Shown in pieces: positions 1 to 64,000 of a stretch of 64,000 bases of DNA (positions are counted from its first letter, which is position 1; each line of letters begins with the position of its first letter). The DNA comes from Octopus vulgaris (lineage: Eukaryota), in NCBI GenBank assembly GCA_951406725.2, contig OX597818.1, positions 119,598,001-119,662,000 on the forward strand. The letters are read 5' to 3'. Under the pieces are notes generated by a model. It saw only the letters and a list, made by a program, of their open reading frames with translations. It did not search any database and had not been told where the DNA came from. The translations under genes were made by a program, and so were the position numbers.

Positions 1-150
1 TTTTTTTTTTTTGGAGATCTCTTATCTGTCAGATCTTCAACGGAAAAATCAAAACAGTTGAGTATTTCTAGCAATTATTGATGAGGAATAGTAAGAGAAA
101 GTTTCGTACTCAGTTTTAAGACGTATTCAATTCTATATTTTCGGGTAAAT

Positions 151-189
<39 letters not shown>

Positions 190-192
<3 letters not shown>

Positions 193-409
193 TCTTTTAC
201 TTGTTTCAGTCATTTGACTGTGGCCATGGGCCATGTTGGAGCACTGCCTTTAGTCGAGCAAATCGACCCCAGGACATATTCTTTGTAAGCCTAGTACTTA
301 TAGTACTTATTCTATCGGTCTCTTTTACCGAACCTCTAAGTTACGGGGACGTAAACACGCCAGCATCGATTGTCAAGCGATGTTGGGGGACAGACACAAA
401 CACACAAAC

Positions 410-442
<33 letters not shown>

Positions 443-555
443 CACACATATACGACGGGCTTCTTTCAGTTTCTGTCTATGCCACGCAGTGGGACTGAAC
501 CTGGAACCATGTGGTTGGTAAGCAAGCTACTTACCACACAGCCACTCCTACGCCT
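190..555 (-). mobile_element. tRNA-derived SINE family A, internally deleted copy
   Basis: Minus-strand head AGGCGTAGGAGTGGCTGTGTGGTAAG...GGTTCAGTCCC (Pol III A/B-box-like), internal microsatellite, tail CTGAAACAAGTAAAAGAGT; matches many copies in the window. Confidence 0.9.
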
Positions 556-2079
556 AGGAGTGTATTATGTATTTGTATGCATCCTATATATCAATGGTTC
601 TTAGCTCGAGAACAGCTAGCCATCTTTCAACGAGCGAGCATAGAAGTAATGGAGTTCCATACTTAACCAGGAGTGTTTGTCTAACATTTTTTGGAAAAGC
701 ACTCAAAATTTCCATACATCTCTGATAATGGGTGCAGATGGAATTTATAACCTGGTTACAACAGCTGTAGGTTCTACTATACGATCACCATATAGTTTAT
801 ATAATATATGTGTGCCCGTCTCTGTGTGTGTATGTATCTCTGTGTGTACGTATGTATCTCAGCATATATGCGTGTATTCGTATGATTTTATTTAACCATA
901 AAGCAAATAAATGCCCATCTCTTAATAAGACAATGTGCAATCGACATGTTTTGACATCAACCATGGTACATTAGTAGAAAACAGTTTAAGTCAGCATTAA
1001 ACTATATAATTACGTTTTTGAACCCAATGAGGGAGCATTAACTGACCGTCCAATCCGTTAGGAATATCAGAAATATCTGTCTCAAATCACAGCCTCCCGT
1101 CGTAAAACAAAATACATTTTATGTGGTCAAGTATTTTATGTGGTCAATGCCTGGAAATAGATAGAATTTTATCATAGATCTCTGGCTAAACAACAGCAGC
1201 AACAGCAAAAAGACTCTTTGATTGCATATTGTATTATAGACTGACTCGAGTTTTCCGTTTTGGATTGCCTGAAGTTACAAGATGCATGCGATTAACACTA
1301 AGACAAATATACGTAAGCGATAGCTGAAATTTCAATAAAGAATGAAAGTGACTTTTAGAACACTCTAGTCTAGAACCTACTCACCTCATTCTGTAGAACT
1401 AAGTATTCATATAGTTTCGTCGTTCATATTTCTATTAGAAATGTGAAATATATGAAAGGATATATATTATAGGAGATATTGTGCTGATTGAAATATACAT
1501 AGACGAAGAAATGGACAAGAAATAAAACAAACGAAACTGATAATTCATATCTGAATAGCGTCATTTATTTTTAAATATAAACTCCGAATGCTTTGGAGGA
1601 CGAGAGAAAGAAATAGATATTTATCATTTATAATTAGAATTCCTTCAAGCATTCACAGAATCAATTGTTGTCTGTGATGCGTGATTTGATATTAGTTTCA
1701 TGTATGGAAATCCATCAAACAATTTCAACAGCTGATTATATTATTGTAAATTCCAACCAAAATATTCAGAAATTGTCGCTAAAACGAATAATAGTTCCTT
1801 CCAAAATGAACCTCATTATTCCCATAACTTTACACAGATTAATTATACAATAGAATGCCAAACTAATCATCTAATATTATTTATTCACAATAATCAGAAT
1901 TCTGGTTTCAGTTTTCGAGTTTTGTTTGCAGAAACAATAGTCTTGGTTTCTATTCAATTGGCTATATTACTGTCATACCCCAATAAATATCAGCAATGTG
2001 CTTTGCTTTTCATTGGAGTGATGTTTGTCTCATCATTTGTATTTGTTTATAATAAAATGAGTCAAATTTTGGTTTGAAT

Positions 2080-4320
2080 TTCTGAGCCGAGGAATTAACG
2101 TTTTTATTAATTGAGTATTCTGACTAGTCTTCCTATTTCGCTTGCGATATTGAGTCCACTAGCATTCTGGTATTTTTGTCTAAATTTCTTAGATGGAGGC
2201 ATCGTTATTGTTCACTGATTTATTGGGATTTTGTGCTCATTTAAAAATTTTTTTGTTATATTCACAAACTTTCGACCATTGCCCCGATTGTCCTTCTTAT
2301 GCTTCTCGATAATGTCTAAACGCTGATGAGGGACAAACACAGACTCAGTCTTACACACACACATACATATCTATACACAGTTCTTTCAGTTTCAGTCTGC
2401 CAAATCAATTCACAGGTCTTTGGTCGGTCTGAGACTATAGTAGAAGACCCTTGCCCAAGATGCAACACAGTGGAACTGAACCAGGAACCATGTGGTTAGG
2501 AAGCAATCTACTGACTACGCAGCTACATATCATTAGCAGTTTAATTATTTAACGTATCGTGTACAGTTGAAGTTCTTATATCTCTTCATCTATGTTTTAT
2601 ATTCCTTCAGTTTTATTACAGTTTCGATTTCCTAACAGCTATATATCTTCTTTTTATTATCGAAGTTTTGTTTTTATTTGTTTCACTTTTTTTTCCTGTT
2701 TCAGTAAGAGAAATCGTATATTCTTTTCATAAATCAATTGATTTATGAAAGTATTTTATTCCTAGCAAATATTGACAAATTAAGTTTGCTAAAGCAATTT
2801 TGAATTTTTTTTTTTATTAATGTTTATTACTTTATATATTTCGTGTTAGCCATTTTTCTATCAACAGAAAATTTTCTCACAACGAAATATTCAGAAAAGA
2901 AATTAAAAAATTCAACCGTTTATATTTATCTTTCATTATATACTTTACATGACAATTTGCTGTACTGTTTGTAAATTTCAAAATTCGTTCAACAATCGAA
3001 TGTAACGCTTCTAAAGAATTTGTTTTCGCACTTTCTTTATTCTTGTTAGAGTAAATCATTATTGTCCTGTAAAAATTCTAACGTTTCGTTCTCACTTTAA
3101 CACTCACAAATGTTATAGTGACTTTCGTAAACAAACTTCCAACTCGTTAACTGGAGATTGAATCCAGAGAATGGCCACTCGACTGACTGGCATGAAATCT
3201 TATATAAACATACTTCATAGATGCGTTTCTCTCCTCCTTTACTACTGCAACTAAAATGGTATCTACTAATCGGAGCTTACTGTTATTATGCAAAATCAAT
3301 TCTGCTCCTTTTTTTTCAGATGGGAAGGCTAATATTATTGTTCTAGTTACTAGAAGTAGGAAACGGATGTGAAATTTAAGTTAATAAATTTGCAGTGAGT
3401 TTCAGTCTACAGATGTACGGCTGTTGACCCAAAGATCGATTAAATAAGTACCAGTCGAGTACTGGTGTTGATGTGATCGATTTACTTCTTCCCTATGAAT
3501 ACTGCTCGTGTGCCAAGATTTGAAACGCATAAACTTGAAGATTAAATGTTCCTCATAAGGAATGGTATATTAAAAGATATTTATTTTATATATTATTCTT
3601 CACATATGGTACATTTAGTTTGGAAAAAAATATCAATCATGCATTTCTAAACGATTTCAGAATGTTTTGTCTCAGTATATGTATAAGGTAATGTGGTGCT
3701 ATTTTGATAGAAATATGTCTTGACATTTCCAAAAAATGTTATATGCCGTTCAATAAATCTGCCAATATCATCTTAAGCACTCTGACCTGTCCGAGAAGAA
3801 TTGTCCATGAAAAATATCTCTAGTTTTATCCTAGGAAGGATTACATGTCATAGTAATAAATCTAGTTTTACCAATTTTCTCACCATAACCATGGCATCAT
3901 AACAGTTTTCTCTCATGTTTCAAAGATGATATCAAAATGGTTATAGTTATACATCTTACATGAGTTCCTCCATCGTTGGCGACGGTAGCTAGATGATTAG
4001 TAACTTAGATACTATTAAATTCGGAAAGGTCTTTGCGCCAACTTCAATATGAGACTCGAAAACCCGTCGCTGAAAGAATATTCTTATGTACAGAAGTTGT
4101 ATTCTTCTGCTGCTAATTTGGCAACCATGTATTTCAGTAGTCTTATACTATATTTCTTACATTGCCATAAAGGCAGAACGCAGATAATGTAGCTTTGCGA
4201 GCTGGACACAAACATTAATGAAATTAATGATAATGATGCACTAACGAAAAAGATAGGAGAAACCAGAAAGCGCCCGCCGACCCTCTGCTTCTCTATAACA
4301 TTGTTCTTTACAAAACACAT
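2080..4320 (-). mobile_element. Highly degenerate Helitron RepHel remnant (Rep domain)
   Basis: Frameshifted minus-strand translation at about 3836-3910 gives YDAMVMVRKL-KLD-FITMTCNP (Helitron Rep YQDAMAIVRKFGKPDLFITFTCNP), then FGNVKTYFY; IGRLV near 2125-2140; boundaries approximate. Confidence 0.6.
2375..2525 (-). mobile_element. SINE family A, 5' half, diverged
   Basis: Matches SINE-A head/core (GGAACTGAACCAGGAACCATGTGG, TTGCCCAAG). Confidence 0.8.
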
Positions 4321-4554
4321 GAACTGAGGACTTAACCCTCTTTCAATTTTTAAAATACCTTATTTGGACTTAAAAAGTCCATACAATACAATATACATAT
4401 ATATTTCAGTAATCTTATACTGATGCATCTGTTGACGTTCAAGATTAATGTTCGATCTTGGTTTCCATCTTTTATCTCCAAAAAGAGAGAATAATGTGTA
4501 ATCGTTGCATGAAAATTAAGGCTCGGTGTATCGTAACTGATGAGGGACGTTTCT

Positions 4555-4785
4555 TATTTCTTTACTGCCCACAAGGGGCTACACAGAGAAGGGACAAACA
4601 AGGATAGACAAGCGGATTAAGTCGATTATATCGACCCAGTGCGTAACTGGTACTTATTTAATCGACCCCGAAAGGATGAAAGGCAAAGTCGACTTCGGAG
4701 GAATTTGAACTCAGAACGTAGCGACAGACGAAATACTGCTAAGGATTTCGCCCGGCGTGCTAATGTTTCTGCCAGCTCACCGCCT
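4555..4785 (-). mobile_element. SINE family B, full-length, Tx1-like tail
   Basis: Minus-strand head GGCGGTGAGCTGGCAGAAAC..., core GTCGACTTTGCCTTTCATCCTTTCGGGGTCG, tail ...GCCCCTTGTGGGCAGTAAAGAAATA. Confidence 0.9.
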
Positions 4786-4799
4786 TCTTATTATAATCA

Positions 4800-5642
4800 A
4801 TAATGGCTTGAAACTTGTCACAAGGCCAGCAATTTCGAGGGAGAAGCTAATCGACTACATCGAACCCAGTGCTTAAATGAGAATTTGAACTCGGCTAAAT
4901 TTGAACTCAGAACGTAAAGTCGGACAAAATGCCGCTAAGCATTTCGTCCGGCGTTCTAATGATACTGCCAGCACGCCGCTTTAACTCATTAACTGCCAAA
5001 TTCTTTTATTCGTAATTTTTGGCTTTGCGAGGTGTCTTAGGAGCTAAAATAATATATAGTATTTAAATTTTCTTCGTATGTGAATTATTTTGGAGATTAT
5101 GATAAATTTTTCGAAAAGTCCTAAATGGGGATTGCTGAAAAAAATCCAGCATATTTATCCTTTTCTATTCAATTGCAATAATAAATATTTTAGTTGCGAA
5201 TGTGTATGAAATATCAATGAATGATATAGATGGGAAATGCAAATAAAAAAGAGTCAATAATTTTGTAGTTCAAAACTTGCAATTTATAACATAAAATGGC
5301 GTCTAGAATTAGCCAGAGCTAATACGGACAAACTTTACTAAATATTGTTAAACACACATCTGCAAAGAACTATAAATAAGCAATTTACTTTAAATACAAC
5401 GAACAACCGGCAGTGAGACAGTTTTTAGCAGATCCCCAAATGGGGCTCATGACAGGCAATAGGTTAAACACAATAATATTGGTTTCAAATTCTGGCCCAA
5501 GGACAGCATTTTTGAGGGAGGGAAGTTAATATTAATCTGATACTTAGTTTATCGACGGTGAAAAGATGAAGGCAAGATCGAACTCAGGACGTAAAGCATT
5601 TTTTCCTGCCGATGCTAACGGTTCTGCCAGTTCACCGCCTTA
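4800..5642 (-). mobile_element. Two older SINE-B copies (about 4800-4982 and 5480-5642)
   Basis: TTTGAACTCAGAACGTAAAG / CTGCCAG...CCGCCT similarity to SINE-B. Confidence 0.7.
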
Positions 5643-6040
5643 ATCAATATTAATTATAAATCTCCATTTTATGAAGCTGGACTGCTCGTCAATATTATAT
5701 TCTTTAGTTACAGATTTACAATTTTCCCCTATTTTTGTCTTGCTTAGCTCATTACTTTGTAAGATATAAACTACCATTATTATTAGCTGTAGAAATAAAT
5801 TCTGCATACTAAGATATATTTTGCCAAAATAAAAACCTCGAGTCCATTACTTAATAATTATTTAAGTACATACGTTAATTTAGCTTTATAAATAAGCATT
5901 CATTTATTAATCTATATTCACTAGTATCTATGAAATGGTAACTACATTTTAAGCTGATTACTTCTTGAATATGTCTGATAGAACTTACTTAATTACATAT
6001 TTTTTGTGCAGAGCATTCTCTCCACATATACAGGTATACA

Positions 6041-6113
<73 letters not shown>

Positions 6114-6669
6114 TATATGGATAGATAAGCGTATGTATTTGTATTGATTAACATTCAATTACACTAATGAACCGTTGCCTTCATTTTTAGCCACATCTCA
6201 TAGACATGTATATATAAAGGAGGAACTTAATTTATTAAAGTTGATTGCACAACTAAAAGTTGTTTCCCCACTGGCAAGTAAAAATTGGAAGTTTGGTGTG
6301 TATATATGTATACATGTTTACATGTGTATATACATGTATCTATATTTATCTACTTATATATAATACGAAGGCATATATACATATATATACATATGTACAT
6401 ACACACACATATATATATACATATGTGTATGCGTGTATGTGTTCATGTTATAATTTTATCATTCTATGTAAAAACAAGCACAACACACACACATTCGTTA
6501 ATTTTAAACAAAAATAGCGAGAGTGGGCGCTCAACACAGAATTGGCATTCTCATCCGAATTGGAGACGATTATTACGTTCCCTTGTGATACGATTGGATA
6601 ATTCTAAAGAATTTTTTTCAATATTGAAATCATTGACTCCGGACAAAATGTTCAGCGACAATTAAATCT

Positions 6670-6845
6670 GGGGTAGTGGCGACTCCTGTTGTACTCTTTC
6701 GCCACAACCTTCTATCAATCTCTTTTCATATTTCTTGAGTAACGCTGTGATGGACTGGCGTCCCATCCAGCTGGGGAGGAACACAAACTCCAAAGAAACC
6801 GGGAAATCGGGCCCATGAGCCTGGCTAGGCTTGAAAAGGGTGACG
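6670..6845 (+). mobile_element. SINE fragment sharing a middle segment with family D, with a V-domain-like segment
   Basis: CTGTTGTACTCTTTCGCCACAAC resembles 38175-38200; GATGGACTGGCGTCCCATCCAG resembles the V-SINE conserved domain. Confidence 0.5.
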
Positions 6846-6847
6846 TT

Positions 6848-7440
6848 TTTATTCTCATACATATAGTTGCATATCTAGACATGCTCATACATATTTAAAT
6901 CATAAACTTTCGCAAAGTTTTACAGATTTTTAAGGTTCCAGTAATGGACTGGATATATGGTCTTCGAATTAGCTTTTTCCTTTCTGATTGTGAGAAGCCT
7001 TGTTTCTCAAGGTGGTATTTAGGCAGTGTGTTACATATCCCATTACAGGTATACATTACAGGTATAAATCTGAACTTGTAATCTGGATAGAGTAACAGCA
7101 GATTTCTTAATAGTTCAGCGTATATTTCACTTCAGGTTTATTTTAACATCGGCTGGGCAGCTAAATCTCACGATACACAGTTACTCTTCTTCATCCCAAA
7201 TCATTATATCGGGTCCGTTGTGTTTACATTTTATTGAGGTCTTCACTGGGACATTCCACCAGTACCGTTTTTTATGCGTCGCTGTGACTTCTACCAAACT
7301 GTGGGTTCTTATTTCTTTGTCCTCAGAGTTTTCCTACTGACGTATTTCCTTATAGTGTCCTAGCTACAACATCATGTTTCATCGGTAGATAATACCGTGA
7401 TGACATTTTCAGACAACTGCTTATGATGTAGGTGATATGT
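6848..7440 (-). mobile_element. 3' fragment of an RLE-type (R4/Dong/NeSL-like) non-LTR retrotransposon
   Basis: IISSCLKMSSRYYLPMKHDVVARTL (zinc knuckle/RHD region), KHNGPDIMIWD...SCPADV (PD..E/D nuclease), C-terminal IQSITGTLKICKTLRKFMI*; disrupted. Confidence 0.75.
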
Positions 7441-7509
7441 ATGTATATATGTATGTATTTATGTACATATATATATATATACATATATACACACACACAC
7501 GCATGCACG

Positions 7510-7559
<50 letters not shown>

Positions 7560-7689
7560 CTTGGAAAATGATGCGTGACGTTCGATCATATAATATTATA
7601 AATAATACATAAATATATGCATATATACATACATATATGTACATACCTACTTATATATGTATATATACATGCATATATGGGTCATATAT

Positions 7690-7872
7690 GGGTACAGGAC
7701 ATGAGAAAAAATAATAAAACGTTGAACACAATGAGAAACGAAAACATAAAAACAAAAACATAGAGAACGAACTTTTTTTCGAACAATGAAAAAAACAGAG
7801 ATGAGACATGCAACATAAAGAATATTCCCCTTCATCAGTTGTCCCTGCTTCATCTGCTCCGCGTTTCGAAGG
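7690..7872 (-). repeat. Penelope pseudo-LTR-like fragment
   Basis: Minus strand CGAAACGCG...CTGATGAAGGGG followed by a T-rich tract, embedded in (AT)n. Confidence 0.4.
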
Positions 7873-8709
7873 ATATATATATATATATATATATGTATAC
7901 AATCACATACACACACACACTTTTACACACTGCTGACTGGCTACTGCTATACACATATCATATTCATAATTCGGACTTAGATTGATATGGTTGTGTAAAG
8001 GATTAGCATAACTCGAAAATTGATGAAAAGTAAAAATATATCTGTATAATGTGTGTAAATATATAGAAGATTAAATGGGTGGTTTTCGCTGAAAGACAAT
8101 ACCTGGTAACGGGTAAATAAACCCAGGTGAGTCAACGGCCAACCAGTGGCTGGGAGAGACCCCGTGTCTTCATTAACACGTTTGTATTGAAAAGGGATCA
8201 TCTGATATAACTCGCAACTCTTGTTTGCAAATTACTTGGCCTTGTGAGCGTTTTACCGATGTTGTGTAACCTGTTATCAATATTAAATTTCAACACGGGA
8301 ATTCTTGACTGCCAATTGCTATTGTCTTTAACTTTTAGGTTAATATAAATTGTCAGTGGTGGTCATATATATATGAGATTATATAAGACAATCTAGAATA
8401 ATGTGAATAGTGAACGCAGCATCAACCAACACAAAGAACGACAGAAGAATTAACTGTCATTGTCACTCAGGCATACATACACTTCAAAGTATCTTAGTTA
8501 ATGGATTTGTATTTTCATTGGATAACCTTTAGCATTACAATATTAAGCGATATAGCATAATATAAGGTGATACGTAAATGTGTGCGTGTATTGAAAACCT
8601 ATCGGGCAAAGAAAAAGTGCATATACATTTATATACACATGCAAATATGAATGCACAGATCAAAATACACACACCAATATATACACACACACACACACGC
8701 ACGTATAAA

Positions 8710-8750
<41 letters not shown>

Positions 8751-9060
8751 TTATATCTATATCTACATGTATGTATGTATGCATGTATGTATGTATCCAT
8801 CGATCTATCTATCTATCTATCTCTCTATCTATCTATCCATCTATACATATATATATACATTCATACGTACACATGCGCATGCATATATATATATATATAT
8901 TCACATGTATATTCATATGTATATAGTTATACACACACACACATATGTACGTATGTATATAAGCATATATATATATATATATATTTATATATTCTTTGGT
9001 ACATCTTTGTCTCTCTTTCTCTCTCTCTATCTGTCTTTCAATCTATCTATTTATCTATCA

Positions 9061-9099
<39 letters not shown>

Positions 9100-10403
9100 C
9101 ATGTATGTTGCATGTATGTATGTGCATATAAATATGTAAGATGAAAATTAAATTTAAAATTATTTGCATACACACAACACACACAAACACACAAACACAC
9201 ACACACACACACGCACACACACACGCACGCACACACACACACATATATATTTATATATATAATGAAAATAATAAAATTACATCTAATAACAACAATTTGA
9301 AAAATGCAAGAATGTAGAAGAATGCAAACTTTATTTTCTTCAACGTAAACGTAATTATAATCGCTTTATAAATTGTTTGTGACAAAATTTATGAGGTGAT
9401 GCTTACAAAATGTTTACATATCAATGTTTATAAAATGTTTTTCTAACTATTTTATATTTCGTTTTTGCTCGATGTATATAAAATCCAAGAATTCAGTCCC
9501 ACTTGTCTGAAATAGTTCTGATACACTTGTCGCTACTTAGAGGCCATTTCATAATTTCTATTTAATAGCCATTACACATACATAATCAGGAGGCTACAAT
9601 GTTATTTGTTTTTCGAAAAAACTATGTCTCCCGCTGAAATTTGATTTTAATATCCCATTATATAAAACACCAGCTAATGCAAGGTAAAGTTTCGTGTTAA
9701 ATTAATATCTTTCGAACAGTAATATGTAAATATTTAGACATAGATTTTGATTATTTTTTACAAGGCATCTTATACAAGCTAACTTTATCGGGGAACTTCC
9801 TCTTCTCTGCACACACCCCTCATTCTGTACCACTCATACACTGTGACCACACACACAGGAGAGTTGGATGAAAGCGGCAGTGATTACTTCTTTGTTTAAA
9901 TGTTTAATGTTTCTGTTAAGTAGACATAATATATTTCGGAAGGGCTTGTGTATGGGATAGACTTTTTCAATCCGCGCATATACATATATTCTTATATATA
10001 CATAAACATTTACATACATACGTACATTCATACATACATACATAATACATACACACACGCACACACACATACACGTAAAGAAATAAGAATTAAAATGAAA
10101 TTAAAAATTATAGTTATAATAATTAAAAAATATTAATGAACTGTATAATGAACTTATTAGGTTGTTTTTCAGAAGCAACGTATTTATACGTGTTGCATAT
10201 TTTCAAATCAATTCGCGCCAAACATGATGTAATCTCCCTCTACGGCAAAATGACTTGGATTTCATGTACAAAACCCTATTAAGGATCATTCAATTAAACG
10301 CGGCGATAATTCATTATTTTAAGATTTATACAGTACGCCTATCACTAACGTTTACTGTATTTTTGTTAAAATCCTTGTGACAATTCGATCTAGAGAAATG
10401 CTT

Positions 10404-10522
10404 ATGCGTGGCACCTTGGTCAAATGTCTTCTGCTATAGCCTCGGACCGACCAAAGCCTTGAGAGTGGATTTGGTAGACGGAAACGGAAAGAATCCCGTT
10501 GTATATATGTGTGTGTGTGTGA

Positions 10523-10569
<47 letters not shown>

Positions 10570-10760
10570 CTTGTCTCCCCAACATCACTTGACAACCGAT
10601 ATTGGTGTGTTTACGTCCCCGTAACTTAGCAGTTCAGCAAAAGAGACCGATAGAATAAGTACTAAGCTTACAAAGAATAAGTCCTGAGGTCGATTTGCTA
10701 GACTAAAGGCGGTACGCCAGCATGGCCGCAGTCAAAATGACTGAAACAAGTAAAGAGTAA
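10404..10760 (+). mobile_element. SINE family A (head truncated)
   Basis: GCGTGGCACCTTGG...internal (GT)n...CTGAAACAAGTAAAGAGTAAAA. Confidence 0.9.
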
Positions 10761-11276
10761 AATTCATTTGCAATTACGAAATCCTGGGTTCAGATCCACT
10801 ACTTAATCTTGGCAAGTGCATTTTCTCATTGCCATGGGTCGCACAAAGTCTTATCTGTGAAACAGGGATAGACGAGGACCGTGCCAGATCGTCGAATGGC
10901 TTGCAAACCATGAATGAACATGTGATATTTGCGTTAAGAATCAGTATGCTTTCTTCTCAGGTAATTTTTTCTTGTGGTTAAAGTAACCATTTCGCTTATA
11001 TTCTTGTATAAGCGTCACATTTGTGAAAAAAAGGGAATCCTTTGATAAATGCAGATATGATGCTTCTTGTCCAGTTATCGCCCTTTACTTTGTATGTGTG
11101 ATTCTTCACCTGTGTGGGTGTGCGTGCTTTTGTGTTCATTTATATATGTTGCGCGTATATATATATATATATATATATATATTTACATATACACACGCAT
11201 ATATATATATACATATATACATATACATATATATATATATACATTATATATATATATATATATACACATATATATA

Positions 11277-11326
<50 letters not shown>

Positions 11327-11805
11327 ACATATATATATATTTTGTATATGCAGACACACATACTCTCTCTCTCTCTCTCTCTCTCACATACACACACATA
11401 TATATATACATACATATATAGACATGTACTTATATCTTTTCCAAAAGTTTCACATTCACATATTTCCCATGTGGTTGCTGCGCTGTCTGTCGGCATCCTT
11501 GTATCAATGTAGGTTTTTTCTTCACTTTTACTTACTTTGATTAAATTCTTTTTTGGCTTCCTTAATGTCGGAAGATACGATGTGTTAGTAATATTTCGAG
11601 ATAATATATTCATGGAAACGATACTGAATATGAATTACAAGTAAAAGAACAGAAACTTTCATCACTCACTGTGACTAATGGATCAGAGAAAATAAGAACA
11701 CACACAGATATATTCATTTATGTAATAATATATGCTTACCTATAGGAATATATATTATATATTAGATATGTCCACCGACACACACACACACACATATATA
11801 TACAC

Positions 11806-11839
<34 letters not shown>

Positions 11840-11892
11840 ATACATGCTTACATACATACGTACGTACATACATACATACATACATACATACA

Positions 11893-11960
<68 letters not shown>

Positions 11961-11963
<3 letters not shown>

Positions 11964-12693
11964 TTAAAATGAGGGTGAGAAATTTGATATTAATTTAATT
12001 AACATCAATTTCACACCAGTGGTCTAGCATATAAAAATCTGAAGGGTGAGCAAAATTGTATTATATACATATGAGAGGGATGACCACTACGTAGGCAAGC
12101 CTTATGCTAGAAGTGGATCCGCTATGGTCTTACCACTAAGAAATGTTCTCAAGAAAAGATTCAGCTAACACCAGAACGTAATCGAGCAAGACAAAAGAAA
12201 AGCAATAAAAATATGGATTATTCACATACATGTTTCACTATTAACATATTACGTAAATGGCCGTTGATCTTCGGTGTGACCGTCCAAATAAATATAATTT
12301 GCAGAACTATATACTAGGACGTCCGCTCAAAGTCGGATCTGTATATAGTTCTACCTGTTACACTCGTGGTTACTATCCAAATGTCATCGTTTTGCCGTGC
12401 TAAATTACCGAAAAAATAATACTGTAGAAGATAATTTACTGCAGTGGGTTTTGCCGGTTAGCGAACGTATTAATTTAAATTTGAATTTAAAACGAGGGTG
12501 AGAAATTTGATACTAATTCAAGTAACATCAATTTCACACCAGTTGTCTAGCATATAAAAATCTGAAGGTTCAGTAAAATTGTATTATATACATATACGAC
12601 CACTATGTAGGCAACCCTTATGCTAGAAGTAGATCCGCTATGGTCTTACCACTAAGAAATGTTCTCAAGAAAAGATTCAGCAAACACCAGAAC
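11961..12693. repeat. About 215-bp direct repeats (11961-12177, 12484-12693) around a spacer with a hammerhead-like motif; Penelope pLTR-like
   Basis: Near-identical GAGGGTGAGAAATTTGAT...CACCAGAAC units. Confidence 0.8.
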
Positions 12694-12710
12694 AAGACAT
12701 GTATGTGAAT

Positions 12711-12921
12711 ACTCTTTTACTCTTTTACTTGTTTCAGTCATTTGACTGCGGCTATGCTGGAGCACCGCCTTTAGTCGAGCAAATCGACCCCGGGACTTAT
12801 TCTTTGTAAGCCCAATACTTATTCTATCGGTCTCTATTGCCGAATCGCTATGTGACGGGGATGTAAACACACCAGCATCGGTTTTCAAGCAAGGCTAGGG
12901 GGACAAACACACACAAACACA

Positions 12922-12996
<75 letters not shown>

Positions 12997-13162
12997 TACG
13001 ACAGGCTTCTTTCAGTTTCCGTCTACCAAATCCACTCACAAGGCATTGGTCGGCCCGAGACTATAGCAGAAGACACTTGCCCAAGATGCCACGCAGTGGG
13101 ACTGAACCCGGAACCATGTGGCTGGTTAGCAAGCTACTTACCACACAGCCACTCCTGCGCCT
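12711..13162 (-). mobile_element. SINE family A, full-length
   Basis: Complete head, core, internal microsatellite and AAAAGAGT tail. Confidence 0.95.
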
Positions 13163-14131
13163 AATCCATATTTTTATTGCTTTTCTTTTGTCTTGCTCGA
13201 TTGCGTTCTGGTGTTTGCTGAATGTCTGAGTGTATGTATGTGTGTGTGTCTGTGTTTGGGTTTTTGTGATTATGTACTATCTGCAGGTATGGGTGTGTGT
13301 CTACATATGTATGTGTATGTGTGGTTGTCTGTTCATATTATCTATATACCTATCCGTCTGTGTGTCTATCTGTTTACTTTCATATCCATTTGCCTACATA
13401 CATGTGCATACACACACACGCACACACACACACACACACATATATATACCATTTATATACACACATAAACATATATATACCATTTATACACACACACACA
13501 CACATCACACACACACACACAAGCACACACACGAAACACACTGAAGAACGACTAATTCAGAAAAAAGCGTGTGTAAAATTTATGTATAGATATAACTTCA
13601 AAATGGATGGCTGAAGTCGACTATACGTCTCTTTCGTGTGCATTCATATTTATACATATATTTACATACACATATACACACGCACCTTCACACACTCACA
13701 CACACACACACACACATGTATCGAAGGAGAGAGAGAGAGAGGAAAAACAGAGCTGGTGACAGAGAAACTGGAAGGGACACATAATAGTACTTAATGACTA
13801 AGAAATATTACACTTAAACTTCGAATTGTTACGTAGGGTTGAATATACATATATTTATACATCTTGTCGTACGCAATGCATTCTTTACGTATTCACCCCT
13901 TTTCTAAGAAAATCCTTTATAGTTCTGCATGTTCGCTTTTATTTCAATCATGAGTCCCTATTGTAGGATTTTCGTTATTTTTATGCAAAATAACGCCTGC
14001 TGAGATATGCACCAGTATTATCAAACTCCATCTTTGAATATACGTTTTGTACTGAGTTTTTTTTTGTTCAGGTTTACACTTGCATATGTACCCATCCTTC
14101 TTGCCCCACATATGCCCAACTATACGCATGT

Positions 14132-14269
<138 letters not shown>

Positions 14270-14292
14270 TTATATATATATATATACATATA

Positions 14293-14330
<38 letters not shown>

Positions 14331-14486
14331 CATACATACATACACATATATATATATATATATAAAATGTATGTGTATACAAATACATGCATATAAATAA
14401 TATTAAGGCATGTACACACACACACACATATCTACATGTAGACATACATATATACATACATACATACACTTATACATACATATATA

Positions 14487-14530
<44 letters not shown>

Positions 14531-14924
14531 TACAATATTATACATTCATATACATATACACATATTCTTAGACACATAATAACACTCATACATACATACA
14601 CACACACAATGTTATACGTACATATAGATATTAAAGCTTCCTCTTATTAAAGAATATTTGTTGTTTACGAATAAAACGTTGCACATTGGTGCAATGGCAT
14701 ACCTTGGAATGTTGATTATATTGTTAGTTTAAGTAACAAGAAACGCAGAACGTGGAATAAATAATTCCAAAACCTCAGCTCTTGTGGCCTTGGATTGATA
14801 GAATCGTTAGTGCACTGAATGAAACTCTTTGCGGTATTTCTTATCACAACTGAAGTTTTGAGTTCAAATTACTCCGAGGTCGTCTCTGCATCTACTTATT
14901 TCGGAATCGATACTATTAAATAGT

Positions 14925-15665
14925 TATTTTTTTATTACCCACAAGGGGCTAAACACAGAGGGGACAAACAAGGACAGATATAGGTATTAAGTCGATTACA
15001 TCGACCCCAGTGCGTAACTGGTACTTAATTTATCGACCCCGAAAGGATGAAAGGCAAAGTCGACCTCAGCGGAATTTGAACTCACAACGTTACGCAGACG
15101 AAATACCTATTTCTTTATTACCCACAAGGGGCTAAACATAGATGGGACAAACAAGGACAAACATAGGTATTAAGTCGATTATATTGACCCCAGTGCGTAA
15201 CTGGTACTTAATTTATTGACCCCGAAAGGATGAAAGGCAAAGTCGACCTCGGCGGAATTTGAACTCACAGCGTAACGACAGACGAAATACCGGTAAGCAT
15301 TTCGCCCGGCGCGCTAACGTTTCTGCCAGCTCGCCGCCTTATTCTGCCAGCTCGCCGCCTTAACTGGTACTTAATTTATCGACCCCGAAAGGATGAAAGG
15401 CAAAGTCGACCTCGGCGGAATTTGAACTCACAGCGTAACGACAGACGAAATACCGCTAAGCATTTCGCCCGGCGTGCTAACGTTTCTGCCAGCTCGCCGC
15501 CTTATTCTGCCAGCTCGCCGCCTTAACTGGTACTTAATTTATCGACCCCGAAAGGATGAAAGGCAAAGTCGACCTCGGCGGAATTTGAACTCACAGCGTA
15601 ACGACAGACGAAATACCGGTAAGCATTTCGCCCGGCGTGCTAACGGTTCTGCCAACTCGCCGCCT
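14925..15665 (-). mobile_element. Tandem/nested array of four SINE-B units
   Basis: Four copies of ...CCCCGAAAGGATGAAAGGCAAAGTCGACCTC; duplicated TTCTGCCAGCTCGCCGCCTTA; TACTATTAAATAGT on both flanks. Confidence 0.9.
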
Positions 15666-16097
15666 ATTAAATACTATTAAATAGTATTTACGTATTGTGG
15701 TCGATGCCACCGATTCACTAACTTTACACAAATTGCTGGACTTTTGCTGACATTGGAAATATTTATTTTAATTAATCCTAAGATATTGTGTTGGGAGAAT
15801 CATTAGAGTCAAAGGAAAATCTCATGTAGTATTTGTCCCAAGTCTTCTCGCTCAAAGTTCAAATCCCACACTGTCAGCTTTCTTTTTCATGCATTCGGCG
15901 TCGATAAAATAAAGTGCTTCTCAAATATGACGCAACCAACAAAGATTTCCCTTCAAAATTACTGTTCTTCTGCCTAAATCAGAAACCTTTATGTACTGAG
16001 ATTTTGTTTCTTTGATTTGCTTTAACAGAAAAACACACTGACATATACACACGTATATATTTGGATATACTATATATTTTCCTATTTAGATGCACCC

Positions 16098-16159
<62 letters not shown>

Positions 16160-16262
16160 TACACAAGTATATATATATATATATTACATAAATACATATG
16201 TGTATATATATATATATATACATTAAATAAGTATATATATATATATATATACACACATTAAA

Positions 16263-16295
<33 letters not shown>

Positions 16296-16324
<29 letters not shown>

Positions 16325-16669
16325 ATTTGGCTCAAAAGCAAATAGCAAGGCCATGTAGGGGGACATGGAGTTAAGTACAGGGTGGTGTTCATGTAAAGAG
16401 TTCAGGCCACTTGAGGTCCATGGAGGCTTTGAACAAAGCGGTCGTCGGCATCTTCACCATCTCGTCTGGCAGCTTGTTCCACGGATCCGCAACCCGGACG
16501 GAGAAAGCTCCTCTCCTTCGATTGAGATGAAATCGTCGCAGGTAGAGCTTTTCGGAATGACCCCGCACCCGACGCTCCGGGGCAGGAGTGAAGAACAGCT
16601 CTTTCGAGAGGTTACACTTCCCGCTTATGATGTTGTGGGCGAGAATGAGATCACCACGGCGGCGGCGTG
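16296..16669 (-). mobile_element. CR1-clade LINE 3' fragment with (TAAC)n tail
   Basis: RRRRGDLI...RGHSEKL...FSVRVADPWNKLP...FKASMD (CR1 ORF2 C-terminus), short 3'UTR, then a (TAAC)n tail. Confidence 0.85.
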
Positions 16670-16774
16670 TTAATCCAAACAAGAAAGCACAAAAAAAACA
16701 CAACGCGAGGATGTGGAACAAATATAGTATTATTGGACGCTCAAGAAAGAAGGAAAGAAGGAGGGTTATCTATG

Positions 16775-16814
<40 letters not shown>

Positions 16815-17187
16815 CATATGTATTAAATAACTATTTATATATATATATATGTGTAAATATGCATTCCATCAATGCACACACACAATGGCATTCATATGTG
16901 AGTTTTATAAATTGAAAGAGTTACGTGTTAAATATTTTTTTTCGTTCGTGGGATTTGCTTTTGTCATGGAAGTGGAGTAAATTGTATGACGTCACGAATA
17001 TGTCTCTCTTTAGATTGGAACTATTCAAAAATGTACATGCGATTTCAACAATAATTTCACCTGGCAGTGAATAAATGAACACATTGTCTATGTAGATGTC
17101 ATCTCCTTTCTGCTGACTCCGCTGTCTCGTCGACAATTACATTTTTCAGTGAAAGATACGCATACATAGACACCGAGACACATACAC

Positions 17188-17274
<87 letters not shown>

Positions 17275-17604
17275 CTATCTCGCAAACACACACACAACAG
17301 TAAGATGAGAAATTATGGCTGGCTGCACACACAAGGATAAATATATGCATTCGTATACATGTATAATATAGACTGTAGCAATCAAACAGTGCTTTCAGTA
17401 CAACATTTATTATACTTTATAAAGTAGAAGCAATATCGAAATCTGGAAGCTTTCATTCTTCAGGAATTATTTCTATTTATTAATTCCACGAAGTCTTGCA
17501 GACTACATCTCGCTTTACACCTCTCATTCAGTGTAATTATGCAATGCAAGAGTGGGATTAGAAGCGACGGCGACGCGCTCGGGCAATGAAAAGTAGTTAA
17601 GTAA

Positions 17605-17868
17605 TACTCTCTCTTTACCCTTTTACTTGTTTCAGTCATTTGACTGTGGCCATGCTGGAATACCGCCTTTAGTCGAGCAAATCGATCCCAGGACTTATTC
17701 TTTGTAAGCCTAGTACTTATTCTATCGAGTTTCTTTTGCCGAACCGCTAAGTTACGGAGACGTAAACACACCAGCATCGATTGTCAAGTGATGTTGGGGG
17801 AACAAACACAGAAACGCAAACATATACACACATACATACATATATACATAAATATATACGACGAGCTT
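17605..17868 (-). mobile_element. SINE family A, 3' half
   Basis: Sequence match to SINE-A. Confidence 0.85.
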
Positions 17869-17997
17869 TCCTAGGTAAAAAGCTTTATTCCTAGGAATAT
17901 CACTTCAAGCTGATTAAGAATAAATGCCTCACCCCTGTAGTTTTGCACGTACCCTGGATTAGGAAGAAACAATTTGTATTATGATGAAGATAGCTAA

Positions 17998-18205
17998 AGT
18001 GGCGACATGGCAGAATTGTTAGAACGCCGGGCGAAATCCTTAATGGTGTTTCGTCTGTCTCTACGTTCTGTGTTCAAATTCCGCCGAGGTCGACTTTGTC
18101 TTTCCTTTTTCGGGGTCGATAAATCAAATACCAGTTGCATACTGGGTTCGATCTAATCGACTGGCCCCCTTCCCCCCAAATTTTGTGCCTACAGTAGAAA
18201 AGAAT
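17998..18205 (+). mobile_element. SINE family B, alternative tail
   Basis: Head, core and ...GACTGGCCCCCTTCCCC...GTGCCTACAGTAGAAAAG tail. Confidence 0.85.
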
Positions 18206-18799
18206 ATTGATTATAATAAGCATAATAGTTCTTATGAAAATAGAGGTAATTAGTAAAGAGTAACGGTACTAATGATAGTAAATGTTTCTAATTTAGGCAG
18301 AATGGCTCAATCGTTACCACCGGACTCAATCCTTGATTGGTATCTATTTGTTTTTGTATCGACACTGAAAGCACGAAAGGCAAAGTTGATTTCGGTTTGA
18401 TTCGAACTCAAATATTACAAGGTATTTTCTCCAATGCTCAAACTATTCTGCCAACCTACAGGAGTGTGCATGAGCTTTAAAAACATCTATTTATAATAAA
18501 ACAAAAAATCATCAGCAAATGTTGGAACGACCAAGTATTATAAAGACACGGAAGACAAAATAATTTATAAAGCAGTGATAACTGCTGTTTTATAATTCAT
18601 GTAGCAATTTTAAATGCATAAGTTAAGCTTCATCATACAAGTTATGTGCATCCTTCAATTCTTGTATGAAATATGTTTATACCGATACTTTTTAAATTTT
18701 TACAAAATATATCTTTAATATTGAAAAGACGTTGACATTACTTTCTGTTGTTTGACTTTTATGTCTATTTTGATTTCGCAAGCTTTTAGTTTTTGGACG

Positions 18800-20430
18800 T
18801 AAATTAGCAGAGAATTTTTCAAATTTAAATCAGTCAAGCATGACTTTGTTTTATCTTTTATCAGTTTCATGGATGAGATTGTTTCTTTATTTCTGTACGT
18901 AATACCGAAACAGTAGGAGTAACTATTAGCAAATTCTCGTGTCTCTAAAAAAACGTTCTTAGGGAACTGATCGTTAAAAATTAATCATGTCTATAGCATT
19001 TCGAAAAGAAAGAGGCTCACCAAATTTCGATAATAAGTTTGTTTTCAAGTCACTAATTTCCTTTTGTATGTTAGCGACCATTTTTATGATGTTTTCTTCA
19101 CTAAGTGAATATGGATTTATAAATGCATGTAACCTTGAAATCATTCTTGCATTGCTCTGATTTTATCAGCATATTTCCTAAAATTGCCATTTTGTCATTA
19201 TCCTCAACGCATTCATTCTATTCTTTTATGTACGGAAATTGATTCCAATCCTCATTTTCAAGCTGTGAGATGATCAGTTTTAATTTCCTCTTTACTGAGC
19301 TAGGAAACAATTTATTCTCGCTGTGCATTTTCAGATTTACATCACTGAAATGGTTAGTTACATCAACTTAATATACTAAATCACATCAGCAATAAAAGGG
19401 CTCTTTCTTCCAGCAAGTCATTTTTCTCTTCTAGGAAATTATGAACAATATTATTCAGTTTCCAAACTCCACTTCTCTAGAAACCCAATACACCTCACAA
19501 TGGCGGACAAGATTGCCATGTTCCAAATCTAACATATCGCATTATTCTCTACATTCTTGTCGATTTAATGTTTTCGCTTTAGATTTATCCACAACATTTC
19601 ACAACTGTTAATATAACATGCTGCAAGTTTAGATTCTTTTCACACAAGGACTGTTAATGCTTAATGCAGACATCTTTTACAAGATAACTATATAAAGAGT
19701 TTATAAGCGTTTTTACTGATCACCGTCGGAGTTACTTTAACGAAAATACTGGTGACTTTACTCTTGAAATTTTGTTGTAGATTTTCACGGCACAATTTTT
19801 TTCAAATACATCTGTTGCTCATCTTTTCCATTGAAGCAACTCAATACTCACAAGTCCTTCAAAGACGTTAGAATTTTGATCAATTTCTCTTACACAAATT
19901 AGTAACTGAACTTTATTTACATATGTGAATGAATTCATCCAAAATTACAAAAAATTTAGAACGAGTATCGAAAAAACTTTCAGTCACTTAGATAAACTAC
20001 GAAAGAGATCTTCAATGTTTCTCGTTAGTTTCGAAAGAACGATTTCTACTGCGTTTCTTTCAGTATTTTGAAGCAAAATATCTTACAAATATTCAGAAAA
20101 AATGACTAAAAATTTCATTTCCATGAGAGAAGGGTTGTCGTCTGTTGGCCAATGCTAAAAGCAACAGTATGCTATGTTTCTTCCATAGCCAACTAATGTA
20201 TATTGAAGGGTTTTTTGTATAAATTTTGCCTTTTTCTCAATCATCTTTCCTTCTGTAATTGAGATCCAAGAATTAGCTTACGTTTTCCTACCATTTTAGA
20301 TTAACGTTGTATTTTGTAGGGCCAAGTCTTCTGTTATATGAGAAAATATTTTCACAAAGACACAACGGTTTCCCCTACAGACTTGCTGTCAATGCAAATT
20401 CTCTTTCCTATTAATCATTGAATTCGCGAT
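18800..20430 (-). mobile_element. Decayed hAT (Buster/Charlie/SPIN, GTF2IRD2-like) transposase
   Basis: Disrupted motifs in correct order: NREF..GKPLCL (BED), QPFSHG, CIKH*QSLC, LNRQE..HGNLVRHCEVYWVSR, FGITY...SMKLIK. Confidence 0.8.
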
Positions 20431-21195
20431 TACAATCATCTTTTGATATTACTTGGCTTGTTTCCTTTTGTGTTGTTAGTCAAAGAGAAAACAAGGATTA
20501 ATTTTCAAAGAAGATATACAAACCTGCAAATGCTCTCAAAACACGAGTCTGTTGGTGAAGGGTATCAGCTATAAACTAGCAAAAGGCCTGCAGTGTGTCG
20601 GCGCTCGCTGAAACCTCAAGAACGAATGGAAGTTGAAAAGTTACGGGTAGGTGTACAATATGCTAGTTCTAATCATCCAATGTTCCACTTTTGGTGCGTG
20701 CGTCATAAGCTGACCATCTCTAGTTAATAAAGAAACTGGGGCTTCGGCTATGATGGAGGTGATTTATTAGGAAAATGTGAAATATTTGACATATTTTCTG
20801 TTATTTTGTTCAATGCCAGCTGCATTAATTGTGGTTTCTGCAATCAGGGAAGACAGAGACCTTGGTTTTCTTGCTTTCGTTTCTTTCCCCTCGTTCCATT
20901 TTTTGCACCAATTTTCTTCGTGTTTTCTTATTCTCTCATAGTCCGGCATACTAGTTTTTTAAAATATATTTAATGCATAAACAGAGCCTGAAAGATTTCT
21001 TGGAGATACACAGCTTATTTTAGAGATATTCCTTTCTAAAGTATCAAAAGAGCATGAAATTATTGGTAGTTCTTTTCCGTATGTGTATCAAAGTAATATA
21101 TCTCAAGAATTCAATCACTACTACCATCCACAAGTCACTTTCAGGGCACTTGACCATTTAACATCCTACTATAATCATAGCACTCCCATATTATT

Positions 21196-21720
21196 TTCTT
21201 CTTCTTCTTCTTCTTCTTCTTCTTCTTCTTCTTCTTCTTCTTCTTCTTCTCTGCCACGAATTCACAACGACCTCGAACCCACAAGAGTAAACAAGAGAGG
21301 CAGAGACAGGCAGAAACAAGGAAACTGCCCCTTTTGCGTTCATCATGCACCCATCTCCTCCGCTCTCTATTCCTGAGATGATCGGAGAGTAGAGTCCACA
21401 GGTATCTCTTCCATGGAGTCCAATCAGAAGCAATTGTCACTTGACATTCCGGGTAGATTCGCAAGTATGGCCAACAGTGATTATCGATATTATCCAATCA
21501 TTAAGTTCTTCGTTTATTCTCAGGACTCCAAGTTATTAGCACAGCTTGAAGAATTCATCTTGTGAGTCTTTCCTGCGACATTGTAACCATATGACAGTAA
21601 TACCGGAGCTGTGACCTTTCAAGGCGGAAAGATAGCGGTTTGACCTGGAGAGTTTCCCTGGTCCCCGATCTACGCATTCTGTCGTGTAACTTTAGTCGAG
21701 AGTTCCAGACTCGCGAGTCT
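21196..21720 (-). mobile_element. RTE-clade LINE 3' fragment with (AAG)n tail
   Basis: DRMRRSGTRETLQVKPLSFRLERSQLRYYCHMVTMSQERL matches the RTE ORF C-terminus; (CTT)n at about 21196-21250 on the plus strand. Confidence 0.7.
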
Positions 21721-22456
21721 GGATTGGATTCTAAAATTGCAGATCTGGCACAGTAATTGTGCCAGTTCCAGCTTTCGAACCTCAAAAGAGGAGAATTCTT
21801 GATAAAAATAAGACCAACTTCTGTTCAGTTTTCCTTCATATCGCCAGGAATATTGGGTCATGGCCGAAAGAGAACTGCATATTTAAGTAATAAAAATTTG
21901 TTGTTTTTATGGCGTGGGGTAGGTTGTTTTTGTTGTTGTTTTTTATATTTTGTTAGAATGAAATAACTACATTACATTTTAAAACGATGATTAAAAAAGG
22001 AACCTTTTAGGCAGTTAACTGACATCATCTTTTGCCTGAAGAAACTTAGAAATTATAAATCAATTATTATAAAGTCGAGATTTGGGGACAAGAATCTGAT
22101 TCCGTTTATCAAAATTATTTGACAGCCAATATATCAGCAACGACTTTCAATCTGCTCAAATTGTCTTTTTCATCTGCCATCATTTTAAGGAAAAAAGTAA
22201 TGAAAATTTATCATTTATTTCAATATAATACTCTGTCAAACTTCAAAGTCAATATGCAATCCACAAAGCTGTCATTTACGACAAGTTAGTTTTTCAAACT
22301 TTTTTTTGTCATTAAAAAGGGAATTCGGTTGTACAAAAACTTCTTCCTCTTTTTTTCTCTCTCTCACGCTTTTTTTCCAAATTATAAAATAAATATCTCA
22401 TGAAATTTTTATACGTAGCTGATTTTTAAAAACTTGATTTCTGTTTTTAACATTGA

Positions 22457-22857
22457 TTACTCTTTTACTTGTTTCAGTCATTTGGCTATGGCCATGCTGG
22501 GGTACCGCCTCTAGTCGAGCAAATCGATCCCAGGAATTATTCTTTGGAAGTCTAGTACTTATTCTATCGGTTTCTTTTGTCGAACCGCTTAGATAGGGGA
22601 CGTAAACACACCAGCATCGGTTGTCAATCGATGTTGGGGGGAACAAACATATACACACATACATATATATACATATATATATATATATACACATATATAC
22701 GACGGGCTTCTTTCAGTTTCCGTCTATCAAATCCACTCACAAGGCTTTGGTCGGCCCGAGGCTATAGTAGAAGACACTTGCCCAAGGTGCCACGCAATGG
22801 GACTGAACCCGGACCACGTGGTTCGTAAGGCAGCTACTTACCACACAGCCACTCCTA
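22457..22857 (-). mobile_element. SINE family A, near full-length
   Basis: Sequence match to SINE-A. Confidence 0.9.
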
Positions 22858-22974
22858 CATGTTGTTGGTACTGTTCTTATCCACACCATCTCTAGTTAAC
22901 TGATAGAGTGATAGACGTATTTATGATCAAATTATCTCCAACCGAGCCAATCCAGATTTTTGTAGACATACATC

Positions 22975-23020
22975 GGTCTCCTGGCGCAGTGGATGACGCG
23001 TCGTACTACAGATCAAGAGA
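22975..23020 (+). pseudogene. 5' fragment of a tRNA-Arg(ACG)-like sequence
   Basis: GGTCTCCTGGCGCAGTGGATGACGCGTCGTACTACAGATCA resembles the tRNA-Arg ACG 5' half; no T-arm or B box. Confidence 0.55.
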
Positions 23021-23041
23021 CTCAAATCATTTAATGCAATT

Positions 23042-23830
23042 CTAGTAACCCAGCTTGGCTACAATTCGCAGGCTGAAATAAGTAAACGAATAAACGGTGG
23101 TACTGCACACCCTCGAGAAAAATTATCAATTTTATAAGAATGGGATGGACCATATCTGAAAGCAGCTCCATGTGTTGTGAAGAACGAATTTGTACGCATT
23201 CTGTTTTTGAGTGGTCTTCTATTGGATCTCTGTTTAATAATTAAAACATTGTTTTTGATGATCCTGCCTTAAATGCTGCAGTATGCATTTGCTGATCTTG
23301 GGAAAGTCTCATCTCCCTTCTGTATTGAGACTCCATCTGATGTGCTGCAGTATACCTTTGCTGATCTTGAGAAAGTCTCATCTCCTTTCTCTCTTGAGAC
23401 TCTCGCTTTCTGATTTCTACAATCCTTCTTGCTTTATTCTTGTTTCTAGAGAGGTTACGTCTTTTCTTTGGTGGCATATTTTTTCAGTATTGTAAAAAAA
23501 AAAAATTATGAACGTAGAAAAACTATACATTGATTGAAATATAATAGAAATAAGATGATCTTAGAGTTATCACATTATAATTAAAAGAGAAAGAATAAAA
23601 GTGAAGCTATAATATCACATTAAAATATATATCTTATTTTTTCACTTTTGACACGTAATGCCGAACCAGTGCTAATGTTATATTATTTTAATCCAAATGA
23701 AAAACAAATTACATGCTGACAATCACGGGGTCTGTTACTATTACGTTGTAAAATTTTATTTGAATTGGTCGAGTCGTTTGAGAATGCATAGGTAACAGAC
23801 AGACAAAATATTTCATATACACATATATAT
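23042..23830 (-). mobile_element. Non-autonomous Helitron retaining the RepHel N-terminal ORF (23241-23477)
   Basis: MPPKKRRNLSR...ESQERKEMRL repeats like Helitron N-termini; 5' GTCTGTCTG...GACCAATT...AAATTT; subterminal hairpin at 23052-23074 and terminal CTAG. Confidence 0.7.
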
Positions 23831-23920
23831 ATATACCTGTGTGTGTATAAATATTTATACGTATGTATAAATATATATATATACCTCTGTTTGTGTATAC
23901 ATGTTTATACATATGTATAA

Positions 23921-23951
<31 letters not shown>

Positions 23952-24050
23952 CGTATGTATGTATGTATGTATAAGAACTTAATTAGAAATTTCTTATATA
24001 TATTACAACTCACCACGGGGATAATCGAAATTCCTCCGTTCCTGTTACTG

Positions 24051-24121
<71 letters not shown>

Positions 24122-25048
24122 TGACGATGCGGAGGGATGAGGATGATAACGATGTGGTGAAGAATGACGACGATGATGGTGACGATGATGATGATGATGA
24201 TGATGACTATGACACGACGACGAAGAGAAGGAGAAGGCGGCGAGGAACAGGAGGGGGACGGAAGAAGGTGAAGATGACAACGACGATGATATAACAATAA
24301 CGAGGAAGGACAATCATGGCGATAATAGCAGGAAATGTTTTCATTGGTAGCGGAGACTCGTTGTAGTTACCGTGATGGCCACCAAGCTTCAGAAACCATG
24401 ATATAAACACCACGGAGAAGTTAACACTTGTTTCTAAAACATTCCATCAAGCCTCTCTGACAAAATGAAATGCTTTCTTGTTTCCATAAAATTCAATTCA
24501 TTTATTCCAATCACATAAATGTACTGAAAGAAAAAGAGAAAAACAAATACCGGAAATTACAAACATATAAGAGTTAATTTTGTTTGTTTGCTTGTTTGTT
24601 TGTGTTTGTCGTTTCGTTTGTTAGTTTGTCGGTTATTTGTATTTTCATTAAATGTTATTGGAATCTTTCGAAATGATTTCCCTTGATGAAAGCAGAATTC
24701 AAGACTAAAAAATAACGAATATCCAGATTTTCTTTTAATTATTCTTTATGTATTAATCTATTGTTTAATGTACATAAACACGAACACACGCACATTATCA
24801 CACACACACACACACTATCACATACACGCACACACACATACACACACACACACAAGCACACTCGCTATCACATACACACACATTTATGGATGATTACATA
24901 TGCATACATACAAAAGTAACCACGCGTATTATATATATATATATATATATACGTGTATATACATTTATATATATACATCTATATATATACATGTATATAT
25001 ACACGACTATATGTATATATGTACATAAATATACACATATATACATGC

Positions 25049-25095
<47 letters not shown>

Positions 25096-25838
25096 AGCTC
25101 TTCCGTTCGACTAAATTTGCAATATTATCTAACGCACCATTTCGCTTTTTTTTTTTCTGCCTATCATTTTTTCTCTTCTCTTCCTCATGTATTGAGTATT
25201 ATTTTATCTGTATTTCTTTTTCCAATTCTCATTTACACAAACATTATTTTTCTTGATGCATTATAAAACACGTGCCTCCATTTCTACTTATGTATGCCTG
25301 TCTTGCCACTGAAAGAAAATATGCCCGAATATGAAGGAAAATATATACCTTTAAAAATACAAATGTTACTGGTTTTTTCGGTTTTGAGGCATTTCGGTAA
25401 AGCAACTATTAAATGTATGTTTTTGTCTCATTTTTCTTCTATTTAGATTTAAATAAGTTTGAGAGTATTTCAGCATAATATTTTCGCAATAAAAGTCTTT
25501 TTTGTATCATATTTATAAATGTGAGGAGGATTCAAAAATATAGATGTGCTATGCTCGTACGGAGACAAACACTCGCGCGTACACTAACCAAAGGGCTTTA
25601 TATAGTATATATGTATGTGTAATATAAGTTTCCATAAGAAGTTATTCGTATTAAAATAGCATCCGTAACGTATAGTGATGTTTCATAAAGTTTGGTCAAG
25701 CTATAATTATATAAATAATGGCGTACTTGTGGCTATGTGGTATGAATCATGCTTTCCAACAATGGCGTATGCGTGGCTATGCGGCAAGAAGCTTGCTTCC
25801 CAGTCACGTGTTTGGAGGCAAGATGTTGCGGCGCAACA

Positions 25839-25968
25839 TCTTGATCAAGAGTCTTCTACGATAGTCCAGTACCGACAAAACCATCCGAGCGGATTTAGGA
25901 ACGAAAACTGAAAAGAAACTTGTGGTGTATTGCATGCATGTACCACGCCCTCGCGTTGTTGTTTTATT
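25839..25968. repeat. 130-bp repeat, copy 1 (copy 2 at 27956-28085)
   Basis: TCTTGATCAAGAGTC...CGCGTTGTTGTTTTATT appears identical in both copies. Confidence 0.9.
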
Positions 25969-26030
25969 CTTCTTGTGTTTTTCTTGTTTTTTTATATAAT
26001 GATATATAGATATATATATATTACACCTCC

Positions 26031-26072
<42 letters not shown>

Positions 26073-26075
<3 letters not shown>

Positions 26076-26262
26076 AGGAAACCCCTTCGGTCATGAATGA
26101 CCATGGGATTGCACCTAGAAAGTTACCTCCCAAGGACAAGTCCGAGCAAGGTTGTACATGGAAGGCCAGCAGTCGCCCATGCATAACCAGCCTCCACTCT
26201 CCACACCACCGATGTTATCCAAGGGAAAGGCAAAGGTTAATACAGCTTGGCACCAGTGATGT
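26073..26262 (-). mobile_element. Interspersed repeat (SINE family C-like) fragment
   Basis: CCCTTCGGTCATGAATGACCATGGGATTGCACCTAGAAAG... recognised as a common cephalopod repeat; single copy here. Confidence 0.45.
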
Positions 26263-26527
26263 CTGAGAGAGCCGGTGATGTCTATTCTCGGAAAGACTCC
26301 GCTTAGTATTGACGTCACCATTGGCTTCGACTATCTGACTCCTATCATTTAATAGCGCTTATGTCAATTATATTTTAAAATGATTTAACATAATTTGAAA
26401 GTTTATTCAATACTTTTTATACTTAGTAATGTAGAGCACATATTGACTTCTACAAGTGACATCGAAGTCACATTTAATCTTTTCCGTCTAAAAGTTAATA
26501 TACATGTATGTGCATGTGTGCATGTGT

Positions 26528-27082
26528 TTATATGTGTATACTCTTGATCATAATGGGGACCCGCAAACGTAACCAATCCTCAGACACATTTTTTGATACA
26601 AAGATAGGACTTGTAGGAGAATTAATGTCCCATAATTTCAAAGGGTTCTCGTTGCCTCCACTGGCAATTAAATGCGTTTGTACTGGATCCTGTTGCACAC
26701 AAGCTAAGTCAACGCCTCCAGACATTTTTAACACATTTTTTCCTTTTTTGGTCCATAACTTAATATCACCACTGCTTACTGCTGTTAACATTTTTTTTTT
26801 TTGGTATGCATGTATATTTTAAAATTTTCCCTCTCCAATATTCATCTTGACTTGCCGAGATATTTTACTAGCTTCTACATCAAAAGTTGTTATAATGTTG
26901 TTCTGTTGTCCATAATAGAATTTAGTCTGTTTACGATTAAGCCAACACATGCAGGTAATTTCATTCTCCCTCTTCACCTCATTAAGCTCATTTAAGTTCC
27001 CCCATGCCCGCTCTTCGCAGTTTGCACCCTTTAATAAGCCAATTTCTGCCCCAACAAATATGCTGTAAACGGGTTCAGCCAT
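26528..27082 (-). pseudogene. WDR74: WDR74/NSA1 (60S biogenesis WD40 protein) intronless, 3'-truncated pseudogene
   Basis: FVGAEIGLLKG, GEGKF, ASGGNENPLKLWD, VSKNVSEDWLRLRVPI align with WDR74 (WVGTETGILKG, GEGMF, ATGGKENALKIWD, RAKNVRNDWLDLRVPI); one in-frame TAA at 26821-26819; homology ends near 26535. Confidence 0.85.
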
Positions 27083-27175
27083 TTTCGATCTTAATTTAAT
27101 AATTAGTAGTTATCTCCCTTGAATACATAACTCAGTTATTTAACCCCAGGTCAATTCTCATCGAACCAATTCATT

Positions 27176-27956
27176 GTGAGATGCGGGACCTGGGGATAGA
27201 CATGAGTGACGATGCATCTTTTTCTTCACACATCGCGAAGGTGGCGACAATGTGCAGACGACTCACTGGCTGGATCCTGAGGACATTCCGGACAAGAGAC
27301 TGCGAGACCATGTTGACACTATGGAGGACATTTGTCCTAAGCCGCCTGGACTACTGCTCCCAACTGTGGTCACCGCATAGTGTCAAACTAACCACAGAGC
27401 TTGAGACAATCCAAAGACATTTCACCAAGAGGATTTCCACCATGAAAGAAAAGAACTATTGGGAGAGGCTTAGGGAACTCAATTTGTACTCCTTGGAACG
27501 AAGACGAGAGAGATATGCAGTGATATACATATGGAAAATCCTGGAGGGACTAGCACCAAATTTGGGAATTGAGAGCTGTTCCAATCCCCGTACAGGACGT
27601 CACTGTGTGGTGCCAAAGGTCCCGTCTTCCACATCTAGGGTAAGGAGCAGATACTGTAATAGCCTGGGGTTCAGGGGCCCTCAGCTGTTCAACAAACTGC
27701 CAAGAGATCTAAGAGATCTACATGATGCGGATGTGGACATTTTCAAAAAACATCTAGACAAGCTGCTTTCCGGGATCCCAGATGAACCCACTGCCAGGTA
27801 CGAAGGTAACCTAAGGGCAGCAGCTACAAACTCTCTCTTAGATCAGTGGCCAGCCACGGCAAACTGGACTTAGAGAGGGTAGCAACAAGGGCGGTGCCCC
27901 AGCATGGCCTCAGCCGGATGGCTGAAACAAGTAAAAGACTAAAAGACTAAAAGACT
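27176..27956 (+). mobile_element. CR1-clade LINE 3' fragment (open ORF 27181-27873) with (AAAAGACT)n tail
   Basis: DLGIDMSDD..F..HI, LDYCSQLWSP, LETIQRHFTK, LYSLERRRER; 3'UTR ends GCTGAAACAAGTAAAAGACTAAAAGACTAAAAGACT. Confidence 0.9.
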
Positions 27957-28085
27957 CTTGATCAAGAGTCTTCTACGATAGTCCAGTACCGACAAAACCA
28001 TCCGAGCGGATTTAGGAACGAAAACTGAAAAGAAACTTGTGGTGTATTGCATGCATGTACCACGCCCTCGCGTTGTTGTTTTATT
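27956..28085. repeat. 130-bp repeat, copy 2
   Basis: Duplicate of 25839-25968. Confidence 0.9.
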
Positions 28086-28117
28086 ATACATGTATGTGTG
28101 CATGTGTGTATATGTGT

Positions 28118-28185
<68 letters not shown>

Positions 28186-28929
28186 ATGTGTGTGTGTGTG
28201 TGTGATGTATACACATATATATGCATGTGTGCATGCATGTATATAAAGATGTTTGGCTTGTTTTCATAAATACAGTTTCATTTATTTATTTAGTCTAAAA
28301 CTGAATAAATGTTACGATATTGGAACTCAAAATTTAGAATTTCTGTTCATTACATTAAATGTTATGAAAAAATATTTCAAAGACGAAAGCTCTTCTGTAT
28401 ATATCCTGGAATCATACTATGCACAATAATTACAGCATGTGTTAGTTATATTCTACAACGGCTTTTGTTCCTTTAGCATATTTAAAATCCCTATGTAAAC
28501 CTCACGAAACATCATGCAAGCACAAGTAAAATAGATAAGGTTTAAAATACCAGTAATCTAGTTATCCAACGAAACATCGGATTCGCAGTTTGTGACAAAT
28601 GATCCTGTGATCGATTTGTCGAAGTCTTGAGTAAAGTCGAAATATATCACATTCACATTGTGAATGCTTGAGCTGATATTTCACTACCCAGGCAAAACGC
28701 CATTGTAGCTGAGTGAGACAGCACCTTCCTGGCCGGAAGCTATGCTGCGATTTAGAAAACAGGTTATTTTCTTCTTAGAACATGATCAACTTCCTTCTGA
28801 CAACACGTTCCATGAATATGCTGACAAGTGTGTCAGAGAGACAGACTTGTGTTAGGTAATATACATATTTATTTTTATATACACCTATATAGATACATAT
28901 ATATGTATGTGTGTGTATGTGTGTATATC

Positions 28930-28998
<69 letters not shown>

Positions 28999-31900
28999 TA
29001 CATATGTATTTACATACATATTTATACATATATTTATGCATATATATATGTGTGAGTGTATATAAATGTGACTATATAAATATGTGTAAATAATTATGTG
29101 GGTGCATGTATGCTTGAATTTATGTATGTATGTATGTATGTATGTATGTATGTATGTATGTATGTATGTATGTATGCATGCATGTATGTATGTATTGTAT
29201 GAATGTGTGTGTATATACAGTAACTACATCTATAATTCTTGCCTTTGATATTCATAATTACATTTCCACAGTAAACTTAACACTTATTTGTTTATTTAAT
29301 ACTTTTTAATGCGGCCATATCAGATTATATCTAATTCGAGGTGACCTTCAGATATAGAATTATCGTTTCAGCAGTTTGATGCTGTCTGAAGGAATTTTTT
29401 ATACAATTTTTAACACACACAATAACCCACGATAACTATGCAGCGGTAGTCATCTATTACCATATCATGGGTTCATCAGCGGCTTTTTGGGTAACCATGC
29501 ACATTAATCCAATTAATTTATAAACTGATCAATGAAGTAGCTTTTATAGAGCCGTTCAACTTGCTAGAAATAGCAATCAAATCATAGCCTGCCATCTAGA
29601 AATAACTTGCTTCAAGATCACGTAGTGGAGATGAGGTGAACTGGAAGCAAAGGGCAGTGACGCCAATAGTCGAGGGGTCTCACTGGAAAAGGAATAGGGA
29701 ATGACCATGTGAGGGAAGACCAGCGTGGTCCTCTTTTGGCCTCGAGACAGTCGTCGTGAATGGACACGTATGGGAGCGAGGACAAGACAGGGCTTTCACA
29801 GTGGCTACTAGAGATCAATGAGACGGCTAAGGCATGTCTTGGATTTAACACAGCTGGACAGCCGACGCTGAGAGGTAGGTGAACCGTATTTTGTTCCTCA
29901 CATTGGAGTTCCCTCACACAGCACACACTCAATCAATTAAAAGAAAAATGGAACAAATTAGATAACAAAGTACGCAATACCCCAAGCAAAAGACAATGAT
30001 TTAAATGCTACAGATAATAAACCTGTTTGATTAGAGCTGATTTAGAGCTAATAACAAGTCTCTTATAGATTATCTTCACGTACATGAATAAAAATTTACG
30101 AACGTGGATCACGATTCAAATTCGCTTGTGGGTAACGATAATTATGCATTCATTATACTTATTATCTTAGGATAATATCAGAACAATTAGCGACATCAAA
30201 TTAGATGATTTGATTGTATTTATTTAAGAAAAGAGATTATCAGGGACAAATGGAATATTTACTAGTTTGTTGAGAATGCGAACATTAGTGGTGATACTGC
30301 AATTAGATGGCTCTTAATTATCATCAAAACCTAACTGTGAACCCGTGGCGCTGCGTGGGTTGTAGCCGCCCTGTACGGTAGTAAACGTGGAAGATTGGTT
30401 CCCAGCCATGTAGTCTTGCGTTCAATCTCCGCTCCTAGATATCTTCAGCAAATGTCTTCTGCTATCACTTCGAGCCAACCAAAACCTAATGAGTGGATTT
30501 GCTAGGCGCAAACAGAAGGCCGTTGTGTTTGTGTGTGTGTGTGTGTGTGTATGCTAATTGCTTCGGCATTTGAAATGATCCCACTATTCGGTTACTTTTT
30601 CTTCTACAGATGCTCCATTACGACCCGGGATTTGAACTCAGAGCGTAAACAGACTTCACTAAATGCAGTACAACAAATTGCTTTACATATCGGCGTTTCT
30701 GCCACCAGGCGGCACATCAGGAGAGATGGGCGAGTAAATAATGTAATACATATTATTAGCAAAGTTTTCAGTGTTGTTTTCTTTTAAAACTTAATGACGA
30801 GTGAGTGACGTATTCAGATATTATAATTTAATAATATATTTTCTGATAGGAATCGTAAACATAAACATAAAACTATGATATAATTCCCATATCTCAATCG
30901 AACAATTATGAGTTACTTTTAAACGTGCACCAACTCAACTTTGAACCAATCTGGAGAGAAACAAATTTGATAATACAGAACAACAGCGACAATAAAAATC
31001 AACAAACACAATACATTTAAGAATACAACACAAAACATTTGAGAAAACAAAGCAATATTTTATTGATTGGGTACAATACCGTATTGGGGAAAAAGGGGTT
31101 TATGACGAGGGGGAGATAAACAATGAACAAAACTGACATTTTAAATAAATCATGTATCTTTCCCTTCTCTTTCTCTCTCTTTCTCTCTTCTCTTCTCTCC
31201 CTCTGTCTTCCTCTCTCCTTCTCTCACTCACTCTACGCAGTCACGCTTATATACAAACATATTTTTACGCGAAAGCCAACATATGTTATGACGGATTTCA
31301 ATTGTTATGTCAATCAATGAATGAAATTGATCATGATCGTTTAATTATACACTCGACTATATTCCGAACTAACAAAGGAAAAAGACAACAAGCATGGATG
31401 GCTCTAATTTGATTTGTAGCAAAATAAAGTTCGGGGGTCTAATCTATTTGTTTCCTTATTGTTGTTATTTGTAAATACTGTTTTGGAGCTATTGTTCTCA
31501 TATTTGTTATTGTTTTGTTGTTGCTGTCGTCGTCGAAGTTTTTGTTTCGTTCCAAATCGGCCCGGATCGAACAGACCGGTGCTCAAAATCAATGAAGAGT
31601 GACCAGTTATCTTGGTTCTGTTATATGCAACAATGTTGTAAATGTTCTACATTGACGTTGTTGTCGTGTCCCTTGTAAATTGAGATCTAACTGTTTTATG
31701 ATCAAAGGCCCTGTAATTCCGAGCCAACCCGTCTTTTTCTAATGTTTAGGGAACCGTTAAATACCAATCAAGTACGAAGCTCGATGTAATTGACTAAATC
31801 TTCCATGCAGAATTGTTGGCCTTTTGCCTAAAATTGTTGGCGTTTTGCCTATAAAATATTCGATCCCTTCGGAGCCAATAAGGAGCCAATCAACAACTGG

Positions 31901-32269
31901 AGTCAGTCGTATCTACTAACCCGATCCTCTGAAAATTTCAAACTTGCACCTAACTTAGAAACCATTATTACTTACTGTGGTTGAGGGGATAATCACTCTG
32001 AAATCCATGCATCCAACACTATAGCTAGGGGGCGCTCCAAGCTGATTCGGTGTATTTAATGATAATATAATCATTAATTTAATGTATAAATTATCTATGA
32101 ATTTTTATGGCATGCTGACTACCTGATAAAAATCATTAACGTGATTTTATCCTTATATTATATTGTGAATTGATACATATATATATGTGTGTATATATAT
32201 ATATATATATAATTAGAAATATTGCATTTCCAAATCTCTCAGAGAGACTTATACAGTTGCAGCACTAAC

Positions 32270-32727
32270 AAAGTGGTGGTTTGTTGTCAACTTAATGTGG
32301 CAGTCCCAGGAAAGCGAAGAATGCTACTGCGATTTAGCCCCAGGAAACATCGTTTCCAGTTGGCTATGTGATACGAGCATTCTGTGTCCTTAAGTTTTCA
32401 AACAGGGGAGACTAGCACCTCCTTCTAAATTTGTAGATTAGTGAATTTATTTCCCTTGAAATTTTATAAGTTTTCAAAGGTGAATAAACATCGACAGCTG
32501 GCAAGCCACGCTACTCCAGACTGATGAAGAGCAATGACTCTGAAACTAGTCTCTGCGTGCTGGCTTTGCTAGGTGGAGGTACTTATCTCCCCTGTTTGAA
32601 AACTTAAGGACATAGAACGATTGTGTGACATAGCCAACTGAAAATGATGTTTCCTGGGGCTAAATAGCAGTAGCATTCTTCCCATTCTTGGGACTCTAGC
32701 ATTAAGTTCGCAACAAACCATCACTTT
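32270..32727. repeat. About 150-bp imperfect inverted repeats (32270-32422, 32575-32727) enclosing a hammerhead
   Basis: ...GTCCTTAAGTTTTCAAACAGGGGAGA versus TCTCCCCTGTTTGAAAACTTAAGGAC... Confidence 0.85.
32498..32572 (+). ncRNA. Type I hammerhead ribozyme with minimal palindromic stem III
   Basis: CAGA-CTGATGA-AGAG(caatga)CTCT-GAAA-CTAG-TC^TCTG; complete core, stems I and II pair, extended stem I. Confidence 0.85.
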
Positions 32728-32814
32728 ATAAATGTATATGTGTATCTGTATATATATACGTTTATATATTTGTTGTGTAATATTTTTTTTATGTGAAGTC
32801 GTGTGTTGAAACAG

Positions 32815-33802
32815 ATATTGTTATATTTCGAAATGGTCATTTTGCCAGTTTAGCCAATAGAAACACACGCACTATATATTTGGTGTTATTTTGCTTCAGT
32901 ATTATTTATTTTTTACATTAAACTTAATCTTATTTCGGCCAGAGTTCTTTCGTCACACTCCTGTGACCGCATCAGTGATCCTTTGTTTTCTTCTCTCTTA
33001 TTTGTGTCTCTCCTTACTAACCGTCAGCCATTTTGTATTTCTTTTGTATGTCTTCATTTGCGCATGCTTATATCTCTATGTGCGTCTATGTTTATTTAGT
33101 GTGTGTGGGGGGATGCCTGTAATATTTGTATCTTCTGTTTATATACGTTCATGTAATTTGTTTTTGTTGTTGTTGTTTTTGTTTATTCTTATTTTGTTCA
33201 TTATTATTATCATTACATATGCTTGTATGTATGTATAACAACAATACTAGTAATAATAATAATAAATTTAAAAAAAGAGAAAAAAACTTATATAGTTATT
33301 TATTTCTATTTGTTCATTTATATTTTTTTTAAATTTATTATTATTATTACTAGTATTGTTATTATACATACATACAAGCATATGTAATGATAATAATAAG
33401 TGGATGTAAACACATGAACAAAATAAGAATAAACAAAAACAACAAAAACAAAAACAAATTACATGAACGTATATAAACAAAAGATACAAATATTACAGGC
33501 ATCCCCACACACACACACACTAAATAAACATAGACGCACATAGAGATATAAGCATGCGCAAATGAAGACATAGAATAGAAATACAAAATGACTGACGGTT
33601 AGTAAGGAGAGACACAAATAAGAAAGAAGAAAACAAAAGACCACTGATGCGGTCACAGGAGTGTGACGAAAGAACTCTGGCCGAAATAAGATTAAGTTTA
33701 ATGTAAAAAATAAATAACACTGAAGCAAAATAACACCAAATATATATAGTGCGTGTGTTTTTATTGGCTAAACTGGCAAAATGACCATTCCGAAATTTAA
33801 CA

Positions 33803-33806
<4 letters not shown>
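32815..33806. repeat. About 460-bp-arm palindrome (32815-33276 / 33323-33806); inverted Penelope pLTR-like
   Basis: Arms are reverse complements at high identity; mirror ORFs LNLILFRPEFFRHTPVTAS appear on both strands. Confidence 0.9.
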
Positions 33807-33834
<28 letters not shown>

Positions 33835-34050
33835 TCTCTTTACTCTTTTTACTCTTTTACTTATTTCAGTCATTTGACTGCGGCCGTGCTGGGGCACCGC
33901 CTTTAGTCGAGCAAATCGACCCCGGGACTTATTCTTTGTAAGCCTAGTACTTATTCAATCGGTCTCTTTTGCCGAACCGCTAAGTGACGGGGACGTAAAC
34001 ACACCAGCATCGATTGTCAAGCAATGCTAGGGGGACAAACACACACACAT

Positions 34051-34087
<37 letters not shown>

Positions 34088-34252
34088 TACGACAGGCTTC
34101 TTTCAGTTTCCGTCTACCAAATCCACTCACAAGGCATTGGTTGACCCGGGGCTATAGCAGAAGACACTTGCCCAAGATGCCACGCAGTTGGACTGAACCC
34201 GGAACCATGTGGTTGGTTAGCAAGCTACTTACCACACGGCCACTCCTGCGCC
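33835..34252 (-). mobile_element. SINE family A, full-length
   Basis: Complete head, core and tail. Confidence 0.95.
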
Positions 34253-34357
<105 letters not shown>

Positions 34358-35129
34358 TAGTGATAGCGTTTATGTCAATTATATTTTTAAATGATTTAAC
34401 ATAATTTGAAAGTTTATTCAATACTTTTTATACTTTGTAATGTAGAGCACATATTGACTTCTACAAGTGACATCGAAGTCACATTTAATCTTTTCCGTCT
34501 AAAAGTTAATATACATGTATTTGTATGTGTGCATCTGTGTATATGTGTATACATATATATATGTGTATACACATATATATGCATGTGTGCATGCATGTAT
34601 ATAAAGATGTTTAGCTTTTTTGCATAAATACAGTTTCATTTATTTATTTAGTCTAAAACTGAATAAATGTTACGAGAAGATAACTCTAACGATATTGGAA
34701 CTCAAAATTTAGAATTTCTGTTCATTACATTAAATGTTATGAAAAAATATTTCAAAGACGAAAGCTCTTCTGTATATATCCTGGAATCATACTATGCACA
34801 ATAATTGCAGCATGTGTTAGTTATATTCTACAACGGCTTTTGTTCCTTTAGCATATTTAAAATCCCTAAGTAAACATCACGAAACATCATGCAAGCACAA
34901 GTAAAATAAATAAGGTTAAAACGGAATGAATTAAGCACACTGGATCTTGCTTGCTTTTAACAAAGAGAATCGTTCCAACTTAAACTGGTTTGTGGACGCG
35001 CATGCGCTAAACGTTTCAAAATGACAGAAAACGTATGCTTGACATGCACGTCTTAAAGTCGTGTGGAGAAGTCAATTCATGTATGTATATATGATTTAGA
35101 TATATAAGTGAGAGTAGGTGTGCGAATAA

Positions 35130-35162
<33 letters not shown>

Positions 35163-36009
35163 TATATATGTATATATATATTCTACATATACATTACATA
35201 TATATATATATTATTATGTATATATATATATATATTTCTACATATACATTACATATATAAATGTACCATTATGAATGTGTATATATATATTATACATATA
35301 TATATATATATACATATATATATATGTGTGTATATATATATATATATATACATATATATATGTGTGTGTATATATATATATATATATACAAATATACATA
35401 TATGTGTGTGCGTATGTGCGCTCGTGTATGTATGTATATGTATGTTTCTCTTCGTGTCGTATTTTAAAATGTTTCACCTTATCCACGCGTAAACAATGCT
35501 CTTGTTCCTGTCCCATGTCTCTCTCCTGTCTCCCCCCGCCCCCGTGCTCTCTGCATACATGTATAAGTATGCATGTGTTTGTGTGAGTGTCTGTGTATGT
35601 AAATACATGTGCGTTATGTCTTCATGTAGGTACGTATCTATGTATGTATATATGTAGTATTTTTCTACGTATACATGTGTGTGTATTTGCAAAATGAAAA
35701 ATAGACAGCAGAGAGAATAAAATGTTATATTGGCATGTGTAAGAGAGAAACAATGTAAGATTCGTGAAGACAATTTCTCCCTTCCCGCCGGGTAGAAGCG
35801 TTTGATTTCGACACGAAAATTCCTTACAGTTCCAATCAATGTATATTTAAATCACAAAGACTAACAAGGGGTTAGAACTAGCCATTTTTACTTTATCCAT
35901 GCATTTACAAAAGGCTGTTAAGACTATTAGCTAATAGAGGCCAAAATAACTTCCAGCCTGAATCGAAACGCGAGCGGGAATTGTTTAGTAAAGAGATGAA
36001 TACTGCTTT

Positions 36010-36059
<50 letters not shown>

Positions 36060-36384
36060 TGTGTATGTGACTGTGTACATGGTGTGTGTGTATGTGTGTA
36101 TGGATATATCATACGCATATTTGTATATATATATATGCATATGTCCTCTGTCTTCAGGAATCATAAAGAAAATTTATTGCAGCGAGGCAAAATGATAGAC
36201 GGAAGACACAATTGCAAACAAGCGCACGCAATATGTGAATATGTGTATATATATAGTAGTGGATATGTTTTTGTATGTGTATATGTATGTGTGTGTGCGT
36301 GAGGGAGAGAAAGAGGGATCGTGTGATTGTGTACACAAACATACACTTACTCATGCACACACGAACACACACACGCATATATAT

Positions 36385-37273
36385 ATATATATATAATTGA
36401 AGATGCCCGAAAGCAAACCTGTCTTGCGTTGGTTAATATTTTTTTCAATGATTTCGGTTGCATTTTGCTCTTGATAATTTTGTGTGTGCCTAAAATGTTC
36501 ATTGTTTTATCTCCTGTGAGAATGGGTAAATTTTGGATAATAATGTTGAAGGCTTCGTTGTTTCTAGGGTTATGTGTGGAGATGTATGAGAGCATTCTAA
36601 AGTCTGGTTTAGTATTTCGGTTGACTTCCCTTAATGTTCGTAGGACTATTTCCTTAGCTCGTTTAATGCCATCATTTATTAATGATATTGGGTAATGTTT
36701 TTTGATTAGTATTGATCTGAGTTCAAGGAGTCTTCGTTGACGAGTATTGGTGTCCGAAACTATAGTACAGATTCTTTTCGCTAGATTATAAGGTATATTA
36801 ATTTTTATGTGCTTGGGGTGGCATGGGTTGAATAATAGGTATTGTTTTGAATCTGTGGGTTTATAGAAGATGTCTGTGTTGATGTGGTTATTGACTAATT
36901 TAATTAAGATGTCAAGAAAAGGGATTTGTGTATTGGTGTGTTCCTTGGTAAATTGTATGTTGTTATTGATATTGTTGAATATTATTTTGAAATCGAGGAG
37001 TTTGTCCATGCTATCTTTCCAAAGTATAAAGCAATCATCTAAATACCTCTTCCAGTTCTCATTTAAATAACAATGAAATGAGGTGCCATATGTTTGTAGT
37101 GATGATTGGTATATTTTAAGTTCTAGGTAACCTATTACAAGGTTCGCGATCGCTGGGGCAGCTCGGGTTCCCATCGCAATTCCACATCCTTGTCGATAGT
37201 GGACTGTATCGAACATGAAATAGTTATTCAGTAGGATGAATTTTAGCGCTGCGATTATGAATCTATGCTTCAT
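36385..37273 (-). mobile_element. Penelope-like element RT fragment (open frame of about 300 aa, truncated at both ends)
   Basis: YRQGCGIAMGTRAAPAIANL, RYLDDCF, IPFLDI, YKPTDSKQYL..CHPKHIK..IPYNLAKRI (PLE RT and thumb); GIY-YIG domain absent. Confidence 0.9.
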
Positions 37274-37281
37274 GCGTCCTC

Positions 37282-37350
37282 GGAAGAGGGCTAGTGATTT
37301 TGTATGTGCGTATGGAAGAGGGCTGGTGATCTTGTATGGGCGTATGGAAG
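37282..37350. repeat. 32-bp tandem repeat, about 2.5-3 units, at the PLE 5' truncation
   Basis: GGAAGAGGGCTRGTGATYTTGTATGKGCGTAT repeated. Confidence 0.8.
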
Positions 37351-37729
37351 AGGGCTGGTGATCTTGACGTGTGCGTGTATGTATGTGTAGGTGTGAAAAT
37401 GTGGGTCTGGGAAGTGGTCAGTTTTGATGTGTGCGTGGTGGTGTGTTGTGATGTGATGTGATGTGTTGTGTGGTATGGTGGTGTAAGGTGTAGTGGTGTA
37501 GTGGTGTGGTGTGATGGTGTTGGGAGGTGGGGGAGGCGTGTTTAATTTTATCTCAAGTTATGTATAAAAATTCAACATGACACTGAAATATTATTCAAAA
37601 CTTAGTAAATTTCTTGTTTTAGAGCAAAGCTTGATAATGACCTCGAAGTTTCGGCTTGATTGCCTTCAGGAGATTGAATATGTATATGTGTGTATAGGAA
37701 TGTTTGTACGTAGGTAGGGGCCTTGTGTG

Positions 37730-37838
<109 letters not shown>

Positions 37839-38037
37839 GTTAATCTATATACATTATCATAACAAGAAATAGAAAAACTATTTCGTACATGATGTGTTCG
37901 TATATATTTAGAAATTGATACTTACGGGCTTCCTGCTATAAAAATTAATCATTGACCGTGATCGTCAGTGCATTGTACTAAAGTGACAGGCATTATTTAT
38001 AAGACATCAAGTATCATATAGCACTATCTGAATTTCT

Positions 38038-38230
38038 GTGGCCCATTAGTTAGGGCAGCGGACTCGCAGTCGTAGGATCGCGGTTTCAATTTCCAGACCG
38101 GGCGCTCTGAGTGTTTATTGAGCGAAAACACCGAAAAAGTTCCACAAGGATCCAGCAGGGGTGGTGGTGAACCCTGCTGTACTATTTCACTACAACTTTC
38201 TCTCTTTCTTCCTGTTTCTGCTGTACCTGT
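38038..38230 (+). mobile_element. tRNA-derived SINE family D, 5' part
   Basis: TGGCCCATTAGTTAGGGCAGCGGACTCGCAGTC...; homologous to 53600-53980. Confidence 0.8.
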
Positions 38231-38496
38231 AAAAAGGAGAAACGGTACACAAATACAAATAACAGGACATTAACAACAGGTGTCTTTCGACTAAGGACAA
38301 ATTAAATTAAGCTGGCGTGTGTGGAAGTAATGCCTTACGGGAGGGACATAAGATTTGACAGGCACAGGGAGGAATATAGATGTTGCACGGATGGTAGTCG
38401 AACCAAGAAAGAAAGGTCAGGCTTGGCCGAACGCCGGTCACGTGGGGAGAGACAACAAAAGAAGAAACTTAAATATTATATAAATAGAGGATTATT

Positions 38497-38537
<41 letters not shown>

Positions 38538-38669
38538 ATACATATATATTTGTGTATGTGTGTGAGAGAGAGAGAAAGACAGAGACAGTGAGAGAGAGTG
38601 TATGTGTGTGAACTTATATATGCTTATATACATGTGTGTGAATATATGTATATATGTTTGGATATATTA

Positions 38670-38900
38670 TGTTGGTGCATAATTATTGCGGCTTTTTTCC
38701 AACAAATTTTATTCAAAAAAACAATATTGAACAAAAACATCTTTAAATGACGGTTTGACCGTCTGCCAAGTAGATCGCAAGTATTTATTAAAGCGGATGG
38801 TGAATATGCTCCGGAAAAATCATTTACAGATGCTTTTGTTATATGTTGTTATTGATTTTGTTGAATAATTTTTTTTTACAAAAAAGCTGCAATAATTATG
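38670..38900 (+). mobile_element. Mariner-derived MITE
   Basis: TIRs CATAATTATTGCGGCTTTTT / AAAAAGCTGCAATAATTATG; internal LPSR..IKADGEY transposase C-terminus remnant. Confidence 0.7.
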
Positions 38901-39331
38901 GTTTGAGAGCATTACATTCTTGGCTTAGTCTATATATACTCTGGCTGAAGCATATCAAACTAGTTGCATCAAAGTTGGTGGTATAATCACCAAAACGAAT
39001 ATCTCTAATTTTGACCAATCTGCCTCTGTAGCTTTTCTAAGGATTCCGGTTCCAATTTCAGAGATTGTTGGATGCGAGAGAAACCTAGAAAAGGTCGGAG
39101 AGTAGAACGGGTGGAATGCTCTGATTATGACAACCAATTCTAAGACACTGGTTCCTTCCCACAATAGGCACAGGGTCTAAAATTTTGTGGGAGGGAGCAA
39201 ATCCATTCATGAGGCTTTGGTCAGCCTGAGGCTATAATAGAAGACACTTGCCCAAGGTGACACTTGCCCAAATTGAACCTGGAACCATGTGATTGGGAAG
39301 CAAGCTTCTTACCACACAGCCACTCCAGCAC

Positions 39332-39489
<158 letters not shown>

Positions 39490-39605
39490 TGTATATATGT
39501 ATGTATATGCATCTATAAATACACACACATATGTGTGTCTGCGTGCATATATATATCAATATATATATATATATATATACATAAATACATATGTATGTAG
39601 GTGTG

Positions 39606-39636
<31 letters not shown>

Positions 39637-40236
39637 TTATTTATTTATATATATGTATGTATGTATGTATATATGCATGTATATATCCCTGTGAGCGAGT
39701 TAAACAAAGAATACGGCCAACACTTTTTCGCATTCTCGCCTTTTCCTAGTTTTCGCTTTTATTTGTCATTTGTTTTCTATCTCTCATCTCTCTGCTTCTC
39801 TTTCTGTCACTTCTATCAACTATATACTTGTGTACGTGACTCTTGGCAATTGTTGTCACTTAAAGGTAATTATAATCGTATCAGAGAATATTTACCGGAG
39901 TGCGGTAAGTCCCTGTTCTGTTTCGGTGTTAGAAACTACCACGTTCTTGTGAAACTTAATTACTCAACCACAATGAAATTCGACAGAACACCAAGCTAGT
40001 AATTCCAACTGCCTAAGCACTCTTTAATCCCAATGTGTAATAGAATCCAATTTCGTAAATCATCTTTAATTCATGTCGATAATGAAACAAAACATGCAGA
40101 GCATGTATATTGCACAGGATATCTGTGTTATTGACATTCAACGAATCTGTCATTCTGTTAGCGTATATGTGTGTGTCTGCGTGTGTGTGTGAGTCTACGT
40201 TTATAAGTATTGTATGTGTATGTGTGTTTATGTTTG

Positions 40237-40303
<67 letters not shown>

Positions 40304-40512
40304 TTATATCTATATACATATATATATATAATATTGTATATACATATTTATATATACATATATGTATATTATACATATATATATACTATACATGTATACA
40401 TATAGAATACATATATATATATGTATATATACACATATATATACAATACACATATATATATATACGTATATATATACACATATATATATACACATATATA
40501 TATACATATATG

Positions 40513-40543
<31 letters not shown>

Positions 40544-41524
40544 GTATTGTGTATATATATATATATATATATTACTCATATATTACACATATATTATCCA
40601 TATATATGTGTGTGTGTAGCATTTATACAGAGAAGTGAGAAAAATAAAGACCACTCAACACATGTCGTAGAGCTAATATAAATATACAGTTTGACACATA
40701 GAAGCCTTGCTCGATGTACAAATACTAGAAATGTGCCCGATTTTTGGGGCCTGATTATTTCCGAGTAGTGTGCTATTAACGACTTGTGACTTAACATCAG
40801 CCAACGGAGCAGCCTGTGGATGATCGTAGAACAACATTTCAGTTTTCTTGTAAAAGAAAATAACACTCCGTGTTGACTATGTACATTTCTCTCAATGATG
40901 AATGCGACAGACGAGTAACCAAAAATGAATATGGTGGGATCCTGCCGAGAGTGATCTGGTTATACTTGTGTAAGAGATTTACCTGAAACTAGAGAGACTC
41001 TTCATAAAACGGGACAGGTGGCATGCGGATTTTCCTGTTACTTGACCGGAAATAGTTCATAAGCTGAGTAAGTACTTATTACAAGTCAGTGTCTATTAGT
41101 TTCGTGTAATTCTTTGAGATACCATCATAACTTCGTAATATATATATAGATATACATTTTTTCGTAATGAGATAAAAAAAAAAGCCACGGCTGAGTAGAT
41201 TTTAGAACATTTATAGATTGAATGTCTAACAGCTGTTTCCGGGATATCTAATATATCCCTTCATCGGAAACGGTGTGAGAGGATGGTTAAGAAATAGTTA
41301 ATTTAGATAAGATACAAAATAGAGTGAGGTGGAGGAAAGAAAATAGATTTGAGATGTGTACGGATATTGTATTTGTAGATCCCTTTTTTTTTAAAGCAGA
41401 ATGGTTTACATATAAGATTCCAATAGCTTATGAGTAAAATCCAGTAGTATTTAAAATTGGTCATTTTAAAATTGGTATAGAGTTTATACACAGTGTTATT
41501 ATTATACCTCAATATTATTATTTT

Positions 41525-41665
<141 letters not shown>

Positions 41666-41668
41666 AAA

Positions 41669-41880
41669 TGGTGGAGAGCTGGCAAAAGCGTTGGCACGCC
41701 AGGCGAAATGCTTCGCGGTATTTCGTCTGTCTTTACGTTCTGAGTTCAAATTCCGCCGAAGTCGGCTTTACCTTTCATCCTTTCAAGATCGATAAATTAA
41801 GTACCAGTTGCGTGCTGAGGTCGATATAATCGACTGGCCCCTTCCCCAAAAATTTCGAACCTTGTGCCTAGAGTAGAAAA
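41669..41880 (+). mobile_element. SINE family B, alternative tail
   Basis: Head, core and GTGCCTAGAGTAGAAAA tail. Confidence 0.85.
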
Positions 41881-42810
41881 GGAGAGTTTTAGAAATAAAT
41901 TTTTTTAAAGGCTTCAACAGGTGAATATTCGTGTTAGTCCGTTAGTAATTTGGTCGAAAATATCTGGTCTGATGAAAATAACTACGAGGGCTTTATGTAT
42001 TCTCGGTATTTGATAAAATAATTTGCATTTAAGAAAATTGATTCTGCAAGAATAACTGTTGCATGAAGGACAAATAGTGAAGAAGGCTTTGACATATTTA
42101 ATTTAGTGATCCAAGGAATTGAAATTAATTAAATTTAAAACCGTAGGGATGCGAAAACTCATTATTTTAATCGCCATCTCTAATCAAGAAAAACACTAGA
42201 CACAAACCCAGCATTGCAGGTAGTTAGTGTTATTTAAAAGTAGAATGCAGTGGGGACTGTGTATAATCTTCGGCATGTCTTTCTATCTTTTGAGACCTCA
42301 TCAGTGTCTGTATGTGTATGTGTGTGCATGTGTGTATGTCTGTGTGTGCGTGTGGTATCATAGCGTCATTTTAATCAGACGTTTTAAAAAGGAGATTCAA
42401 TTCTACGAGATTTGGTCTTTACAGAGATGTTGTCTTCTCTACCTGTAGACGTACGACTGGACACATGTTGAGCTTAGAAAGACATTACACGGGTATCATT
42501 TATTTTAGCCATTTGATTATCTAAGATGCTAATCTGATAATACTTAGTTTCTTGCCCGTCACATTTGATCATGGCCGAGGTTCGTAGAAAAGAAAGTCTT
42601 GAGGTGTTTAAAATCTTAATATAACGCATAAGTAACAGAATCTTTGACAGTGTCACCCGTTACAGTAACAATGCCCACGGATTAAAAGATAAAATTATCG
42701 AAAACCCCAGCCTGGTATGATGAAGAACATTATTTTTTTCGTAATCCCTTTGTTACTCAAAGTTTAATAGAATATAGGAAAGGTCTTTCAATGTTTAATA
42801 GCATAATATA

Positions 42811-42843
42811 TAGGCGTAGGAGTGGCTGTGTGGTAAGTAGCTT
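42811..42843 (+). mobile_element. 5' end of a SINE-A head split by Tx1 insertions (continues 50326-50364)
   Basis: AGGCGTAGGAGTGGCTGTGTGGTAAGTAGCTT, resuming as AAGTAGCTTGCTTATGAATCACATG..GGGTTCAGT. Confidence 0.85.
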
Positions 42844-44875
42844 CTTACCTTCGTCTGAGTTAGACGTGTTATTTTGCTGCTCCGGTTGCCACGTTGTTTC
42901 AACGTGAATTGTTGAACTTTCGACTCGACTGCAGGTAGGAATTTTGTATTTTTGCGAGCGAAGTGAAGCTTTATTACTTGCATTAATGTAATTTAGCATT
43001 AAATATTTTTTAGCAGATAATAAGGCTCCATTTTGCTCCGGATATAATTTTTCTGCCTGTTGTCGGGTGTGAAGAAAATTGTGTTTTTGAGGCGGCGTAG
43101 TCCGTCTACAAAAATTATTTTTGAAATTATCGTTGTGTTATCTACGGATTTACCAAGGATCATTTACCAAGGTGTTGTACCAACCATATACTTGGCCTGG
43201 AGTACAATTTTTGGCCGAAAAAGTGAAAAAATTCCTTTGTCTGAATTTGAACTCTCTTTCTCTGCCTATGATTCATTTGTAAAAAACTTTCTTTGAACTG
43301 CCATTTTAATTTTATTTCTCCCCTTCTGTTGCTTTTTTCATTCTCCTTTCTGTGTCTAATTTATTTTGTAACATTTTGAACTGTTTTTCTTAAGTTATGG
43401 CAAGGAATTTCACAGTGTGGGAATTAACACCTCCCAAAAAATATTTGAACGAACTTGAGGAAAAGACAGTGGTGCTGAGGACATATTCGAAGTCTCTCGG
43501 CACCATAATGGTCTTTCCGAAAGACACAATTATGAACGAACTGGCAGACTATATGCCAGCCGTTAAACACATTCAACGGGGAGCCAAATACGCAACGATT
43601 TGGTTGCTGTTTGACTCTCCTAAAGCAGCTTGCGATTTCGCAAGTAAGCCCATTGAGGGCGAAGAGATTCTGTTTCTCCCAAGCTATAAGGGGGAAAAAT
43701 TGATACGTTTATGGGTCTGCGGCCTGCCGCCCGGCTTTGAGCCCGAGTGGGTGGAAGATTCCATCCGCCGGGGTCTGAGTGGTGGTAGCGCCAAGATCCT
43801 GAACGTAAGAATGCAGCCTGCGGCTAACTGGGAAGGAGGAAAGGCTACTTTAACTCTGTGGACCCAGTCGGCCAAGAGTCTGGTTTTGCCGGACTTCCTA
43901 AAGATGGCCGGTTCCAAGTATCCGGTGATGCTAGAGGGACGCGCCCCCAAGTGTCACCTGTGCTCGGAGACCGGCCATATTAAGAAAACTGCCCCAGGAA
44001 CCAGAGTAGGATCCTGGAGAAGTTAATTTTAGAGCCTCTCCCTGCCTCACCAATGGAGGGAGAGAAACAAAGCGAGGAGGGGGAAAAACCCTCCGCCAAA
44101 AGAAAAAGAAGAGTGGGAAGCAATGGCGACCCACAAAAGGAACCGGAGGCTGCGGAAGAAAAAGAGAACCCGGTGCGTATAGCACCGGAACCTCAACCTC
44201 CCGAGGCCAAGCGTAAAAAGAAAAAGAAAAAGAGGAACGGGACGCCGCCAGTGGACTGTAACACCCAGAGGGCGTCTCCCAGGTGTCCTCCGGCGATTGT
44301 AATGCCGGACAAATTTTATGTAGTCCTCTTCCATAAAGGAGGCACTATAGAAAACGAAATACGTAAGAGGAGGAAGAGAAACGAATGGGAGGGACTTCGG
44401 TCCTGCATGGAGTATCCCGAGTGGCCTTCGCAGCTGGCTGCGGAGGTCCTACTCGAAAATGATATGTGCAGGATCGAGAATTCTTTCCCGGAGGATCTCT
44501 TGCAAGTCATACCAGTATGCGGAAGCCTGTCGATGGACGATTGCGTCATTAAAGCAAAAGAGTTCATCGGTCAGGTAACGTAAAATTGTAATTGTGTTAC
44601 ATTGTGACAGAGGTTTATTGCCTCTGAAGAGACTTTTAAAAAGTGTAAATTGTAAATTGAAATTTCTGTGAAAATTTTTTGAATTTTTTGTAATTTTTGA
44701 AATTTTGTAAATGATTGAAAAAAAAAAGAACATTGTTTTAGAGAAGCAAAAGTCGGCGGGCGCTTTCTGACTTCTCCCATCACCATCGTCATCCACCACC
44801 TCCATCATCCATTAATGTCCTTGTCCAGCCCGCAGCTACTCTGTGTGCTGCCCTAGTGGCAAATTATATAAAATA
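42844..44875 (+). mobile_element. ORF1-only non-autonomous Tx1-like retroelement
   Basis: About 550-nt 5'UTR, ORF1, about 290-nt 3'UTR ending GCCCTAGTGGCAAATTATATAAAATA; flanked by AAGTAGCTT; no ORF2. Confidence 0.8.
43397..44583 (+). CDS. Tx1-like ORF1 (gag-like, CCHC knuckle), about 395 aa after one frameshift repair near 43985
   Basis: EGRAPKCHLCSETGHIKK(N)CP restored by adding one A; then open to 44583; homologous to the downstream ORF1. Confidence 0.75.
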
Positions 44876-45281
44876 AAGTAGCTTTGCTAACCTCACTGAC
44901 AGAAGAGTGACTTTGCCTACCGTACTACGGTTTGGACGCGTTTTCTTCCCGGTAAGAGTTTTGCTGTGTTGTTAATTGTTGAATTCCTACTACTGAAAAT
45001 TTGCCTTTAAACGTTGCTGAACTGTCTTGTTCTCCGGTTTTACCGGGAAATAATTGAATAATTTCTTACCGTTGAACTGTTAGCCACTGTGGCTTTTTAT
45101 TTACGTGACTATATATAGTCCTGCCAGACTATTTTCGTGCCCCTCCCCCGAATGGGGGTGGGAATTGGAATTTTTGAACTGCTTTTTTGAACTACTTTGG
45201 AAGAAAAACTTTCTATAGGTTTCCCAGTTTTGTGGGAAACCAATATTCGTAATTTTTGTGTTGTCTAATTTCAACAGAATA

Positions 45282-46685
45282 ATGTCTGTTGAAATTATTC
45301 ACGAAAGTAGTGCTCTTGAGGAGAGCAATGTTAAAAAATTTTCTGAGGTAGCCGCAGTGGCTACCGAGAAGATTGACATCGATGTCAACCAGCTCGTCGA
45401 GCTATTTAAAAGAATGCAAGAGGAGGGTGGTGATGTTAAAATATCACCCTCCGCCAGTATCGTGGAGACCGAGAAGCGGACCGTAGTGTTTAAAACTTTC
45501 TGTCCACAAAGCAGAAGGTTCAAACACTTTGAAAAAAGCACCATCGAGAAATGCCTGTCCCCGATTTGGAAGGACATCGTGTACGTCGCCAGGGGACGGG
45601 CATATGGCACTGTGGATGTCCGCTTCTCGGGGGAAGAAATGGCCCGCGGGCATTCTGTGAACCCCCTAAAAACCAAGGAGGTGGTACTTTTTCCAAGCTA
45701 TAGGGGACGCAGGACGTCCCGGGTCAGGATTGTAGAAGCCCCGCCGGACGTAGATCCGGTAGAGGTAGTGGCCGCCCTGTTATATAAAAGGGCGGACAAA
45801 ATAAAAATACTAGAAGTAACATGCTCTACCCCTCGATTTTGGCTCGGGCGTAACATTAATATATTAATTCAAGGAACAGCGGAGGACCTGCAGCTCCTTC
45901 CTGAGAGGGTGCTCGTGGGCGAGAACGTAGCCCTCAGGGTACAGGTCGAAGGCCGAAAACCCACCTGTTACGCCTGCAGCAAAAAGGGCCACATTCGTGT
46001 AGACTGTCCAGACAAGCAAAAGAAACCGCAGACACCAGGCCCCTCAGATAATAAAAAAGTCCCTACCCTTGCAAACACACCTACCCCTACAAAAACAAAA
46101 AATCCCACTCCTGCTGTTACGGTGCCAACCCCAAAACAGACTGAAGAAAAAACCCAGCCCTCGCACTCACAAACCCCTACACTATTAAAACCTCCCACCC
46201 CCCTAAAAACTGCGGTGCCTACCGAACAAACTATTGCTACCACAGACGATACCATGGAGGTATCAGAGGGGGGATTTACACCAGTTCGTAAAAGAATTCG
46301 TGCAGCATCCCCGTCCACATCCCCTACAAAAAATAATAAAAACAAAGACACACCACAGACACGGAAAAAAAAATCCCGCTCAACTGGCCCAGAAAAAGAA
46401 GACAAAAAAGAAAATGAACTCATATTAATTGAATTCGACACACAAGACAAATACATAAACGATATTGTGGTTCAGCATCAGTCAGCAAGACTGTACAACA
46501 AATACAAAGATCGAAATAGACACGCGTGGATTGCGGAAACAACGTTCAAACAATTAAAAGACAGACACCCAAACGCCATCCGGCATATCGCGAACTTGCC
46601 GGACTATCTGAAGAAAGAGGAGAAAGAAGGGGCCCACAAACGTGTGGTGAGGTCGGCCCCCACCTCTCCAACGAAATGTAAGTAG
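45282..46685 (+). CDS. Tx1 ORF1 protein (CCHC knuckle, Pro/Thr-rich linker)
   Basis: Intact frame; EGRKPTCYACSKKGHIRVDC. Confidence 0.85.
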   Translation: MSVEIIHESSALEESNVKKFSEVAAVATEKIDIDVNQLVELFKRMQEEGGDVKISPSASIVETEKRTVVFKTFCPQSRRFKHFEKSTIEKCLSPIWKDIVYVARGRAYGTVDVRFSGEEMARGHSVNPLKTKEVVLFPSYRGRRTSRVRIVEAPPDVDPVEVVAALLYKRADKIKILEVTCSTPRFWLGRNINILIQGTAEDLQLLPERVLVGENVALRVQVEGRKPTCYACSKKGHIRVDCPDKQKKPQTPGPSDNKKVPTLANTPTPTKTKNPTPAVTVPTPKQTEEKTQPSHSQTPTLLKPPTPLKTAVPTEQTIATTDDTMEVSEGGFTPVRKRIRAASPSTSPTKNNKNKDTPQTRKKKSRSTGPEKEDKKENELILIEFDTQDKYINDIVVQHQSARLYNKYKDRNRHAWIAETTFKQLKDRHPNAIRHIANLPDYLKKEEKEGAHKRVVRSAPTSPTKCK

Positions 46686-46701
46686 AACCTTTACTTTTGT
46701 A

Positions 46702-49700
46702 ATGGCTTCGCTTAACCTTGGTTGTTTAAATGTGCGTGGTCTGAGTTCGAAGTGGAAGCAGGCTTGTTTCCTCGACGACCTCAGATCACATGATATACAT
46801 GTGATGGTTGCTACAGAGACCAAGCTGGACAGCCTACAAACCTTCTCGCCTCTCCTGAATGGCTACGAGAAAATCATGTCTCCTGGCCAGACCGGAGGGC
46901 GAGGGGCGTAGTGGTACTGATCCGTAAAGACTTGGCTCTACAGACAAGTACAGTCTATGTAGACCCAGAAGGTGGGCTGGTCGTCCTTGATGTGACATAC
47001 AGCAGTAAGGCCTTCAGGTTGATCGGACTCTATGCACCTTGTGCTAGAGGTTTCCAAACTGATTTTTATCGGCGCCTAGAGGGCTTTCTCGTGACGTCGA
47101 AGACTTTAGTGATATTAGGGGACTTTAATGCTATCGTTGACGTACACATCGATAGCGTTGGCTCGATCTATAGGAAAGTGAACTCACGTCTCGTGGATCT
47201 GCTTAAGCGGTTTCAGCTAGCAGATCGTTACAGACTTGACCATCCGAACGTCCCAGAGTGGACCTGGATGAGTGGCGACGGAAGGTTCAAGTCTTATCTA
47301 GACAGGATAGTGATAAGAACTAGAGATAAGTCTAGTTTTAGTTGTCCACAGCTCGTCCAGGTGCCCTATACTGACCATAGAATGGTCACGTGTAGACTGG
47401 ACATAGATAGCACACTTAAGATAGGAACCGGCTACTGGAAGCTGAACAAGTCTATTTTGACACGCGAGGCATACCGTAGCCGGATTAAGGTGTTAGTGCA
47501 GAGGGCGTTAACCGGAGCCGTGGTTAATAACCGGTGGTGGTTCACCCTCAAAAGAGCCATTCGATTCGAGTCCATTAGATTTAGTAAACAACTAAGACTA
47601 GATAGGGCTAGAATAGAAGGGCAACTAGTTAAGAACTTAGAGGAGGCGTTGAGGTTGGGCTCTGCATCTCACATTTTAGCGGCGAGAACGGCATTAGACC
47701 GTCACCTCAAAACCAAACATGAGGGATGTAGAGTCCGGGCTAAAGTACGAGCATTGGGCCGTGAGGGAATTAATGTTGCCGGATGGGCCCGTACGATAGA
47801 AACACAGCGTGGAAACGATGCCACAATTGGGTCTCTTGTTGATGAAAACGGATGCACGATCAAGAAGCGGGACGAGATGTGTGAGGCACTCCACAAGCAC
47901 TTCGCCGAGTTGTTCGGGAGGTGCGGGACGCTAGATCATGGTGAGGCCCTTAGGGACTTCCTGTCTGGTGGCCCGCGCCTCTCGACACGAGAGGCTGAGT
48001 GCTGTGAAGGGCCAATCACAGCCGAGGAAGTAATCGAGGTGTTGGGCAAGTGCCCCGGGGAGAAGTCGCCGGGTCTCGATGGTCTGCCCTATGAATTTTA
48101 TAGAAGTATGCCAAACTTGTTCGGGCACCTGCTGGCTAGCGTCTACGCCAACTGGCAGCAGAATGGGAGAATTCCCAAGTCTGCGAGCCGGGGGGCGGTG
48201 ACCTTGATCAGGAAGGACCCGAACAAGGGGGACGAGATAGGGAACTTCAGGCCCATAACTCTGTTAAACACAGAGTTAAAGATTCTGGCCAAGGTGCTAG
48301 CAAAAAGGTTGGCGCGGGTCGTGGACAAACTTGTCGGGGAAGCGCAAACGTGCGCTATCCCCGGCAGAACGATCCACGACAATCTCCACCTTATACGCTA
48401 CTCCTTAGAGAGGGTGGGGAAGCTTTCTGGCGCAGGGGGAGCACTGGTACATTTAGACCAGTCCAAAGCATTTGATAGGGTCGACCATCGGTACCTGGCG
48501 GCGGTCCTCGGAGAGGCTGGCCTAGGCCCGACCTTTCGAGGTTGGATCGCTGCTTTGTATAGCGACATCGAGTCTGTAGTCAAGGTGAACGGTTCCTGTT
48601 CGACGCCGTTCAGGATCGAGCGTTCAGTTCGTCAAGGGTGTCCCCTGTCCTCGCTCCTATACGTATTGGCTCTTGAGCCTTTGCTGCGGAAGTTGGAGGC
48701 ACTAGGGGCGCGCCGCATGATCTATGGTGTGGAAGAGGAGCTACGGCGTATGCGGATGACACCTCCATCATTGTGGCAGACGAAGGCCAGCTTCCAGTGG
48801 TGGAAGAGGCCATAAAAAGCTACGAGGCGGTGGCAGGAGCAAAGGTTAACAAGGACAAGTCGGTCGGTTTGCAACTCGGCACCTGGAGGGGCAAGCCGAT
48901 GCCGTCCAATAACGTCGTAGGGCGTTGGACGGAAGGTCCTGTTAAGCTGCTCGGAGTCTGGTTCGGGCCAGACCTCCAGATTGAGAAAATTGGAGTGAGG
49001 TGGCCAACAAGGTGACCGCTCTAACCCAGACCTGGTCTGGGCGGGCGTTATCCCTGCTAGGGAAGGCGGAGGTGGTGCAGATGTTTATAGCATCAGTAAT
49101 CACCTACCGTCTGACCGTGGTGCCTTGCCCCGATTTGTGGCTGAACAAGTTGGAGAGAATCCTTTTCCGATTTTTGTGGAAAGGAGGAAAGCCACTTGTA
49201 AAGCGCTCTGTCTGCTGCCAGAAACCGCTAAAGGGTGGGCTAGGGATGCCTTGGCTGAGGATGCGAAAACTCGCGTTAAGGTTGAGGCACCTCTGGCTTT
49301 ACCTGGATGGAGAGCAGGTGTGGTCGCCGCACGTCCGGTTCTACCTTCCCCAGTTAACATCCCTAACGGACATCGGTGCATGGATCAAGCGGAGACCTAA
49401 ACTGAGTGAATGGCATTTGGAGTGCCGTCAGGCGCTCCAGCTACTATCTCGGGTGGGCAACGCCGGCAACAGGAGTTCCACCACGGATTTCTATAGCGGG
49501 TTAGTGGAGATTAAGTCCGAAGACGCCTTGGGGGAGACCCTGGGCTACGATGAAAATCAGTTGATCAACCTGTTCCGGAGGACGTTCGGGCCGGGGTATC
49601 TGGATAATTACCAGAAATCCCTAGCCTGGCAGTGTTTCCGTGCGGCTTTACCTGTTCGCGACAAGCTGTCAAGGCACGGTAGTGCCGTCTCGCCGACATG

Positions 49701-50097
49701 CCCGCGATGTGAGCAGGATAGGGAGACCGTCTTGCACGCATTCGTGGAGTGTCCGGAGTTATCGGGACTGATAGCTTTTGTAGAACAACTGTTGTCAGTG
49801 ATGGGAAGAGTACAGCTATCAGCTGAGTCTATCATCGAGATTGTGCCGCCCCCTTTCCTTAACAGGGAAAGAAAGGCTTGTTTTCTGTGTAGTAGCCATA
49901 CTGAAAGAAACAGTATGGAAGACGCGTACGAAAGGTATAGTGACAGGCACCTTTGTCTCCGGCCAGGGGTTGATTAACTTTTTAGTTACCACCTCAGTAG
50001 CAAAATCAGGCTGGAGAAGAGGTGTCTGTCACGAGATATGTTTGTGAAAAGATGGAAGCCTGTGGCATACAAGATGGGTATGTTTGGCACCAGGTAA
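46702..50097 (+). CDS. Tx1 ORF2: APE endonuclease, reverse transcriptase, C-terminal zinc finger; about 5 frameshifts
   Basis: LNVRGL, TETK, GDFNA, LDRI, TDHR, GYWKLN, KSPGLDGLP, FRPITLLN, DQSKAFDRV, VRQGCPLS, AYADD (shifted frame), GGLGMP, CPRC..ETVLHAFVEC. Confidence 0.9.
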
Positions 50098-50439
50098 GTG
50101 TGACCGGATCAGAAAGTAAAGGTTCTACCCGGATGGCTGGGTGTCCGTCCTTCGACATGATCATTAATATTTTTAAACATTGCCTTCGTAAAATTCATTG
50201 TTTATAATCTTATCCGTAATTTCATTCGAAAATTGTAACTGTGTTAAGCTACTTCACCCTTTATATTTGTCTGTCCTTATTTGTCCCCTCTTTGTAAATG
50301 CCTAAATGGCAAATTATATGAAATAAAGTAGCTTGCTTATGAATCACATGCTTTCGGGTTCAGTGGGACTGAACCTGGAACCATGTTGTTTGGAAGCAAG
50401 TAACTTACCACATTTGTATGTACTTATATATTCTTTTCT

Positions 50440-50808
50440 AATTTAGGCACAAGGTCCGACATTTTTGTGGAGGGGGCCAGTCGATTAGATCGACCCCAGT
50501 ACGCAACTGGTACTTAATTTATCGACCCCAAAATGCAAAGCCGACCTTGATGGAATTTGAACTCAGAACGTAAAGACAAACGAAATACCACTAAGCATAT
50601 TGCCCGACCTGCTAACGTTTCTTATTTCTTTATTGCCCACAAGGGGCTAACCATAGAGGGGACAAACAAGAACAGACAAAGGGATTAAGTCGATTATATC
50701 GACCCCAGTGCATGACTGGTACTTTATCGACCCCGAAAGGATGAAAGGCAAAGTCGACCTCGGCGGAATTTGAACTCAGAATGTCACGTTTCTGCCAGCT
50801 CGCCGCCT
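50440..50808 (-). mobile_element. SINE-B with a second SINE-B (50623-50785) nested in its head
   Basis: ACGTTTCT duplicated at 50615-50622 and 50786-50793. Confidence 0.85.
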
Positions 50809-51493
50809 TTATACACATGCTCATACACTCGTAATTATTGTGTGCGCGCGTGTGTGTGTGCGTGCGTGCGTGTTTGTATGTCACTGTGTGTGAGCGTGTC
50901 ACTGTGTGTGTATGTGTATGTGTGTCACTGTGTTTGTGTGTGTCACTGTGTGCGTGCCGTAATGAGTTAGGCCAATTAAAATATCATTAGCATCTTCAGA
51001 TTTCTGTAGAAATTCAGGATGCTAATAGCTTTTTTCCGTTTCTATTCACGCTGGCAACTGGAAGACTTTGGAAATATAATCCTTATTTCTTTAAAATATC
51101 CCTTGGATTCTGTTTCCGATAAATTTCCTCTTAAAATTTACATTTTGTAAGGTGACAATCTTGCAGAGTATTAAATATTCGATTCAATTCCAAACCTTTA
51201 ACAAGTTGAATTTTTTTTTCCTTTTTCTTTTTGTCATTTTGTCAAATACTTTTAAGTAGCGCACAATCTAATCTTGCGGTATTTAATCGAAGTCTTTTGC
51301 TCTTTGAGGTCAAATCCCGATGCGGTCAGATTTTTCTCTTCACATTGCCGGGGGTGATAAAATGAAATACTAAACAAATACTGAGTTGATTAAATCGATT
51401 CGGCCCCCACACTAACGTGTTAAAATACGTGACATTCCGATCATATAAAATTTTATAGTAATGGTATTATCATTAAAGCGTAATCTTTAGCAC

Positions 51494-51568
51494 GCTTAGA
51501 GGTATTTCGCTTAGCGGTATTTCACTTAACGGTATTTCGCTTAGCGGTACTTCGCTTAGCGGTACTTC
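51494..51568 (+). repeat. 15-bp tandem repeat x5 derived from the SINE-B head
   Basis: GCTTAGCGGTATTTC-like units, followed by SINE-B continuation. Confidence 0.85.
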
Positions 51569-51703
51569 GTCCTTCTTTATGTTCAGAGTTCAAATGTCAC
51601 CGAGGTCGACTATCATCACTTCAGGAGTGATAAAATGAACACCGGGTGAGCACTGGGGTTGATATAATCGTCTTGACCTCGGCCTTGATATAATCGATCA
51701 AAC

Positions 51704-51742
<39 letters not shown>

Positions 51743-51861
51743 GAAATTGCTGGACTTGTGCCAAATTTGAAACCATTATTATTAGTATTAAGGTGCTGAG
51801 CTGACAGAATCCCATCAGACAAAATGCTTAGCGACATTTCATCCGTGTTTTCGTTCAAATT

Positions 51862-52023
51862 CCGACTGGCTTCTTTCAGTTTCCCTCTACCAAATCCACT
51901 CACAAGGCTTCGGTCTGCCCGTGGATATAGTAGAAGACACTTGCCCAAGATACCACGCAGTGGGACTGAATCCGGAACCATATGGTTCCTAAGCAAGCTA
52001 CTTAACACACAGCCACTCCTACG
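51862..52023 (-). mobile_element. SINE family A, 5' half
   Basis: Sequence match to SINE-A. Confidence 0.85.
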
Positions 52024-52631
52024 TCATGCCTAATAAAATACACTATTCTCATACAATAAGCTATGACATGCAAGAAATAGCAGCCAAATCTTCACAAATC
52101 TCACCTTTAAACGAAGAAAAAATGTAGTAAAGAATGTAGTTCTGGCTCAACTAACAATAGCAATTCAATTTTTGAGAATGCAGTGTATAATACAAACAGC
52201 AAAGAAAAATGTGAAAAATACGTGAAAAATATGTTTTGCGTGAAGTTTCAAGAAGTATTAGGCTTTAAGTCACCATGATGGCTGAATAAAATAGAGCAAA
52301 AATATGAATACGTCAGTCGTGTTGTTTTTACTCTATCTTTTCAGTTGTGAAGGAAGGATTACAGTCTCCAAAACTGTTCCACAGAAGAAAAGCCTCAGAA
52401 GTACACAATGGGGGTACTTTTGCTACTCAAAAGTATAAAACAAGGAAAACTAATTGCGATAAGATATGTGGTAACTCATAAAGAATATGAAAAAGGTTCT
52501 CACTTCATGGAAATTCTCATTAAATACAGTGGTTCAAGTAAGTACATCTATTATTGTTTTATTGACAGAAAAATACACCCCAGCTTTATACAGAGGGAAG
52601 ATATTTTGCCTTTAATAGCATGACGATTCTA

Positions 52632-53197
52632 TTGGGTTGTCCGGAAAGTTCGTGCCGAGTTATAGTAGCTTACATTTCGACTTATTTTAGAACATGGTTG
52701 AGTCCATAAAATAGGATTTGACTACACCTCCATTTAGAGCACAGTTTAAGCTATCTCTTCATGAAGAAGGTTTGTGTTCCTATAACCTGTGTTAATTCTG
52801 TAACCCTTTAAAATGGAAGATAAGAAAGTTCATTTTCGGCACTTGATGCCTTGAGAACCAGACAAAAATTGCTGCAGGTCGGCTGGAATGTGTTACCCCA
52901 CCCTCCATTTTCACCAGATATTGCTCCTTCAGATTTCCACTTATTCAGGTCTCTGCAGAATAGTCTTAATGGTAAAAAAATTCAATTCCTTGGATGATGT
53001 AAAAAGATACCTTGATGAATTCTTTGCCATGAAACCACCTCAATTCTGGGAAGAGAGTTGTTTCAAGTTAAAGGAAAGATGGAGACGCATTGTGCAACAA
53101 AATGGTTCATATTTGGTTGATTAAAAATGTAAGGGCAAGTATTTATTGACCTTTTTCTTTCCTTTAAAAATCGGCAAGAACTTTCCGGACAACTCAA
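52632..53197 (+). mobile_element. Internally deleted mariner transposon
   Basis: TIRs TTGGGTTGTCCGGAAAGTTC / GAACTTTCCGGACAACTCAA, TA target duplication; MEDKKVHFRH N-terminus and HPPFSPDIAPSDFHLF...ERWRRIVQQNGSY C-terminus. Confidence 0.92.
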
Positions 53198-53599
53198 TAG
53201 TACTAGATATGGAAATGTACGTTTTCGTAACCTTGATGATTGATTTCGCAGAAGAGACAGATTTAACAACGAAGTACAAAATTAATCTGTGGTACACATG
53301 ACTTTTGAAGTTATCATTGCAAAGCTATTTAGCCATCCTCTACTTAGAAATCCCTGTGTCCAACACTATGAGATATCTGGAGTATTGTAGAAAGTATGGA
53401 TGGTATACAGGGATAAAATCCATTTCAAAGGATCTATCTTCCAATACTACAAGAGTTTCACATTTTGGCACAGGGCCAGCAATTTTGAAGGGGGTAGAGA
53501 ATCGCGTATATCGACCCCAAAAGAGTCAGCCTCGGTGATATTTGAACCTAGAACTTGAAGAGTCGGAATCATCCAAATACTAAAATAAGAGCAACAATA

Positions 53600-53980
53600 C
53601 ACACGTGGTATTCTGTCGGTTACGACGACGAAAGTTCCAGTTGATCCGATCAACGGAATAGCTTGATCAGGAAATTAACGTGTAAGTGACTGAGCACTCC
53701 ACAGACACGTGTACCCTTAATGTAGTTCTCGGGGAGATACAGTATGACACAGAATGTGACAAGGATGGCCCTTTGAAATACAGGTACAACAGAAACAGGA
53801 AGAAAAGAGAAAGTTGTAGTGAAAGAGTACAGCAGGTTTCGCCACCATTCCCTTCCGGAGCCTCATGGAGGTTTAGGTGTTTTCGCTCAATAAACACTCA
53901 CAAAGCCCGGTCTGGGAATAGAAGCCACGATACCACGACCGTGAGTCCGCTGCCCTAACCACTGGGCCATTGCGCCTCCA
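53600..53980 (-). mobile_element. tRNA-derived SINE family D, near full-length
   Basis: Head GGAGGCGCAATGGCCCAGTGGTTAGGGCAGCGGACTC; homologous to the 38038 copy. Confidence 0.8.
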
Positions 53981-54241
53981 CGAAGAGCAACAATAAACAG
54001 TACTTGTTGCTGTCACGCATTTGTTCCATTAACTGCCACCTCTTCTAAACGGCTCTGTGCATTTTCACACTGGACCCCTAATTATGTACATTGTATCTAG
54101 CTCGAGTTGGGAAGAAAGATGATGGTTTAGGCGTATGCAGATAACAATCACCGTCATCGGATACCGAAGCGATCAGCGCCAAATTAGAAAAGCACTAAGT
54201 TGTAATTAAAGATTTAACTATGTTATGTCTATGTCATCGCA

Positions 54242-54659
54242 GGGATCTTTTCGGTTTGACCGGCAGTATTTTCTAGCGGTGTCATATGAAATTGTCACCC
54301 ATAATTATGACCCTAGTATCGATCTATTGCATTTCAATCTGTTTTAGGGTTAGGGTTAGGGGTGGGGAAATGGTATCTTTTTTTTCTTCAGAAATGTAAA
54401 TAAACCCAATCTGTTTCTTAAACGAGGGACATATTCATACAGCATAGAATGTTTTCACCTCAATAGAGGTCATTGATTGGTTGAAATTGCAGAAATTGAA
54501 GAAAAAAACGACAAATATCTTACAAACTATAGAATTTTCTCAATAAAGCCAAGAGAAAAAGATGTTTTATAAACACATTCTACTAGTATACGAAGTTTAA
54601 AAGTGTTTAGTTACGTGGAAATTATTTTTAAAAACTGCCATTCAAACCGAAAAGATCCC
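54242..54659. mobile_element. MITE with about 30-bp TIRs and 6-bp TSD
   Basis: GGGATCTTTTCGGTTTGA / TCAAACCGAAAAGATCCC; ATCGCA at 54236-54241 and 54660-54665. Confidence 0.9.
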
Positions 54660-55058
54660 ATCGCAGCTCAACGCCCGTGGGTATTGGTTACTATTGTCAT
54701 TACTATTTTGTTTTTCCTTTAATCAGGAGAGAAGGTAGTGCCTGTGACCTGTTACGAGGCCTCCGAAATTGGTGGGAGAGAAGAAAATATCTTCAAACCA
54801 AAAACCTGATCTAAATACTTACAACACAGTTGACTCAGCTAAAGACACCTCGAATGCCAGATCATGATGTTAAACTAGGCGGTCAGCTAAGTTTCGTTCT
54901 CAAGTAGTCCATGGTGGGATTGGAACTCAGAGTGTAGAGAGTTAGAACAAATACCATGCGGTATTCTGTTCGGTGTTCAAACGATTCACCAATTCACCAC
55001 CGCCTGGGTTGACTGTCAGAGTCTAGTACGCATCTGTGTAATATTAATTATTTTCAAA

Positions 55059-55445
55059 GGCGGCGAGCTGACAGAATCGTTAGCACGCCGGGCGAAATGC
55101 GTAGCCGTATTTCGTCTGCCGTTACGTTTTGAGTTCAAATTCCGCCGAGGTCGACTTTGCTTTTCATCATTTCGGGGTCGGTTAAATAAGTACCAGTTAC
55201 GCAATGGGGTCGATATAATCGACTTAATCCCTTTGTCTGTCCTTCTTTGTCTTCTCTGTGTGGGTAGTGAAGAAATAGGTTTTTCGTCTGCCGCTACGTT
55301 CTGAGTTCAAATTCCACCGAGGTCGACTTTGCCTTTCATCCTTTCGGGGTCGATAAATTAAGTACCAGTTGCGTACTGGGGTCGATCTAATCGACTAGCC
55401 CCCCTCCTCAAAAATTTCGGGCCTTGTGGCTAGAGTAGAAAAGAA
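55059..55445 (+). mobile_element. Nested SINE-B pair
   Basis: Tx1-type tail ends at 55277, directly followed by GGTTTTTCGTCTGCCG of a second unit. Confidence 0.85.
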
Positions 55446-56564
55446 TTGTTAACAAATTGCTTAGCACCTTTCCATCCGGCTTTACATTGTAAGTCTAAAT
55501 TTCTCTGAGACTGACTTTGCTTTTCATCCTTTCAGGGTCTATGAAATAAGTGCCAGTTGATCCATATTATCCACTAGACCCCCTTCTTCCAAAATATCAG
55601 GCCTACATTAAAAACAATAGTTACAATATTAATATTTCTAGTTAACAGACTTTCGAACCTGCTATGTAAGTAATCACCGTTTCATTTGCTGTCTATAACT
55701 TTAGCGATATTCAATCTAAAATTGATCATATTCACTAGAATGCATATATACATTACATTTATGCTTTCATAGAGCTTAATAATTTCTCCTGTAGGCTGAA
55801 ACAGATAATAATCGTTCTGTGACATATTTATAATTCGGCGAGTGATTATCACTATTTTAATCATAAATCTAAACCTACAATTTATACATGCTATTTTACG
55901 TCAGATTTAAATGAGCTATTAACTGCTAATTCACGAATCTGCTACGTGATAATCGACCTACGCATAGCTAAAAGACAAAAAATGGTAACTCAATGCATTT
56001 AATGACCTATACCTAAGAATTTATAACCAACAAATATAGGAGTGGAATAAATTGATTTTTTTAAATAAAATTCACATAATCTCCTCCCACCTAAACTTTA
56101 CATCGAAATAATAATAAATAATAAATTTAACGTTCCCCTGATTAAATTCGCTCGATCGTTTTAATACAGACATCTCACCCTATTTTTATGCAACTACAGA
56201 CGTACACACAAACACACACACACATGCTCTAACAGACCAGTCACAAATCTTCAGTTACCATGTAATAACAGACATGAGTCACCATTGTTATGATTGCTAT
56301 TAAGTGAAAATTGTACGCACACAAACAATTTTAACAACTTTATGGTTGTTTTTCACTCCTACACATCTGACTTTCAATTCACCCTTTCCGTTCAACTTTG
56401 CCTCACTTTTAATTCTTCCTTTATCTTTCTTTTCTGGTAGTCGCATCCATCAACACCTAGACAGCTCCTCCTACGTATAAATCATTCTAATATAGGCACA
56501 AGGCCAGCAATTTTAAAAAGTGGGGACAAGGAAGGAGCAAGTCGCCCCCTGTTCTCGACTGGTA

Positions 56565-56970
56565 CTCTCTTTTTTTTTACTTGTTTCAGTCATTTGCCTG
56601 CGGCCATGCTGGAGCACCACCATTGGTCGAGCAAATCAACCCCAGGACTTACTCTTTGTAAGCCTAGTACTTATTCTATCGGTCTCTTTTGCCGAACCGC
56701 TAAGTTACGGGGACGTAAACACACCACCATCGGTTGTCAAGCGATGTTGAGGGGGGACAAACAGACACACAAACATATACACACACATACATATATATAT
56801 ATATATGTATATACGACGGGCTTCTTTCAGTTTCCGTCTACCAAATCCACTCACAAGGCTTTGGTCGGCCCGAGGCTATAGTAGCAAATACTTACCCAAA
56901 GTGCCACGCAGTGGGACTGAACCCGGAACCATGTGGTTGGTAAGCAGGCTATTTACTACACAGCCACTCC
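56565..56970 (-). mobile_element. SINE family A, near full-length
   Basis: Sequence match to SINE-A. Confidence 0.9.
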
Positions 56971-57208
56971 ACATCACCAACATCATCATCATTATCAACC
57001 TCACTGTCAATATTTAGCAGTGACACTTCTACAGTTTCGTTATTGCTGGCGTGATATATTTATTTCATCATTTCTAAGTCTTCATAATTACTAATATTTT
57101 GAAGAATTACTTGTCCTTTCTTTACTGCAGACCACAAATCAGTCATGAGCAGTGACTATAAGCAAATTCTAGTTTATCTACTAAGTAAGAAAATATCAGT
57201 CTTTATAT

Positions 57209-57255
<47 letters not shown>

Positions 57256-57417
57256 GGGGGTGTATTTATATATGTATAGTCAGAAAGATAGAGGAATGTA
57301 AATGTGTATGTATGTAGACAGACAGATAGCTAGATAGGTAGAGGCATTGGTACTTGCATATATATGAATATACACAAATACCCACTCACACATATATACA
57401 TAGTAAATACATATATA

Positions 57418-57448
<31 letters not shown>

Positions 57449-57759
57449 GTGTTTATAGATAGATAGATAGATAGATAGATATATACATACATATATATTT
57501 AATGAATATATATATGAGTGCGTATATGTATGTACGTATGTGTGTATATACGTAAGTATGTACGTATGTATGTACGTATGTATGTATGTACGTATGTATG
57601 TATGTATGTGTGCATGTATGTATCTATGTATGTACGCATGTACGTATGTATGTATGCATGTATGTACGTATGTTTATGAGCACCATAATCATTTAAGTAA
57701 AATATCTATAATATCCTTCCTTGTCATCATTGTAAATAGTTTCCCCAGGAAATATTGAT

Positions 57760-58430
57760 ATAATTATCCTTGGAAAATAGCCATGCTAGAATTTAATATA
57801 CGCTTCCATTCTTTCATTTTGACACAAGAAGACGTTTGACCCGTTTTTAATTTGTTCTTTTCCGTGTTGTTTCTCGCTTTGTTTGCAATTGGAAGCATGC
57901 TAGCAAAATAACAGCATCGCATAAAAAGCTGATGATGGATTTCCCTGACGAGAATCGGACTAATGTTTGTAATGTTAAAGAAACATATGTCCATCAGTAA
58001 CAAACTCATTTATTTGTTGCAAAACGGAATTAGAACAAGCTTTTTTCATGGCTATATTAAAAACATCGCAGGCCTATACAAGATATCTGCCAACAGCGTA
58101 TTTCTGAGTATTGACTACTTCAAAACTTTTCTCTTTTACTTGACAATATTACAACAGTTTACTTATAATTTCTTATTAGTTTTCGTGCTAATGTTATAAT
58201 AGTTTTTTATCTATTATTTTTCTAAGTATTTTCTCTTTTTTTTTTTGTATAGCTGTAATGATGATGTTACAGCTGTTAAATGTCATAACATTGGCCAAGA
58301 CATTCTCATCTTATAACAGTTTCCAATATTATTTTTAATTATTTCGTAATAGCAAAGACAAACCTAAACGTAATCATGGGCGTTGGAATTATATAAAGGG
58401 CATTAAACATATATCACGTCTTCTCTTCAA
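57760..58430 (-). mobile_element. Possible decayed Helitron Pif1-helicase C-terminus
   Basis: Weak ordered motifs VLIP, QLFMRCCYFA, NKLKTGQT, FQG*LY (cf. VLIPRI, QFPIRLCFAM, INKSQGQT, FSHGQLY). Confidence 0.35.
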
Positions 58431-58512
58431 ACTTATGTAAAGGAAAATTAGATAACTTTATTATATTATTCTTTTACTGCCTTCAGTCCTTAGAAATTTT
58501 AATTTCCATGTT

Positions 58513-58935
58513 TAGGCACAGGCAAGGCTGTGTAGTAAGAAGTTTGTTTTCCAACCACATGGTTCCAGGTTCAGTCCCATTGCGTGGCACCTTGGGCAAG
58601 TGTCTTCACAAGATTTTGGTCAGCCTCGAGCTGACCAGAGACTTGTGGGTGAATTTTGTAGACGGAAACTGAAGGAAGACCATTGAATATATATGTATGT
58701 GTGTGCGTATCTTTGTGTCTGTGTTTCTCCCCCCACCACCACCACCACTGCTTGACAACCAGTGTTGGGGCATTTACGTCCCTGTAACTTAGCGGTTCGG
58801 CGAAAGTGATCTATAGAATAAGTACTATGCTAAAAGAAAAAGTGCTGAGATAGATTGATTCAACCAAAATTCTTCAAGACGGTGCACCAGCTTGGTCGCA
58901 GTCTAATGACCGAAACAAAAAATAAAGATAAAGAT
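58513..58935 (+). mobile_element. SINE family A, older full-length copy
   Basis: Diverged head, core and tail. Confidence 0.85.
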
Positions 58936-59618
58936 ATTTATTCTGATTCTTATTTCAGATACTATCTCGGACAACAATAACCAATGTGTCCTTCATTTCT
59001 AAAACGGTTCAGTAAGTTTGAGGCAGATTTGGCTGTTGTTTCTTACAGTTCGAGTGAACGCACACATAAATAGTGTGATTCGGGTTACATCACACATAAT
59101 TTTAGACCAAAGAGTCTTCAATTAGTTCTTACTTCTAACTTACTGTCCCATTTATCCACGCCAACACAATATGCTAATGTTGCCATTCTTACTGGAAAGC
59201 AGCGCGCCCAGTTCGACCCTCTCTCCTGAAGCAATTCAATCTCGGTCATTACTCAACATCCTTGTTTATAACCAACAAAGTAAGGCTACTCACTCATCCT
59301 TATCAAAGTTAATCGGTGGACAATGAAGAATTCAACGGAGATTGAAAACTAAAACTGGCTAGAAATTTATAACTTAAAAGAGAAAACAGGTCAGATTTTT
59401 GTTGCAAAAGCCAATTCTTTAGTCAAAAATAACTTCAGAAAAATGAAACAATGAAAACAGATACTAATATTTTTTTCTATGGCAAAAACCCAACACCGTA
59501 ATGAATATCGACAGATGAATAATCTATCAATATAATGTTGTGTAGAAACGAGCTGGAAAGTGAATACATGAATTAGAAATATTATGGCATTTAAGAAATA
59601 TTTTTATCGTTCCATTTG

Positions 59619-59851
59619 TTATTTCTTTACTGCCCACAAGGGACTACACACAGAGGGGACAAACAAGGACAGACAAACGGATTAAGTCGATTATATCGGC
59701 CCCAGTGAGTAACTGGTACTTATTTAATCGACTCCGAAAGGATGAAAGGCAAAGTCGATCTCGGCGGAATTTGAACTCAGAACGTAGCGGCAGACGAAAT
59801 ACTGCTAAGCATTTCGCCCGGCGTGCTAACGTTTCTGCCAGCTCGCCGCCT
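59619..59851 (-). mobile_element. SINE family B, full-length, Tx1-like tail
   Basis: Sequence match to SINE-B. Confidence 0.9.
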
Positions 59852-59989
59852 TCCTATCGTCTCATTTGTAATTGGTACAAAACCTTATATCCATTGTTCA
59901 TGAGGCACGTCATTTTGCAGCTTGTCTCTGTGACGCAACTACAATCCTAAGTGAAACAAAGCCTAGAACCTAATGCCATTCTAGGTTGT

Positions 59990-60412
59990 AGTCTAGAATG
60001 TTGTCAGGCGCTCATCGCTTTCTGCCAGTCGAACAGTGGGATCAAGGACATTCCATTCAAGCAATCCTAAGAGAATTAGTGGATATAAAAAGTGACGAGG
60101 TTCTCGGAAAGATTCTTAATCTCGACGTAAAAGAAATGACTTGTCTGTTCCGGAGAAGTTTCTGATCGGGGATTACAATGGGAAAGAAATTTCCAGGAGT
60201 CTTTGACCTGACAGAGCTACGGAGTGATACTACCGGTTCGAGAGAAACTCCACAGGCACGGATGTGCCGTCAGAGGGGCTTGTCTGAGATCTACGGGGCG
60301 TGAGGAAACCGTTCTACACGCACTCATTTAGTGTCCGGGTATTGCTGACTTGTGAAGTTATGTCGAACAGCTACTGTCACATATGGGAAGGATCCGGTAA
60401 TCCTACGAGTAC
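59990..60412 (+). mobile_element. Decayed Tx1 ORF2 C-terminal fragment
   Basis: ECCQALI, LPVREKLHRHGCAV, EETVLHALI*CP, VEQLLSHMGR are homologous to 49420-49820. Confidence 0.8.
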
Positions 60413-60429
60413 ATAAATCGGCTGCTATT

Positions 60430-60461
60430 AATCGGCACAAACTTTCCGGACAGCCCAATAT
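60430..60461. mobile_element. Solo mariner right TIR
   Basis: AATCGGCACAAACTTTCCGGACAGCCCAATA matches the TIR at 53169-53199. Confidence 0.7.
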
Positions 60462-61829
60462 AATTATTTCTTTTACTATTGTTGGCTTGTTGAGATAATC
60501 TTTCTAATTGTCACAACGTCTTAAAATATACAACTAAAACCTGAACTATTTGTAACACAAAGTTCAAGCTTTAGTTTTGATTATTATTTTTTAGACGTTG
60601 AGGCCATTCTATTCTCGAAGATACTTCAATTTGACTTTAAAATTTCAAGTTAGAGACAAACATAAAAACAAAACTCGGAACTGTCCCATATTTTTCTAAT
60701 GCATTTTGTTAGTCGATGATTCTGTCAGAGCCTGCATTTTATTTTAATTTTACAGCACGGAAATATGTTAAGTTCAGCAAATATAACCGTCCGTTGGGGA
60801 TTACAGTTGCCTCATAAAAAGTGTGACCTTTCTCCCGAAGGACGTACAGTAAATTTTGGGGATTTACTTTGTAAAAGAAATAGCATCATCAACGCCTGTA
60901 AATTCGGTATGTGTTGAGGCCATTTCACTTTCCTTAGGTCATTAATACATTAGTAAAATGCACAAGAGTCTCATAATCTGTTTTTGATTTCACAATAAAT
61001 CTCTAACATTTTCTCGTAAATGTAAAAAAATCAATGTCTCTATATATTCCAAAATAACAGAGTTACGGAAACTGGAGAGTGAGATAATGTCGGTCGTGAA
61101 CTGAAAGAATTAGATCTTTCGCTTGTTTCTGTCATTAAACTGCGATTAAGCTGGGGCACCGCCTTGATTAAACTGCTGGTTTCTTAAAAAGCTTGGAGTT
61201 GAATTATGTCGAGCAGGCTGCCAGCCGACGACTGTTCACAGACGCGCTCCCACTACTGTAAGATGTGCAAGCATGTATGAGATTGTTGAGCTTATGTGGA
61301 GTGGAAAAGATAACATGGGGTTGCGATTCGAGACGATATGTACAAACGTAATAGCTAGCCATGTATAATCAGGTGTAATAATTGTTTCAATTTTGTCAAA
61401 AAGCCAGTAACTGGGGAAAGAGAAGCCGATTACATCGACCCTGGTACTTGATAAATTATTGATTTAATCAACTCCGAAGGGATGAAAGGCAAAGTTGACC
61501 TCGGCGGTATTTGAACTCAGAACATAAATAGCCGGAAGAAATTCTACTAAACATTTTGTCCGGCACAGTGTCGATTACGCCAGCTCACTGCCTCGATTGG
61601 GAGCAATGCCTACATGTTAGGATGTATGCATGAGCGGATGGACGTGAGGGGGAGTGTAGGTAGCAACAATTAATGGTTTGGATGTAAACAAAGCATCAAA
61701 CATACGGAAGCTGTGGATGGTGTATATTGTTCATGAGTAGAAGTTCATCAGTGCGTGCGTCGACTTATCAATATGCTACGGATACCAAGCTGTTGTCACA
61801 GCATCCTTCTAGAAGCAGGACATCCTTCT

Positions 61830-62215
61830 GATGTAAAACCAGCAGTTTCACGTGGTCGTCTCTCGTTGGCCCACCACTAGTTACTGTCCTGATGTCATAT
61901 GGACTGCATATCCTTTTGCATCTTTTCCGAGAGGCTTTTCACATAGGGTAGACAGACTGTGGTCAGTTTATGGGTTTCATCCTCTTTCCTGTTCCTAATT
62001 GGAGTGGATAGTATGTTTTGTGGGTAGTTGTTGCTTAACTTAGCTTGATCATTTCTTCGTGGTGTGTATCGGGACCGCTACTTATACACTTTGCTCGATA
62101 TTTTAGGCACTGAGTAATCCCTCTCATTGCACTGTATGGATAGTGGGAATTGAAGTTGAGGTATCGCCCAGTGAAGGTTCGCTTGCGATATATGGATAAC
62201 CAGATTCCATGTCCA
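61830..62215 (-). mobile_element. Penelope/Poseidon-like RT thumb-linker fragment
   Basis: IYRKRTFTGRYLNFNSHYP...YRA...NNYP...LPYVKSLSEK. Confidence 0.75.
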
Positions 62216-62230
62216 GTACCTTAAATAAAC

Positions 62231-62262
<32 letters not shown>

Positions 62263-62393
62263 TAATAATATCATTAAAAAATACCTTAGGAATGTGAACC
62301 AGAAATCAACCGAAGCGTTATGGTAACAACAAACGAGATGAGGACACATTTCCGTAAATAACGTAAATAATGTACAGAATTCTTCATCGAAAA

Positions 62394-62434
<41 letters not shown>

Positions 62435-62832
62435 ACAGCATACATATGTAAGCATACTTGCATGTTGTATACATAAATATATATAGATTGACTCTTAACT
62501 ATATACATATATTTTTTTAGCTAAACTAGGTGTGACGTTAAATTTTCTTCCTCTTCATACGTACAAATGTATACACCGATTATTATAGAATTATATAAGC
62601 GTATATCCATGCAGACCGTACCAAAACGTTCGACCATTCTTTCTTATATCTTATTTTTTCCATTTTCTTATCTTTAGACACACAAAAAATTTTACGAATT
62701 GTTATTGATTACTAATGTTCCAGAGAAAAGGTTTAATTCTTGTGGGAAATATCTACCACAGTTCTTATGTGATTATTTCATTTATGAACACACACACATA
62801 CACACACACTTACAAACATACACACACACATG

Positions 62833-62882
<50 letters not shown>

Positions 62883-62955
62883 AGATAGATAGATAGAACA
62901 CATATATATATTGAAAGGAAGAAGATAAAAATATAAGCATGTATGTCTGTATGTG

Positions 62956-63000
<45 letters not shown>

Positions 63001-63299
63001 TGTATGCATGTATGCACGTATGTATTTGTATATATACACAAACATATATATATACATATATATAAATATTCATTTGTATGTATATATATATGTATATATA
63101 TATATTTTTTTTGTGTGTGTGTGTGTGTGTGCTTGTGTGTGTGTGTTTAGATATACATACATATACATATGGATGCAGATGTATGCATATATGTATGTCT
63201 TGGTGTATAATTTGTTTATCATCCTCCATTCATTGCCTTTTCTTTCGCTATTTACTTTCAACATGTTCATTCTCCATTTACTTTTCCTATTTACTTTCA

Positions 63300-63600
63300 T
63301 TCTTAACTCTGTCACAATATTCTTCATTTATGGGAAGACTGCCATGTATACAGTTAGAACTTTTCGAGACCCATATCTATGGCTTCATGGTAATTCTCCA
63401 CATCACATCCCTTTCTGCTGGGGTTCATATCCCAGTCTTGTCAGTGTAATTTATCAATCCTCTCTTCTATGTAATGTTAATAGTCGTGCAGTTATAGTCG
63501 TATACCCGACATCAATGTTTAATGTAACATTTGTAGAAAAACGTCATCAACGATCACTTTCATATTAACGTTTACTGGATTGTATGTTGACTGCCATGTC
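63300..63600 (-). mobile_element. Possible decayed PLE GIY-YIG endonuclease fragment
   Basis: VGYTTITARLLTLH resembles YIGxTxxxLxxRLxxH. Confidence 0.35.
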
Positions 63601-63624
63601 CGGTGCATCCGTTATTTATTCCCC

Positions 63625-63841
63625 CTTTTACTTTTGCTGTTTCAGTCATTGGATTCCGGTTGTGCTGGAACACCGCCTAGAAAGGGTTTCTGTCGAAAGA
63701 ATACACTTGGTGTGACATAAAAGACACGTATATGCAATACATGCAAACCATACAAATTTTGTTAAGTTTGGTATTTACTCTAACCGTTTCTTTCGCCAAA
63801 TCGCCAAGTAACTGGGACGTGAAAAAATTCAACACCGGTTG

Positions 63842-63926
<85 letters not shown>

Positions 63927-64000
63927 CGCAGGAGTGGCTGTGTGGTAAGACGTTTGCTTCCCAACCACATGGTTCCGGTTTCAGTTCCACTGCCTGGCAC
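63625..64000. mobile_element. SINE-A 3' half (minus, 63625-63845) and SINE-A head (plus, 63922-64000)
   Basis: Sequence match to SINE-A. Confidence 0.8.

Follow-up and report, generated by a model that had tools for sequence, protein, structure and literature searches.

A Tx1-like LINE and ORF1-only elements share one insertion site in the head of a tRNA-like SINE of Octopus vulgaris

The 64-kb stretch of Octopus vulgaris DNA analyzed here (the window) contains a copy of an abundant tRNA-like SINE, SINE-A, whose head is interrupted by two consecutive units, E1 and E2 (Table 1). The upstream part of the head, GGCGTAGGAGTGGCTGTGTGGT, stops at 42834, directly behind the word TGGCTGTGTGG, which we take to be A-box-like from the box consensus, and the insertion point of both units is GGT^AAGTAGCTT. 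On the + strand, AAGTAGCTT is found before, between and after the two units, which share the terminus TGGCAAATTATATRAAATA. The layout described in the initial annotation, a SINE-A head split after its A-box with three copies of AAGTAGCTT bracketing two inserts with a common 3' end, is borne out by the sequence. Of the two Tx1 elements that it proposed, E2 stands as a Tx1-like LINE, but E1 is an ORF1-only unit without similarity to ORF2. The window holds nine matches to AAGTAGCTT against 0.50 expected, a number reached in none of 100 shuffles; the remaining six comprise four intact SINE heads, one isolated match (29535) and one on the minus strand in the 3'UTR of E2. The downstream half of the host SINE reaches position +39 only, where an inverted SINE head fragment takes over. 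Rfam searches over the array and over an intact SINE head returned chance-level matches only.

Table 1. Features of the interrupted SINE and its two inserts (positions within the window).
Feature	Positions	Strand	Basis
Host SINE-A head, 5' part, with A-box-like TGGCTGTGTGG at 42823-42833	42811-42834	+	agreement with other, intact SINE-A heads of the window
Target-site duplication core, copy 1	42835-42843	+	AAGTAGCTT match
E1, 2,032-nt ORF1-only non-autonomous element; starts with target-like CTTACC	42844-44875	+	without ORF2 similarity
E1 ORF1 (RRM-like region and CCHC knuckle), frameshift near 43985	43397-44583	+	relatives; weak Pfam zf-CCHC; Atlas ZCCHC3-like RNA-binding lead
E1 3'UTR antisense motif AGCTACT, target reverse complement	44834-44840	+	sequence; covariation across families
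E1 terminal hairpin TGCC-N5-GGCA, tail and junction-spanning AATAAA (44872-44877)	44849-44877	+	sequence; common to families
Target-site duplication core, copy 2 (E1/E2 junction)	44876-44884	+	AAGTAGCTT match
E2, 5,441-nt Tx1-like LINE; 5' end TGCTAACC with target positions +10 to +16	44885-50325	+	99.63% identity to intact copy L085
E2 ORF1, 467 aa, intact, CCHC knuckle	45282-46685	+	ORF and translation
E2 ORF2 (APE endonuclease, RT, zf-RVT), small deletions near 46903, 48705, 48986, 49881 and 49979	46702-50097	+	domain search; comparison with relatives
Antisense motif AAGCTACTT of the E2 3'UTR; target core in exact reverse complement	50246-50254	+	predicted pairing with read-through flank
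E2 terminal hairpin TGCC-N5-GGCA, tail and junction-spanning AATAAA (50322-50327), without poly(A) tail	50299-50327	+	sequence
Target-site duplication core, copy 3	50326-50334	+	AAGTAGCTT match
Rest of host SINE-A body, to position +39	50335-50364	+	comparison with intact SINE-A
Inverted SINE-A head fragment, truncates host SINE	50361-50412	-	comparison with intact heads

The head of SINE-A aligns weakly with genomic tRNA-Ala and tRNA-Lys, with the box-like words aligned, and neither Rfam nor ARAGORN returned a tRNA match for it. The initial annotation had named the SINE or a tRNA as the target; the SINE is confirmed, whereas the target site occurs in none of 25 distinct genomic tRNA sequences, a sample of few isotypes (63 candidates scored, 34 matches). 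In the two copies read, the 3' end of SINE-A is GAAACAAG(TAAAAGAG)n, unlike the tail of the LINE, and SINE-A is therefore a host and not a passenger; on the same ground we rejected it as the partner SINE of the LINE. A second SINE carries an E2-like tail, without the antisense motif described below: 35 of its 93 Tx1-like tails lie in its own family and none of the 93 lies at the SINE-A target site.

In the window, the ORF2 of E2 is broken by five small deletions, and it is intact in other genomic copies. The full 1133-aa ORF2, with APE, RT and zf-RVT domains, is present in 6 of 34 units with an E2 tail, two of which also have a full ORF1, and a second autonomous family (L104; 5,721 nt, ORF2 92.7% identical) uses the same insertion site. 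The Pfam domains Exo_endo_phos, RVT_1 and zf-RVT score above cut-off in an intact E2 copy, and the closest solved structure to its ORF2 is human L1 ORF2p (E 8e-67, with R2 at only 6e-20). For ORF1, zf-CCHC scores 20.7 bits, marginally below the cut-off of 20.8, but the CCHC motif is kept in the four ORF1s compared, and an Atlas search gave a lead to ZCCHC3-like RNA-binding domains. E2 also bears the signs of target-primed insertion, namely a fixed 3' end, 5' truncations, target duplications and the absence of LTRs. Judged on sequence criteria (ORF2 domains, a separate ORF1 and these insertion signs), E2 belongs to the L1/Tx1 group of non-LTR elements. Sequence-specific insertion, typical though not universal in the Tx1 clade, is likewise present (104 of 108 tails). 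The only Tx1-named member of the RT tree is a Stylophora protein ('Transposon TX1 149 kDa') with 32% identity, and the tree has an outgroup from a plant; a protein search for named Tx1 anchors gave four proteins, none of them a reference element, and the two closest database relatives of the E2 ORF2 include one from Argonauta (60–65% identical). We refer to E2 as Tx1-like and treat its place in the Tx1 clade as putative. The 3' ends of the young families consist of a TGCC-N5-GGCA-type hairpin followed by RAAATA, without poly(A).

E1 has no similarity to ORF2, so that it is an ORF1-only element rather than a second full LINE, and E2 is the only autonomous-type LINE of the pair. None of 20 E1-like units shows ORF2 similarity either, and nine of 19 such units of 2.0–2.5 kb retain an intact ORF of 384–415 aa. 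The ORF1s of these passengers are 43–52% alike among themselves and 27–29% alike to the ORF1 of E2, so that they constitute several old passenger families. HAL1 (half-L1) is a non-autonomous element described as encoding ORF1p only in the accessible portion of PMC5753468. E1 is HAL1-like in kind, encoding ORF1 only and forming a family of its own. An assignment to HAL1 proper, which derives from mammalian L1, was rejected, as the ORF1 of E1 is related to that of E2 (27–29%). Unlike HAL1 as portrayed there, elements of the E1 type are site-specific, share a structured tail with their helper and form arrays.

The flanks of genomic copies were collected from the 2.80-Gb genome with tail-only patterns, so that the flanks could not bias the outcome. 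Exact E2 tails are followed by AAGTAG in 104 of 108 cases genome-wide; three of the four exceptions were inspected, one being the SINE site shifted by one base and two being unrelated sequence. The E1 family search gave 1598 candidates, of which 40 were scored. Among the best 30 of 40 scored, with the window copy included in each set, all 30 E2 loci continue into AAGTAGCTT and all 30 E1-like tails into the target site, 29 exactly and one with a one-base variant. The flanks, which the initial annotation had proposed to tabulate as a check, are not random. Strict patterns returned 81,841 empty and 656 occupied sites of the T variant and 98 occupied sites of the A variant (the variants are described below), which puts occupancy near 1%, the empty count being that of the T variant. 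Given 81,841 empty sites by the strict pattern in a genome of 2.8 Gb, chance could not place 104 of 108 tails at the site. A broad tail pattern gave 948 matches, 515 of them followed by AAGTAG, counts that are not an estimate of specificity since another SINE and A-variant sites are mixed in. Its first 100 matches consist of 79 element tails and 21 ends of another SINE that terminates similarly (7 read, 14 assigned by tail sequence). By hand tally 76 of these 79 lie at the site or before AAGTAG (61 followed by AAGTAG, 13 in A-type SINEs, 2 at the site itself but slipped or variant), the remainder being one elsewhere in the SINE and two off target. An older family, found through a fragment at 4146–4309 of the window, is on target at 21 of 30 loci, and most of its misses begin with AAG.

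The target SINE exists in three variants, distinguished by positions +4 and +14 and further by +13 and +54. Among 83 empty heads from a subset of the genomic DNA, divergence from the column mode is 11.7% for variant A (10 copies), 6.9% for T1 (43) and 2.9% for T2 (20), with 10 heads unclassed, which indicates that the variants differ in age. The older variant reads AAGAAG...CTTCCC and the younger AAGTAG...CTWACC. Older LINE families occupy the older variant (AAGAAG) and younger ones occupy AAGTAG; of 33 SINEs that host E2, 20 belong to T2 and not one is A-type, and the A-type autonomous copies are old and fragmentary.

E2 copies lie directly behind a SINE head in 30 of 33 cases and behind other ORF1-only units in 3. 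E1-like copies are followed by SINE body at 20 of 30 loci and by other elements at 10, the junction of an E1-type unit with E2 recurring at 2 further loci of 30. The E2 tails are 97.6% alike and the bodies of their host SINEs 90.2%. Two independent insertions, as originally proposed, are upheld by the position of E2 behind SINE heads and by inserts that are more alike than their hosts; a single element with two ORF1s is refuted by the same flanks, in which E1-like copies precede SINE body and E2 follows heads.

After hand removal of 10 full-length E2 copies, 15 truncated copies with both junctions were available, of which 10 have exact duplications of 8–16 nt and 5 have duplications that stop early at a mismatch; two further copies show small target deletions. 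The most frequent length in the truncated copies is 8–11 nt. The target duplication, seen in the initial annotation as a repeated 9-nt word, has a length of 8–16 nt rather than a constant 9. The 5'-truncated copies begin at many positions behind intact heads. The element is present in contigs from sequencing runs of several studies, and contigs of other runs (one of which may be from the source sample) contain seven joints of a SINE head with an internal position of E1 or E2, the pattern expected of further truncated insertions. No contig bridging the unique flank through the SINE head at the window locus was found among them.

Arrays are common and include one of three E2 units, one of five ORF1-only units and one of seven 2-kb units with an E2. 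Two units of the three-E2 array resemble dispersed copies more than they resemble one another; for the third the comparison is a tie. Units of the seven-unit array are 99.2–99.9% identical within the array (six units compared) vs. 98.7–99.4% to another array, and this array may include local duplication. One array suggests that new copies enter adjoining the SINE head; the closer relatives of E2 (nearest 99.6%, against 98.4% for E1) run counter to this. The 5' CTAACC is retained in 10 of 10 full-length E2 copies within T1-type hosts, which shows that these bases belong to the element, and the A-site families start with GCTTCC. As the 5' ends of the elements carry target positions +10 to +16, each insertion rebuilds about 16 nt of the site on both sides, which allows stacking. 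The endonuclease may recognize the site in the SINE head, and the abundant SINE may offer a safe harbor, as the initial annotation had suggested.

In most families, the site recurs as its reverse complement approximately 35–80 nt upstream of the 3' end. We compared this motif with target base +4 at 165 distinct junctions. T sites are joined to AGCTAC in 98 cases and to AGCTTC in none; A sites are joined to AGCTTC in 20 cases and were called AGCTAC in 6 (five from one family and one mis-registered), while 40 junctions gave no call and one another motif. The motif thus matches the target in 118 of the 124 junctions with a callable motif. As many A-site loci had been selected by target pattern, a tail-only search was added for the A-type autonomous elements: its 22 further intact ends, scored by eye, comprise 20 of CTTC type at A-type SINEs, one of CTTC type at an unclear site and one of CTAC type at a T site. 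Each of the two unrelated UTR types shows the motif switch. There is one in the E2 type; the E1 type has five target and four motif changes, and its tail tree requires 5–6 changes of the target label in bootstrap replicates. Trees from tails of 170–190 nt are weak and hold one independent pair each on well-supported branches, so that the covariation is not formally significant. The spacing of the motif differs between the two unlike UTR types, and its complementarity reaches 10–12 bases.

Pairing of motif and flank is predicted with P > 0.5 for 19 of 27 matched representatives of the families, a number that drops to 10 of 27 when base +4 is swapped. The read-through of the window E2 is predicted to fold the motif onto the flank (z -2.0); for E1 the minimum-energy fold prefers another hairpin and leaves the motif unpaired with the flank. 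Five A-site junctions belong to a single family whose motif is perfectly T-type, and whole A-site families are at the target without a callable motif. Pairing of such motif-less families with the flank from +17 to +32 was considered and received no support (1 of 14 at z < -2), in a survey in which the fold z-scores of the motif-bearing tails are partly circular. Between the A and T types, the endonuclease differs in two loops, around residues 149–158 and 190–196, and a change in the protein can therefore explain retargeting.

The account that we regard as probable combines target-primed insertion at a site set by the endonuclease with read-through of the RNA into that site, onto which the antisense motif of the 3'UTR folds back. 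The APE endonuclease of the Tx1-like LINE would pick and nick one base in the SINE head, with ORF2 nicking the bottom strand at T^A and priming reverse transcription there. The poly(A) signal would be completed only by target bases (GAAATA|AAG), so that the RNA would run on into the target before ending; this would account for 3' junctions that are exact and have no poly(A). The antisense motif would pair with the read-through, closing a stem around the terminal TGCC-N5-GGCA hairpin, and copies in the right site would therefore make the best template. At the other end, the RNA would start inside the upstream duplication, and the cDNA of its target-like 5' end could anneal to the top-strand overhang. 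ORF1-only families would borrow ORF2 through the common tail (trans-mobilization), and LINE families would have followed as new SINE subfamilies replaced old ones.

It is conceivable, if rather unlikely in our judgment, that the endonuclease alone sets the site and that the motif is a neutral by-product, arising for example from templated conversion between quasi-palindromic arms, or from common descent in which the switch took place once. That motif-less families still reach the site, that the two endonuclease types differ in two loops and that the independent tree pairs fall below significance all fit such a scenario; a by-product accords poorly, however, with 10–12 complementary bases retained at different spacings in two unlike UTR types, with switches in both of them and with the repeated changes of target label on the E1-type tail tree. 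A more active role, in which the antisense motif is an RNA guide that pairs with the target top strand while the read-through pairs with the bottom strand, helping to choose the site and the second cut, seems doubtful to us. The motif tracks the target base, the commonest duplication length (8–11 nt) is close to that of the motif and the second SINE, whose tail resembles that of E2 but lacks the motif, is at the target in none of 93 cases. This SINE may use a different helper, though, duplications extend to 14–16 nt, and guidance is also at odds with the A-site family whose motif is perfectly T-type and with the motif-less families on target.

We consider it very improbable that a tRNA gene is the real target and the SINE a by-catch: the SINE head is tRNA-like and the tRNA sample is small, but the site is absent from the 25 distinct tRNA sequences, none of the three E2-tail exceptions inspected (of four) is a tRNA, and the families follow variant bases specific to the SINE. 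The adjacency of E1 and E2 in the window and at the two further loci might point to one element with two ORF1s, or to LINEs that spread inside a copied SINE-LINE unit. Such an origin has next to no probability given the E2 copies directly behind SINE heads, host SINEs that differ more than their inserts, truncated copies that start at many positions behind intact heads, and the relationships within the three-E2 array. The preferred reading remains target-primed insertion with read-through and fold-back of the antisense motif.

Dewa and Mutsu are Tx1-clade elements with sequence-specific insertion into multicopy sequence. In the available part of one survey, the same is described for the Tx1-clade members Keno (U2 snRNA) and Kibi and Koshi (microsatellites) (PMC4494074). 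The targets of all these elements are host RNA genes or simple repeats, whereas here the target is a retroposon that is not a partner of the LINE and undergoes sequence turnover. Closer parallels in the same excerpts are Xenopus Tx1, which targets Tx1D (piggyBac), crocodilian Tx1-Mar in Mariner-N4_AMi, Tx1-9_AMi in Harbinger, and Tx1-8_Crp and Tx1-4_AMi in LTR elements, with SINEU-3 as a passenger (PMC4494074). As far as these are described there, the likeness extends to an APE-type LINE, a preference for one site in another abundant mobile element and non-autonomous passengers sharing that site; as in SINEU-3, tandem insertions sandwich a duplication (16 nt in SINEU-3) (PMC4494074). Against the transposon-targeting Tx1 elements as documented in those sections, the octopus system differs in its tRNA-like SINE head as target, its ORF1-encoding passengers and the lack of a poly(A) tail, and also in families that are split by target subfamily and a 3'UTR antisense motif that switches with the site (PMC4494074).

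Head-to-tail arrays of a gag-only passenger and RT-encoding helpers are formed by Drosophila HeT-A, TART and TAHRE, according to the accessible text of PMC5537684. Those elements attach to chromosome ends, whereas the octopus elements use an internal site that is rebuilt with each insertion. For R1Bm and SART1Bm, the proposal is that sense RNA identical to the target, lying in the 3'UTR or following it, anneals to the bottom strand at the nick (PMC7265360, available portion); only sense-strand annealing is described there, and the octopus elements add an antisense copy of the target in the 3'UTR. The octopus repeat annotation lists 13 recently active L1-Tx1 families, and the words 'target' and 'nested' do not occur in the portion of its text at hand (PMC13282606). 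No SINE-targeting LINE is described in the available parts of PMC4640811, PMC3747384, PMC8869645 and PMC9148063, nor did we find a SINE-targeting Tx1 family in the main texts of the open-access literature searched. Transposon-targeting Tx1 families were already known; within this literature, the SINE as target of a Tx1-like LINE appears to be new.

The octopus system is real and strongly site-specific, and has an RNA feature that can be tested. Simple swap experiments are feasible, as the target has two variants and intact copies exist both of passengers and of helpers (L075 and L085, and for family B the ORF2 of L104). The dated target subfamilies differ inside the site (+4, +13, +14) and are matched by old and young LINE families, thereby providing a natural series for target change in an APE retrotransposon. 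Should the antisense motif act as a guide after all, which we hold to be improbable, an APE-type retrotransposon would be directed in part by its RNA, in which the change of a single base would retarget it, and the families would have tracked successive SINE subfamilies in this way. If the preferred reading is true, an RNA 3' structure completed by target bases would provide a means by which selection maintains site specificity. SINEs usually exploit LINEs, and here the relation is reversed: a SINE that is not their partner gives the LINEs a renewable place to land, and its promoter-like head is split by them.

Besides SINE-A, whose head carries the insertion site of the Tx1-like LINE E2, the window holds another SINE, SINE-B, as a nested pair; its upper copy bears an E2-like tail at its end and is inserted in the head of the other copy. 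In the genomic DNA examined, 35 of 93 E2-like SINE-B tails occupied one or other of two fixed positions within the SINE-B family itself, and none of the 93 was at the SINE-A site. SINE-B with its E2-like tail is probably part of a sister LINE/SINE system. A further SINE variant, present elsewhere in the genome (loci L186, L192, L197, L201, L205, L250, and L260), has a hairpin and tail closely resembling those of the ORF1-only passengers (CTGCCCTTGTGGCAAA...GAAATA), and its 3′ flank at these loci is AT-rich, non-target sequence.

Features of the window and of the seven-unit passenger array
Feature	Position	Strand	Remarks
Fragment of an older ORF1-only family	window 4146-4420	-	short 3′ fragment; off target, ~20-nt duplication
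Open frame, 256 codons	window 27103-27870	+	resembles retroelement fragment
MITE-like element, inverted arms	window 32863-33107 and 33512-33756		arms 245 nt, 96% complementary, 404 nt apart
Open frame, 356 codons	window 36350-37417	-	resembles retroelement fragment
Two nested SINE-B copies	window 50428-50810	-
Relative of the ORF2 C-terminus	window 60076-60415	+	old decayed fragment; 47-51% identity
Seven 2-kb ORF1-only units, then an E2 copy	G000:C1:223694773-223706789		array (L257, L258, L089)

Judged by their motifs, the two open frames listed resemble pieces of other retroelements, LINE and Penelope-like.

Within SINE-A, a single element tail (L194) was inserted at a second AAGTG word, deeper in the body. 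The subfamilies of empty copies are split by four columns of the 75-nt head, three of which correspond to positions +4, +13, and +14 within the LINE site; as +13 and +14 fall in a variable, loop-like region, this coincidence may be due to chance. Elsewhere in the genome, seven tRNA genes, for most of them tRNA-Cys, are clustered in 3 kb (L156, G000:C12:25267077-25270148).

The older passenger family represented in the window by a short 3′ fragment was on target, at the SINE-A site, at 21 of 30 loci. The units of the seven-unit array are arranged head to tail, all within one SINE head, and share 99.2-99.9% identity (six units compared). At L089, L111, L188-L190, and L209, one common 3′ tail is joined to 5′ ends and ORF1 bodies that differ, a pattern suggestive of tail exchange among passenger families.

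What the first reader, a model, noticed from the sequence alone, without database searches (positions are those of the whole stretch)
42844..44875. ORF1-only 'half-Tx1' non-autonomous retroelement
Seen: a 2-kb unit with its own 5'UTR, an ORF1 homologous to but strongly diverged from the neighbour's ORF1 (EEKTVVLRT/EKRTVVFKT, RGAKYATI/RGRAYGTV, FLPSYKG/LFPSYRG, EGRAPKC/EGRKPTC), no ORF2 remnant, and the shared terminal tail. Both 5'UTRs carry an RGACGYG motif near the start. Known: HAL1 elements are ORF1-only partners of L1. Inference: this is a long-diverged Tx1 equivalent that borrows ORF2p and its target specificity.
Basis: partly seen in the sequence, partly recalled or inferred. Interest (0 to 1): 0.78.

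Follow-up and report, generated by a model that had tools for sequence, protein, structure and literature searches.

The report
ORF1-only retrotransposon targeting an octopus SINE
A repeated 2-kb octopus jumping gene carries only a predicted RNA-binding gene, sits at one exact spot inside a very common short repeat, and likely borrows the cut-and-copy enzyme of a complete relative that uses the same spot; enzyme-less elements of this kind are known from three other groups of jumping genes.

Summary
Confirmed, with corrections. The unit is 42850-44876 (2,027 nt): 5'UTR, one ORF1 (two predicted RRM domains plus a CCHC knuckle; this copy has a one-base deletion near 43986), a 293-nt 3'UTR and no ORF2. 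It and a 5.4-kb L1/Tx1-type neighbour sit head to tail inside a SINE, separated by 14-16-nt copies of the target. Public contigs show a family: single contigs cross the ORF1 stop into the 3'UTR at about 19-26 times flank depth; 5'-truncated and tandem copies join the same SINE position; 18 of 28 listed variable codons in the RRM region are synonymous (23-30% expected). Its ORF1 is 26% identical to the neighbour's and lies on a long separate branch, so it is not a one-off deletion. Borrowing of ORF2p is inferred. The neighbour shares only the last 27 nt and the target, so the helper may be another family. It works like HAL1, HeT-A and Ag-Sponge; I found no printed Tx1-type or SINE-targeting example. 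This scan already noted the same system at ten other places in this genome.

The parts
42812..42835 (+). 5' head of the host SINE; an A-box-like word at 42823-42833 lies just before the insertion point
   Evidence: aligns with 7 other SINE heads found in the window; box consensus recalled
42836..42849 (+). left copy of the target (14 nt; one base shorter than in uninterrupted SINE copies)
42850..44876 (+). ORF1-only element (2,027 nt)
42850..43396 (+). 5'UTR (547 nt), not significantly similar to the neighbour's 5'UTR
42862..42868 (+). RGACGYG motif, DPE-like; +27 from the first base of the target copy here, +28 with a full-length target
   Evidence: DPE position from PMC4748587
43397..44583 (+). 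ORF1: two predicted RRM domains (about 43466-43933), CCHC knuckle (about 43952-43992), low-complexity linker, C-terminal domain; split by a one-base deletion near 43986 in this copy
44584..44876 (+). 3'UTR (293 nt); the last ~150 nt (from about 44725) is far more abundant in public contigs than the rest of the element
44849..44875 (+). terminal 27 nt shared with the neighbour (23/27 identical to 50299-50325)
44877..44892 (+). middle copy of the target (16 nt) between the two elements
44893..50326 (+). full-length L1/Tx1-type neighbour (5,434 nt): target-like 16-mer at 44906-44921, RGACGYG at 44934, ORF1 45282-46685, ORF2 46702-50097 (endonuclease, reverse transcriptase, zf-RVT) broken by several frameshifts in this copy
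50327..50341 (+). right copy of the target, followed by the continuation of the SINE (about 50342-50365)
4150..4401 (-). 252-nt insertion whose last ~150 nt are 74% identical to the element's tail, with its own 20-nt target duplication (4402-4421 and 4130-4149, 19/20 identical); not inside a recognisable copy of this SINE

Best explanation
This is one copy of a multi-copy 2-kb retroelement family that encodes ORF1 but no ORF2 and inserts at one position of an abundant SINE; it is likely copied by target-primed reverse transcription using ORF2 protein borrowed from a complete L1/Tx1-type element with the same target. Steps: (1) inferred: RNA polymerase II transcribes it from a DPE-type core promoter at its 5' end; (2) predicted: it makes its own RNA-binding ORF1 protein (two RRMs plus CCHC), whose RRM region shows purifying selection (shown); (3) inferred: a helper ORF2 protein recognises the conserved last ~27 nt, nicks the SINE between its A-box-like and B-box-like words and copies the RNA; (4) shown: insertions leave 14-16-nt target copies, are often 5'-truncated and stack head to tail; the stacking is likely possible because each insertion leaves a fresh target. 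The neighbour's family is a likely helper (about even odds against another family with the same target).
For: Multi-copy: single contigs crossing the ORF1 stop have depth 515.5 (X10, 44425-44724), 419.5 (X2, 44425-44673) and 108.3 (X11, 44485-44653), against 26.9, 17.5 and 4.19 for the flank contig, i.e. 19, 24 and 26 times (rough, flank assumed single-copy). ORF1-only: at 44514-44573 the whole depth at 85% likeness is one contig in X2 and in X10, and it runs on into the 3'UTR; at 80% X10 has two contigs there. Independent, site-specific insertion: of 15 joints shown (39 listed), 7 join the SINE head (42837-42843) to internal positions of the element, 3 of them inside ORF1 (43592, 44416, 44461); one is element-to-element (44883 to 42847); one joins the SINE head to the neighbour's start (44887); a loose end at 44884 continues as SINE in 10 contigs of X11. 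Selection: 18 of 28 listed variable codons in the N-terminal 197 aa are synonymous against 23-30% expected, p 3e-6 to 2e-4, pN/pS about 0.2. Other copies carry an extra base at the frameshift (43984-43986) and P0001 (Octopus sinensis XP_029652367, 66% identical) reads through it. Fold: pLDDT 83.9 with an alignment of 34; the best matches are tandem-RRM proteins (hnRNP A1/A2B1, HuD; E 5e-5 to 3e-4). Tree: the unit plus P0001 form a 100/100 clade on a branch of 1.97 changes per column apart from the other 17 rows, the neighbour's ORF1 among them.
Against: Mobilisation in trans is not shown. The neighbour shares only 27 terminal bases and lacks the rest of the 150-nt tail. The joints have only 21-26 letters on the SINE side, under the 30 the tool warns about, and a lay on this stretch cannot count insertions at other sites, so the share of copies in SINEs is unmeasured. 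A 74%-identical tail copy at 4150-4401 is not in a recognisable SINE. No contig spans a whole element. Subfamilies 80-90% identical lose alignment before the ORF1 stop, so ORF2 is not excluded for them. The variant tables are the best-supported 40 of 207 and 40 of 312 rows. The C-terminal half shows no synonymous excess (6 of 21, p 0.27-0.57). The three target copies differ from each other, which a simple sequential insertion at one site does not explain without later mutation or sequence carried along.
Confidence: 0.82

Rival explanations
1. Same mechanism, but the helper is not the neighbour's family: another complete element that shares the whole ~150-nt tail supplies ORF2 protein.
For: The tail from about 44725 has summed depth about 2,350 times flank in X1 and 4,680 in X10, against about 30 times just before it, so many more elements carry this tail at 85% likeness or more. 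The neighbour lacks it apart from the last 27 nt. 80 L1-Tx1 families are listed for O. vulgaris.
Against: The excess could be short 5'-truncated copies or a non-coding derivative; summed depth is no copy number. The neighbour's family uses the same site (joint 42843 to 44887 in 4 of 4 runs) and shares the terminal 27 nt.
Confidence: 0.4
2. The ORF1 lineage also exists as complete two-ORF elements (among the 80-90% identical subfamilies or P0001), so the ORF1-only state is a fairly recent deletion from such a parent and not an old condition.
For: Diverged subfamilies are abundant (for example a contig with 19 differences in 188 nt at 28 times flank depth in X2) and could not be followed past the stop. 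The DNA around P0001 could not be fetched.
Against: None of the 24 loose ends shown of 264 lies at or after the ORF1 stop. Contigs 12 and 13 of X14 (900 and 842 nt) have only about 540 and 330 nt left beyond their aligned parts, compatible with a short element but not proof.
Confidence: 0.15
3. The copies spread passively, inside amplified SINEs, tandem arrays or duplicated segments, without retrotransposing on their own.
For: The host SINE is extremely abundant and tandem joints exist.
Against: Seven different 5' truncation points joined to the same SINE position indicate separate insertions, the test used for SINEU-3 in PMC4494074. The synonymous excess in ORF1 needs protein-dependent copying.
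Confidence: 0.04
4. A one-off internal deletion of the neighbour or of a close relative.
For: The two elements are adjacent and share target and terminal 27 nt.
Against: ORF1s are only 26% identical, the 5'UTRs show no significant similarity, and the ORF1-to-3'UTR junction stands at 19-26 times flank depth.
Confidence: 0.01

Closest known systems
HAL1 (half-L1) and the 'ORF1-present' non-autonomous LINEs HeT-A and Ag-Sponge (PMC5753468 and PMC5786205, passages read; the original HAL1 paper PMC2923044 was not held)
   Same: Own 5'UTR, ORF1 only, LINE-type 3' end, many copies; must depend on another element's ORF2 protein.
   Different: Those derive from the L1, Jockey and CR1 clades. This one has an RRM-RRM-CCHC ORF1, no poly(A) tail and a fixed target inside a SINE, and its ORF1 is only 21-29% identical to every other ORF1 found except P0001.
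ORF1-only telomeric elements of Drosophila (PMC13534243, passages read)
   Same: ORF1-only lineages that persist, give rise to new ORF1-only families, share a target with complete partners and form head-to-tail arrays.
   Different: Jockey clade, target is the chromosome end; here the target is an internal site in a SINE, duplicated on insertion, and no benefit to the host is evident.
Target-specific Tx1-clade LINEs: Xenopus Tx1 in Tx1D; crocodilian Tx1-Mar with SINEU-3 in Mariner-N4_AMi (PMC4494074, passages and part 3 of 5 read)
   Same: Insertion at a fixed site inside another mobile element, ~16-nt target duplication, tandem copies sandwiching a duplication, a non-autonomous passenger sharing the target.
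   Different: There the passenger is a non-coding SINE and the target a DNA transposon; here the passenger encodes ORF1 and the target is a SINE.

Membership tests
ORF1-present non-autonomous LINE (HAL1-like) | encodes ORF1 and no ORF2 | tested here: met
   for the window copy and near-identical copies; subfamilies at 80-90% not followed past the stop
ORF1-present non-autonomous LINE (HAL1-like) | multi-copy family with the same ORF1-to-3'UTR junction | tested here: met
   19-26 times flank depth in 3 runs; rough estimate from contigs
ORF1-present non-autonomous LINE (HAL1-like) | marks of retrotransposition (target duplication, 5' truncation) | tested here: met
   target copies at 42836, 44877, 50327; 7 truncation joints of 15 joints shown
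ORF1-present non-autonomous LINE (HAL1-like) | ORF1 under purifying selection | tested here: met
   N-terminal 18 of 28 codons synonymous; C-terminal half not (6 of 21); selected variant tables
ORF1-present non-autonomous LINE (HAL1-like) | mobilised in trans by an autonomous element's ORF2 protein | not testable with these tools
   inferred from the absence of ORF2, the shared target and the shared terminal 27 nt
HAL1 in the strict sense | derived from vertebrate L1 (L1-type ORF1, poly(A) end; these features recalled) | tested here: not met
   fold matches are tandem RRMs and no L1 ORF1p chain is among the rows shown; a CCHC knuckle is present; the 3' end has no poly(A)
Tx1 clade | partner ORF2 of the endonuclease + RT + zf-RVT type related to L1 | tested here: met
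   Pfam RVT_1 and zf-RVT; human L1 ORF2p E 3e-48 against R2 E 7e-19; homologues carry PF03372
Tx1 clade | RT groups with reference Tx1 elements rather than L1 | not tested
   no named Tx1 reference was returned by any search; O. vulgaris has 13 recent 'L1-Tx1' families of mean length 5,436 nt against 5,434 for the neighbour, which is circumstantial
Tx1 clade | target sequence preference | tested here: inconclusive
   repeated use of one SINE position is shown; the share of copies at that site was not measurable, and one related tail copy lies elsewhere
tRNA-derived SINE (the target) | tRNA-like head with A and B boxes | tested here: inconclusive
   box-like words by a recalled pattern; ARAGORN finds 0 genes; Rfam gives no match at a family threshold in 42500-50600

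The most novel reading that the evidence does not exclude
The element's promoter is completed by its landing site. The DPE-like motif lies +28 from the first base of the duplicated target, so transcription would start on the target copy itself: only copies that land on the exact SINE site are expressed, and their RNA carries the target at its 5' end. The neighbour has instead fixed a target-like 16-mer inside its own 5' end at the same spacing (TACC-N12-RGACG occurs exactly twice in the window, once in each element). An enzyme-less element would then be under its own selection for site fidelity, and its long-conserved, divergent ORF1 protein may take part in choosing helper or target, as proposed for HeT-A.
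Probability: 0.25. Interest if true: 0.75.

Novelty: new variant of a known kind. Interest (0 to 1): 0.52.

Why it matters
It would extend the short list of protein-coding parasites of LINEs (HAL1, HeT-A, Ag-Sponge) to an L1/Tx1-type, site-specific system, with three tiers: an ORF1-only element riding on a LINE that targets a SINE. Why such elements keep their own ORF1 is an open question. Here a helper and a passenger with 26%-identical ORF1 proteins, unrelated UTRs and only 27 shared terminal bases make it testable: swap the ORF1s and tails and read out insertion at one known site. A SINE-specific endonuclease is also of interest for targeted insertion. The effect on the host is probably small; each insertion likely disables one SINE promoter.

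Tried and rejected
No assembled genome is held for this window, so copies could not be counted or read whole. Protein search for longer relatives (346-2000 aa): none of 472 candidates (weak evidence). Single-sequence fold failed (pLDDT 36.9); the alignment-based one worked. Pfam names no RRM in any of 34 aligned members, only zinc knuckles in 10. C-terminal domain homology to 9 other ORF1s: none convincing (best 12 of 300 shuffles, for the neighbour). A conserved hairpin at 44741-44776 is no more stable than shuffles (z 0.04; related copy z -0.35); the last 77 nt fold better than shuffles (z -2.8, 1 of 200) but the neighbour's do not clearly (z -1.5), one of five stretches folded. A word antisense to the target is significant in the neighbour's tail (9 nt, 0 of 2000 shuffles) but not in this element (7 nt, 169 of 2000) or the 4150 copy (149 of 2000), so I do not use it. 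Expression: no RNA holder is on record; contigs of X6 and X14 cover much of the element, but their RNA status is a guess and high-copy DNA could explain them, so no claim is made. Literature searches found no ORF1-only Tx1 or octopus SINE-targeting element; they cover open-access papers only, not Repbase Reports or the Zenodo repeat library of PMC13282606. For the tree, 12 of the 31 hits were left out (P0023 and P0030 beforehand, 10 because under 130 residues aligned).

Full report
Anatomy. The region reads: SINE head (42812-42835), target copy (42836-42849), the 2,027-nt unit (42850-44876), target copy (44877-44892), a 5,434-nt neighbour (44893-50326), target copy (50327-50341), SINE continuation. 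A 23-letter empty-site motif finds 7 uninterrupted SINE heads in the window, with none in any of 100 shuffles, and these align across the insertion point. The neighbour encodes ORF1 and a frameshifted ORF2 with RVT_1 and zf-RVT, closest among solved structures to human L1 ORF2p (E 3e-48; R2 E 7e-19). Named homologues of both ORF1s come from Octopus and Argonauta (7 of the 11 proteins looked up carry such names, 4 are unnamed), so the host is very likely an octopus.

The unit's coding content. ORF1 runs 43397-44583 but appears as two ORFs of 209 and 176 aa because this copy lacks one base near 43986, inside the zinc knuckle. Other copies carry an extra base there, and P0001, an O. sinensis protein 66% identical over 190 aa, is continuous across the break. 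The N-terminal part is 26% identical to the neighbour's ORF1 (E 6e-20). With an alignment of 34 sequences it folds at pLDDT 83.9, and the best structural matches are two-RRM proteins (TM-scores only about 0.3-0.4, probably because of domain orientation). No ORF2 trace was found (best E 0.067).

It is a family. No assembly is held, so I used public contigs. 20 of 24 listed runs hold part of the unit, none half or more of its words. In four runs the unique-looking left flank is one contig with no differences, while the unit is covered by many deep contigs. Single contigs cross the ORF1 stop into the 3'UTR at 19, 24 and 26 times flank depth, and in X2 and X10 that contig is the whole depth at 44514-44573 at 85% likeness. 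A near-identical copy continuing into ORF2 would be expected to branch there. This does not reach subfamilies at 80-90% identity, which lose alignment earlier. No contig spans a whole element, and depth ratios are rough.

It inserts independently at one site. Of 15 joints shown (39 listed), 7 connect the SINE head to different internal points of the unit (43592, 44416, 44461, 44752, 44810, 44843, 44860), one connects the unit's end to its start (tandem), and one connects the SINE head to the neighbour's start in all four runs; a loose end at 44884 continues as SINE. The unit and the neighbour therefore each occur without the other at the same position. Against: SINE-side overlaps are 21-26 letters, the four tail joints may belong to other families that share the tail, insertions at other sites cannot be counted by this method, and one related tail copy with a 20-nt duplication lies outside a recognisable SINE.

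ORF1 is maintained. Among the variants listed (best-supported 40 of 207 and 40 of 312), 18 of 28 variable codons in the first 197 residues are synonymous, against 23-30% expected for transition biases of 1-6 (p 3e-6 to 2e-4). The C-terminal half shows no excess (6 of 21). In a 19-row tree (the two window ORF1s and 17 of 31 hits) the unit and P0001 form a 100/100 pair on a long branch, apart from the other 17 rows, the neighbour among them (midpoint root, so age and acceleration cannot be told apart).

What it shares with the neighbour. The last 27 nt (23 identical), the target, and an RGACGYG motif 12 nt behind a TACC; this spaced pattern occurs twice in the window, once per element. The 5'UTRs and the rest of the tail are not significantly alike. 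The last ~150 nt are about 70-150 times more abundant than the preceding 3'UTR and are absent from the neighbour, so a different helper is a live option.

Mechanism. Shown: structure, absence of ORF2 in near-identical copies, many copies, target duplication, truncation, stacking, selection on the RRM region. Inferred from established LINE biology: transcription by polymerase II, target-primed reverse transcription by a borrowed ORF2 protein that recognises the 3' end, and site choice by that protein's endonuclease. DPE motifs at +28 to +32 are reported for several insect LINE promoters (PMC4748587, passages).

Comparison with what is known. PMC5786205 (passages) lists HeT-A (Jockey), HAL1 (L1) and Ag-Sponge (CR1) as ORF1-present non-autonomous LINEs. 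PMC13534243 (passages) shows that ORF1-only telomeric lineages arise repeatedly and can persist. PMC4494074 (passages and part 3 of 5) describes Tx1 elements that target other transposons with a non-coding passenger. PMC13282606 (parts 1-2 of 3 and a term search of its one supplement) counts 80 L1-Tx1 families in O. vulgaris, 13 of them recent, without mentioning targets or ORF1-only forms in what I read. PMC8967140 and PMC5753468 were read as passages. Seven searches found no description of this combination; subscription papers, Repbase Reports and deposited repeat libraries were not searchable. The element works like HAL1 but is not HAL1 in the strict sense; membership of the Tx1 clade is likely but untested by phylogeny.

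Earlier notes of this scan. Ten notes shown to me describe the same system elsewhere in this genome and one a similar case in another genome; none lies near this place. They are unchecked AI notes and I count them as leads only.

Verdict. Real, multi-copy and well explained by known principles combined in a way I could not find in print: a new variant of a known kind, interest 0.52.

Noticed in passing
window 4130-4421 (-): A 252-nt insertion related to the element's tail with a 20-nt target duplication. The site begins with AGTA like the SINE target and has ACATGGTT at nearly the same offset, so it may be a degenerate look-alike of the target.
   Followed up: partly
window 42809-42843, joints: Many contigs join the target position of one SINE head to the start of another SINE head (depth up to 46 times flank in X10), as if SINE copies also land at this site or a head-duplicated subfamily exists.
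   Followed up: no
window 44384-44481: A block in the C-terminal part of ORF1 is covered about ten times more deeply than its surroundings, i.e. it is conserved across diverged subfamilies; no known family matches it.
   Followed up: partly
window 50246-50254: The neighbour's 3'UTR holds a 9-nt exact reverse complement of the target core that can pair with a read-through copy of the target.
   Followed up: partly
window 50366-50412: The SINE continuation to the right breaks off after about 25 nt and is followed by an inverted SINE head fragment, so the host SINE is rearranged.
   Followed up: no
window 60076-60415: A decayed fragment of another L1/Tx1-type ORF2 3' region (about 50% identical to the neighbour, E 2e-20).
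   Followed up: no
P0006, P0032-P0034 and P0012: Other ORF1-like proteins (309-603 aa) on contigs of only 1.8-2.2 kb; four separate contigs end at about 1.9 kb, which could mark further ORF1-only families or simply short assemblies.
   Followed up: no
window 27181-27873 (+) and 36347-37273 (-): ORFs that look like fragments of other LINE-type elements; read by eye only.
   Followed up: no
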